Shown: positions 1 through 42,169 of the stretch, piece by piece | How positions within the stretch are numbered: position 1 is the stretch's first letter | Layout: every line of letters begins with the position of its first letter | Notes under the pieces: model-generated | Database searches by the model: none | Told to the model about the DNA's origin: nothing | Seen by the model: only the letters and a program-made list of their open reading frames with translations | Source: a virus | Length of the DNA: 42,169 nt | IMG/VR virus record: IMGVR_UViG_3300048073_000007 | Reading direction: 5' to 3' (one strand) | Program-made: the position numbers and the translations under genes

Positions 1-98
1 CTGCCGCCGAACAATTCGGCGAAGCGCTCACGTGCCTGTGAGCACGCGCCAACGCGCGCCAGGTCGGCGAGCGTGAGAATGCGGGAATTGGTGCTCAT
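1..98 (-). CDS. N-terminal fragment (32 codons, cut by window edge) of the 11-residue-repeat protein; same sequence as 42043..42140
   Basis: ATG at 98..96 preceded by AGAGGA. Translation MSTNSRILTLADLARVGACSQARERFAELFGG equals the N-terminus of ORF 41526..42140. Confidence 0.6.
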   Translation of the reverse strand, partial: MSTNSRILTLADLARVGACSQARERFAELFGG

Positions 99-127
99 CG
101 GTTCAATCCTCTTTGTGTGCGTCGCGC
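1..127. repeat. Terminal redundancy: 1..127 is identical to 42043..42169 and to an internal copy at 41328..41454
   Basis: Base-by-base comparison of the three stretches. Each contains the RBS and first 32 codons of the minus-strand repeat-protein gene. Confidence 0.9.
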
Positions 128-155
128 GGGATGTTGGCTGGGAGGACGATCACGG
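117..155. repeat. 39-bp copy of the ninB 5' end (= 41240..41278), lying between the ssb-like stop codon and the terminal repeat
   Basis: Exact match of gtgcgtcgcgcgggatgttggctgggaggacgatcacgg at both places. It overlaps the terminal repeat by the 11-nt microhomology GCGCGACGCAC (minus strand). Confidence 0.85.
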
Positions 156-419
156 CTAGAACGGAATTTCGTCATCGAACGGCGGGCGCGTATCCTCTTG
201 CGGCTTAACCTGATCGCGCTGATTATCGCGCCGCGCTTCTTTCGGCTTGACCGACAGGGACATATAAGTTTTCCCGCCCTTCGACTTCTTGATCCAGCCT
301 GAGAGGAAGCACGGGACGCCGTTCACCGTGATAGACCCTGTGTAGTCCGGGTGCTGGTCCGTTTCCTTGTTCTCGACGCGGAACAGGGCGCCCGATCCGT
401 CCTTCTGTTCGTAGCTCAT
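156..419 (-). CDS. Compact SSB-like protein (87 aa) ending in the canonical acidic SSB tail DDEIPF
   Basis: ORF ends ...[20 protein letters not shown] upstream of the ATG. Sits directly downstream of the annealase gene, the usual SSAP-SSB pairing. Confidence 0.7.
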
Positions 420-422
420 AAT

Positions 423-1046
423 TTACCTCGTTTGTCCAAGAAAAACCTTGATCGCGCTGCGCTGCTTTGAGTCCAGCAGCTTCCACGCTTCGCGGTACGT
501 GTCCGCGTCCTTGTTCGCCTCTGCGTGCAGCGCCCGGAGCCGCTCGCTCTTGCGCGCGTGCTGTTCTTCCTCTGTGGTGCCGGTTTCCTCCGCGTTGAGG
601 GCGGAAAGGAACTTGTCGGCTATCGCCTGAACCTGTGGCGATGCCCCTTCCGGCAAATCCTCCCCGGCGTACAGGTAGAGGCCGAGGCCGTGAAGGGCAA
701 TACCTTTGACCAGGCATCTCTGCATGGCGGTATTAACCTGAAATGCGTTGGGGTTTGGGATGGGGTTATTGCGGTGATCCATGACGGGCAATTGCGCGGT
801 CATCGCCTTGCCGAAGGCGGTAACGGTGCATGAGACCATCATCGTGTCGCCGTACATGATGGGCGTCCGGTACTCCCAGTTAGCGGCGGGGTCTAACTGC
901 AGGAGCTGGTCAACTGCGTAGGCCCATGACAGGTAGGAAAAGCCATTCTTCTTCTCTACCTTCTCGTTCACGTTCACCGCGCGGAGGCGGGCAAAAGCAT
1001 TCGGTTCCATAAGCGTCTCTCCCGATAGATTCAAGCCATTCTGCAT
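423..1046 (-). CDS. Single-strand annealing protein, Sak/Rad52-like (DUF1071-type)
   Basis: Motifs FSYLSWAYAVDQL and GLGLYLYAGEDLP are typical of the Sak/Rad52-like phage annealase family. Confidence 0.75.
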   Translation of the reverse strand: MQNGLNLSGETLMEPNAFARLRAVNVNEKVEKKNGFSYLSWAYAVDQLLQLDPAANWEYRTPIMYGDTMMVSCTVTAFGKAMTAQLPVMDHRNNPIPNPNAFQVNTAMQRCLVKGIALHGLGLYLYAGEDLPEGASPQVQAIADKFLSALNAEETGTTEEEQHARKSERLRALHAEANKDADTYREAWKLLDSKQRSAIKVFLGQTR

Positions 1047-1107
1047 GTTGCGGGTCTGCGTCGAGCAACTCGCGCAATTCCTCGTCCGGCGGCTGGTCGT
1101 CGCTCAT
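910..1107 (-). CDS. Possible small acidic protein (65 aa); the only ORF covering the 57-nt gap 1047..1103, but most of it overlaps the annealase gene out of frame
   Basis: ATG overlaps the upstream stop (ATGA). N-terminus is MSDDQPPDEELRELLDADPQ. The long overlap and high-GC context make it doubtful. Confidence 0.25.
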   Translation of the reverse strand: MSDDQPPDEELRELLDADPQHAEWLESIGRDAYGTECFCPPPRGEREREGREEEWLFLPVMGLRS

Positions 1108-2141
1108 TTTACCTCCACCAGTTTACCCCCCTGCGCTTTGTACCATGTGTCTGCCTTAATCCGGCCTTTGCCGACACATCCTGTCGCAAACCCGACGCAC
1201 TTACCGTTTTTGTCAAACTCGGCGAGCGATATCCACGTTCCAGCCGCACCCTTAGCCTTGGCGCTGCGCGAACTTGAGGCGATCACGGAATCATTACCCG
1301 ACGCTGCGAGCTGGGCGTAGTGTCCCGACGCTGCGAGCTTGGCGGAGTCTCCCGACGCTGCGAGCTTGGCGGAGTGTCCCGACGCTGCGAGCTGGGCGGA
1401 GTCTCCCGACGCTGCGAGCTGGGCGTAGCCTCCCGACGCTGCGAGCTTGGCGTAGTCTCCCGACGCTGCGAGCTTGGCGTAGTCTCCCGACGCTGCGAGC
1501 TTGGCGTAGTCTCCCGACGCTGCGAGCTTGGCGGAGTGTCCCGACGCTGCGAGCTTGGCGTAGTCTCCCGACGCTGCGAGCTTGGCGGAGTGTCCCGACG
1601 CTGCGAGCTTGGCGGAGTCTCCCGACGCTGCGAGCTGGGCGTAGTGTCCCGACGCTGCGAGCTGGGCGTAGCCTCCCGACGCTGCGAGCTGGGCGGAGTC
1701 TCCCGGCGCTGCGAGCTTGGCGGAGTGTCCCGACGCTGCGAGCTGGGCGGAGTCTCCCGACGCTGCGAGCTTGGCAGCGTGTCCCGACGCTGCGAGCTGG
1801 GCGGAGTCCGCTTTGTCTTTCTGCTTCTTTGAGCATGCATCCCAGACAAACCGAATAGCCGCAGCGATAAACTCCGGCAGCGTCAATTCGGCCTTGATGC
1901 TGATAGATGAGGATGCAACCTTCGAGTCCTCATCGTGCTTGACAATCGTTCCGCCTACTTCAACTTCGGCGATCTTGCATGTCGTTAGGTCGTAGTAATC
2001 GAGCACGTCTAGCGGATTCTCGCACGCATGAAATCCAGACTTGCATATCACAGCATCGCCGTTGTACGTATACGTCTCGCCGACCTCGTACTGCATGTCT
2101 CGGCATTTCCAGTCCGGTCCAAACGCTTTGTATGCTTTCAC
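1104..2141 (-). CDS. DUF7666-like N-terminal domain followed by 19 nonapeptide repeats [S/Y]A[Q/K]LAASG[D/H/G]
   Basis: Start refined to GTG 2141: GAGGAG RBS 6 nt upstream and a GTGA overlap with the upstream stop. The N-terminus KAYKAFGPDWKCRDMQYEVGETY...GFHACENPLDVLDYY matches a family widespread in phages. Confidence 0.8.
   Translation of the reverse strand: MKAYKAFGPDWKCRDMQYEVGETYTYNGDAVICKSGFHACENPLDVLDYYDLTTCKIAEVEVGGTIVKHDEDSKVASSSISIKAELTLPEFIAAAIRFVWDACSKKQKDKADSAQLAASGHAAKLAASGDSAQLAASGHSAKLAAPGDSAQLAASGGYAQLAASGHYAQLAASGDSAKLAASGHSAKLAASGDYAKLAASGHSAKLAASGDYAKLAASGDYAKLAASGDYAKLAASGGYAQLAASGDSAQLAASGHSAKLAASGDSAKLAASGHYAQLAASGNDSVIASSSRSAKAKGAAGTWISLAEFDKNGKCVGFATGCVGKGRIKADTWYKAQGGKLVEVK
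1293..1805 (-). repeat. 27-bp tandem repeat x19, in frame
   Basis: Coding-strand unit is GG(A) [C/G]AC T[A/C]C GCC [C/A]AG CTC GCA GCG TCG. Variation is confined to three codons. Confidence 0.95.
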
Positions 2142-2464
2142 GTCGCGCTCCTCAGGTACGGAGGAATGGTATCGAAGCACCCAAGCGCCTTTTCCTGCCG
2201 CCGCGTCACCTCGGCCGTGATGAGGGCCGCCTTCTCGGCGTAGCGCCGTTCAAGGCTACGCGCCTGCATGGCGAGGGTGCGCAGTTCGTTGGTGTCGGTA
2301 CGCGCGAAGTCGTGCACGCCGATAGCCAGTATACGTTTGGTGTAGTGCTCGTCGCGGATCTGCTCCATGTTGGCGAGCGCGTGATTGATGGTGTCCTCGG
2401 TTTCCATGTCCGCCATTTCCTTATAGAAGGCGCCCATGGTGTTGGTCAGGATCTTGTCAGTCAT
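2138..2464 (-). CDS. Hypothetical early protein (108 aa)
   Basis: ATG 2464 lies 8-9 nt after GGGAG. Its stop overlaps the next start (GTGA). The longer form starting at 2536 was rejected. Confidence 0.6.
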   Translation of the reverse strand: MTDKILTNTMGAFYKEMADMETEDTINHALANMEQIRDEHYTKRILAIGVHDFARTDTNELRTLAMQARSLERRYAEKAALITAEVTRRQEKALGCFDTIPPYLRSAT

Positions 2465-2666
2465 TGTCATACTCCCGGATGTGTGATTCGAAGTCGTCGC
2501 GGTGGAGGGCGAGCTTGTTAACGGACATTTCGGCATTCTGGACGTGCTCGCCGGTCTGAACCTCGAGGTTCTGGCTGTCGCGGACGGCCAGGTTGCGCAT
2601 GTGGCGCCGCTCGGTTTCCTCGCGGGTGAACATGCGGCGTATCATGTCGATAGTGGAGCGCATCAT
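2457..2666 (-). CDS. Hypothetical early protein (69 aa)
   Basis: ATG overlaps the stop of the upstream micro-ORF (ATGA). Amino-acid composition is balanced. Confidence 0.55.
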   Translation of the reverse strand: MMRSTIDMIRRMFTREETERRHMRNLAVRDSQNLEVQTGEHVQNAEMSVNKLALHRDDFESHIREYDND

Positions 2667-2734
2667 GTGAAGAACTCCGCAAGGGTGTAGCCGGCGACGG
2701 CGCAGAATGAGAGGAAGCAGAGGAAGTCGAACAT
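2663..2734 (-). CDS. Micro-ORF, 23-aa very hydrophobic peptide MFDFLCFLSFCAVAGYTLAEFFT
   Basis: Start overlaps the upstream stop (TGATG) and stop overlaps the downstream start (ATGA). It exactly fills the gap between two genes. Confidence 0.45.
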   Translation of the reverse strand: MFDFLCFLSFCAVAGYTLAEFFT

Positions 2735-3000
2735 CAGATATCCTCCTCCGGTTCCACTGCGTCGCGCTCGTTGTGGGCGGTGTTCACGATACGGTCCAAG
2801 TCCTCGCGCTCGCTTTCCGGCAGAGAGTCGATATCGAGGGCGATGGTGTGATCCAGATACGTCCCGCCGAACGCGATGAAGTCGGCGGCGACCAGAGCCG
2901 TGGCCTTGCCGTCCGGCTCGTACTGGGCTTCGAGATCGCACTCGACGCCGAGCACGCGGGCGGTAACGCAGACGTGCAAGCAACCTGACAAGTGACGCAT
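2734..3000 (-). CDS. Hypothetical acidic protein (88 aa)
   Basis: GGAGG RBS 7 nt upstream of the ATG. C-terminus is rich in D/E. Confidence 0.6.
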   Translation of the reverse strand: MRHLSGCLHVCVTARVLGVECDLEAQYEPDGKATALVAADFIAFGGTYLDHTIALDIDSLPESEREDLDRIVNTAHNERDAVEPEEDI

Positions 3001-3003
3001 GAC

Positions 3004-3537
3004 TTAGCCTCCCACCACTCGCAGGAACTCTGCACGTTGAGCGTCCCTCGCAGCGGCCCACGCAGCGTCCCACGCAGCGTCCCTCGCAGCGTCCCTCGCA
3101 GCGGCCCACGCAGCGGCCCTCGCAGCGTCCCACGCAGCGGCCCACGCAGCGGCCCTCGCAGCGTCCCACGCAGCGGCCCACGCAGCGGCCCACGCAGTGT
3201 CCCACGCAGCGACCCTCGCAGCGGCCAATTCTGCATCTGTCGCCTGCCCGTTGGCATGCCGTTCTGCAATATCTAGCGTCGCGATGCTGCGCGCATCGGT
3301 CATCAGGTGCTGTATCTGCCGCGCGCACCAGACAGCGAACAGGCGCCATTTGCGAACGTGCTGCGGCTCGGCGCGGCATGCCCACAGTGCGTCATCAATA
3401 CCGTTCGATGCGACGATCGTGGCGTAAGGCAGCGGATCGTCGTCGGCCATGGTCTTGCCGAGATACGTGAGCAGTTTCGCCCAGCCCTCGGCGCAAGGAT
3501 CGTGAGCACGGATGCGGTTAAGCGTGGTCGTAATCAT
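3004..3537 (-). CDS. First gene of the leftward operon: globular N-domain (about 100 aa, motif DPCAEGW...ALWACR) plus 16 tetrapeptide repeats AAW[A/D]/AAR[A/D]
   Basis: GGGAG RBS, with the PL-like promoter directly upstream. Ala/Trp/Arg repeat with strict 4-residue period. Confidence 0.8.
   Translation of the reverse strand: MITTTLNRIRAHDPCAEGWAKLLTYLGKTMADDDPLPYATIVASNGIDDALWACRAEPQHVRKWRLFAVWCARQIQHLMTDARSIATLDIAERHANGQATDAELAAARVAAWDTAWAAAWAAAWDAARAAAWAAAWDAARAAAWAAARDAARDAAWDAAWAAARDAQRAEFLRVVGG
3034..3225 (-). repeat. 12-bp tandem repeat x16, in frame
   Basis: Plus-strand unit is cgcagcg[g/t]ccc[a/t]. Confidence 0.9.
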
Positions 3538-3650
3538 GTTTATCTCCCGGTAACGTGAGACGGACTGTAAACCACCACGGGGCGGTTGTCAACACCTATC
3601 CTCAGTAACGTTGCGTTGCTGTTTATGGTGTGACGTGGTAAACGGTGCGT
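3538..3650. promoter_or_regulatory. Divergent early control region. Leftward promoter TTGACA-17-TACAGT (minus strand; -35 at 3592..3587, -10 at 3569..3564). The rightward promoter is not clearly identifiable.
   Basis: Perfect -35, 17-nt spacer, -10 with T1/A2/T6. Repeated motifs: GTAACGT (3551, 3605) and GTTTA..TAAAC inverted pairs (3538/3568, 3621/3639). Confidence 0.55.
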
Positions 3651-3926
3651 ATGGACACGTCAAATCCGTTTGACCTGGCGGTAAACAGGGTCGGGGGGCG
3701 GCGCGCGCTGGCGGCCGCTATGGGAGTCAGTGTGCAGGCGCTGGTGCGGTGGCGGCGCAGGATACCTGTCGAGAGAGTTATCGCCTTGGAGGGGCTCTCA
3801 GGCATTCCTAGGGCCGTTCTCAGGCCGGACATCTATGGAAGCGGGAGCCCTGCGAACGGGTGCGCTAGCCCGCTCGAGGACTCCGGCTCCACGCCCGGAA
3901 CGTCGCCGGATCAGGCGGCAGTGTAA
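3651..3926 (+). CDS. Cro/YdaS-like HTH DNA-binding protein
   Basis: GGRRALAAAMGVSVQALVRWRRRIPVERVIALEGLSGIPRAVLRPDIY matches the YdaS/Cro-type HTH pattern. Alternative GTG start at 3645. Confidence 0.8.
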   Translation: MDTSNPFDLAVNRVGGRRALAAAMGVSVQALVRWRRRIPVERVIALEGLSGIPRAVLRPDIYGSGSPANGCASPLEDSGSTPGTSPDQAAV

Positions 3927-3961
3927 CCTAGCGTTGTCAATACCGCAAGTGGTATGTGCTT

Positions 3962-4096
3962 ATGGCTAAAGTGCAGTTGACCACATGGGGCCGCATCAAG
4001 ATCGAAGCGGCGTATTGGGCCGTGTTTACGGTGGTACTGCTCGCGCTGGGGACATGCGTTGAAGTAGCGCTTGCGTTCTTGCGAGGACCGGAGTAG
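3962..4096 (+). CDS. Possible 44-aa single-pass membrane peptide
   Basis: MAKVQLTTWGRIKIEAAYWAVFTVVLLALGTCVEVALAFLRGPE. No clear RBS. Followed by a strong hairpin. Confidence 0.35.
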   Translation: MAKVQLTTWGRIKIEAAYWAVFTVVLLALGTCVEVALAFLRGPE

Positions 4097-4107
4097 AACA
4101 CAGGACA

Positions 4108-4131
4108 GCCCGGAGGTTAGCTCCTCCGGGC
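4108..4131 (+). other. GC-rich hairpin (9-bp stem GCCCGGAGG/CCTCCGGGC, 6-nt loop) without a U-tract
   Basis: Read directly from the sequence. The lack of a T-run argues against a simple intrinsic terminator. Confidence 0.6.
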
Positions 4132-4467
4132 GCCTGCTCTGCATAGGCAGACAGGGTGGTGGAAAGGACACCGATGCCCTGGTACGGGAAACTGTACCAA
4201 CGACGCCATCGCAAAGTCAATCCCATCGCAAGCTGGCCTTGGCATGCCTAATCTGCCACGTATCAGGGGGATGCCACCTGTTGCAGTACGTAAACTTAAG
4301 TGCAGCATGGACGAAAGGGTCGGGACGGCGGGCAGGTCAACTGTCGGCACCACTCTCACGGTATCGTTTTATCCTTTGGGGGTAAGGGGGTATCGTGGGT
4401 CGAACCACGGGCAGGTGGGTAAAGAGCAGACAAGAAAGCTCTAAGTGGAATCAATCCAGGAGGAATA
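4132..4467. other. ORF-free region rich in short direct repeats and hairpins; candidate origin or structured RNA leader
   Basis: CCATCGCAA x2 (4206, 4223), GGTATCGT x2 (4360, 4389), CGGGCAGGT x2 (4329, 4408), GGGGGTA x2 (about 4378, 4386), and hairpin GGTAC-N8-GTACC (4181..4198). Ends in the AGGAGG RBS of the next gene. Confidence 0.4.
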
Positions 4468-5010
4468 ATGGACTTAAACGAAGAAGCCTGGTTGCGCTGG
4501 AAGCAGTATCGCTCGGCTATCAAGAAGCCGATCAAGGAAGCATCGGAAGGGGCGATGAAGCTGGCTCTGATGCGACACGGCGACCACGAGACTCAGGCCA
4601 GGGTTGTTGACCAGAGCATAGCGAACCAGTGGCAAGGACTGTTCGAACTCAAGGCCAAGAAAGACGTAACGGATAAGTTCGCGCCACCGAAGCGGACGAA
4701 AGAGCAAGAGACTGCCTCGAATGCCGTTTTTGAGTCAGACAAGGCGCGAAGTGAAAAGCACTGGCGCGAATACGTTGCGGAGAAAGGCGGGCTTGGGGTA
4801 TTGCATGTGGCAGAGGCGTACCTGGCTCGAGCAGAGGTTACTCAGGACGCGCAACAAATAGTTGACACAAAGTCATGGTTATCTGATAAGGTATCCGTCG
4901 TGTTGTGGGAGTTAGCTGCTGCTGATGTTGCGAAGGACCTGCGTGCAATGCGCCTGGTCTGGCAGCTATTCGGTGAAGGCAAGGTTCGGGAGTTAGAGGC
5001 TACTGCGTGA
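4468..5010 (+). CDS. Hypothetical protein (180 aa)
   Basis: Strong RBS AGGAGG. The N-terminus AWLRWKQYR...SIANQWQGLF faintly resembles DnaT-like or replication-organiser helper proteins (weak). Confidence 0.7.
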   Translation: MDLNEEAWLRWKQYRSAIKKPIKEASEGAMKLALMRHGDHETQARVVDQSIANQWQGLFELKAKKDVTDKFAPPKRTKEQETASNAVFESDKARSEKHWREYVAEKGGLGVLHVAEAYLARAEVTQDAQQIVDTKSWLSDKVSVVLWELAAADVAKDLRAMRLVWQLFGEGKVRELEATA

Positions 5011-5210
5011 AGCACTGCGCGAAATGCGGACAGGACAAGCCGCGATCGTCCTTTCACCTTCGCTGGTCGCATCGTGAGGCGAGGTGTTACTACTGCAAGG
5101 ACTGCGCCCGTGCGGTGAATCGAGCGACAAGGCGTCGCCTGCGCGCTCAGCCGAGGGTGCGCGAGGCTGACACGGTATCAAGCGTATTCAGGGAGTGGGC
5201 GTGCAAATGA
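5007..5210 (+). CDS. Small zinc-ribbon protein (CxxC...CxxC)
   Basis: GTG start overlaps the upstream stop (GTGA). Motif CAKCGQDK...CKDC. Confidence 0.55.
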   Translation: MKHCAKCGQDKPRSSFHLRWSHREARCYYCKDCARAVNRATRRRLRAQPRVREADTVSSVFREWACK

Positions 5211-5512
5211 AAACGAAGATTATAGCGCAAACCGGCTGGGTGTGTCCTGTGTGCGGCCGAGGCAACGCGCCAACAACACCAACTTGTGCTTGCAAAGACA
5301 ATGTTGTTGTGGCCCCCGAACGAGATGGTCAGTGTTTTTGGCCTACGTCGTTTGCCGAACAGAATTTAAGCGGCAGTGACAACCACATCAGGCCAGAGGA
5401 TATAGCTGATTATTCATTCCCGCCGGGCCACATGCGGCGCTATACTAGAGTCGGGTGGGCGAAAGCATTGGCGCTAGGGATTGTAGGCTCGTCTACAATA
5501 GACAGGGTTTAG
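5207..5512 (+). CDS. Small Cys-rich protein (101 aa)
   Basis: ATGA overlap with the upstream stop. Motif CPVCGRGN...CAC. Confidence 0.55.
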   Translation: MKTKIIAQTGWVCPVCGRGNAPTTPTCACKDNVVVAPERDGQCFWPTSFAEQNLSGSDNHIRPEDIADYSFPPGHMRRYTRVGWAKALALGIVGSSTIDRV

Positions 5513-5514
5513 CC

Positions 5515-5949
5515 GTGGCTAGGGTACTAAGCGCAGAAAAGTGGGCGGAGCGGGTCGAGTGGCTCAAAGCCAACAAGCCCAAGGCATCGCTGATAGAACG
5601 CGCTGAGAAGGCGTATAACCGGCGCAAGGCGGAAGAAGCATGGATGGCCATCCGCCAGAAGGAAGCCGCAGAGAAGCGCCGTAAAAAGCTCAGGGAGCGC
5701 CTGGAGCGCAAGGCCCGCAAGGAGCATATCTATGTCTCCATCAAGACCAACGAGATCCCCGATCCTCCCTGCGTGCGCTTTGCCTGCCCGCACATCGAGT
5801 CCTGTGGCGCCAGGCTTATGGCGTGCGAGTCCTTCCACCACTACGTCAACGAGGGGCGGCTGATCCCGCCCGACCTGCTGGACGGTCCTACGGTGGAGCG
5901 GTACGCGGATATCTATACGCGGATATCTACTAGGGTGGATGACGCATGA
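5515..5949 (+). CDS. Hypothetical protein with a Lys/Arg/Glu-rich helical region and a Cys/His cluster
   Basis: GTG 3 nt after the upstream stop. The longer form from 5455 overlaps the previous gene. Confidence 0.55.
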   Translation: MARVLSAEKWAERVEWLKANKPKASLIERAEKAYNRRKAEEAWMAIRQKEAAEKRRKKLRERLERKARKEHIYVSIKTNEIPDPPCVRFACPHIESCGARLMACESFHHYVNEGRLIPPDLLDGPTVERYADIYTRISTRVDDA

Positions 5950-5960
5950 AACTAAAGGCT

Positions 5961-6017
5961 TTCCGGATTAACTTGTGGAAGTGGGCATGATGGCATATAG
6001 TCTAATTCCGGATAAAC
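5961..6017 (+). promoter_or_regulatory. Candidate internal promoter TTGTGG-17-TATAGT (5973..6001) bracketed by two direct repeats TTCCGGAT[T/A]AAC (5961..5972, 6006..6017)
   Basis: Read directly from the sequence. Each repeat contains the palindrome TCCGGA. The second repeat sits at the predicted transcription start, just before the methyltransferase gene. Confidence 0.45.
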
Positions 6018-6032
6018 GTGTGGAAACGCGCC

Positions 6033-6809
6033 ATGAGCATGATCGTGCTTTCGTTGTTCCCCGGCCTCGGATTGCTGGACCGAGCGTTCGAGGAGGAGGG
6101 CTTCTGCGTCGTTCGCGGGCCAGACCTTCTGTGGGGTGGCGACGTGCGCTCGTTCCATCCGCCGGCGGGCAAGTTCGATGGTGTGATCGGCGGTCCGCCG
6201 TGCCAAGCGTTCAGTCAGCTCAGGTTCATGGTCGAACACAACGGTCACACGGTGGCTCCGAACCTGATCCCAGAGTTCGAGCGCGTAGTCGCCGAAGCGG
6301 CCCCGAGTTGGTTTGTCATGGAGAACGTGCCTGCGGCTCCGGCGCCCGTCGTGCAGGGTTACTTGCTGGACAACGCCGTGGTGCGCGACGTGTGGTGCGG
6401 TGGGGCGACCAGCCGGCTCCGTCGATTCTCGTTTGGCACGCCGGCGGGTTTGGCCTTGCGCGTGGAGACGCTGGCGCTGCACACGATGAACCCACTCCCC
6501 ACGGTCGTCTGCGACGCGCGCGAAGTGTCGGTGGCCATCGGCGGGTCTGGCTACAGGAAACCGAGCGCATCTGGCGGTCGCACGAGTTCGCTGAACCGAG
6601 GCGGGCCAATGCCCCACGATGCCGGGCGCACGCTGGGGATCGCGGAGATGGCCGAGCGGCAGGGGGTTCCCGACGGGTTCGTCGAGGCCCTGCAAGAGCA
6701 TGGCGCGTTCACTGCGAAGGCGATGCGCAAGGGCCTCGGCAACGGGGTGCCGCTGCCGATGGGCAGAGCGGTGGCGCGCGCCGTTCTGGAAGCGGTCGCG
6801 GGTCGATGA
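6033..6809 (+). CDS. DNA (cytosine-5) methyltransferase, compact orphan type
   Basis: Motif I FPGLG, motif IV GGPPCQAFS, motif VI FVMENV, motif X GNGVPLPM. Alternative GTG start at 6018. No adjacent restriction enzyme. Confidence 0.85.
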   Translation: MSMIVLSLFPGLGLLDRAFEEEGFCVVRGPDLLWGGDVRSFHPPAGKFDGVIGGPPCQAFSQLRFMVEHNGHTVAPNLIPEFERVVAEAAPSWFVMENVPAAPAPVVQGYLLDNAVVRDVWCGGATSRLRRFSFGTPAGLALRVETLALHTMNPLPTVVCDAREVSVAIGGSGYRKPSASGGRTSSLNRGGPMPHDAGRTLGIAEMAERQGVPDGFVEALQEHGAFTAKAMRKGLGNGVPLPMGRAVARAVLEAVAGR

Positions 6810-6812
6810 CCC

Positions 6813-7079
6813 ATGACCGACATCCTCGACTTGCCGGACTGGACGCTGATCGACAAGCGCTCGGACGGCGACGAGTACGAGCTGGAGGCCGAGTACCGGC
6901 TGCTGCCCAGAGCCTGCGTCAAGTGCGGCTCGGTCGGTCGGTTGTACAAGCACGGCACCAAGGACACGACCTTCCGCCGGGGCGAACGGAGCACCAACCA
7001 CATGCTGATATGCCCGACATGCCACTCTCGTTTCCACACGAAGCCTCATGCTCCCTCGTCAGCAGCTTCCACACGTTGA
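6813..7079 (+). CDS. Small zinc-finger protein; the N-terminus resembles the zf-ISL3 type DNA-binding finger
   Basis: LDLPDWTLID...EYELEAEY...CVKCGS...HG...CPTCHSRF. The 3' end overlaps the next gene. Confidence 0.45.
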   Translation: MTDILDLPDWTLIDKRSDGDEYELEAEYRLLPRACVKCGSVGRLYKHGTKDTTFRRGERSTNHMLICPTCHSRFHTKPHAPSSAASTR

Positions 7080-7399
7080 TCCGGAGTGCCAAACTAAATT
7101 ACATTGACCACGGCTACCCCAAGGGCTGGGATAGCCTTGTAACACCGATCATCGAAAAATGTGAAGAAAAGGGCCTCACGATCATGCAGATCAAGGAGAA
7201 GTACGGCGGCCTGCGGTTCTACTACGCCCCTCTGGACGATGAGGTAGACGCTATGGTTGATGCCGCCGAGGAGCAATCTCAGCGTACCTGCGAGGTATGT
7301 GGGGAGCATGGGGTGCTCAGGGACGGAGGCTGGTTGCAGACCCTGTGTGATGAGCACGCAGATGGCAGGGAGGCCCTTAACGTTAAGGAAATGCCATGA
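7010..7399 (+). CDS. Hypothetical phage protein with the IKEKYGGLRFYY ... CEVCG ... LCDEH signature
   Basis: This is the C-terminal part of the artefactual long frame 5975..7399. Start is ambiguous (ATG 7010 or 7019, or TTG 7076 overlapping the upstream TGA). Confidence 0.55.
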   Translation: MPDMPLSFPHEASCSLVSSFHTLIRSAKLNYIDHGYPKGWDSLVTPIIEKCEEKGLTIMQIKEKYGGLRFYYAPLDDEVDAMVDAAEEQSQRTCEVCGEHGVLRDGGWLQTLCDEHADGREALNVKEMP

Positions 7400-7680
7400 C
7401 TATCTGGCGCAGGGCCGCACGCAGGGACGCTAACGAGGCGACGATATTCAAGCTCGCCCGCGCAATGGGCTGGCTGATCTATCCAACCTCTAAGCCCGTA
7501 GACGCTATCGGGCTGTTCCGTGGCCGATGGCATGTCATTGAAGTTAAGACCGAAGAAGGTAAACTCACCCAGGCGCAAAAGGACTTCTCAGTTGATGTCG
7601 CCTGCGCTCACGGTGAGCTGCTTATCTGGCGAACATGTGACGACGTTCTCAAGGACTGCGACAGGCTGATAGCGGGGTGA
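7396..7680 (+). CDS. VRR-NUC / PD-(D/E)xK-type small nuclease (Holliday-junction-resolvase-like)
   Basis: RDANEATIFKLARAMGW...VDAIGL...VIEVKTEEGKLTQAQKDF. ATGA overlap with the upstream gene. Confidence 0.7.
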   Translation: MTIWRRAARRDANEATIFKLARAMGWLIYPTSKPVDAIGLFRGRWHVIEVKTEEGKLTQAQKDFSVDVACAHGELLIWRTCDDVLKDCDRLIAG

Positions 7681-7892
7681 ACGTGCCAATGGCCGGTGAA
7701 CTTCGGATATGCCGCAAATGCGCGCGAGCATTCAAGCCGCGCACCCCGCTGCAGGAGCACTGCGAGCTATCCTGCTTCGGCTCAGACCCCGCCCGCCTGA
7801 TAGGGATACCCCAAGGTAACGAGCGGTCCCTAAAGAATCTGGAGAAGAACAGCCGCGCGCTCAAGGCGAAGGCGAAGAAGGCGCAGACATGA
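7677..7892 (+). CDS. Small Cys-containing protein (71 aa)
   Basis: GTGA overlap with the upstream stop. Motif CRKC...C..C. Confidence 0.5.
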   Translation: MNVPMAGELRICRKCARAFKPRTPLQEHCELSCFGSDPARLIGIPQGNERSLKNLEKNSRALKAKAKKAQT

Positions 7893-8359
7893 TGAGTCCC
7901 CAGCAGCTCCAGCCCGCTGAACGCCCGGACGTATGTATGCGTGAATGGTTCGCATCATATGGCAACTGCATCCGGCGCCTCAGGGACGGAGGTAAACCTG
8001 TCGTTACTGCCGGGGGGTTAAAGGCATGGCACAGTGACGGGTGGGCCACGCATGACGCCGTATTCAACGGCAGAGGCGGCCAAGCGGTCTCCGGCTCGAG
8101 CGGGTACGAACACACCTTCCCCGAGGTGTATAGTGCAAAGGCGCTTGAGGTTCGCAGGGCTCTGGACAAAATCCCGAGCGATCACAAGACAATCTTTGAT
8201 GCCCGATGGGTATACAGGATCGGTTACGGGCCATTAGCCAGGGCCCTGCACAAGCGCAAAGCGGACATGATCCAGATCGTTTGGCAGATAGAGGGCAAGG
8301 TCTATCGCATAGTGTGCCAAAATGATGGGGCCAGGAAAATAGTTCCCGATTCCAAGTGA
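7889..8359 (+). CDS. Putative late-gene regulator (Q-like antiterminator position; C-terminus resembles a sigma region-4-like HTH)
   Basis: Last gene before the late promoter and terminator. ALDKIPSDHKTIFDARWVYRIGYGPLARALHKRKADMIQIV resembles an HTH. Confidence 0.4.
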   Translation: MMSPQQLQPAERPDVCMREWFASYGNCIRRLRDGGKPVVTAGGLKAWHSDGWATHDAVFNGRGGQAVSGSSGYEHTFPEVYSAKALEVRRALDKIPSDHKTIFDARWVYRIGYGPLARALHKRKADMIQIVWQIEGKVYRIVCQNDGARKIVPDSK

Positions 8360-8386
8360 TTGATTGTGGCTGATTTTTAACGCGGC

Positions 8387-8415
8387 TTGACACCTATTTT
8401 TACCTGTGATATCAA
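8387..8415 (+). promoter_or_regulatory. Late promoter: TTGACA (8387..8392), 17-nt spacer, extended -10 TGaTATCAA (8407..8415)
   Basis: Perfect -35, TGn extension, and a -10 matching 4 of 6 positions. Located in the 275-nt gap after the Q-like gene. Confidence 0.65.
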
Positions 8416-8588
8416 GCGCACTGTCAAATTAACAATCGTGTCGGCGGGTAGCACTATCCCGCTACCTAACGGCCTTCGTCGCTCGAGCCGGAGCGTCTGC
8501 TAAATGACGGCCCGTGCTCGCCGGGACGGCACGTAAACACAGAGTCCTGGCAGCTACTCCCCGGTGGCGCGTGTATCGCGCCCCTTTC

Positions 8589-8612
8589 GCCCCGCCTAGT
8601 GCGGGGTTTTTT
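8589..8612 (+). terminator. Intrinsic terminator: GCCCCGC-ctagt-GCGGGG followed by TTTTTT
   Basis: Stem 8590..8595 / 8601..8606 and T-tract 8607..8612, 22 nt before the first late ATG. Confidence 0.8.
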
Positions 8613-8634
8613 ATGAGGGCGCCAGTTCGAACGT

Positions 8635-9807
8635 ATGAGTGATCTCGAAGCTGGACAGGTGATTGTTGCAACTGGCGTTGGGTATGAAGCGATTGGCGTC
8701 GATCCGTCTACCCTTGGAGTTGGCGTGCCGAACGTAAACGCAAACAGCCTTTATGGCAACAACACAGGATCGACGGCGCCTGGAATGTCGCTAACGGCGA
8801 CGCAAGCCAGAACCTTGCTTGATATTCCCCCGTCTCCCGTGACGGTGCTGATGCAATCTGGTATTCCATTCATTATGCCGGCAAGCGGCTATATGCAGGA
8901 TGACGGCGTATTCATCATGGGGAATACGCCAGCGTCCTCCGCTACCGCCTCGTTCAGTGCGTTAAGTGGATCGGGCGTTACTATGACGATGAGCGCTGCC
9001 TCGCTCCTCGGTACATCCTCAGATGTTGGTCGGGTGCTCACGATTGACGACGGCGGGACATTCAAGTACGCGACGGTTACAACCCATTCGTCCACTACGG
9101 TTGCTACAGTTACGTTGACTGGCACGTTGTCCGGCACCGGCCCGTTTGCTAACTCGGTCATCTGGTTGACCGGGGCGAGTCCCCTAACGGCGACTTTCGA
9201 CTCGGCCTATGCTTACATGCCTGCAGACGCCATTCATTTGGGTAGCGCGGCGGATTGGTATTATTGCGTGATGGCTAGTACGACTGTCGGCACTCTATAC
9301 GACGACGTATATACGCAGTTGAGCGGGACGCCTGAAATTCCCGTGTCTCCTACTGCTTTTTCGTCTGCGGGTCCTGGAGCGTATACGCAAGTTACAACTT
9401 CTGTTGCGGGGCCATCTGTTACGGTTACGGCCAACTCTATGGGGTTGAACGGTGTTCTTGAGTACACCGTGCTGATGTCTGGGGCCAACACGACCAACCT
9501 AAAACGCGGAGATGTGTCATTTGGTGGGTCTAGTGTTTTTTCGTGGTTGATGAGCAGTACCACAAACATCAACTATGCAAATATTGGGAGTACAAGGAAT
9601 AAGGGAGCTGCTAATAGGAACATATCCGCCAGACAGACTAGCGCGAACGACAGCGGGGACGCATCGAAAGGCTTTGCGAGTAGTATGTCGCGCGGTAGCA
9701 TAAACACTGCTGTAGACCAATCGCTTGAGTTTAAACTACTGCTAGGCGTTGCGTCGGCGGATTGGCTTGCATTGGAGGCATACGCCGTGAAACTGGTTTC
9801 TGAGTAA
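8635..9807 (+). CDS. Fibre-like protein (390 aa), first gene of the lower-GC module
   Basis: The N-terminus ...NNTGSTAPGMSLTATQARTLLDI is typical of phage fibre N-termini. Ser/Thr/Gly-rich. Confidence 0.65.
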   Translation: MSDLEAGQVIVATGVGYEAIGVDPSTLGVGVPNVNANSLYGNNTGSTAPGMSLTATQARTLLDIPPSPVTVLMQSGIPFIMPASGYMQDDGVFIMGNTPASSATASFSALSGSGVTMTMSAASLLGTSSDVGRVLTIDDGGTFKYATVTTHSSTTVATVTLTGTLSGTGPFANSVIWLTGASPLTATFDSAYAYMPADAIHLGSAADWYYCVMASTTVGTLYDDVYTQLSGTPEIPVSPTAFSSAGPGAYTQVTTSVAGPSVTVTANSMGLNGVLEYTVLMSGANTTNLKRGDVSFGGSSVFSWLMSSTTNINYANIGSTRNKGAANRNISARQTSANDSGDASKGFASSMSRGSINTAVDQSLEFKLLLGVASADWLALEAYAVKLVSE

Positions 9808-9822
9808 CCATGGGCTGCTTCT

Positions 9823-12432
9823 GTGGCATTCACTGAGGGAAATCTTTTCGTATCAACTGGCGTAGGGACTACAGTTACCTCGCTGGCGCCGAGCGATCTG
9901 TACAACAGTTTCGCTTACACGCTTACTGCGCCAGCCCTTACGACTAGCGCTGCTGTCTATGACTCAAACGACGTTTTGCAAAAGATGCTTTGGTCGGCCG
10001 TTACACAGACCGCAGGCACACATCGAGCGTACTGGGCAGGGGATATGGACGACGGCTCCCCCGCTACTGGGACCCCACCTTTTTACGCAAAGGTGCTATC
10101 ACACAATGTCGAGTATGTGTGGGAAGGTGTAATCGGGAACTTGTCTTCAAGCTTTACAAGTTCGGCGGTGATGGTCGGCTTAAATAACCCGACGCAAAGC
10201 GCCGTGATTGTGGGGTCCGACCTTTGGGTATCCGTTGGTTATAACGAGGCCCTTCAGTGCATGGCGAAGTTTGCGCTATCCGATCCGCATACACGACTTA
10301 GCGGTATTCTGACTGAGCAAGGGGTGTCGCCAAATAGCATTGCCACTGACGGTACTTATATGTACTGGGCAACTGGCGGCGGTTACGGCAACGCAAAGGC
10401 GTTTTGCGGCGCGCAGGTCATAAGCACCGGAGAGAATGTTACTTTTTCGAGCGGTACGTCTGTAACGCTGTATAGGGGCAGCTATTCCGCTATTGATTTG
10501 CATGAAGGAAATCCAATTGTTACGGTTTCCACCGCAAGCCCGGCGGTGGTTACGGTGTCGAACAGCTATGCTGCCGGCGCGCGGTTTACTTTCAGCACTA
10601 CGGGCGCGCTGCCGACAGGGATCACGGCCGGCACGACGTACTATGTGATAGCTACCGGGTTATCCGGGGCATCTTTCCAGTTTTCGACGACGCCTGGCGG
10701 TGCGGCCGTGAACACATCCGGCACGCAGTCAGGACAGCATAAGATATCTGTTCCGGGCGTGTCGCCTACGGGGATCTCTGTTGACTCGTCCTATATTGCC
10801 GTCTCGCATCCTGCGTTTGATGCGGTGCACGTTTTGAATAAGACTACCGGGGCGCTGGTAAATGCGGTTAGCGTCGGCAGCCTCTATGATGATACGGCCA
10901 TCTGCAATCAGATCGCTTTTGACTCTGGCGGTAGTCTTTGGGTAATTAGCGGAACGTCGGTTATTGAGTTCACGAATCCAAGCGTGGATTCCTCTACGGG
11001 CACGACGATAACAGGGTTTACGCACCCGCTGGCTGTCGCCATAGATTCCTCGGGTAATGTTTGGGTCGCTGACGGCGACGACGTTCAGCAAGTGTTTAAG
11101 TACAGTTCTGCTGGTGCACTGCTCGATACCTTCGGTGACGCGGGTGGGTACATGACCGACCCGTCTGTGGCCACATCGAAGTTCTGGTTTTACTGGTCTG
11201 CCGGGAATTGGCAGCAACACACATTCATTTGTCCGGACACCGGCGGCGGATTTTGGCTCGGGAATAGCGGCAATATGCAGGTACTCCATATTGCGTCAGA
11301 CGGGACGTGTGATGAGGTATTGCAGTGGTCAACGGCCGCTTATAACGTGACTGTCGATCACGCGAACCCCGCACGGGTGTTCTGCGGGTTCCTCGAGTAC
11401 GAAATTGATTACACAGAGACGCTGACGGCGGGAGAAACTGATGCGTGGACACTTGTTAGGAACTGGACAGCCGGCGGCCCTGCCGGCCCGTTCGCCACGA
11501 TTGAAAATTCACTTAACGGCGGGTTCATGTCTGTTGAAACGCTTAGTAACGGGAGAACCTACGCCGAAACCAAGCAGGACGGAGCCTACAGCTCAGATAT
11601 TTACGAGTTGCCATCGTCCGGGCTCCCGCGACATTGCGTTAATATCCCGGCGCCTTCTGGGGGAAACTACGGTTCCCACATGTACGAAAACGGAGACCTT
11701 CGGTACATACACATACCGACTGTAGGTTATGGGTATACGCAGACCTACTATGTTAGGGAGCTTACTGGCTTCGATGGATCGCACAATCCGACATGGGGCT
11801 CGGCGGTAGCTTACGGGTCAGTGCTAACATCAGAAACTAGCCCGTGGTTTCGTGGCGGTGGTTTTGGCGCTCTGCGTCAATGTCCGATTACTTCATCTGG
11901 TGTGTTGATCCAGTTTGATGGCTCTGTAGCGTCCACTGGTAGTCAAAATCAAGGCTATCATCTTGGCGGTGTATTCGAGGGTGGGACATCCTTTGCATGG
12001 CAGACGAGCCCCACTGGCAAGCTAGACGGGAAAGGCACATACCAGACAAAAGCTATTGACAACTCGGTTAATTATGGCGGGAATCAGGTCTGGGCCTATG
12101 ATCGTCATGTGTTCTACGGCTATCACGGCGAGAATTACAGGGATTTGACGTACTATCAGGTAGGCCAGGCCAATCAATTCATGCACTACTATGATGATGG
12201 CCTTTTTATAGGGCAGTTCGGCACGCCGAGAATTACTTATTTCAGGCCAGACGCTGACTCGCACCCAGAAGGTTGCGCCGGTAACAGTTTCTACAACACC
12301 TATGCTTACGCGAACGGGAGCCTTTACTGGTATCACGGCGACGAGGGGGTGCATGGCGGGGTTCACCGCTGGCGCATAGACGGGATAGATACGATTTCCG
12401 AGCAGTCCGTCACGCTTAACGCATTCCCCTGA
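9823..12432 (+). CDS. Large NHL-repeat / beta-propeller protein (869 aa), probable virion-associated binding or depolymerase protein
   Basis: NHL-like unit HPLAVAIDSSGNVWVADGDDVQQVFKYSSAGALLDTFGDAGG plus degenerate units. GTG start. Confidence 0.7.
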   Translation: MAFTEGNLFVSTGVGTTVTSLAPSDLYNSFAYTLTAPALTTSAAVYDSNDVLQKMLWSAVTQTAGTHRAYWAGDMDDGSPATGTPPFYAKVLSHNVEYVWEGVIGNLSSSFTSSAVMVGLNNPTQSAVIVGSDLWVSVGYNEALQCMAKFALSDPHTRLSGILTEQGVSPNSIATDGTYMYWATGGGYGNAKAFCGAQVISTGENVTFSSGTSVTLYRGSYSAIDLHEGNPIVTVSTASPAVVTVSNSYAAGARFTFSTTGALPTGITAGTTYYVIATGLSGASFQFSTTPGGAAVNTSGTQSGQHKISVPGVSPTGISVDSSYIAVSHPAFDAVHVLNKTTGALVNAVSVGSLYDDTAICNQIAFDSGGSLWVISGTSVIEFTNPSVDSSTGTTITGFTHPLAVAIDSSGNVWVADGDDVQQVFKYSSAGALLDTFGDAGGYMTDPSVATSKFWFYWSAGNWQQHTFICPDTGGGFWLGNSGNMQVLHIASDGTCDEVLQWSTAAYNVTVDHANPARVFCGFLEYEIDYTETLTAGETDAWTLVRNWTAGGPAGPFATIENSLNGGFMSVETLSNGRTYAETKQDGAYSSDIYELPSSGLPRHCVNIPAPSGGNYGSHMYENGDLRYIHIPTVGYGYTQTYYVRELTGFDGSHNPTWGSAVAYGSVLTSETSPWFRGGGFGALRQCPITSSGVLIQFDGSVASTGSQNQGYHLGGVFEGGTSFAWQTSPTGKLDGKGTYQTKAIDNSVNYGGNQVWAYDRHVFYGYHGENYRDLTYYQVGQANQFMHYYDDGLFIGQFGTPRITYFRPDADSHPEGCAGNSFYNTYAYANGSLYWYHGDEGVHGGVHRWRIDGIDTISEQSVTLNAFP

Positions 12433-12459
12433 CGTGGATTAACCCAACGAGGACTATTA

Positions 12460-13305
12460 ATGCTGTATGTTCCGCAATACGCAGGCGCCCTGACGGCTCA
12501 AACAAATTCATGGTCCGGTGCCGTGCCATCGTCGTCGCTCGGTACGTCTGTGACCCCTGGGACTGCTGACTACGGCTCTTGGGCCGCCGCAGGTAGCGCG
12601 TTAACCAGCGATGCCTATGGGATACGTATTAACTGCCACGACAACTATACAAACGGAACATTCCGTACTACGTGCCTGACACTGGGGTACGACCCTGCCG
12701 GCGGCACTAGTTACTCGGACCTGATTAACGATATGTTGGTCGGTAGCGCCGGGAGTGTTACTGGTGGTGGGGGCGGTGGGCCATTGGAATTTTACTTCCC
12801 GATTTTTATACCTTCAGGATCTACTATCGCGTTTAAAGCCTACGGCGATGTGGCGAGTACCCTTAGGGCTGCGTGTCAAGTTTATCGGTGTCCGGTTTCG
12901 CCGGAATCGCTGAAAGTCGGGACGTTTGTCGAGACGATAGGCGCAACGGCGCCGACAGGGACGGCCGTTACCGCCGGGAATACCGCGGAAGGAAGCTGGA
13001 CCCTTATAGGCACTACGTCTGTGGCGCTGTGGTATTGGCAGGTTGGTCTCGGCCAGACTGCGGCGGGCGCTGGAGGCGGTAAGGGGTACGCCGTTGATCT
13101 TGCTGTCGGGACTGGGGGGAATTACAACGTGATTATAGAAGAACAGCATTTTCAAGAGGACAGTACAGAGAGACTGTCTGATATGGGATGTAGAAACCCG
13201 GCGTCCTATTATCCGGTTCCAGCGGGGTCTAGTATGTACGTTCGCGTCGCCTGCGGTTCCGCTCCTAGTGGGACTTTGGCTGCGGTCGTTTACGGAGTAG
13301 GTTAA
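12460..13305 (+). CDS. Hypothetical protein (281 aa) with Gly runs
   Basis: GAGGA RBS. Good coding periodicity. Function unknown. Confidence 0.65.
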   Translation: MLYVPQYAGALTAQTNSWSGAVPSSSLGTSVTPGTADYGSWAAAGSALTSDAYGIRINCHDNYTNGTFRTTCLTLGYDPAGGTSYSDLINDMLVGSAGSVTGGGGGGPLEFYFPIFIPSGSTIAFKAYGDVASTLRAACQVYRCPVSPESLKVGTFVETIGATAPTGTAVTAGNTAEGSWTLIGTTSVALWYWQVGLGQTAAGAGGGKGYAVDLAVGTGGNYNVIIEEQHFQEDSTERLSDMGCRNPASYYPVPAGSSMYVRVACGSAPSGTLAAVVYGVG

Positions 13306-13649
13306 TGGCTATTGCAGCATACAAAGACGACAGCGCGTCGATCAGCACGACTGAGTACTCGCTCGTCAATGACTCAACGTCGCTCGCTACGGACACCACG
13401 GACGGTATCTACCAGGTGTTTTTGGACCTAAGCGCAATGACCGTTACCGAGCAGTACCAGATCAAGGTTTACGAGAAGTGCTATTCAGCCGGTAGCAAGC
13501 TGGTCATCTATGAGTCGATCGTCACCGGCACGTCAGCGCCTACTTGGGTAAGCCCATCCCTGGTACTTCTGTACGGATGGGACGTAACGGTTAAGAAGCT
13601 CGCTGGAACAGACCGCACGATCGGCTGGTCTATCAGGCAGGTGGCCTAA
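13305..13649 (+). CDS. Hypothetical protein (114 aa)
   Basis: TAATG overlap with the upstream gene. Confidence 0.6.
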   Translation: MAIAAYKDDSASISTTEYSLVNDSTSLATDTTDGIYQVFLDLSAMTVTEQYQIKVYEKCYSAGSKLVIYESIVTGTSAPTWVSPSLVLLYGWDVTVKKLAGTDRTIGWSIRQVA

Positions 13650-13766
13650 ATGTGGTTCTTCCAGCCGCTGCTGCTCGGTGGCGCACAACTGCAAGGTGGC
13701 GCCCCTGCAGCGTCGTCAACATGGATGGGCCGGCGCGGTTCACGCCCTCGAGATCGGTCTAAATGA
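13650..13766 (+). CDS. Possible 38-aa ORF filling the gap
   Basis: Starts immediately after the upstream TAA and ends in an ATGA overlap with the next start. Composition is odd (Gly/Arg-rich). Confidence 0.3.
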   Translation: MWFFQPLLLGGAQLQGGAPAASSTWMGRRGSRPRDRSK

Positions 13767-14113
13767 GAATGACCTTCCGCGATCCTCTGGTGCAACACAC
13801 TGCACCGGAGGACTCGAGTTTTACGATCGCCGTGAAGTTCTGGGACGATAGTGCAGAGCCTTGGACGGCGAGCGCGCCAACGACCGTTCACTATCGCATT
13901 GACTGCCTGACCACGGGCACGGTACTGGTGGACTGGACTAGCGTATCCCCGAGCGCCTCCGTCTCGCTGACCGTCTCTGTAGCGGCCAACGCGATCAACC
14001 AGGAGGCGAACTGGCGCGAGAAGCGTCAGGTTACCGTCAAGGCTGATGACGCATTGTCAACGCAGTACCTTGGGACGCACTGCTACTACGTGGAAAACAA
14101 CGTTGCAGTCTAA
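13763..14113 (+). CDS. Hypothetical protein (116 aa)
   Basis: ORF with typical high-GC third positions. Confidence 0.6.
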   Translation: MRMTFRDPLVQHTAPEDSSFTIAVKFWDDSAEPWTASAPTTVHYRIDCLTTGTVLVDWTSVSPSASVSLTVSVAANAINQEANWREKRQVTVKADDALSTQYLGTHCYYVENNVAV

Positions 14114-14288
14114 GTGCTGCGAGCCTGACTGTCCGAATCCCGGAGCAGTACACGCGACGCCCGGCAAGCTCTGGTGCGTAACGCACTACTGGCTGCACGC
14201 ACTGCGCCACGAGGTAGAGATCATCGCAGAGGGCGTTTATGCCAAGCATCAGCGTAAACCCAAGGATGCCCAAAGAGGGCACGAGTAA
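14046..14288 (+). CDS. Possible Cys/His-rich small protein overlapping the previous gene by 68 nt
   Basis: CCEPDCPNPG...WCVTHYWLH. It is the only ORF covering 14114..14288. Confidence 0.3.
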   Translation: MTHCQRSTLGRTATTWKTTLQSKCCEPDCPNPGAVHATPGKLWCVTHYWLHALRHEVEIIAEGVYAKHQRKPKDAQRGHE

Positions 14289-14349
14289 GCCCATGACGGG
14301 CATGCGGTTGTTGCCGCGCAACATATTGAGATCAGCATTGAGTTAACAC

Positions 14350-14646
14350 ATGCCATTTGCGAAAGGAATTTCTGGAAATCCTGGTGGGCGGCCGAAAGAG
14401 TCGGCAGAGGTCAAGCGTCTAGCGCGCCAGCATTGTGAGGCGGCTGTAGCGAAGCTCGTCGAGCTCATGGGCAGTTCCAATGAGTCCATCTCCCTAGCCG
14501 CCGCCAATGCTCTCCTGGATCGTGGTGTTGGCAAGCCCGCACAGGCGATCACGGGAGACGACGAAGCGCCGCCGATCAAGGTCAGGGGGTTGATTGAGTT
14601 CGTTACAGCGATGGCAGTTTCCGGAGAAGCTCCGGTTTCTGATTGA
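14350..14646 (+). CDS. Small terminase-like protein (DUF5681-type N-terminus)
   Basis: MPFAKGISGNPGGRPKES motif. Directly upstream of, and overlapping, the large terminase gene. Confidence 0.6.
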   Translation: MPFAKGISGNPGGRPKESAEVKRLARQHCEAAVAKLVELMGSSNESISLAAANALLDRGVGKPAQAITGDDEAPPIKVRGLIEFVTAMAVSGEAPVSD

Positions 14647-15856
14647 GGAGCAGCACCGTTATAGGGTTGCCTTTGGCGGCCGTGACGGGGCGAAGTCGTG
14701 GAGTTTCGCTCGAGCGCTGTTGATCCGTGGTGCGTCAGAGCCGCTGAGGATCGGGTGCTTTCGCGAGATCCAGAACAGCATCAAGGACTCGGTGCACAAG
14801 CTGCTTAGCGACCAGATCGAGGACATGGGGCTATCGAAGTGCTACGAGGTGTTAAAGACCGAGATCAGGGGCGTTAACGGGACTGAATTCATGTTCGCGG
14901 GTTTGTCGAACCAGACGCGCGACAGTATCAAGTCTGCGGAGTCGATTGACATCGCCTGGGTGGAGGAAGCCCAGAGCGTGAGCAAGCGGTCATGGGATAT
15001 CCTGGTCCCGACGATCCGCAAGCCCGGCAGCGAAATCTACGTATCGTTTAACCCCGATATGGAGACGGACGCGACGTACCAGCGGTTTGTGGTGAACCCG
15101 CCGCCTGACTGCAAGACGGTCAAGATCAACTACTCGGACAACCCGTGGCGTTCTCAGGCGCTAGACGCCGAGCGCGAGCACATGCGCGCTACGGCTCCCG
15201 AGGACTTCGCGCACATCTACCTTGGAGAGTGCAGGCCGGCTGTAGAGGGCGCGATCTACTACAACGAGGTATCGGCGCTACGGAACGGAAACCGGCTGTG
15301 TAACGTCCCATATGACCCGCTGCTCAAGGTGCACAGGGTCTGGGATCTGGGCTGGAACGATTACATGTCCGTGGTCTTTGTGCAGCGCCAGGCCAGCGAG
15401 ATCCGGGTGATTCGCTACGTCGAGGACAACCACCGGACGTATGCGGACTTCATGGGTGAGTTTGGCGGGTACGGGTACAACTACGGGACGGACTGGCTGC
15501 CGCATGACGGCAAGGCCAGGTCTGCCGAGTCTGGCCGCAGCCCGCAGATGATCCTCGAGCAGCTAGGCTGCAAGGTCGAGATCGTCGAGGACATCGGGCT
15601 GGAGAACGGCATCAAGGCGACAAGGCTGCTGTTCCCGCGCCTGTATGTCGACAAGACGAACGCTGGTGAGCTGGTTAACCGGCTCGGGCGGTATCGGCGG
15701 CGAGTGAACAAAGAGACGGGAACGGCGACGACACCGATGCACGATGACGAGAGTCACGGAGCGGACGCGGTTAGATACCTCGCTTGCATCGCAGACCAGC
15801 TCGCTAACGTGAGCGACAACAGGATCAAGGACCCTTATGCAGCGTTCAGGCGGTAA
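14594..15856 (+). CDS. terL: Terminase large subunit (PBSX/Terminase_3-like)
   Basis: Walker-A-like FGGRDGAKSWSFA. Size and position before the portal fit. TTG start. Confidence 0.85.
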   Translation: MSSLQRWQFPEKLRFLIEEQHRYRVAFGGRDGAKSWSFARALLIRGASEPLRIGCFREIQNSIKDSVHKLLSDQIEDMGLSKCYEVLKTEIRGVNGTEFMFAGLSNQTRDSIKSAESIDIAWVEEAQSVSKRSWDILVPTIRKPGSEIYVSFNPDMETDATYQRFVVNPPPDCKTVKINYSDNPWRSQALDAEREHMRATAPEDFAHIYLGECRPAVEGAIYYNEVSALRNGNRLCNVPYDPLLKVHRVWDLGWNDYMSVVFVQRQASEIRVIRYVEDNHRTYADFMGEFGGYGYNYGTDWLPHDGKARSAESGRSPQMILEQLGCKVEIVEDIGLENGIKATRLLFPRLYVDKTNAGELVNRLGRYRRRVNKETGTATTPMHDDESHGADAVRYLACIADQLANVSDNRIKDPYAAFRR

Positions 15857-15859
15857 CTG

Positions 15860-18136
15860 ATGGCGAAGAAAGCCAACAAGCAGGAAAAGGAACTGCTGGT
15901 CACGCTGCGTGAGCGTCACAAACGAGCGGTTGATGCCGATCAGGAAAACCGTCGCAAGGCGCTCGAGGACATGCGGTTTTGCAACATCCCCGGCGAGCAG
16001 TGGGACCCGATCGTCAAGAACGAGCGCGGGACCGAGCGGCCGTATTATGAGTTCAACAAGGTTCGCATTTCGGTAAAGCGCGTCATCAACGATATGCGCT
16101 CGAACCGTCCGCAGGGCAAGGTGCGCGCGTTCGAGGATGGCGACAAGGACACGGCCGAGGTTTACGAGGGGTTGTGTCGCAACATCTGGAACGTATCGGA
16201 CGGCGACAGCGCCATTGACTCAGCGGCTGAGTACCAGGTTACTGCGGGCATCGGTGCGTGGCGCATCAACACGAAGTACAGCGACGATACGGCGTTTGAC
16301 CAGGATATCGTCGTCGAGGCGATCCGCAACCCGTTCTGCCTGTACGCCGATCCTGCCAGCAAGGATGCGCTCAAGCGTGACGCGCGCTACTGGCTGTTGA
16401 CGACCAAGGTATCCAAGAGCGAGTACGAAACGCGCTGGCCTAACAAGACGATATCGGCCTTTGAGGGGAGCGAGTTTGAGGACGACGACGACGAGGACTG
16501 GGCCGACAACGAGACAGTCCGGGTCTGCGAGTACTGGTATAAGGAACCGTACACGCGGGAGATTGCGCTGCTGTCCACTGGGCAGACGGTCGACCTAAGC
16601 GAGGTTGATTCGGCCACATTTGCTGCGCAGGGAATCGAGGTGATTCGCACGCGCGCGGTGCAGTCGCAGCGGATCAAGTCGGTGATTGCGAGCGGTGAGG
16701 CGATCCTAGAGGGGCCGAGCGACTGGGCGGGGTCCATGTTCCCCTTTGTGCAGGTGCACGGCGAGTGCATGGTGGTTGACGGCAAGACGTACTGGTTCGG
16801 GCTGGTGCGCTTTGCGAAGGACGCCCAGCGGGCCTATAACGTCGCTAGAACGTCGATCACCGAGACCATAGCGCTAGCGCCCAACGCGAAGTTCTGGGCC
16901 ACTCACGCGCAGGCAGAGGGCAATACGACGCTGTGGAGTGAGGCGCACCGCAAGCTCTATCCGTACATGCTGTACAACGCGGATGCCAAGGCTCCGGGGC
17001 CGCCGGTGAGTATGCCGGGCGCTCAGGTGCCGATTGCGTTGATCCAGGAGGCGCAGATCGCCTCGGATGAGATCAAGGCGGTGACGGGCATCTTTGACGC
17101 ATCGCTTGGGAATCGGGGGAACGAGACGACGGGCGTTGCGATCAGGGCTCGTCAGGCGCAGGGCGAGATTGCGACGTTCAACTACATGGACAACATGGCT
17201 AAGGGGATTCGAAGGACGTGGGAGATCCTCATTGACCTGATACCGAAGATTTACGATACGGAGCGGTCAGTGCGCATTCTGGGCGCTGATGGGGCGGAGA
17301 AGTACGCGAAGGTCAACCAGATCGACCCGGCGACGGGCCAGGTTGTTAATGATCTGGGTCGCGGCAAGTACGATGTAGCGATTACGGTGGGTCCGAGCTA
17401 CACGACGCAGCGGCAGGAGGCGGTGGAGGCTTATACGCAGATCGGGCAGGCTCAGCCGGCGCTGTACCAGCTCGCGGGCGACATCATTTTCAGGAATATG
17501 GACTTGCCGGGTGCTGAGCAGATCGCGGAGCGGTTAAAGGCGATGTTGCCACCTCAGATCCAGCAGACGTTGAGCGAGGGCAAGCCGATCCCGCCCGAGG
17601 CGCAGGCGATGATGGCGCAGGCGCAGGCGGCGATGCAGCAGGTGCAGCAGCACGGGCAGTTGGTCCAGCAGGCGGCGGCGGAGGCTGAGGGAAAGACGGC
17701 CGAGGCTGAAAAGGCTGTGTCTGACCTCAAGGTCCAGCAGGCGCAGTTCGAGGCGCAGGTACAGAAGCAGTTGGCCGTGCTCTCTAACCGAGAGGCGCAA
17801 CTGGTGCTGAAAGAGGCGCGGCTGGTCACTCAGCAGGAATCCGAGGGGCTTGCGGCCGAGAAGCAGCGGCTTGTCGCGGACTTTGCGCAGGCGAATGCGG
17901 ACATCCAGGCGCACGCGGCGCAGTTGATGCAGCAGGCGATTGGGACGATGGCGCAGATCCAGGCGGCCAACCCGCCGCAGGTGATCGTAGCCGACAGCCC
18001 GAAGCCCAAGCTCGTGCGGGTCGAGCGGAGAAACGGGGCGTTTATACCGATCTATGAGGGAGACAGCGGGAATGGTGGAAACGATATACGGCCCGATGCC
18101 GGCGGAGCAGTTGGAGCGCCGGGACTCGGTGTTTGA
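15860..18136 (+). CDS. Portal protein, P22-like, with a long Q/A-rich C-terminal helical barrel
   Basis: 758 aa, immediately after terL. The C-terminal 150 aa are coiled-coil and Q/A-rich, as in the P22 portal barrel. Confidence 0.85.
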   Translation: MAKKANKQEKELLVTLRERHKRAVDADQENRRKALEDMRFCNIPGEQWDPIVKNERGTERPYYEFNKVRISVKRVINDMRSNRPQGKVRAFEDGDKDTAEVYEGLCRNIWNVSDGDSAIDSAAEYQVTAGIGAWRINTKYSDDTAFDQDIVVEAIRNPFCLYADPASKDALKRDARYWLLTTKVSKSEYETRWPNKTISAFEGSEFEDDDDEDWADNETVRVCEYWYKEPYTREIALLSTGQTVDLSEVDSATFAAQGIEVIRTRAVQSQRIKSVIASGEAILEGPSDWAGSMFPFVQVHGECMVVDGKTYWFGLVRFAKDAQRAYNVARTSITETIALAPNAKFWATHAQAEGNTTLWSEAHRKLYPYMLYNADAKAPGPPVSMPGAQVPIALIQEAQIASDEIKAVTGIFDASLGNRGNETTGVAIRARQAQGEIATFNYMDNMAKGIRRTWEILIDLIPKIYDTERSVRILGADGAEKYAKVNQIDPATGQVVNDLGRGKYDVAITVGPSYTTQRQEAVEAYTQIGQAQPALYQLAGDIIFRNMDLPGAEQIAERLKAMLPPQIQQTLSEGKPIPPEAQAMMAQAQAAMQQVQQHGQLVQQAAAEAEGKTAEAEKAVSDLKVQQAQFEAQVQKQLAVLSNREAQLVLKEARLVTQQESEGLAAEKQRLVADFAQANADIQAHAAQLMQQAIGTMAQIQAANPPQVIVADSPKPKLVRVERRNGAFIPIYEGDSGNGGNDIRPDAGGAVGAPGLGV

Positions 18137-18254
18137 GGACGATAACGAGCGCACGGAAGCGGTTGAATACTGGCTCGATGGCGAGCTGGTACACCGCTCG
18201 GTGCGCGTGCAGTTGAAGAAAGCACTTGAAAGTCACTTGATAGGGTCGCTGTAA
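18072..18254 (+). CDS. Small protein (60 aa) overlapping the portal 3' end
   Basis: GGGAG 9 nt upstream of the ATG. Balanced composition (MVETIYGPMPAEQLERRD...). Confidence 0.45.
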   Translation: MVETIYGPMPAEQLERRDSVFEDDNERTEAVEYWLDGELVHRSVRVQLKKALESHLIGSL

Positions 18255-18266
18255 GCGCGGCCATCG

Positions 18267-18313
18267 AGTTTATCAAGTTTATCCAAGTTTATCGCAGCCG
18301 AGAATAAACTCGG
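18267..18313 (+). repeat. Three tandem copies of AGTTTATC (18267, 18276, 18286) followed by hairpin CCGAG-aataaa-CTCGG
   Basis: Read directly from the 107-nt intergenic gap. Confidence 0.7.
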
Positions 18314-18361
18314 TAAAGAGCGGCGCACGTTGGGCGTCGGTTTAGTAGAGGAGCAAGGACC

Positions 18362-18787
18362 ATTAGCAATACACAGGGTATTTCAGGCGCGGCGAAGCAG
18401 GCTGCACTGGGCGCGATCGTTGACGGTAAGACGCTCAAGGGCGCGCTGTACCTTGCGTCCGCCACTACGGGGCCGACGAATTCGGTTTACACGGCGACCG
18501 GCGAACTGGCAGCGACGGGTAACTACACGACCGGCGGTAACTCGGTGACGAACGCCAATTCGGCGGGGCTGACGAGCACGACCGCATACTGGACGCCATC
18601 GGCGTCGGTGCAGTGGACCAGCTTCACGTCGTCTGGCGCGTTCGATGCTGTAATGATATACAGCACCACGGACACGAACCGGAACATCGGCGTGTTCACG
18701 TTCTCGAGCCAGAGCATCACGTCGGGCACGTTCACCATAACCATGCCCACTAACGATAGTTCTACTGGCCTTGTGCGCTTTGCATGA
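18362..18787 (+). CDS. Virion-module protein (about 141 aa) with no canonical start codon; best candidate start is ATT 18362
   Basis: The frame is open from 18317. GAGGAG lies 8 nt upstream of the ATT. The first ATG/GTG/TTG in frame is only at 18545, yet the upstream 61 codons look protein-like (ISNTQGISGAAKQAALGAIVDGKTLKGALYLASATTGP...). Confidence 0.55.
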   Translation: MSNTQGISGAAKQAALGAIVDGKTLKGALYLASATTGPTNSVYTATGELAATGNYTTGGNSVTNANSAGLTSTTAYWTPSASVQWTSFTSSGAFDAVMIYSTTDTNRNIGVFTFSSQSITSGTFTITMPTNDSSTGLVRFA

Positions 18788-19947
18788 AAGCATGGCAACG
18801 CAAAATCAGGGTCAGGGGGACGGAGCCTAAGGCGGTTCACTCTGACCGGCTCGAGCGCTGGCTGGGCCGCGAGAAGATCGAGCACCTCATTGCCTGCATG
18901 GACGGCTGGTACGGCGGGCCGATTCGGCTGCTGGACGTTCCCGGAAGCGTGGCGATCACGGCGGATGGCGGATTCGTGGGCAAGTTCCCGCGTTTCGGCC
19001 AGTTCGGCTCGGCGCTGGATCACTTCGCGGACCACCTGCGGTACACGACGCGCAGGCTCGGCACCCAGCGAATGAACTACGCCATGGCGGCTGCGGGATT
19101 CTCGAGCGTGTCGGACGCGCTCTCCCGTGCGTCGCAGGGGTATTCGCAGCGCCGGCAGTTCAACAAGGTGGGCCCTACCGGCGTTGTGGCGGTGACATCG
19201 AGCCTGTGGCGCGTTGGCCCGCAGCCGGCTGTCGGCGCGACCCCTGCGGCGGCTCCGGGCGGTACGGCGCAGACGAGTTCCACGACTGGCGCGCTGAGGT
19301 TCGCCAACCCGGCCTCTGGCACGAACCATCTGGTCGGTGCGGACGTGAGCGCGAGCGTGATCAACAACTCGCTCCTGGTCTATGACCTGCTCTTTGGCGT
19401 CGCAAAGACCATGAACAGCACGGCGACCGAGGCCGTGACCGGCGTCCCGACGCGCTATCAGTCCACGACCGCCGCGAATGCCGACTACATCGGCGACAAC
19501 TTCGGGTTCATACAGGTCGGCGGCACCGCGCTCGCGGCGACAGCGCACAACTGGACCGTGTGCCTGTACACCGATCAGGACGGCGCGTCCTCGACCCTGC
19601 CGTCACTCACCGGCAACTCAAGCGCCATTGTGGATCGCCTCGATCACCCCACCAGCCAATGGTTCGCGCCGCTGGAGAGCGGCGACGTGGGCATCGGCGC
19701 GTGGACGCAGATGCAGTGCTCTGCCGCCGTGGCGACGGGCGTGATCTGGTTCATGATCGGGCACCCGCTCGGGTTCATGTCCTTCCCGGTCATCAACTCC
19801 ATGCTGCCGTTCGACTGGCTGACCAACCGAGACCAGGCGCCGCGCATCTTCGACAGCGCCTGCATCGCGTTCCTCGAGCCGCTCAAGCCCGCGACGACCG
19901 CGACGACGTACACGGGACGGCTCGTCTCGACCAGCGCTGCGGCGTAA
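18784..19947 (+). CDS. Hypothetical structural-module protein (387 aa)
   Basis: ATGA overlap with the upstream gene. Long ORF with strong GC3 bias. Confidence 0.7.
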   Translation: MKAWQRKIRVRGTEPKAVHSDRLERWLGREKIEHLIACMDGWYGGPIRLLDVPGSVAITADGGFVGKFPRFGQFGSALDHFADHLRYTTRRLGTQRMNYAMAAAGFSSVSDALSRASQGYSQRRQFNKVGPTGVVAVTSSLWRVGPQPAVGATPAAAPGGTAQTSSTTGALRFANPASGTNHLVGADVSASVINNSLLVYDLLFGVAKTMNSTATEAVTGVPTRYQSTTAANADYIGDNFGFIQVGGTALAATAHNWTVCLYTDQDGASSTLPSLTGNSSAIVDRLDHPTSQWFAPLESGDVGIGAWTQMQCSAAVATGVIWFMIGHPLGFMSFPVINSMLPFDWLTNRDQAPRIFDSACIAFLEPLKPATTATTYTGRLVSTSAAA

Positions 19948-19959
19948 GGGCGGGCGGCC

Positions 19960-21141
19960 ATGAGCCGTTGGTGGACACTCACAAGCGTACTGGGCACCAG
20001 GGGGCCGCGCGACTCGATTAGCCGGTTCTGGACGCCATCGCTCACGGCGGTTGATCCGTCGATACCGAGCCTGCCGCTGGAGACGCCGGCCAGCGGCGCC
20101 AGCGTTGCGCTGAGCGGTAGCTCGGTAACGACCAGCGCGGGCACGCTAGGTGTAACGGCAGACGTTACACTGACTGGTAGCGCTGTTACGGCCAGCGCTG
20201 GAACGGTCACGGCCGCTGCCGAGTGGTCGGTAGCGCTGTCTGGCGAGGCTGCTGCCGCTAGTGCCGGGACGCTGGGCATAGAGGGTGCTGTAGCGCTCTC
20301 AGGCAGCGCTGTAACGGCGTCCGCAGGGACTCTGGCCACTGGTGTGTCCGTCGCGCTGAGCGGCGAGGAAGCCACGAGCGTTGCGGGGACGCTAGGCATC
20401 ACGGCTGATGTCGCGCTGTCTGGCAGCGCGGTTACGGTCAGTGCCGGGACGGTAACGCCTGATACGGGCGCATCGGTCGCGCTTACCGGAGAGGCTGTAA
20501 CGGTCAGTGCCGGCACGGTTGTTCCGGGTATCTCCGTAGACATCGGCGTTACCTATGATTACCTCGTTGACGAGTACGGTAACAACATCGTCGATGAAGA
20601 TGGGAACTTCATCGTTGTAGGCGTGACGGCCGCTGCCCCGGTAACGGTCAGTGCAGGGACGCTCGGTGCTGCGTCCGGTACGGTTGTCGCGCTATCCGGT
20701 AGTGAAGTGGCGGTTAACGCTGGTTCGCTGTCGGTGTCCGGCGGTGACGCCGAGGTGGCCGAGGGAGAGACCGCTACCGGCGGCTGGCTCTGGGGGCTGG
20801 AGTACGACCGATACCTGGACCGCAAGCGCAAGAAGCGCAAGCGCGAGATCGAGCTAGAGGAAGCCGAGGAACAGGCGCAGCAGCTACGGGCGACCGAGCG
20901 CGAGATAGCGACGCTCTTGCACGAGCAGGAGCGGCAGGACCTTGAGAGGGCGGAATCAGAGCGGCTGTTGCGCATGGCGCGGCGGTACGCTGATTCGGTA
21001 GAGATTGCCGACAAGCTACGCGAGGCGATGGCCAAGGCCGCCGCACTCGAGACGTTCGGAGCGCTGGAGGCGCTTAAGCGCGAACTCGAGCGGACGGCAG
21101 AGGAAGAAGAAGTCGCATTGTTGTTGATTTTAAATCAATAG
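19960..21141 (+). CDS. Protein with about 9 imperfect 20-residue repeats (VALSGSAVTxSAGTLG...) and a highly charged coiled-coil C-terminus
   Basis: Repeats span about 20101..20739. C-terminus is RKRKKRKREIELEEAEEQAQQLRATEREIA... Confidence 0.7.
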   Translation: MSRWWTLTSVLGTRGPRDSISRFWTPSLTAVDPSIPSLPLETPASGASVALSGSSVTTSAGTLGVTADVTLTGSAVTASAGTVTAAAEWSVALSGEAAAASAGTLGIEGAVALSGSAVTASAGTLATGVSVALSGEEATSVAGTLGITADVALSGSAVTVSAGTVTPDTGASVALTGEAVTVSAGTVVPGISVDIGVTYDYLVDEYGNNIVDEDGNFIVVGVTAAAPVTVSAGTLGAASGTVVALSGSEVAVNAGSLSVSGGDAEVAEGETATGGWLWGLEYDRYLDRKRKKRKREIELEEAEEQAQQLRATEREIATLLHEQERQDLERAESERLLRMARRYADSVEIADKLREAMAKAAALETFGALEALKRELERTAEEEEVALLLILNQ

Positions 21142-21148
21142 GTGATTC

Positions 21149-21442
21149 ATGTCTGACGCATTCAACGCCGTAAAGCACTACACGGTGTCGGCTAGTACAA
21201 CCACGGCCCCGACGACGATCCCGGCTGGGCACGGCAACGTCCGCATTGTCAACGCGAGCGCTGGCGTTCTGTTCTGGCGCGCCGACACCTCGGTTGTGGC
21301 CGCTACGGCTGCGGACTGCGCCATGCTTGCGGGATCGGTGGAGGTATTCCACATCGACCCTGCCGCAACGAATATCAGCATTATCCTTATTGCTGGTACA
21401 GCCTCAGCGAGCGTCTATTTCGATCTCGGCTACGGCGTTTGA
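21149..21442 (+). CDS. Hypothetical protein (97 aa)
   Basis: ORF in the operon. Function unknown. Confidence 0.55.
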   Translation: MSDAFNAVKHYTVSASTTTAPTTIPAGHGNVRIVNASAGVLFWRADTSVVAATAADCAMLAGSVEVFHIDPAATNISIILIAGTASASVYFDLGYGV

Positions 21443-21501
21443 ATTCTGGGGCTCGGCCCCTGCTTGAATAACCGACTCCTGGCGGTTCCAGGTGCTTCTG
21501 G

Positions 21502-22332
21502 ATGGTGGTTAAGATGGCTGATGAACTGGCCAGTGGGCCTGCTATTGCTGCAACAGAGACTGCGGAAGTTACTGGTGAGGTGGATGCCAACCCAGTAGCA
21601 GAAACAGGTGCGGACTCAGCTCCCGCCGCCGCTGAAACCGGCGTCATTCCTGAGCGAGATAAGATTCAGGAGAGGATCGACAAGATCACTAGGGAAAAAT
21701 ACGACGCGCTGCGTGAGTCGGACTATTGGCGGGACCGTGCCCTTCGGGCGCAGGAACCGCAAGCGAAACCTGAGCCGGTCGCGCCGGCTGTAGCACCGAC
21801 ACTCGAAGCGCACGGTTACGACGAGGCGAAATATCAGGCTGCGTTGATCGAATTTGCCAAGGTACAGGCACGCGAGGAAGCGAAGGCCATTCTCGAAAGG
21901 GAACGGACGGAGCGAGAAGCGGGCAGCAAGCGGGCGAAGTTCGAGGAAATGCAGGCTGAGTTCATCAAGTCGAAGCCTGATTACGCGGAAAAGGTACTAC
22001 GTAACCCATCGCTGGCGATCACTCAAGATATGGCTTCGGTCATCATGGAGAGTGAGCTAGGCCCGCAGGTTGCCTATTACCTGGCTGAGAATGAGGACAA
22101 GGCACGAGCCATTGCGCAGATGCCGCCCATCATTCAGGCCCGCGAAATCGGTCGTATTGAGGCGAGACTGGAGGCCGCGAAGGCTCCGCCGCCCAAGCCC
22201 GTGGTGAGCAAGGCACCGCCCCCCACTCCCAAGCTCGACGCGACTGAACCGGCGATTGACAAAGACCCGGAAAACATGAGCGATACAGAGTTTGCGAAGT
22301 GGAGGCGCAGACAAATAGCACAACGCAGGTAA
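21502..22332 (+). CDS. Scaffolding protein (by position and composition)
   Basis: Helical, E/K/A-rich, immediately upstream of the coat gene. Alternative ATG at 21514. Confidence 0.65.
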   Translation: MVVKMADELASGPAIAATETAEVTGEVDANPVAETGADSAPAAAETGVIPERDKIQERIDKITREKYDALRESDYWRDRALRAQEPQAKPEPVAPAVAPTLEAHGYDEAKYQAALIEFAKVQAREEAKAILERERTEREAGSKRAKFEEMQAEFIKSKPDYAEKVLRNPSLAITQDMASVIMESELGPQVAYYLAENEDKARAIAQMPPIIQAREIGRIEARLEAAKAPPPKPVVSKAPPPTPKLDATEPAIDKDPENMSDTEFAKWRRRQIAQRR

Positions 22333-22338
22333 ATTGAC

Positions 22339-23541
22339 ATGAGCAATACTATCGTTACCACGGATTTGGTCGCACGCGAAGTTCTTCGCGTCGCGCACGA
22401 GTCCTGCCGGTTCCTTAACACGGTGGACCGTCAGTACGACAAGTCCTACTTCGGCGTCGGCGCCAAGCACGGCTCTAATCTGCGGGTGAAGAACCCCAAC
22501 GAGTACACCGTTCGCACGGGCCGCGTGATGGACGTTCAGGATCAGACGGAACTCGCGCAGACGATCACCGCTGCGACGCAGAAGGGCGTCGACATGCGGT
22601 TTAACTCTGCTGAACTGTCCCTGAATATTGACGCGTTCTCAAAGGAGCACGTCGAGCCGGCGACCAAGCGGCTGATTTCCGTTGTGGAAGCGGACGTGCT
22701 GCAGGGCGCGACCAAGTTGGTGGCAAACCACGTTGGAACGGCCGGCACTGTGCCGGGCGCTTCTGGCGAAACCAGCATGATCGGCCAGGCGCGCGCGCGT
22801 CTGAACCAGTTCCTCGCCCCGGAAGGCGACCGTTCGATCCAGATCGACTCGGACACGATGGCGTCCATTGTGAACGGCACCAAGACGCTATTTCACGACG
22901 GCGCGCAGGTGAAGGAAGGCTTCCGCGAGGGCTTCTACAGTCGCGGTGCGGGCTTTGACTGGTACGAGAATGAGAAGATTCTCGCGCTGGCCAACGGCTC
23001 GGATCACACCACGGTCACGATCAACGACGCCTCCATTGCCTCGGGCGACGTGGCGCTGACGATCGCGGGTAGTAACTTCACGGCCGGTTCGGTGTTTACG
23101 CTGGGTCTCGGCGGTACGCCGGTCTATGCGGTGCATCCGGAGACGAAGAACAGCTATTCGTTCCTCAAGCAGTTTGTCGCGGCGGCCTCTGGCACTACCG
23201 CGATGACGATGCCGACGAACGGTGGCTATATCTCGACGGGCGCGAAGCAGAACGTTAGCAACCTGCCGGTCAACGGCGATGTGGTGACGTTCTTCGGTAC
23301 TGCCGGCGCAACGTACAAGAATGCCCTTGCTTATCACAAGGAGTTCTGCGCGTTCGTCACGGCGGATCTGCCGAAGATGGCCGATGCTGCGTACTGCTCG
23401 GTTCGCACTCAGGACGGTATCACTGTCCGAGTGTGGCAGGGTAGCGACATCAGGAACGATGAGTTGCTGATGCGTATCGACATTCTGTACGGGTACGCTG
23501 TGCTCCGTCCGGAGTGGGCTTGCCGTATCAACTGCACTTGA
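22339..23541 (+). CDS. Major capsid protein, P22 coat (gp5) family
   Basis: 400 aa. The N-terminus MSNTIVTTDLVAREVLRVAHESCRFLNTVDRQYDKSY is typical of P22-type coat proteins. Confidence 0.85.
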   Translation: MSNTIVTTDLVAREVLRVAHESCRFLNTVDRQYDKSYFGVGAKHGSNLRVKNPNEYTVRTGRVMDVQDQTELAQTITAATQKGVDMRFNSAELSLNIDAFSKEHVEPATKRLISVVEADVLQGATKLVANHVGTAGTVPGASGETSMIGQARARLNQFLAPEGDRSIQIDSDTMASIVNGTKTLFHDGAQVKEGFREGFYSRGAGFDWYENEKILALANGSDHTTVTINDASIASGDVALTIAGSNFTAGSVFTLGLGGTPVYAVHPETKNSYSFLKQFVAAASGTTAMTMPTNGGYISTGAKQNVSNLPVNGDVVTFFGTAGATYKNALAYHKEFCAFVTADLPKMADAAYCSVRTQDGITVRVWQGSDIRNDELLMRIDILYGYAVLRPEWACRINCT

Positions 23542-23552
23542 GAGGATGACAT

Positions 23553-23759
23553 ATGGCTACTTATGAGCGTTTGGACTACGGCAGTGATGACGGCTGCCAG
23601 ATTGGGGACTCGTCCGCTAAGGTCGGGTTCTTTGGGGCGGTGCCCGTTGTGCAGCAGTCGGTGACGAACACCACGACCACGACTGCGACAACGACGGCGC
23701 TGCAGACCGATATCGACGCCATTCGGACGGCGTTGAAGAACCTCGGTCTCTTTGTCTGA
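23553..23759 (+). CDS. Small protein (68 aa) following the coat gene
   Basis: GAGGAT RBS. Thr-rich centre. Confidence 0.55.
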   Translation: MATYERLDYGSDDGCQIGDSSAKVGFFGAVPVVQQSVTNTTTTTATTTALQTDIDAIRTALKNLGLFV

Positions 23760-25036
23760 TGGCGGTACTGCACCATACGCCGGCTGAGTCCGGAGCGGTG
23801 CAGCGGGTATGCCTTGCGACGCCTGTTTACGACAGGCCCAGCGCAGGGTATGCCCATTCGATATTCGCCAGCTCGGCGGCATTCTCCCAAGCGGGGATTG
23901 CCGTCGAGTTGGCGATTCTTTCGGGTGACTGCCACGTCGACGACGCCCGCAATAGGCTGGTGCGTGATTTCCTCTTGGGGGACTGCACCGACCTTGTATT
24001 CCTTGATGCGGACATGTCGTGGCGTGCGCGCGATCTTGTAAAGCTGTGCCAGTACGACAGGGACGTTGTAGCGGCGACATATCCGCTGAAACAGGACGAT
24101 GACGCTTTCCCGGTGCGCTATCTCGGGAAAGAACTGTGGTCGGATAAGGACGGGTTGCTCGAGGTTGACGGGGTGCCCACAGGGTTCTTGCGCATCCGAA
24201 GGCACGTACTGCAGCGGCTATCGGATGAGGCCGTCAAGTTCAAGCCGAAGGCGGATCAGAGGGGCGACTTGCCGCTGATCTTCGAGCGCCAGGTACATAA
24301 CGGGTATCGGCGCGGCGGTGACTATGCGTTTTGCCACAAGTGGCGGCAGACGGGCGGGAAGATATACATCGACCCGGAGATTTGCCTTGACCACTCTGGG
24401 GAGCAGACGTGGAGTGGAAGCCTGGGGCATCACTTGCGGGTGGGTAATGGGGGCGCATTGGCCGCAGGGATAGCGGAGATTAGCGCTGGTATCGAGACGC
24501 CCAAGACGTTTGTGGACATGGTAGCCGCGTGGGGTAATACGTGGGCTGCGGATGCCGCAATGCTCAATACGGCCGTGCTGCTGGCGCGACGGTCAACGGG
24601 GCCGGTACTCGAATGCGGGTCCGGGCTCTCTACGCTGTGCATGGCGGCGGCCAATCCGGCGATTACGATTTACGCGCTCGAGCACTCGCAGGAGTGGTTC
24701 GACAGGATAACCGGGACGGCCGAAAGTCTCGGACTACGTAATATACGTATGCGGTATGCGCCGCTGCACGATGGCTGGTATGCGCGCGATCAGGTGCCGG
24801 ATGAGCGCTTTACGCTGGCTGTTTGCGACGGTCCCCCGCGCCAGTTGAGCGATAGGAGCGGGATCTTTGATTGTGCCGGCATAGATGGCGCGGTGTTGGT
24901 CATGGACGATGCGGAAGGCGATTACATCAAGCATCTGGCCGAGTGGACGGCGCGGCGTGGTGGGAATGTTCAGGTAGTCGGGCGAGCGCGCAAGTTCGCG
25001 GTTTCGACGCCCGGTAAGGTGGCCAATGGCAACTAA
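23759..25036 (+). CDS. Fusion of a GT-A-type glycosyltransferase (N-terminal) and a class I SAM-methyltransferase-like domain (C-terminal)
   Basis: N-domain: ATPVYDRP...DDARNRLVRDFL...LVFLDADM (DxD)...VVAATYPLK. C-domain: VLECGSGLSTLCMAA...LAVCDGPP. Confidence 0.7.
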   Translation: MAVLHHTPAESGAVQRVCLATPVYDRPSAGYAHSIFASSAAFSQAGIAVELAILSGDCHVDDARNRLVRDFLLGDCTDLVFLDADMSWRARDLVKLCQYDRDVVAATYPLKQDDDAFPVRYLGKELWSDKDGLLEVDGVPTGFLRIRRHVLQRLSDEAVKFKPKADQRGDLPLIFERQVHNGYRRGGDYAFCHKWRQTGGKIYIDPEICLDHSGEQTWSGSLGHHLRVGNGGALAAGIAEISAGIETPKTFVDMVAAWGNTWAADAAMLNTAVLLARRSTGPVLECGSGLSTLCMAAANPAITIYALEHSQEWFDRITGTAESLGLRNIRMRYAPLHDGWYARDQVPDERFTLAVCDGPPRQLSDRSGIFDCAGIDGAVLVMDDAEGDYIKHLAEWTARRGGNVQVVGRARKFAVSTPGKVANGN

Positions 25037-25439
25037 TAGCGATTACATCACGCGGGCGCTAAAGAAAATCGGCGTGCTGGCCGAGAGCGAATCGCCCTCT
25101 GCTGAGCAGGGGAGCGATGCCCTGGTCGTTATGAATGACATGTTTGCGGTGTGGGAGAGCGAAGGGATTGACGTTGGCTGGAAGCCTTCCGCCTCAACCA
25201 CGGACACGATTGACTTTCACCCTGCGGTACGCGAGGCGGTGGTTACGAACCTTGCCGCGCGGCTGTGCACGGACTACGCGCGGGAGCCTAGCGCTGTACT
25301 GGCGATCCTTGCGGTGCAGACGTACGAAAAGCTCTTGCGCGAGGCGATCAACGCCAAGGTTCGCGGGGTGCCGATGTGGCATATCCCGCTCGGTGAGGGC
25401 CGGATGGACTCCGGTAACATCCTGACCGGGGTTGAGTGA
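25026..25439 (+). CDS. Head-to-tail adaptor, P22 gp4-like
   Basis: ITRALKKIGVLAESESPSAEQGSDALVVMNDMFAVWESEGI pattern and position. Confidence 0.65.
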   Translation: MATNSDYITRALKKIGVLAESESPSAEQGSDALVVMNDMFAVWESEGIDVGWKPSASTTDTIDFHPAVREAVVTNLAARLCTDYAREPSAVLAILAVQTYEKLLREAINAKVRGVPMWHIPLGEGRMDSGNILTGVE

Positions 25440-26818
25440 TGGGGCAGACCAAGCTCCCCGTTCACTCCTACGCCCATGTATCAAAGCCAGTAGGGGTCGA
25501 GCGGCTAGTCAACTGCTTTGCCGAGGCGGCCCCTCCAGAGGGCAAGGCGCCGGCTGCGCTGATGAGGGCGCCTGGTATTGTGACTGGCGTCAACGTCGGT
25601 ACGGGCGTGGGGCGTGGACTGGTGCGGTTCGGCGGCCAGCTCTACGCGGTGAGCGGGACCGGGTTCTACAGTATCTCGAGCGGGCACGTTGCAACGCTGA
25701 TCGGGACGGTGGCCGGTTCTGATGTTGTGAGTTTCGCCGCGAACCAGAATGAACTTGTGATATGCGACAAGTCGGCGGTGGCGTACACCTATGACGGGAC
25801 CACTCTTGCCCAGATCTCAGATGTGGATTGGGATAACGGCGTTCAGTGCTGCGACCTTGATAATTACATTCTGTTCAGGAAGGGGGATTCCGGTCAGTTC
25901 TTCTCATCCGACCTTGCAGACGCCGCGAGCTACGACGCACTGTATTTCGCCACGGCCGAAGGGGCCGCCGATAAGCTGGTCGGTATTATCACGGACCACA
26001 GGCAAGTTGTGCTGGCTGGTGAGCACTCCATCGAACTCTGGTACAACACCGGGGGTGGAGACTTTCCGTTTCAGCGAGACGTAAACGGGTTTATCGAGAT
26101 CGGCTGTGCGGCGGGCGCCACGCTAGCCAAGGCCGATAACAGCATCTATTGGCTGGCCTCTGACCTTACTGTAAGGCGCCTGGAGGGGCTTACCCCGGTC
26201 AGGGTGTCTCAGCATGGGGTGGAGCAGGCCATCGCCACCTACGACGTTACCGACGCGTATGCGTTCGGTTACTCGCACGGCGGGCATATCTTCTACGTAC
26301 TGACCTTCCCGGATCAGGCAACGTGGGTCTATGACGCTACGACGCGGGAGTGGCACGAGCGGCAGAGCTATGGCCTGTCGCGCTGGCGTCCCTGCGCGGC
26401 GGCGTACTGCTACGGCAGGAACTACGTGCAGGACTACGAAACGGGCAAGGTCGGGTATCTGGACACGTCGACGTATACCGACTGGGACGATACCCAGCGG
26501 CTCGAGGCGACGTTCCCACAGGTGTATAACGGCGGCGGGCGGGTGTTTCACCAGTCGTTCGAGATCATGGCGGAAACGGGCGTCGGGACGGTAACGGGTG
26601 CTGGGAGCGATCCGCAGATCACGCTTGAGATGAGCGACGATTCCGGCAGGACGTGGCGCACGGCGGCGACAAAGAGCCTTGGACTACTGGGCGAGTACCG
26701 ATCGCGGGTGCGGTGGGAACGGCTCGGCTCGTCGCGGGATCGGGTGTATCGCGTGTCGATCAGCGATCCGGTCAAGGTCGTGCTGGCGGATGCCACACTG
26801 GTCGCCAATGGCACTTAA
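25436..26818 (+). CDS. Tail hub protein, P22 gp10-like
   Basis: 460 aa. Beta-rich sequence. Follows the gp4-like gene, as in P22. Confidence 0.65.
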   Translation: MMGQTKLPVHSYAHVSKPVGVERLVNCFAEAAPPEGKAPAALMRAPGIVTGVNVGTGVGRGLVRFGGQLYAVSGTGFYSISSGHVATLIGTVAGSDVVSFAANQNELVICDKSAVAYTYDGTTLAQISDVDWDNGVQCCDLDNYILFRKGDSGQFFSSDLADAASYDALYFATAEGAADKLVGIITDHRQVVLAGEHSIELWYNTGGGDFPFQRDVNGFIEIGCAAGATLAKADNSIYWLASDLTVRRLEGLTPVRVSQHGVEQAIATYDVTDAYAFGYSHGGHIFYVLTFPDQATWVYDATTREWHERQSYGLSRWRPCAAAYCYGRNYVQDYETGKVGYLDTSTYTDWDDTQRLEATFPQVYNGGGRVFHQSFEIMAETGVGTVTGAGSDPQITLEMSDDSGRTWRTAATKSLGLLGEYRSRVRWERLGSSRDRVYRVSISDPVKVVLADATLVANGT

Positions 26819-27962
26819 CAACGCACGGCTAAAAACGTTCCTGAACGTCCCTAGGGACCTTCGGGAGTGGACTAAGTATCTGCAGCAGGCGCTGGAGAAT
26901 TTCGCCAATACGCTCTCTACGTCGGATCTGACGGACATCACGGCGGCTGGCGCAGCGCTGGTAACGGCGGCGGATCTTGACGCGCAAAAGACACTTCTCG
27001 GGATCGGATCGGAAACGATTGATTCCGGAACCTACACGCCGACGCTGACGAACGTCACAAACCTTGATGCCTCAACGGCGTATCAGTGCCAGTACATGCG
27101 AGTGGGGAATACGGTCACGGTCTCCGGGCGGGTGGATGTTGACCCTACGGCGGCGGCGGCCTGTGAACTGGGGTTAACACTGCCGATCGCCTCGGACCTG
27201 GGCGCGCTCGAGGAATGCGCCGGGGTGGCCTTTGCCTCCGGTGTTGCCGGTCAGGGCGCGGCGATTGTGGGCGATGCCGCTAACGATCGGGCGTCGATGC
27301 GCTGGGTGGCGGTCGATCTGACGAATCAGCCGATGTACTTTTCGTTCAGCTACATCTGCCCGGACGCGGTGGCGCCTAGCGGGGATACGGTTACTTACAC
27401 GACCGGTACGGCCGTCACAGAGACCGTTCCTGGCGGCAAAACATCGGTTGTCATCAAGGCGTGGGGCGGCGGCGGGGCCGGCGCAGGAGCCGTTTACGGC
27501 GGGTACTGGGCCTTCTCAGGTGGTGGCGGGGGTGGAGGCGGATATAGCGAAAAGACGATTTCTGTAGCCCCAGGGGATACATTTACGCTGACCGTTGCGG
27601 ATCAGGTTACGGGGCTTGTCAACGTTAATGGGCCAGATGGCAACGCATCGACGGTGACGGGGACGGTTTCCGGTGGGTCGGTGAACATGAGCGCTGGCGG
27701 CGGGCTGGGCGGGCAGCTCGTCGGGACTGGTGGAGTGGGAGGTACGGCGAGTGGCGGCGATACGAACACGAGCGGGTCTGCTGGAGCGGCTAACGGTGGT
27801 GCTGGTGGCGCCGCTGGCGGTAGCGGCGGTGGCAGTGGTGGCAGCGCTAATGGTGGTTCTGGCTCTGTTCCTGGTGGTGGCGGAGGCGGCGTTAACGCTG
27901 CTAGCTATTCCCTGCCCGGAGGTAACGGGGCGCGTGGGCAGGTCTCGTTCACGTACACATGA
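26808..27962 (+). CDS. Needle-position protein (P22 gp26 slot): N-terminal coiled coil, C-terminal glycine-rich domain
   Basis: ATG 26808 overlaps the upstream stop region. C-terminus contains GGGGGGGGY and many GGxGG runs. Confidence 0.65.
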   Translation: MALNNARLKTFLNVPRDLREWTKYLQQALENFANTLSTSDLTDITAAGAALVTAADLDAQKTLLGIGSETIDSGTYTPTLTNVTNLDASTAYQCQYMRVGNTVTVSGRVDVDPTAAAACELGLTLPIASDLGALEECAGVAFASGVAGQGAAIVGDAANDRASMRWVAVDLTNQPMYFSFSYICPDAVAPSGDTVTYTTGTAVTETVPGGKTSVVIKAWGGGGAGAGAVYGGYWAFSGGGGGGGGYSEKTISVAPGDTFTLTVADQVTGLVNVNGPDGNASTVTGTVSGGSVNMSAGGGLGGQLVGTGGVGGTASGGDTNTSGSAGAANGGAGGAAGGSGGGSGGSANGGSGSVPGGGGGGVNAASYSLPGGNGARGQVSFTYT

Positions 27963-28405
27963 GACTTAAGGTTTCGAAGGACGCCGAGTTACTGAACCGC
28001 GTTATCAATCATCCGTCTGTATTCCCGTTCGTTAGCCTCGGCTACGACTCTGCGGATGTGACGCCGCTACTGCAGATGGATACGACGGTGTTTCTGGCGA
28101 CAGAGCACGGCGGGTTTTTGTTCGTCCAGTGCGGGGACGGGCTGTACGAGGTGCACACTCAGTTCTTGCCCGAGGGGCGGGCTGGCGTGCTCGCCCTGGC
28201 GCGGGAGGCTGGCGTTTACATGTTCAGCCGGACTCCGGCGCTTGCGGTGACAACTTTCGTTGCAGACGGTAACGAGCGGGCGCGCGGGCTGACGCTAGCG
28301 ATGGGCTTTCGCGAGATCGGCCCCAAGAGCATCAACGGATACGACGGTAAGGGTTATCTACTTACGATCAAGGATTGGGTATGCCAGCAGTTCCAGCAAT
28401 CATAG
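27959..28405 (+). CDS. gp14-position protein, possibly an acetyltransferase-like fold (DUF2824-like)
   Basis: ATGA overlap with the upstream gene. Assigned by position only. Confidence 0.5.
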   Translation: MRLKVSKDAELLNRVINHPSVFPFVSLGYDSADVTPLLQMDTTVFLATEHGGFLFVQCGDGLYEVHTQFLPEGRAGVLALAREAGVYMFSRTPALAVTTFVADGNERARGLTLAMGFREIGPKSINGYDGKGYLLTIKDWVCQQFQQS

Positions 28406-29613
28406 GCGCTGTCGGCGCCATCGGTGGCGCAGCCATTTCGGCCAATGCGTCCAAGAAGGCGGGAGAGGCGTCCGCTGCGGGCAGTGAAGCGGCCATAGCA
28501 GAACAGCAGCGCCAGTTTGATACCATCATGCAGTTGCAGCGCCCGTATTCGGTTACGGGTACTGGGGCCATGAATCAGCTCGCCAAGCTGTACGGGCTGC
28601 CCTATTCACCGTACTCTGATTCCGGCACTATGGGCGGCGGGCAGGGGTATAGCGGGAGCGGTATCCCGTCCAGTTCTTCCGGTCAGAGCACGGCCAACAA
28701 GCTATTCAACGTCAAGAGCGGTTCGTTCAGCCCCATTTCCAATACCAACATGCTGAGTTGGGGCGTTAACCCGCTCGCGCCGATTCAGGGTATTGCGAGC
28801 GGCGGGACTGGCTTTCTCAAGAAGTCGCTGGACCCGCTCGGGTTGTTCGGCAGCGACAAGCCAAAAATTTACCAGCAGAAAGACGGCACGATTCGCGTCG
28901 AGGGTAAGTCTGGTTCTTATGCCGGTGGGTACATTGATCCTGCCACCGGCCAAGCGCACGTCTACACGCCCGGCACTCAGAACCTTGACGCCGCGCTATC
29001 AGAGCAGGTGACGAATTACCTGCGTACCGGAGAGGGCAGCCTTGATCCTGTGCTGGGCCGGTTCTCTGATGCGGCCGGCAAGATGCGTTCGGGTGGGTAT
29101 TCCTACCAGGCTCCTGCGGACACGGACCCTAACGCGGTCAACGGCATTGTTACGCCGAGCGGGCCGGATATGTCGGGGTTCTTTGCGAGCCCCGATTACA
29201 ACTTCCGCCGCACCGAGGGCCAGCGCGGGATTGAGCAGTCGGCTGCGGCTCGAGGCGGTGCGTTCAGCGGTAACGCGCTCAAGGCGCTGAACCAGTACAA
29301 CAGCAACCTAGCCTCTGGGGAATACGGCGATTACTTTAACCGTCTGGCGGCCATGGCCGGTATCGGACAGACGGCGACGAACAACCAGAGTGCTGCGGCG
29401 ATGAATACGGGAAACAACATTGGCAACGCAATCATGGGCGCTGCGGATTCGCGGGCTAGCGGCATTGCGGCTGCTGGTAATGCGTGGGGTAATGCGTTCA
29501 GCAATATCGGCTCGCTAGCCGGTTCTATGTGGGGTCGAGGCGCTTTCGGGCCGACCAGCACGCAGAACAACGCGCTAGGGTATGGTTCAGGAACTAACGG
29601 GCTGTGGTCCTAA
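28381..29613 (+). CDS. Ejection / internal virion protein 1
   Basis: AGGA RBS. Gly/Ala-rich hydrophobic N-terminus. Occupies the gp7/gp20/gp16 slot. Confidence 0.6.
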   Translation: MPAVPAIIGAVGAIGGAAISANASKKAGEASAAGSEAAIAEQQRQFDTIMQLQRPYSVTGTGAMNQLAKLYGLPYSPYSDSGTMGGGQGYSGSGIPSSSSGQSTANKLFNVKSGSFSPISNTNMLSWGVNPLAPIQGIASGGTGFLKKSLDPLGLFGSDKPKIYQQKDGTIRVEGKSGSYAGGYIDPATGQAHVYTPGTQNLDAALSEQVTNYLRTGEGSLDPVLGRFSDAAGKMRSGGYSYQAPADTDPNAVNGIVTPSGPDMSGFFASPDYNFRRTEGQRGIEQSAAARGGAFSGNALKALNQYNSNLASGEYGDYFNRLAAMAGIGQTATNNQSAAAMNTGNNIGNAIMGAADSRASGIAAAGNAWGNAFSNIGSLAGSMWGRGAFGPTSTQNNALGYGSGTNGLWS

Positions 29614-29614
29614 T

Positions 29615-30619
29615 ATGGCATACAACGTAGCAGCGAATATGCAGCCGGTGAACTTCATCGGTAACATGCTGGCCGCTCGCCAGCAGGAACTGGGAAACTC
29701 GCTTGCGCAGCGAGAGATGGGGATGCGCGAGCAGAACGCGCTGATGCAGCGGCAGCAGTTCGACGCTCAGAACCAGCAGCGGCAGGCAGCGCAGAAAGAG
29801 CAGGAACAGGCCGCAACGCGCGAGTGGGTCATCAACGGCGCAAAGCACCTCGCGTCCGCGAAGTCAGAACAGGAATTCGCCATGCTCGCTGATCGGTACG
29901 CGAGCGATCCACGCACGCAGCAGCTCGGCATCACGCGCGATCAGATCACGCCGGACGGTGTTAGCCAGATCCTTATGGCGGCCGGTGGGTCTCCGGTCGA
30001 GCGGCAGGTCCCGTTCGAGCAGTCCGAAGCGTACAAGATGGAGCAGTTCAAGGCCGGCAACGCTCGCCGGCTGGAGATGCTGAAGCAGCGCGGGGATTCA
30101 GCGCCGAAGTCGGCGAAGCAGGAGGTTATCACCAGGCCAGTTGAAAACGGGATGCTGCAGGACTTTGCATACGATCCCGCTAACCCCAGTGTGCGCGCCC
30201 CGGTAGGCGCTCCGTACAAGCAGGGTTCCAGCAAGGCAGATGAAGCAGACGCCGGCCGCAGTCAGGCGCTAGCGCTGTATGAGACCGCGCGCGATGGGCT
30301 TATTGCGGGGCTTGAGGGGACATCTACTGGGCCCATTGCCGGGCGTGTCCCCGCATTTACGGCTGGCCAGCAGACTGCTGAGGGCGGTGTTGCGGCGATG
30401 GCTCCGGTTCTCAAGCAGTTGTTCCGGGTGTCTGGTGAGGGTGTTTTCACCGACAAGGACCAGCAGCTACTGCTCGATATGGTCCCGAAGCGGACTGATT
30501 TGCCAGAATCACGTAAGGCGAAGATCGAGAATATCGACAAGATCGTTAAGGCAAAGCTCGGCATCGGTCAGAGTGCTGGCGGGAAGAAAGTCATTTCATT
30601 TGGCAGTCTGGGCAAGTAA
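29615..30619 (+). CDS. Ejection / internal virion protein 2 (Q-rich)
   Basis: ATG 2 nt after the upstream stop. Assigned by position. Confidence 0.6.
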   Translation: MAYNVAANMQPVNFIGNMLAARQQELGNSLAQREMGMREQNALMQRQQFDAQNQQRQAAQKEQEQAATREWVINGAKHLASAKSEQEFAMLADRYASDPRTQQLGITRDQITPDGVSQILMAAGGSPVERQVPFEQSEAYKMEQFKAGNARRLEMLKQRGDSAPKSAKQEVITRPVENGMLQDFAYDPANPSVRAPVGAPYKQGSSKADEADAGRSQALALYETARDGLIAGLEGTSTGPIAGRVPAFTAGQQTAEGGVAAMAPVLKQLFRVSGEGVFTDKDQQLLLDMVPKRTDLPESRKAKIENIDKIVKAKLGIGQSAGGKKVISFGSLGK

Positions 30620-32361
30620 TGGACGTTGAACTTCCAAACGGGACGGTCATCACTGATGTCCCTGACGGCACTACGCAGACCGAACTCGTTAGGCGCCTCA
30701 GTGCCGCCGGTCACGATACTAGCTGGTACAGGGAATCGCTAAAGCAGTCGGACCCTAGCGAGTACGACCCGTCATCGCAAGAATATCAAGCAAAGTATGG
30801 GGCGACTTCCGGCATGTCGCGCGGACAGAAGTTCGCGGCGGGCGCCGGCCAAGCTGCGGTTTCTGCTGGGCGTGGATTGCGCCAGATAAACCAGAGCATC
30901 GGCGATGTTGTCATGCGCGCTCAGGGGATGCCGCTGCCGTCCGCTGATGCCGCTCTGCGTGCTCAGGAGACGGAGAACCAGAGGCTTGACGCTCCGCTGT
31001 TGAGCGACCCGTATGGACTTGCCGGTAACGTCGCGGGTAATGTGGGCATGGCCTATGCCGGCGGTAGCCTGTTGCGTGCAGTTCCTGCCACGCAGGCTCT
31101 TGGGCAGGGGATCATAAACCCGCAGACCATCAAGGGCACCGCCGCTTTGGGTGCCGGCGTGGGAGCACTTCGCCCTGTCGCAGAGGGCGAAAGCCGCACC
31201 CAGAATGCGCTGGTCGGTGGAGCCGTGGCGGGAGCGACTCAGGGAGCGGCAAAGTTGCTCGGCAAGATCGCGCGTCCGGTACAGGGCAAACTGTCTGTTC
31301 CTGAAAAGCGCGCTGTGGACACGCTCGAGAGTAACGGAGTGAAACTCGACGCGGCCCAGAAGTCTGGTTCAACGTTTCTAAAGCGCGCCAAGGCGGCGCT
31401 GTCTGATAACCCGATCACTGCCGGCGGGCAGGTCGCGGAGGCTCAGGCGCAGAAAACGTCATTTACGAGGGCAGTGCTTGAAAAGGCATTCGGTGTCACG
31501 TCCGATAGTGCTGATGACGTTACCATGGCGTCCGTCAAGGATCGCGCCGGGACGCTGTTCGATTCTGCGCTTGATGGCACCAGTATCCGTATGAGCGGGG
31601 CAGGAAAGACTAAGCTAGGTCTGTTGGTCGCGCGGTCAAAGCGTCTGCTAGGCGACGGCAACCCAATTGAGAAAACGGCCGATGCTATCGCGGATCAAGC
31701 CAAGGCAGGCCCGATAGACGGCAAATTCTATCAGATGATCCGGCAGGATCTGGCCGCGATGCAGGCCCAGCCTAACGTTAGTCCATTGGCTAGCGAAATG
31801 ATCGAGGGCCTTGATGACGCATTCCAGCAGGCCGCAGGAGGCGCTAAGGCCAAGCAGTTTCAGGAAGCGCGGCGGCTGTGGCGCAATATGAAGTTGGTAG
31901 AGCGCGCCATTGACACGGAAGGCAAGGGCGAGATCAGCGCGTCGAAGCTCGCCAACCTGTTCGGGCAGGGCCGCAACAGGAACGTTGGCGTATACGGGAA
32001 GGGCGACAAGTCAATTGTCGAGCTAATGCGGCTTGCGAAGGCTGGTAAACTGATCCTGCCTGAAAAGCTCCCGAACTCTGGCACGCCAGCGCGTCTATTA
32101 ACCAATCTTGCCGTGCCGGCCGGAATCGGCGCCGGGGTTGGATACGCCAAAGAGGGCGATCTGGGCGGGGCCATGGCATGGGGGCTAGGAGGCGCTGCGC
32201 TCCCGTATCTGCTGCAGCGTGGAATCAACAGGCCGGGTGGCGCTAACTATCTGGCCTCAGGAATGAATCCAGGCGCGGTGCGTAATGCGCTATTCGCGAT
32301 AGGTCAGGGCGGGCGGCTCGCTCCTGCTGCGCTCACGTCCGGTGTACTGGCGGCGCAGTAG
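30619..32361 (+). CDS. Ejection / internal virion protein 3 (580 aa)
   Basis: TAATG overlap with the upstream gene. Assigned by position. Confidence 0.6.
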   Translation: MDVELPNGTVITDVPDGTTQTELVRRLSAAGHDTSWYRESLKQSDPSEYDPSSQEYQAKYGATSGMSRGQKFAAGAGQAAVSAGRGLRQINQSIGDVVMRAQGMPLPSADAALRAQETENQRLDAPLLSDPYGLAGNVAGNVGMAYAGGSLLRAVPATQALGQGIINPQTIKGTAALGAGVGALRPVAEGESRTQNALVGGAVAGATQGAAKLLGKIARPVQGKLSVPEKRAVDTLESNGVKLDAAQKSGSTFLKRAKAALSDNPITAGGQVAEAQAQKTSFTRAVLEKAFGVTSDSADDVTMASVKDRAGTLFDSALDGTSIRMSGAGKTKLGLLVARSKRLLGDGNPIEKTADAIADQAKAGPIDGKFYQMIRQDLAAMQAQPNVSPLASEMIEGLDDAFQQAAGGAKAKQFQEARRLWRNMKLVERAIDTEGKGEISASKLANLFGQGRNRNVGVYGKGDKSIVELMRLAKAGKLILPEKLPNSGTPARLLTNLAVPAGIGAGVGYAKEGDLGGAMAWGLGGAALPYLLQRGINRPGGANYLASGMNPGAVRNALFAIGQGGRLAPAALTSGVLAAQ

Positions 32362-32407
32362 CAGGATGGCCCGTAACTTTGATTCCGGCATCCGCTCTAT
32401 GGCGGAA

Positions 32408-32436
32408 TTGATTGCTTGCACGGCCTTGTCTATAGC
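32408..32436 (+). promoter_or_regulatory. Candidate promoter TTGATT-17-TATAGC ahead of the tail fibre genes
   Basis: Lies in the 126-nt gap 32362..32487. Confidence 0.3.
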
Positions 32437-32487
32437 TGGCAGGGCCAAGGGGATTAACGCTGTGGCAATGATCCAGGGCTTCATGTA

Positions 32488-33513
32488 ATGGCTCTCTACC
32501 TAACCTTTCCCAAGCAGTTCTACGTAAACAGCGCTGGCCAGCCGTACCCTGCTGCTAAAATGCACACCTATCGTGCAGGGACCACGACCAACCTCGCCAC
32601 TTATACCACAGCCGCGCTCGGCACCCCGCACGCTAACCCCGTGGTGGCCGATTCTAACGGCATTTTTCCGGCCATTTACGTGGACCCAAACAGTGGGTAT
32701 GACCTAAAGGTTGTCCTTAAAGATCAAGCGGATGTCACGCTTTACACAGAGGACAACATACCGGCCACGCAGACGGCATTCACGACTGGGACGTTTACTG
32801 GGGCTGTGTCTCTAGTGGATACGCTTTCGGTCGCAGGTAACGAGGTTCGCGTCGTTCTCACCGAATCTGACGGCGGGACGAATGAGAAGAAGTGGGACGT
32901 TGACATTGCCGGCGCAGTTCTCAAGTTCCGCACGCGCACTGATGCTGACGCGGCCGGAAAGGACATCCTCACCGTTACTCGCGGGACCGGGACGGCCATT
33001 ACCTCAATTGCCTATGGAAACGCGACCGATAACCCTACGCATACGTTTAATGGAACGGTTACTGAGACGGCCGTACTCGGCAACGGCTCGACATGCTATG
33101 ACACGGTTGTAGGGTCGCAGAAGTCGGTCGGCGCAGTTGAGACCGGACAGTTTGAGTGTACGTGGAGTGGATTTAGCGCGGCTCCAGCGACCACAACCAT
33201 AGTCTACAAGCGCAGCGGCTATCACGTTACGCTGATGCTTCCTGCGAACAATAGCGGCACATCCAGCGCCACCACGTTCTCGTTTAGCGGCGTGCCGGCC
33301 GGTATCAGGCCGACGACATACCAATACGCCAGCGTCCCTAGAATGCAGGACAACGGCTCAGCGCTCACCACTCCCGCATTAGCTATCGTGCAATCGAACG
33401 GGGCCGTAGCATTCTACAAGGATGCGTCCGAGGCGGCATGGACCGGGAGCGGCAGCAAGGGCACGCTCGGCAGTGCCAGCTACGCAATTCCCATTACGTA
33501 CATCATCGCGTGA
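32488..33513 (+). CDS. Tail fibre / receptor-binding protein 1
   Basis: Its N-terminal 90 aa are paralogous to the next gene (FPKQ...YRAGTTT...PVVADSNGIFP.IY). Confidence 0.75.
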   Translation: MALYLTFPKQFYVNSAGQPYPAAKMHTYRAGTTTNLATYTTAALGTPHANPVVADSNGIFPAIYVDPNSGYDLKVVLKDQADVTLYTEDNIPATQTAFTTGTFTGAVSLVDTLSVAGNEVRVVLTESDGGTNEKKWDVDIAGAVLKFRTRTDADAAGKDILTVTRGTGTAITSIAYGNATDNPTHTFNGTVTETAVLGNGSTCYDTVVGSQKSVGAVETGQFECTWSGFSAAPATTTIVYKRSGYHVTLMLPANNSGTSSATTFSFSGVPAGIRPTTYQYASVPRMQDNGSALTTPALAIVQSNGAVAFYKDASEAAWTGSGSKGTLGSASYAIPITYIIA

Positions 33514-33516
33514 TAC

Positions 33517-35265
33517 ATGGCTGAACTATTCACACTCCCGAAGCAAGTCCCGATCCAGTCCAGCGGTGCGCCGTGGGCCGGTGCAAAGGCGTACTTCTAC
33601 CGCGCAGGGACCACGACGGACCAGAGCGTATACACGGACGCGGCCTGCTCTGTCGCGCACGCCCAGCCGGTTGTGGCCGACGCTAACGGCGTATTCGCGC
33701 CGATCTACAAGAACCCGGCTGCGAGCTACGACTACCGCTTGCAGCTCAAGCAGAGCGACGGAACGCTGATCTATGACGTAGACGATGTGCCACGGTTCAC
33801 GCTCACGCAGGCACAGATCGGGCAGTTGTTCTATCCACGCACTGCCGCCGAGATCGCAGCAGGCGTTACTCCTACGAATTACGCCTATCCCCCTGGGGAT
33901 GTGCGGCGGTATGGGGCTGTTGGCGACGGCGTGACAGATGACGGCGCTGCAATTCAAACCGCGATCAACGTCATGGCTGTGGGCGGCGGCGTGGTTTACC
34001 TGCCAGCCAGCGTATACATTTTTGCGTCGCCGATCACGCTTGCAAAGAATGTCATCTATAGAGGCGATGGCAAATCAATTGATGTCGCCAAGAGTACCGT
34101 ACTGAAGTACACGGGAAGCAGCGATGCATTGGTCGACCTTCAGGCGATCAACTCATCGACACAAGTAAACATGCGCTTTGAGCACATGGCGTTTTATTAC
34201 GTCACGGCCACGGTGTCGGCCCTAAAGGGGATGTTCCATCTGCGTGGCTCAACCGGCGTCGATTTCGACGACTGCGGCATCTACGGCGGCGAATATGGGA
34301 TCATTGCCGATCAAGCCGAGCTTGTGACCGTTGATCGTTGCGACTTTGAAAACCAGACGACGGGCTCCATGTGGCTGGTCAACGGCGCCGAAAAGTCTGC
34401 CACGGCAAGCGAGCTATTCACAAACCGTATTTCAGTGCGGCGGAGCCAATTTAATAGCGACGGCACCGCAGCAATTATTGATGATGGCGGTGTCTCGCAC
34501 GTGTTTGAGGACAACAATTTCAATGGCTACGCGAGCCACATTCGCCTGTGCGGCGTGGAAGGATGCACGATCGCTGGAAACGAAATGGAGGTATCAACTG
34601 CCTCAATGATCGTGACGGCCGCAACGAAGTTTGGCGGCGCGGCGCCTGCGCTGACGAAGTGCCGCGGACTAAACATCTCAGCAAATTTCATGCTGCAGAC
34701 CACGGGCGATGCATGCGTGCATCTGGCGAGTGCCTCGGTAGCGTCGGCGCAAATTCTTGGCAACGCGTTGAGCACCACGAGCGGAGTCGCGCCGGTGTAC
34801 GGCGCCGAAAACGCGGACAAGATATTCCTTTCCGGCAACGTTCAGCGAGGGGGCGGGCTCGCGGTCAGTTACGATTGCGGCTACATGGAAGGGAGTTGGA
34901 CTCCCGCGCCACAATTCGGTGGTGCTGACGTAGGTGTGGCCGGCACGTTTGTCGGGCGTTACACAAGGATCGGCCAGCAGGTGACAGCCCACGGGTCCGT
35001 CACTTTTACCAATAAGGGGTCGAGCGTCGGGGCCATGAAAATCGCGGGGCTCCCGTTTCAGGCGGGCGGAATCGGGACGTTCCCGGCCGGTGTCGGCTAT
35101 GCAGCCAACCTCGCAAGCGCCTACCAGCTACAGCCGTGGGTGCAACAAAACGAGAGCGACCTAACGATGCAAAAAGGGAATCTTGCAACGACAGTGAACA
35201 TGACGGACGCGGACGTGACCGACACCACGCGAATTGATTTTGCAGTGACTTACACGGTCAACTGA
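33517..35265 (+). CDS. Tailspike with a pectate-lyase-like beta-helix domain
   Basis: VRRYGAVGDGVTDDGAAIQTAIN...GGVVYLPASVY is the pectate_lyase_3-type signature. Shares the N-terminal adaptor with the previous gene. Confidence 0.8.
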   Translation: MAELFTLPKQVPIQSSGAPWAGAKAYFYRAGTTTDQSVYTDAACSVAHAQPVVADANGVFAPIYKNPAASYDYRLQLKQSDGTLIYDVDDVPRFTLTQAQIGQLFYPRTAAEIAAGVTPTNYAYPPGDVRRYGAVGDGVTDDGAAIQTAINVMAVGGGVVYLPASVYIFASPITLAKNVIYRGDGKSIDVAKSTVLKYTGSSDALVDLQAINSSTQVNMRFEHMAFYYVTATVSALKGMFHLRGSTGVDFDDCGIYGGEYGIIADQAELVTVDRCDFENQTTGSMWLVNGAEKSATASELFTNRISVRRSQFNSDGTAAIIDDGGVSHVFEDNNFNGYASHIRLCGVEGCTIAGNEMEVSTASMIVTAATKFGGAAPALTKCRGLNISANFMLQTTGDACVHLASASVASAQILGNALSTTSGVAPVYGAENADKIFLSGNVQRGGGLAVSYDCGYMEGSWTPAPQFGGADVGVAGTFVGRYTRIGQQVTAHGSVTFTNKGSSVGAMKIAGLPFQAGGIGTFPAGVGYAANLASAYQLQPWVQQNESDLTMQKGNLATTVNMTDADVTDTTRIDFAVTYTVN

Positions 35266-35348
35266 TGCGCGGCCGCGCGCAATTTTGGGTGGCGCTGGCA
35301 ATCGCGGGAGTGCTCTACATGCTGAGATGTATTGTGCATGGATATTGA
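35265..35348 (+). CDS. Micro-ORF, 27-aa membrane peptide MRGRAQFWVALAIAGVLYMLRCIVHGY
   Basis: ATG overlaps the tailspike stop (TGATG). One hydrophobic span. Confidence 0.4.
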   Translation: MRGRAQFWVALAIAGVLYMLRCIVHGY

Positions 35349-35456
35349 ATACAGAATCGGTTAGCCGGCCCCGCCTTCCGTGTTCTCCCGCACGGGCCGT
35401 ATTGCGGTACGGGCTATCTCCCCCCGTGGGCGGGTGTCCGGCCTCGAGGTAACGCC

Positions 35457-35585
35457 ATGAAGCAGAGAATGAGATGGGCATTATTGATCACTTCCTTAGC
35501 CTCTTTCGCCGTAGGGGCCGCAGCGCTGCGCCTGCTCCTGTGGATGAGCAACCACGCGGTAATGGTGCGTTGCCTCGGCCAGTAG
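35457..35585 (+). CDS. 42-aa single-TM protein, holin/pinholin candidate
   Basis: GAGGT RBS 6 nt upstream of the ATG. MKQRMRWALLITSLASFAVGAAALRLLLW... Stops 2 nt before an in-frame GTG of the endolysin frame. Confidence 0.5.
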   Translation: MKQRMRWALLITSLASFAVGAAALRLLLWMSNHAVMVRCLGQ

Positions 35586-36004
35586 CGGTGTCGCACGTAT
35601 TCGATAAGCTCGTCCCCGAAATGCGCGTGATGGGCGATCGGTTCCTGCAGGAATGCCTGGTCCGTGGTCTGGATGTGCTGGTGTACTGCACCCTGCGTAC
35701 TCACGATGAACAGGATGCTCTCTACGCTAAAGGCCGGACGGAACCGGGCGATATAGTGACGAATGCCCGAGGCGGCCAGAGCGCCCACAACTGGGGCCTG
35801 GCCTTCGATGCCGTGCCGAGGGTGGACGGTAAGCCGGCGTGGAAAGAGCCTGTCAGCGGGGCTCTGTGGCAGTCCTACGGGCATTGCGCGAAGGTTGCTG
35901 GGCTGGAGTGGGGCGGGGATTGGCAGTCGTTCAAGGACGCCCCGCATTGTCAGATGCCTAACTGGCGTGATTACGTTAAACGGACAAAAGGAATCGACGT
36001 ATGA
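35474..36004 (+). CDS. Endolysin, peptidase M15 (L-alanyl-D-glutamate peptidase / VanY-like)
   Basis: SAHNWGLAFD and DAPHCQ metal-ligand motifs. The true start may be GTG 35588, which would remove the overlap with the 42-aa ORF. Confidence 0.85.
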   Translation: MGIIDHFLSLFRRRGRSAAPAPVDEQPRGNGALPRPVAVSHVFDKLVPEMRVMGDRFLQECLVRGLDVLVYCTLRTHDEQDALYAKGRTEPGDIVTNARGGQSAHNWGLAFDAVPRVDGKPAWKEPVSGALWQSYGHCAKVAGLEWGGDWQSFKDAPHCQMPNWRDYVKRTKGIDV

Positions 36005-36117
36005 ACATTGACGACATCAAGGGCGCCATCAAGGATTGGGTCGAGGACAACAAAGCCGTGCTGATTGCGGTAGGATCGGGCTTTCTGGCCGGGCTCATTG
36101 TCGGGGCTATTTTGTGA
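36001..36117 (+). CDS. 38-aa single-TM protein (holin/antiholin-like)
   Basis: ATGA overlap with the endolysin stop. ...AVLIAVGSGFLAGLIVGAIL. Confidence 0.5.
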   Translation: MNIDDIKGAIKDWVEDNKAVLIAVGSGFLAGLIVGAIL

Positions 36118-36320
36118 AGAAATTGCTTAGCTGGATAAGGAAGAACCCGCAACGGACTGCGGGCATCATCCAGGTGGCGTCTGGCTCTATCCTAGCGAGC
36201 CTCCCGACACTCGGGCTTAGCCAGCGCTCGATGTCGATCACGATTGCTGGCTTTGGTCTTGTGCAGGCGGTGTTCGGCTACTTAAAGAGTCAGGCTGATG
36301 CATCTCCGCATTCCTCCTAG
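36114..36320 (+). CDS. 68-aa two-TM protein (class II holin-like)
   Basis: GTGA overlap with the upstream stop. Two hydrophobic segments. Confidence 0.5.
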   Translation: MKKLLSWIRKNPQRTAGIIQVASGSILASLPTLGLSQRSMSITIAGFGLVQAVFGYLKSQADASPHSS

Positions 36321-36714
36321 CGGAGTGTAACTTGTTGTGCTCGGCGCGAGTCATAACTTGAAGGTTCCCGCAGTCGTTATTCCGCTTATTGCTGTCCTTA
36401 TGGTGCACGACTTCATTACTAAGAAGTTTTCTGCCGATGAGGTTCTCAATGATGGCCCTGTGCTCAAGAACATGTCGCCCGCTCATCAAGACCCGTTTGT
36501 ATCCGTGTTTATCAAAGGACACCCCACCTTTCCAGGAATGGTGAGCCTCTCCATTTTTCGGGCCGAGAGGGACGCCGTTCCTATGCTGCGCTATTACGCC
36601 GCACGAGCGCGAGCAATATTTACCCATGCCCTTCCTTACGTTAGTTACACGCGCATGGAAACTGTCTCCGCAAACGAGACATGCCTTCTGGATAGTAGGA
36701 GATCGCCCGCTCAT
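36238..36714 (-). CDS. HNH homing endonuclease, antisense within the lysis cassette
   Basis: HVLEHRAIIENLIGRKL...EVVHHKDSNKRNNDCGNLQVMTRAEHNKLH. Start is taken at the internal ATG 36714; the ORF is open to 36831. Its 3' tail overlaps the holin-like gene antisense. Confidence 0.8.
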   Translation of the reverse strand: MSGRSPTIQKACLVCGDSFHARVTNVRKGMGKYCSRSCGVIAQHRNGVPLGPKNGEAHHSWKGGVSFDKHGYKRVLMSGRHVLEHRAIIENLIGRKLLSNEVVHHKDSNKRNNDCGNLQVMTRAEHNKLHSARRNAEMHQPDSLSSRTPPAQDQSQQS

Positions 36715-36798
36715 GCGTAATTGTACCACATACTGGCTTGCAGCCTCCGCAGTGTTGACCGTCTGGCGTGGATTCGGTAACTCAGCGAGAGCGCCGCA

Positions 36799-37011
36799 AT
36801 GACAGACATCGCGCGCGAGATCGGCCGCCACGACGCCGACATCGACAACCTAAAGACCAACGTTCAGGCCATCCGAAAGGACCTTGACGAGATCAAGGAA
36901 CTACTCGCGCAGACACGCGGCGGCTGGCGTGTACTACTCGCGGTAGGGATGTCTGCCGGGACCGTGGGAGCGGCGTTCGCCAAGCTATTCACATGGAAAT
37001 TCGGCGCATGA
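36799..37011 (+). CDS. 70-aa protein with an N-terminal coiled coil and C-terminal TM segment
   Basis: ...GGWRVLLAVGMSAGTVGAAFAKLF. Lies within the lysis cassette. Confidence 0.55.
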   Translation: MTDIAREIGRHDADIDNLKTNVQAIRKDLDEIKELLAQTRGGWRVLLAVGMSAGTVGAAFAKLFTWKFGA

Positions 37012-37472
37012 TATGGTCAATCCTGACGAATCAGTACGTACGGCGGTGGATCTTCCTGGCTGTAGCGTTTGCCGCAGTCGCGTTTTGGGGCCATCACAAG
37101 TTCAATCTCGGATACGCGAAGGCTCGCGCGGAATGGGAGCTAGCGCAGAAAATCGAGAAGGTCAGGCACAATCAGGAACTGAAGGACGCGCAACATGCCA
37201 ATGAGCAGGAACTACAAAGCCTCCGCGCTTACCGCGATTCTAACCCTATCGGCGCTGTACGGCTGTGCGTCTCGCCCCGTCCAGTGCGTCCCGCAGGAGA
37301 GGCCGCAGACGGTGCCGGCGCCCCCGCCACTGGCATTCAGCCAGTGCCTGAGAGCGATAGTGGAGTACGGCCAGACGGGGGTGGACCAGACATCGGGGCC
37401 ATGCTCGCCAATCTGGCACTTGCTGCCGACGCCGTGAGCGCAGAACTCCGTGAGGAACAGGCCGTTAAATAA
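37008..37472 (+). CDS. Rz: i-spanin (Rz-like)
   Basis: N-terminal TM segment WIFLAVAFAAVAFW, then a coiled coil. ATGA overlap with the upstream gene. Contains an embedded lipoprotein ORF. Confidence 0.75.
   Translation: MIWSILTNQYVRRWIFLAVAFAAVAFWGHHKFNLGYAKARAEWELAQKIEKVRHNQELKDAQHANEQELQSLRAYRDSNPIGAVRLCVSPRPVRPAGEAADGAGAPATGIQPVPESDSGVRPDGGGPDIGAMLANLALAADAVSAELREEQAVK
37195..37437 (+). CDS. Rz1: o-spanin (Rz1-like) lipoprotein embedded in the +1 frame of Rz
   Basis: Signal peptide and lipobox-like LSALYGC, followed by a Pro-rich mature part. Lies entirely within the Rz gene. Confidence 0.7.
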   Translation: MPMSRNYKASALTAILTLSALYGCASRPVQCVPQERPQTVPAPPPLAFSQCLRAIVEYGQTGVDQTSGPCSPIWHLLPTP

Positions 37473-37683
37473 GCCCGTCCACGTCGAGAGCGAAAAATGG
37501 TACGCCCTCAATCCTTCCACAAAGGCGGAAAAGGGCGACCCGTGGACGGAAGAATGTTGCGACTGCGGCGCATGCCACGTGGTCAATTACAAGATAGAGA
37601 ACGGGCGCATTTGGGTTCAATACGTCTATGACAGCAAGTTGACCCGTGCCGCTAGGCGGCGTCGCAAGAGGGAGAGTGCTTGA
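37450..37683 (+). CDS. Small Cys-rich protein (77 aa)
   Basis: CCDCGACH motif and a basic C-terminus. Confidence 0.5.
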   Translation: MRNRPLNKPVHVESEKWYALNPSTKAEKGDPWTEECCDCGACHVVNYKIENGRIWVQYVYDSKLTRAARRRRKRESA

Positions 37684-38627
37684 AGGCTAAAGAGATTAGC
37701 GACGAGGATTTCATAGCAGCCTGGCGCTCGCTGGGCTCCCCACAGGCGGTATCTAATCACACAGGGATGTCTATCAGGGGCGTCTACAGCCGCCGTAATC
37801 GCCTCCACAGTGCCGGTGTACTCCTGCAGACCATAGATCCACGGGGCCGCGAATCCACTTACGGAGCGCGCATCAAGTTCGAGCGATCGCGCAAGTTCGA
37901 GATCAAGGACGGGCACGTTATCGTTTTCTCTGATCCGCACTTTTACCCGGATCACCGGCCGACAGGCGTTGATGCGCTAGTCAGCATCATCAAGGAACTT
38001 AAACCGCTTGCTGTGTTTTGCGGGGGCGATGCGCTAGATGCTACGCAATTGAGCAGGTTTGATCCAACTCGAGGCTGGCACGATCCGCCGTCAGTTAAAG
38101 AACAACTGCAATGCCTCGTTGACGGCATGGACAGGATCAAACGCGCGGCCGGGAAGGGCTGCATCACCGCAAAGACGCTCGGCAACCATACGGCCAGGTT
38201 CTCGCGTTATCTCGCTGTCAACGCTCCGCATATGGAGGACTTGCCTGGTACAAGGATCGAGGACTACATCCCGGCGTGGCCACTGTCGTGGACAATAGAG
38301 TTATCCGGGCAGATCCCCACCGTTATCAGGCACCGGAACCTCCCTGGGATGCTGCACATGCAGGCGAAGAATGCCGGATGTCACTACGTCCACGGACACC
38401 TTCACAAACTAAACGTTCACGCCATTCCGCAGTACGGGCGCTACATATTCTCGGTGGACGCGGGATCGTTAGCCGACCCTGAAACGGACGCCTTCGACTA
38501 CGCCGAGGGATCGCCGCCACATGCACAGGGGTTCGTCGTGTTGACGTTTAGGAAGGGCCGGTTGCTGTGGCCTGAAATCGTCAGCATTGTTGATGGCGTG
38601 GCATTTTTCCGTGGCCGCCCAGTCTGA
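37680..38627 (+). CDS. Calcineurin-like metallophosphoesterase with an N-terminal HTH-like segment
   Basis: Motifs FSDPH, GGDALD, GNH and GHLH. TTG start with GGGAG RBS and a TTGA overlap. Confidence 0.75.
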   Translation: MKAKEISDEDFIAAWRSLGSPQAVSNHTGMSIRGVYSRRNRLHSAGVLLQTIDPRGRESTYGARIKFERSRKFEIKDGHVIVFSDPHFYPDHRPTGVDALVSIIKELKPLAVFCGGDALDATQLSRFDPTRGWHDPPSVKEQLQCLVDGMDRIKRAAGKGCITAKTLGNHTARFSRYLAVNAPHMEDLPGTRIEDYIPAWPLSWTIELSGQIPTVIRHRNLPGMLHMQAKNAGCHYVHGHLHKLNVHAIPQYGRYIFSVDAGSLADPETDAFDYAEGSPPHAQGFVVLTFRKGRLLWPEIVSIVDGVAFFRGRPV

Positions 38628-38841
38628 CCGCATAGCTGAACTCGAGGCGGCCCTACGTGGCATTGCTTCCTGCGCTACCGCGTGCCCGTGCTGCGAAATG
38701 CACCAGAGGATAGCGCAGAAGGCGCTTACTAGACGCTCACCTCTGCCGGAACAACTTAGTCAGCTGTCGGAGTTCTACAGGCGCTTGCAGCCAACCTTGC
38801 CGAGCGCTGCGACCGAGAGGCCGTCCGCGCCAACGCCTTGA
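38593..38841 (+). CDS. Small Cys-rich protein (82 aa), last plus-strand gene
   Basis: RIAELEAALRGIASCATACPCCEMH. Overlaps the upstream gene by 35 nt. Confidence 0.4.
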   Translation: MAWHFSVAAQSDRIAELEAALRGIASCATACPCCEMHQRIAQKALTRRSPLPEQLSQLSEFYRRLQPTLPSAATERPSAPTP

Positions 38842-38891
38842 GGGACATGGCTCCACTCCCCACAGCAGACGGTTCCATGGACGTGCGGCGG

Positions 38892-39422
38892 TCATGGCTT
38901 CCCCTCCATCGCCTCGTCGATTGCGCCGTCAAGTGCGTCGCGGTTCAGGTCGCAAGTCCAATTCGGTGCCAGCCACTGCCGAACCTCCCATTGCATCCAC
39001 CGGGCGCTGCGGTCTGTGCACGCATCCCCGCGCAGCCATCGGTAACGCACAGCGTCCTTGCGCAGCTCGGCGTTCTCCGCGCGCAAATCGTTGTTCTCTC
39101 GCGTAAGCGTGTCGTTCATGGCGCGCTCGCTTTCCAGCGCATCAGGTGACGATTCAGCGCGTAAGCGGCGAGCGCGCTCAAGTTGCGCCGACGAGATTGC
39201 CTTAGCCGCGTCCATGCCGCTGATTGCGGCGGACGACTGCCTCTTAATCGCTTGCTTGAGACTCTCAATCTTCGCTTGCTGCGCCTCGATGTTTCGCAGC
39301 AGCGTGCGGCGGTCTATGTAAGCCATTTCGTGACTGTCCGGCAAGATGTGTGGCGGAAGCGGCGCGTAGCAGGCATCCCGCTCCCGTATATCTCGCTCAA
39401 TGTCGGCGTCGGTGAGGGTCAT
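38892..39422 (-). CDS. Ead/Ea22-like coiled-coil protein
   Basis: Central coiled coil and C-terminal RYRWLR motif. Confidence 0.6.
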   Translation of the reverse strand: MTLTDADIERDIRERDACYAPLPPHILPDSHEMAYIDRRTLLRNIEAQQAKIESLKQAIKRQSSAAISGMDAAKAISSAQLERARRLRAESSPDALESERAMNDTLTRENNDLRAENAELRKDAVRYRWLRGDACTDRSARWMQWEVRQWLAPNWTCDLNRDALDGAIDEAMEGKP

Positions 39423-39670
39423 GCTGGCGTGAAATCCACGTAGAATTTCTGCCCCTCCTCAAACTTGTCAAGCAGCATCGGGTTCTGAATACTCATCTGA
39501 AGGCTTGCGTTCGGCGTGCGCCAGTAGACCCAATCACCGACGGCGAGCAGCGGTTCGAGATCAGCGAACCAGCGACCGCCCGTATCTTTGCCATAGCACT
39601 CCACCAGCCCCCGCTCATCCGCATCCGCCCGTGTCGGCGGCTGCTCGCTCCACAGTTTCCAGTCGGTCAT
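39419..39670 (-). CDS. Hypothetical protein (83 aa)
   Basis: ATGA overlap with the downstream gene. Confidence 0.55.
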   Translation of the reverse strand: MTDWKLWSEQPPTRADADERGLVECYGKDTGGRWFADLEPLLAVGDWVYWRTPNASLQMSIQNPMLLDKFEEGQKFYVDFTPA

Positions 39671-39707
39671 GGCAGCACCTCAGCGATGTACAGCACGTCG
39701 ATGCGTC

Positions 39708-40226
39708 TCATGTCTGCTCCCCGAACGTCATCTGCGCGATGTCCGCAAACGCGCGGTATTGCCTGCCAGCAAGCGCGACACCGTGTGCTTTCTTCACCGC
39801 TGCGCGGAACTTAGCCAGCGTGCCAAAAAAGCACCCGGCGCGCACGTAGATGCCGTCCTCAAAGTTGAAGAAGTATGCCTTGCGAAGCGACGACGCGCTG
39901 CGGTCGAACGCGATGTAGGGATTGCCTGGCTTGGCTTTGTGGCCCTCGAAGCTGCACCGCTCGCCGAAGCTGCACCCCTCACCGAAGCTGCACCACTCGC
40001 CGAAGCTGCACCGCTCGCCGAAGCTGCACCCCTCACCGAAGCTGCACCCCTCGCCGAAGCTGCACCCCTCACCGAAGCTGCACCACTCGCCGAAGCTGCA
40101 CCGCTCGCCGAAGCTGCACCGCTCGCCGCAATTACCGACCAGACTGTAGTCGCCCGTCGGGCATATCTTGATACCGTCCGCGCCACGCGGAAACGCCTCG
40201 AACCCGGCCTGCGTGTATCGCTTCAT
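39708..40226 (-). CDS. Protein with 9 perfect and 2 degenerate hexapeptide repeats CSFGE[R/W/G]
   Basis: 172 aa. The repeats are flanked by unique N- and C-terminal domains. Confidence 0.8.
   Translation of the reverse strand: MKRYTQAGFEAFPRGADGIKICPTGDYSLVGNCGERCSFGERCSFGEWCSFGEGCSFGEGCSFGEGCSFGERCSFGEWCSFGEGCSFGERCSFEGHKAKPGNPYIAFDRSASSLRKAYFFNFEDGIYVRAGCFFGTLAKFRAAVKKAHGVALAGRQYRAFADIAQMTFGEQT
39939..40130 (-). repeat. 18-bp tandem repeat x about 10, in frame
   Basis: Coding-strand unit GG[C/T] GAG [C/G/T]GG TGC AGC TTC. The only non-synonymous variation is the first base of one codon. Confidence 0.95.
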
Positions 40227-40543
40227 GGCAGCACCTCGCGGACGTGGATGATTTCGCGCCCGTCGCCCATGCGATCAGTGATACTGCGCGCTATCAATTC
40301 GGTAGTGAACGCCTCCTGCCGCTGTTCGTTATCCGTGACGATCCACCACTCGCGCGGCTTCGGCGCGACGTTGCGGAGGTAGTCGTCCGCGTCGTCGTCA
40401 TTGAAGACATCCGCGTTAAGCGTCGGCGTCGGCGAAGCCCGCCATTCCACAACCACGGACCCGTCTTCGTGGACTTTTAGCACTGTTGCCGGAAGCCACT
40501 CGCTGCCAAAAAGAACTTGAACAGGCTTTGTCCAGTCGATCAT
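40223..40543 (-). CDS. Hypothetical protein (106 aa)
   Basis: ATGA overlap with the downstream gene. Confidence 0.6.
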   Translation of the reverse strand: MIDWTKPVQVLFGSEWLPATVLKVHEDGSVVVEWRASPTPTLNADVFNDDDADDYLRNVAPKPREWWIVTDNEQRQEAFTTELIARSITDRMGDGREIIHVREVLP

Positions 40544-40600
40544 TGCTATCTCCCGTTTCCCATAGTCATTAAACCTCGCGTTTGCCTTCCAGTCAACTGT

Positions 40601-40879
40601 TCATTTGTCCAGTATTCTCCCCTCGCGCAGCAGGATGGCTTGGGTACGAAAAACGCCGTGCGCAAAGGCTAACTGCACGTCCGGCGACTTATCGCTATCA
40701 ACGCGAGAGTGACAGGCGCTACAGCCCCATGACGCTATAACGTCAGGGCTCTTTTTGCCGATTCCGCTGATGCCTATCAGCCTGTAGTGGCACAGTACGA
40801 CGGTTTCAGGGTTGCCGTTGCAGATACCAGGGAGCCGTATCTGGCACTCCCGGCCTTTGGCGAGTTTACGCAGGTTCAT
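40601..40879 (-). CDS. YbcO-like protein (DUF1364 putative nuclease)
   Basis: LRKLAKGRECQIRLPGICNGNPETVVLCHYR...SACHSRVD closely follows the E. coli YbcO pattern. Confidence 0.8.
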   Translation of the reverse strand: MNLRKLAKGRECQIRLPGICNGNPETVVLCHYRLIGISGIGKKSPDVIASWGCSACHSRVDSDKSPDVQLAFAHGVFRTQAILLREGRILDK

Positions 40880-41276
40880 AGTTGAACCACTCAGGGTCCG
40901 GGTCTGGCACCACGATGCCGAACTCGGCCATTTTTACCTGTATCCACGCGATGTAGTCCGAGAACTCGCGCTTACTCATCCTCGCGCTACGACGGAGAGG
41001 CCGTAGGCGCTTCCTCCCGAGGCCCTCGACGGTCTCCCAGCCGTAGCACTCACCTAAACACCACTCGTGAACGTCTGCCAGCGTCCAGCCCTCGAGCCGC
41101 TCCGTGATGGCGGGATAGATCACGCCCCACAGCGCTCTATTCTGGGCGTCGCTGCGTTTCGGCTTCCATTCCTTGACATCGACCGACCACGCTTTGTCCA
41201 GCGGGAGCGCGGCGAGCTGCTTACCTAGCGCAGCCAGCCGTGCGTCGCGCGGGATGTTGGCTGGGAGGACGATCAC
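40866..41276 (-). CDS. ninB: NinB/Orf recombination mediator
   Basis: KRSDAQNRALWGVIYPAI and RMSKREFSDYIAWIQ parallel lambda NinB. GTG start overlaps the upstream stop (GTGA). Confidence 0.8.
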   Translation of the reverse strand: MIVLPANIPRDARLAALGKQLAALPLDKAWSVDVKEWKPKRSDAQNRALWGVIYPAITERLEGWTLADVHEWCLGECYGWETVEGLGRKRLRPLRRSARMSKREFSDYIAWIQVKMAEFGIVVPDPDPEWFNYEPA

Positions 41277-41425
41277 GGATCGAAGTCGCCGGCGTGTTGC
41301 TCCGCCAAGGGCACAGTCACGGCGACGCTGCCGCCGAACAATTCGGCGAAGCGCTCACGTGCCTGTGAGCACGCGCCAACGCGCGCCAGGTCGGCGAGCG
41401 TGAGAATGCGGGAATTGGTGCTCAT
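41273..41425 (-). pseudogene. Truncated duplicate (50 codons) of the 5' end of the 11-residue-repeat gene, fused to the ninB start
   Basis: Identical RBS and first 49 codons (MSTNSRILTL...AEQHAGDFD) as ORF 41526..42140, then Pro and a TGA that overlaps the ninB GTG. Confidence 0.7.
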
Positions 41426-41454
41426 CGGTTCAATCCTCTTTGTGTGCGTCGCGC
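41279..41454. repeat. 176-bp direct repeat, copy 1 (copy 2 = 41994..42169)
   Basis: Exact match by eye over all 176 nt. Confidence 0.9.
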
Positions 41455-41525
41455 AAGGCGCGCACGATTGCGTGGTTCAGCCGCCGCGCACTGTGCACAG
41501 CTGATTCGTGGTAGCGCCGAAGCTT

Positions 41526-42140
41526 TCATAGGGCCTCCTGAATGTACAGTTCAGCAAACGTGCGCGCGCTGATGCGCTCATACTCCGCGCGGGCCGGGGC
41601 GCTGATGCGCTGGTACTCCGCGTAGGCCGCGTCGCGGATGCGCTGGTACTCCGCGTAGGCCGGGGCGCTGATGCGCTGGTACTCCGCGTAGGCCGCGGCG
41701 CTGATGCGCTCATACTCCGCGCGGGCCGGGGCGCTGATGCGCTGGTACTCCGCGTAGGCCGCGTCGCTGATGCGCTGGTACTCCGCGTAGGCCGCGTCGC
41801 GGATGCGCTGGTACTCCGCGCGGGCCGCGTCGCTGATGCGCTGGTACTCCGCGTAGGCCGCGTCGCGGATGCGCTGGTACTCCGCGTAGGCCGGGGCGCT
41901 GATGCGCTGGTACTCCGCGCGGGCCGGGGCGCTGATGCGCTCGTACTCCGCGCGGGTCGCGACGCTTAGAAACTGGCGCGCAGCAAAATCGAAATCGAAG
42001 TCGCCGGCGTGTTGCTCCGCCAAGGGCACAGTCACGGCGACGCTGCCGCCGAACAATTCGGCGAAGCGCTCACGTGCCTGTGAGCACGCGCCAACGCGCG
42101 CCAGGTCGGCGAGCGTGAGAATGCGGGAATTGGTGCTCAT
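41526..42140 (-). CDS. Protein with a 63-aa N-domain (GACSQARERF motif) followed by 12 hendecapeptide repeats AEY[Q/E]RI[S/R][A/D][P/A]A[R/Y]
   Basis: 204 aa. AGAGGA RBS. The repeat fills residues 64..195. Confidence 0.8.
   Translation of the reverse strand: MSTNSRILTLADLARVGACSQARERFAELFGGSVAVTVPLAEQHAGDFDFDFAARQFLSVATRAEYERISAPARAEYQRISAPAYAEYQRIRDAAYAEYQRISDAARAEYQRIRDAAYAEYQRISDAAYAEYQRISAPARAEYERISAAAYAEYQRISAPAYAEYQRIRDAAYAEYQRISAPARAEYERISARTFAELYIQEAL
41556..41951 (-). repeat. 33-bp tandem repeat x12, in frame
   Basis: Example coding unit GAC GCG GCC TAC GCG GAG TAC CAG CGC ATC AGC. Confidence 0.95.
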
Positions 42141-42169
42141 CGGTTCAATCCTCTTTGTGTGCGTCGCGC
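41994..42169. repeat. 176-bp direct repeat, copy 2 (its last 127 bp also equal 1..127)
   Basis: Exact match to 41279..41454. Confidence 0.9.

Follow-up and report, generated by a model that had tools for sequence, protein, structure and literature searches.

RESULTS

Four repeat-bearing genes in the leftward early operon

The window analyzed here, a 42,169-nt stretch of viral DNA (IMG/VR record IMGVR_UViG_3300048073_000007), carries four genes, termed P1 to P4, each of which combines an in-frame tandem array with one or more conserved non-repeat domains. All four ORFs lie on the minus strand, among the following features.

156..419, minus strand: SSB-like protein (PHROG 18154, 6.9e-11)
423..1046, minus strand: Sak-type single-strand annealing protein (Pfam SSAP_Sak, 1e-38)
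1104..2141, minus strand: P1, with a DUF7666 N-domain, a nonapeptide array and a conserved C-domain (YdhT-like module) (ORF, Pfam, PHROG, NCBIfam)
1297..1808, minus strand: 27-bp array of 19.0 copies in P1, unit G-[D/H/G]-[S/Y]-A-[K/Q]-L-A-A-S, 92% matches (TRF)
3004..3537, minus strand: P2, the gene that opens the leftward operon, with a conserved 100-aa N-domain and a 4-aa (W/R-D/A-A-A) array (ORF, PHROG 18326)
3040..3226, minus strand: 12-bp array of 15.6 copies in P2, with a 36-bp super-period (TRF)
3564..3592, minus strand: promoter-like site TTGACA-17-TACAGT upstream of P2 (consensus scan, 10/12)
3645-3926, plus strand: Cro/YdaS-like gene (Pfam match, 5.6e-13), divergent from the promoter-like site
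4468-5010: O-like replication gene, away from the arrays
39708..40226, minus strand: P3, with a short N-domain, a hexapeptide (C-S-F-G-E-x) array and a conserved C-domain (ORF)
39947..40128, minus strand: 18-bp array of 10.1 copies in P3, 92% matches (TRF)
40601..40879, minus strand: YbcO-like nuclease (Pfam YbcO, 6.6e-33)
40866..41276, minus strand: NinB/Orf recombination mediator (PHROG 72, 4.2e-17)
41279..41454: perfect 176-nt direct repeat, copy 1, holding the ninB-stub tail, the ribosome-binding site of P4 and its first 49 codons (repeat search)
41526..42140, minus strand: P4, with a 60-aa N-domain and an 11-aa (A-E-Y-x-R-I/V-x-x-x-A-x) array, inserted between ssb and ninB (ORF)
41566..41966, minus strand: 33-bp array of 12.2 copies in P4, 89% matches (TRF)
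41994..42169: 176-nt repeat, copy 2, the final 127 nt of which are the terminal overlap of the window, equal to 1-127 (repeat search, k-mer multiplicity)

In the window, TRF returned these four strong arrays, all inside the leftward early operon, and none scoring >65 beyond them. Together they span 1,282 nt, or 3.05% of the 42,042-nt unique circle, in agreement with the first-pass annotation, which had described 27-, 12-, 18- and 33-bp repeats, all with periods that are multiples of 3, covering ~1.3 kb (~3% of the genome). The operon measures 6.7 kb (16% of the genome), and random placement of four arrays within it has a probability of ~6e-4. A Shine-Dalgarno-like sequence is present for each gene, and for P1 and P3 there is overlap with the stop codon of the gene upstream. 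The arrays have a high GC content (70-79% vs 59.8% for the genome) and are rich in Ala and Gly, and the encoded proteins have pI values of 5.4-8.3.

Joining the window ends is justified because bases 1-127 are identical to 42043-42169 and ssb adjoins ninB in the complete relative MW202691.1; P3 and P4 share the operon of P1 and P2, as had been proposed. The accompanying recombination genes were likewise recovered for Sak, SSB, NinB and YbcO, but not for the supposed Ea22-like member (38892-39422 matches an unnamed PHROG only). A reverse transcriptase domain, sought as a trace of a diversity-generating retroelement, was not found in the ten ORFs scanned.

The arrays gain and lose whole units between close relatives

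In each of the four families, the period and most unit positions are fixed, and within-array variation is limited to the same 2-4 columns. Between units, P1-P4 differ, as already described, at 2-4 codons. Almost every such difference is a single-base change that alters the amino acid (34 nonsynonymous and 3 synonymous in P1, 17 and 0 in P2, 7 and 3 in P3, and 24 and 3 in P4). We discarded this excess as a sign of positive selection; it is no evidence of it by itself, because few mutational events were copied by duplication and the units are not independent.

Array lengths differ by 36 bp from contig L086, 126 bp from L085 and 189 bp from L001, with flank identities of 96-99% for the first two and ~80-97% for the third. 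Counted in short-read assemblies, where the exact value in a mixed population needs long reads, the 19 units of P1 compare with 12 in MW202691.1, the 10 of P3 with 3 in the L085/P0243 contig (96-97% identical), and the 12 of P4 with 7 in P0001, the nearest P4 relative; the P2 array shows one 36-bp indel relative to L086 (98.7-99.4% identical). Unit-number polymorphism of this kind between otherwise near-identical genomes is that of a VNTR (contingency-type) locus. The first-pass annotation had suggested comparing copy number among relatives, and the outcome is in line with its view of recent expansion or continuing gene conversion: the arrays are recent or homogenized, and length-variable between close relatives.

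Short-read de Bruijn assembly might have produced such arrays, or their copy numbers, artefactually. A 127-nt terminal overlap is typical of a k=127 assembly and falls here inside the twice-present 176-nt repeat, and an exact search of the metagenome collection did not find the P4 duplication junctions. The longest exact internal repeat of any array is, however, 59-89 nt, so that every array is unique at k≥99. Furthermore, L001, L085 and L086 are independent assemblies that reproduce the arrays with whole-unit differences, and cultured phages ES18 and SEN22 display the same architecture. An assembly origin is thus highly improbable. The arrays are coding, in frame and reproduced in independent assemblies, and since assemblies 96-99% identical differ by whole units, they are real and fast-changing.

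A comparable case is STTR6, a tandem repeat of a lambdoid prophage (Gifsy-1, Salmonella Typhimurium) in which unit number varies between close strains. STTR6 is a prophage-borne VNTR locus for strain typing (PMC3901673; PMC5183578) and differs from the arrays described here in its 6-bp unit and its use as a marker only. A general search of the literature on tandem repeats and phages retrieved nothing pertinent.

P1 shares its architecture with cultured P22-like phages

Residues 1-93 of P1 correspond to Pfam DUF7666 (PF24703; 116.5 bits, E 7.9e-34), a ~95-aa N-terminal domain with a gathering score of 27 bits, and residues 1-344 match positions 13-310 of the 312 in the PHROG 4433 profile (E 7.8e-53), i.e., its full length. 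A literature search for DUF7666 found no paper mentioning it. Clustering at 50% identity divides the P1 family into 4,976 groups. Of 150 relatives, which carry 3-24 copies, 141 have 9, 18 or 27 as their top period, and family-wide variation reaches ~1 bit at unit columns 1, 2 and 4 vs ≤0.18 elsewhere. P1 was considered and rejected as an RTX nonapeptide beta-roll (Gly/Asp calcium-binding consensus GGxGxDxUx): its family has the RTX-type period of 9 (18 in 47/150 relatives), the consensus reads G-[DNY]-x-[SA]-x-[LI]-A-[SA]-S, and the Pfam scan returned no RTX domain. A single-sequence AF2 model of P1 reached a pLDDT of 42.

The array genes had been regarded as foreign to the P22-like and lambdoid repertoire, which does not hold for P1. 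Gp53 of Salmonella phage ES18 and SEN22_35, both from P22-like phages, have N- and C-domains homologous to those of P1, including DUF7666, around a central array of near-identical 27-bp/9-aa units in which two variable residues follow the conserved Gly, as in P1. Copy number differs two-fold between these close relatives (10.6 in ES18 gp53 and 21.7 in SEN22_35). Both genes lie in the early-left (PL) operon, directly after the N/gene-24 antiterminator gene, a position that we take to be the ral/17/sieB accessory slot. They differ from P1 in the unit (SAATNTGNW vs SAKLAASGD), in the ~30% identity outside the array and in the enterobacterial hosts of the phages.

P1 also matches the NCBIfam model of E. 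coli K-12 YdhT (b1669; NF007410) over the array region only (2.3e-27, 96.2 bits), and BLASTP against YdhT itself (4e-22) indicates a common module of nonapeptide array and C-terminal domain, with a different N-domain. P1 is not a YdhT equivalog, as its 96.2 bits compare with a curated cut-off of 300. Unlike P1, YdhT is chromosomal, being encoded by the last gene of the redox operon ydhYVWXUT, and its units are degenerate, so that the DNA-level tandem repeat is absent. YdhT represents an ancient form of this module whose repeats have degenerated.

Comparison within the P1 family also bears on whether the repeats act as DNA (iterons, packaging or recombination sites), their open frames being incidental. 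Such a role would fit the six open frames across the arrays and their position next to recombination genes. Nevertheless, all periods are multiples of 3, the P1 alignment keeps the flanking conserved domains in one frame across arrays of differing length, and relatives preserve the amino acid pattern though the DNA unit differs, as in SAKLAASGD vs SAATNTGNW. With the O-like replication gene elsewhere, at 4468-5010, this explanation is barely tenable.

P2 and P3 fall into large families with distinct predicted scaffolds

Residues 1-168 of P2, i.e., N-domain and array, match PHROG 18326 (E 2.4e-51). With more than 4,675 matches, its relatives include proteins of cultured Pseudomonas, Burkholderia, Erwinia and Vibrio phages (24 phage records by tblastn). 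Proteins of this PHROG (Burkholderia phage Bcep176 gp36 and those of Pseudomonas phages AF and PPpW-3 and Erwinia phage phiEt88) have the P2 N-domain followed by an Ala/Trp/Arg/Asp 4-aa array, with 6 to 31 copies in 80 IMG/VR loci and family-wide variation at unit columns 0-1. P2 is an ordinary PHROG 18326 member with no difference in kind. Its AF2 model (pLDDT 80) is all-alpha, with helices at 101-137 and 141-176, and the array makes up both arms of a helical hairpin. Foldseek of this model found nothing in PDB; in BFVD it matched an "Imm-5-like domain-containing protein" (E 0.024, TM 0.51, rmsd 2.9 over 114 columns). In hmmscan against Pfam, P2 and four relatives had no match to the helical domain of Imm-5 immunity proteins even at E≤5, and a literature search for Imm-5 with phage found no paper.

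The C-domain of P3 is PHROG 20532, and 1,369 metagenomic relatives have the same architecture, keeping the period but differing in copy number; unit columns 4-5 vary family-wide. The unit, read as F-G-E-x-C-S, fits the [LIV]-G-x2-[STAV]-x pattern of left-handed beta-helix (LbH) hexapeptide proteins (LpxA, LpxD; PF00132), with variation on the x2 positions. P3 scores 19.1 bits against PF00132 (E 0.0011), below the 27-bit gathering score, and many family members carry precomputed PF00132 matches. Weak matches of P3 to the LpxD HMM (E 8e-4) and of the family profile to LpxA in PDB (E 0.009) fall on the LbH regions. Unlike LpxA and LpxD, P3 lacks an acyltransferase domain, places Cys at every small-residue position and is encoded by near-identical DNA units. 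Sequence and profile searches of PDB with the four proteins and their families returned nothing significant. The earlier proposal of solenoid or helical proteins is supported for P2 and weakly so for P3, given below-threshold hexapeptide matches.

P4 is a recent insertion

P4 aligns with 154 metagenomic relatives that have a conserved N-domain (T9 L13 A18 C19 ... T37 L58) followed by 3.5-11 units of 11 aa, variable at columns 1, 4, 6 and 8; some carry a precomputed PF28068 match. No close P4 relatives were found in IMG/VR. In MW202691.1, P4 is absent and ssb abuts ninB; P4 is a recent insertion between these genes. Copy 1 of the 176-nt direct repeat produces a 50-codon stub ORF (41273-41425, minus strand), and the first 12 codons of ninB are duplicated at 117-161.

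The N-domains of P4 and P2 both contain a "TL..L...xC..g...F..fG" motif, aligned in register by hhalign with a probability of 0.3% (E 0.21), values that do not establish common ancestry. Comparison of the YdhT N-terminus with the P4 N-domain gave E 0.0035 and a probability of 9%, which likewise does not establish it.

The four families do not travel together

Within ±10 kb of P2 homologs, the P1, P3 and P4 domains were found in 0/80 IMG/VR loci. A scan of the genome collection with a single protein as query gave three loci only (Prevotella and two Pseudomonadota MAGs). MW202691.1, the closest complete relative, has P1 and P2 and lacks P3 and P4. At least two strong in-frame arrays are present in 16/80 P2 loci, including pentapeptide, CxxC and LRR repeats. 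In L041, a genuine pentapeptide-repeat gene adjoins a P2 homolog. The 0/80 co-occurrence and the P4 insertion contradict the original reading of the four genes as one set, and P1-P4, as judged from their distribution, do not form one system.

DISCUSSION

The explanation that we favor, and consider probable, is that P1-P4 are four accessory ("moron"-type) genes that a P22-like podovirus acquired independently of one another and carries in its early-left operon, each from a different large phage/prophage family with conserved globular end domain(s) and a VNTR-encoded structural repeat. Each array would adopt an elongated scaffold fold, longer in proportion to its copy number, and would expose a stripe of variable side chains. 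From the AF2 model, P2 is predicted to form an antiparallel alanine-packed helical hairpin; the sequence patterns suggest a left-handed beta-helix-like hexapeptide coil for P3, a beta-solenoid or roll-like structure with 18 residues per turn for P1 and a hendecad (11-residue-period) helix for P4. Slippage during replication, or annealing of single strands between units, may alter unit number, plausibly with help from the phage's own Sak, SSB and NinB, although for Sak this role is pure inference. P1-P4 would act as cytoplasmic early proteins binding targets of the host or of competing phages.

Neutral low-complexity expansion in dispensable linkers, devoid of structural or functional meaning, would account for within-family copy numbers of 3 to 24 and for the GC-rich, Ala/Gly-rich composition of the arrays. 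However, the period and scaffold residues are kept in thousands of relatives, the P2 model shows its array as an ordered hairpin, and old degenerate arrays (YdhT, P0385, P0408 and P0452) retain the pattern in units that have no mutual DNA identity. We therefore deem neutrality very unlikely.

The initial hypothesis envisaged a coordinated set of proteins of rapidly varying length that would serve as decoys, mimics or sequestering scaffolds and so neutralize host defence. Pentapeptide-repeat and other DNA-mimic proteins (Qnr/MfpA, Ocr, ArdA), which are repeat-built or elongated and act by binding and sequestering, offer a parallel. An early operon shared with other accessory genes, fast copy-number change with hypervariable surface columns, as an arms race would predict, and the presumed ral/17/sieB slot of the ES18/SEN22 P1-type gene would fit such a set. 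Against it, the four families do not co-occur (0/80 loci), P3 and P4 are missing from the closest complete relative, and YdhT, a relative encoded on the chromosome, belongs to a redox operon. PADLOC models matched neither P1-P4 nor six neighbouring ORFs, and the PHROG matches of P1-P4 are all annotated "unknown function", none being a named anti-defence PHROG. Ocr and ArdA are acidic proteins; P1-P4, in contrast, are near-neutral, with periods of 4, 6, 9 and 11 rather than 5, and no match to these families was found. A coordinated anti-defence set is accordingly unlikely.

Tentative, and also unlikely, is the idea that P1-P4 represent a wide and so far undescribed class of early phage proteins in which an array whose unit number changes between near-identical strains builds a rigid scaffold with a hypervariable stripe. 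Binding surfaces would diversify by recombination, with the phage annealing machinery speeding the shuffling, and host immunity or rival phages would be the targets; the logic is analogous to that of LRR-based variable receptors or diversity-generating retroelements. Since each of P1-P4 belongs to a widespread, catalogued phage protein family, and since the design already occurs in cultured P22-like phages (ES18 gp53, SEN22_35) and, in degenerate form, in E. coli K-12 (YdhT), the locus strikingly illustrates a known pattern and is no new kind of system. It brings out one design common to four very large families of "hypothetical proteins": conserved head domain(s), a fixed-period scaffold, 2-4 hypervariable columns and gain or loss of units. 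Because the window holds all four families together, adjoining a recombination module, this phage is a convenient test bed for asking whether phage-encoded annealing drives array instability and what the abundant early proteins bind. A gene annotated "ydhT_1" in Serratia symbiotica lost 54 bp (2x27) in frame during an evolution experiment in the laboratory (PMC12505973).

Four coding arrays in one leftward operon

When Tandem Repeats Finder was run over the whole window, four arrays stood out, and no comparable array was found outside them, the highest score in the remaining 35 kb being 65. Minus-strand open reading frames (ORFs), here P1 to P4, enclose all four in frame, and their combined length of 1,282 nt makes up 3.05% of the unique genome, which confirms the four in-frame arrays and the share of about 3% proposed in the first-pass annotation. 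A Shine-Dalgarno-like sequence precedes each gene, and the starts of P1 and P3 overlap the upstream stop codon as GTGA/ATGA.

Arrays and organization of the leftward unit
1297-1808, minus strand: P1 array (gene 1104-2141), 27 bp x 19.0 copies, 92% matches, score 828
3040-3226, minus strand: P2 array (gene 3004-3537), 12 bp x 15.6 copies, super-period 36 bp
39947-40128, minus strand: P3 array (gene 39708-40226), 18 bp x 10.1 copies
41566-41966, minus strand: P4 array (gene 41526-42140), 33 bp x 12.2 copies
3592-3564, minus strand: promoter-like site TTGACA-17-TACAGT, 10 of 12 consensus positions, divergent from a Cro/YdaS-like gene
Minus strand, gene order from the start: P2, three small ORFs, P1, 65-aa ORF, Sak, SSB
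Minus strand, order after SSB: P4, P4 stub, NinB, YbcO, 106-aa ORF, P3, two more ORFs

Bases 1-127 reappear unchanged at 42043-42169, and the unique length is therefore 42,042 nt. A terminal overlap of 127 nt is typical of k=127 assembly, and the same sequence recurs at 41328-41454, inside a longer repeat. Circle closure is independently backed by the closest complete relative, MW202691.1 (a circular podovirus of 40.5 kb from Manatee Spring that shares mosaic blocks of 80-99% identity), in which ssb directly adjoins ninB; the earlier joining of the window ends is thus borne out. The leftward unit runs from 3537 to 1 and then from 42042 to ~38892, and a search for a terminator-like site on its strand found none. 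This operon covers 16% of the genome and holds all four arrays (probability by chance placement, ~6e-4). Among its recombination genes, those for Sak (Pfam, 1e-38), YbcO (Pfam, 7e-33), NinB (PHROG, 4e-17) and SSB stood as first annotated; the "Ea22-like" label on 38892-39422 was unsupported.

Cut in frame, each array yields 5 to 10 distinct DNA units. As first noted by eye, unit differences are limited to a few codons, nearly always through nonsynonymous single-base changes (nonsynonymous/synonymous: P1, 34/3; P2, 17/0; P3, 7/3; P4, 24/3), in tallies that count units, not events. This excess was not taken as proof of positive selection, because a few mutations multiplied by unit duplication would look alike.

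Array turnover and a recent rearrangement at P4

That the arrays might be assembly artefacts is contradicted by two observations. The longest exact internal repeat in any array is 59-89 nt, so each is unique at k of at least 99; and independent assemblies from other samples reproduce the arrays with whole-unit differences. The near-identical contig L086 matches the window at 98.7-99.4% over 2 kb apart from the P2 array, where a single indel of 36 bp separates them (165 versus 177 aa), L085 (96-97% identical) has 3 P3 units versus 10 in the window, and MW202691.1 has 12 P1 units to the window's 19 and a P2 array of equal length with unit variants in another order. The arrays are therefore real and turning over quickly, in line with the recent, length-variable repeats that had been proposed. 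L085 also lacks the 106-aa ORF (40223-40543, minus strand) between YbcO and P3, with 96-97% identity on either side, a presence/absence mosaic of one gene.

The sole ambiguous spot in the assembly is a perfect direct repeat of 176 nt (41279-41454 = 41994-42169) flanking the P4 body. On the minus strand, the ssb stop is followed by a 12-codon ninB stub, the P4 ribosome-binding site and gene, 71 nt past the P4 stop, and the second 176-nt copy, after which the intact ninB start overlaps the stop of a 50-codon stub ORF (41273-41425, minus strand). Each copy comprises the final 11 nt of that ninB stub together with the ribosome-binding site and first 49 codons of P4; the ninB stub itself was left by duplication of the ssb-stop/ninB-start junction (117-161 ~ 41240-41284). 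From ssb stop to ninB start there are ~0.92 kb in the window, and in MW202691.1 the two genes overlap without an insert. The copies are 100% identical, which implies that the event was very recent, and recombination between them would delete or amplify P4. Because the assembler broke the circle inside the 176-nt repeat, the contig does not reveal how often the 715-nt unit (the repeat plus the P4 body) is present. Searches of the metagenome collection for the duplication junctions found none.

A fixed scaffold with a variable stripe in all four families

For each family, the arrays of all strongly repetitive members were cut into units and the within-array entropy of each column was calculated. 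In the P1 family (91 proteins), entropy reaches ~1.1 and 1.1 bits at the two residues after an invariant Gly and 0.9 at a K/Q position, and is at most 0.18 elsewhere. The E-x positions of the P3 family (43 proteins) reach 1.2 and 1.9 bits, with at most 0.34 elsewhere; the P2 family (37 proteins) varies at W/R (1.2 bits) and D/A (1.1 bits) and holds two Ala positions at 0.1 or below; and the P4 family (15 proteins) has four variable columns. The variable codons of the window coincide with the family-wide variable columns in every case. Entropy is thus confined to the same few columns throughout, so that each family consists of a fixed scaffold and a variable stripe. Rapid whole-unit indels and this family-wide organization hold for all four catalogued coding-array families. 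With moderate confidence, we expect the arrays to fold into extended repeat structures that grow longer with copy number.

P1 joins DUF7666 (Pfam, 116 bits, E 8e-34) to its nonapeptide array and a C-domain, and PHROG 4433 matches the whole protein (E 8e-53). A phmmer search of 1.84 billion representatives returned relatives in 4,976 clusters at 50% identity, 410 of them at E<1e-30; the best 150 are 192-565 aa long, 141 have a dominant period of 9, 18 or 27 (3-24 copies), and 47 show an 18-residue super-period. The frequency of that super-period and the D/H alternation in the window suggest a beta-solenoid with two nonapeptides per turn. The module of array plus C-domain is also fused to N-domains other than DUF7666 (P0404, P0424 and P0434), which suggests a portable scaffold or targeting unit; by eye, one alternative N-domain is macro-domain-like and another PcfJ-like. 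E. coli K-12 YdhT is homologous to the P1 array and C-domain (NCBIfam E 2e-27; BLASTP 4e-22), but its 13 units, unlike those of P1, are old and degenerate. This uncharacterised protein, encoded at 8748-9560 (minus strand) of the fetched NC_000913.3 locus, closes the ydhYVWXUT operon, and its N-terminus bears a weak likeness to the P4-type N-domain (hhalign E 0.0035, probability 9%).

P2 belongs to PHROG 18326 (E 2e-51). Its relatives, of which there are more than 4,675 and whose N-domains are 65-98% identical, include proteins of the cultured phages AF and PPpW-3 (Pseudomonas), Bcep176 (Burkholderia, gp36) and phiEt88 (Erwinia) and of Vibrio phages. Across 80 IMG/VR loci its 12-bp array has between 6 and 31 copies, whose units are 63-96% identical; three viral contigs (L020, L034 and L056) carry two paralogs each, both with their own 12-bp array. 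An AF2 model from a 41-sequence alignment (pLDDT 80) has a well-defined helical N-domain (pLDDT ~90) and two long helices, 101-137 and 141-176, paired as a hairpin with both arms supplied by the array. In such a hairpin, the two invariant Ala positions would form a tight interface and W/R and D/A would face outward.

Relatives of P3 number 1,369 and range from Alistipes prophages to uncultured Caudoviricetes; in all of them a short N-domain precedes 3-17 copies of the hexapeptide C-S-F-G-E-x, and the C-domain is conserved. The P3 hexapeptide conforms to the left-handed beta-helix rule, [LIV]-G-x2-[STAV]-x, and varies at x2; matches to Hexapep, LpxA and LpxD are weak and below threshold. The 154 relatives of P4 have an N-domain of ~60 aa followed by 3.5-11 A-E-Y-x-R-V 11-mers, and the P4-type array also occurs fused to an unrelated N-domain. 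The 3-4-4 spacing of hydrophobic residues suggests a hendecad (11-residue-period) helix. P1 to P4 are near-neutral (pI 5.4-8.3), with no PDB relative by sequence or profile search, no PADLOC match and, by inspection of the N-termini, no obvious signal peptide or membrane segment.

The far end of a recurrent pattern

The first-pass annotation placed the four genes outside the standard P22-like or lambdoid repertoire and hypothesized that they may form a set of length-variable proteins acting on the host, for example as anti-defence decoys. Its rapid length variation holds and its repeat-built folds are moderately likely; neither the set nor the novelty survived comparison, and the anti-defence role is conjectural. 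Within 10 kb on either side of a P2 homolog, domains of the other three families (N- or C-domain of P1, C-domain of P3, N-domain of P4) are absent from all 80 IMG/VR loci; MW202691.1 carries P1 and P2 without P4; and the closest relative of P4 comes from an unrelated type of phage that has a family-A DNA polymerase. P1 itself is found by tblastn in 68 phage records (Pseudomonas, Salmonella, Ralstonia, Vibrio, Acinetobacter and others). In Salmonella phages, ES18 gp53 and the product of SEN22 gene 35 share its three-part build, each with a 27-bp array of near-identical units (10.6 copies in ES18, 21.7 in SEN22), and their genes immediately follow the N/gene-24 antiterminator gene of the PL operon. 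In the slot of P3, MW202691.1 has a 133-aa gene (2736-3137, minus strand) with a 21-bp x 12.3 array of a different family, whose unit is the heptapeptide G-D-C-S/T-S/G-L-x (Pfam MSG match, E 1.5e-7).

At least two in-frame arrays occur in 16 of the 80 P2-homolog loci, with periods nearly all multiples of 3, and the extra arrays encode P2 paralogs, pentapeptide repeats, CxxC repeats and BspA-type LRRs. Neighbors of P2 homologs include a classical pentapeptide-repeat protein (A-D-L-A-G; L041, 9398-9504), a 9-bp CxxC array of 30 copies (L031, 9287-9561) and a BspA-type LRR protein of 1,393 aa (L066, 19795-20310). The four arrays of the window are the maximum among 84 sequences examined (83 fetched loci and the window). 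The window lies at the far end of a recurrent pattern and is no distinct entity, and P1 to P4 are new members of known, functionally uncharacterised families. Its main value lies in a clean four-in-one example and in the cross-family regularity of the variable columns.

Strain-variable tandem repeats on prophages have long been known from typing, e.g., STTR6 on Gifsy-1 (PMC3901673). A laboratory-evolution experiment with Serratia symbiotica yielded a 54-bp (2x27) in-frame deletion in a gene named ydhT_1 (PMC12505973), which fits rapid unit loss; the repeats of the gene are undescribed in that report. The adjacent Sak, SSB and NinB genes might conceivably aid unit turnover, and P1 to P4 could, more speculatively than their folds, bind partners from the host or from rival phages at an early stage of infection.

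Elsewhere, a portal, a gp10-type head-closure protein, an ejection protein and a tailspike mark the late region as P22-like. Its ORF at 19960-21141 (plus strand) contains nine imperfect 44-nt cores (20104-20729; 64-77% identical, spaced 60 or 66 nt) that encode 20/22-aa repeats in a probable virion protein without a PHROG match. Two ORFs, 5952-7049 (minus strand, 365 aa) and 5975-7399 (plus strand, 474 aa), overlap almost totally; the latter and its neighboring ORFs have no Pfam match, and it looks protein-like only in its C-terminal part.
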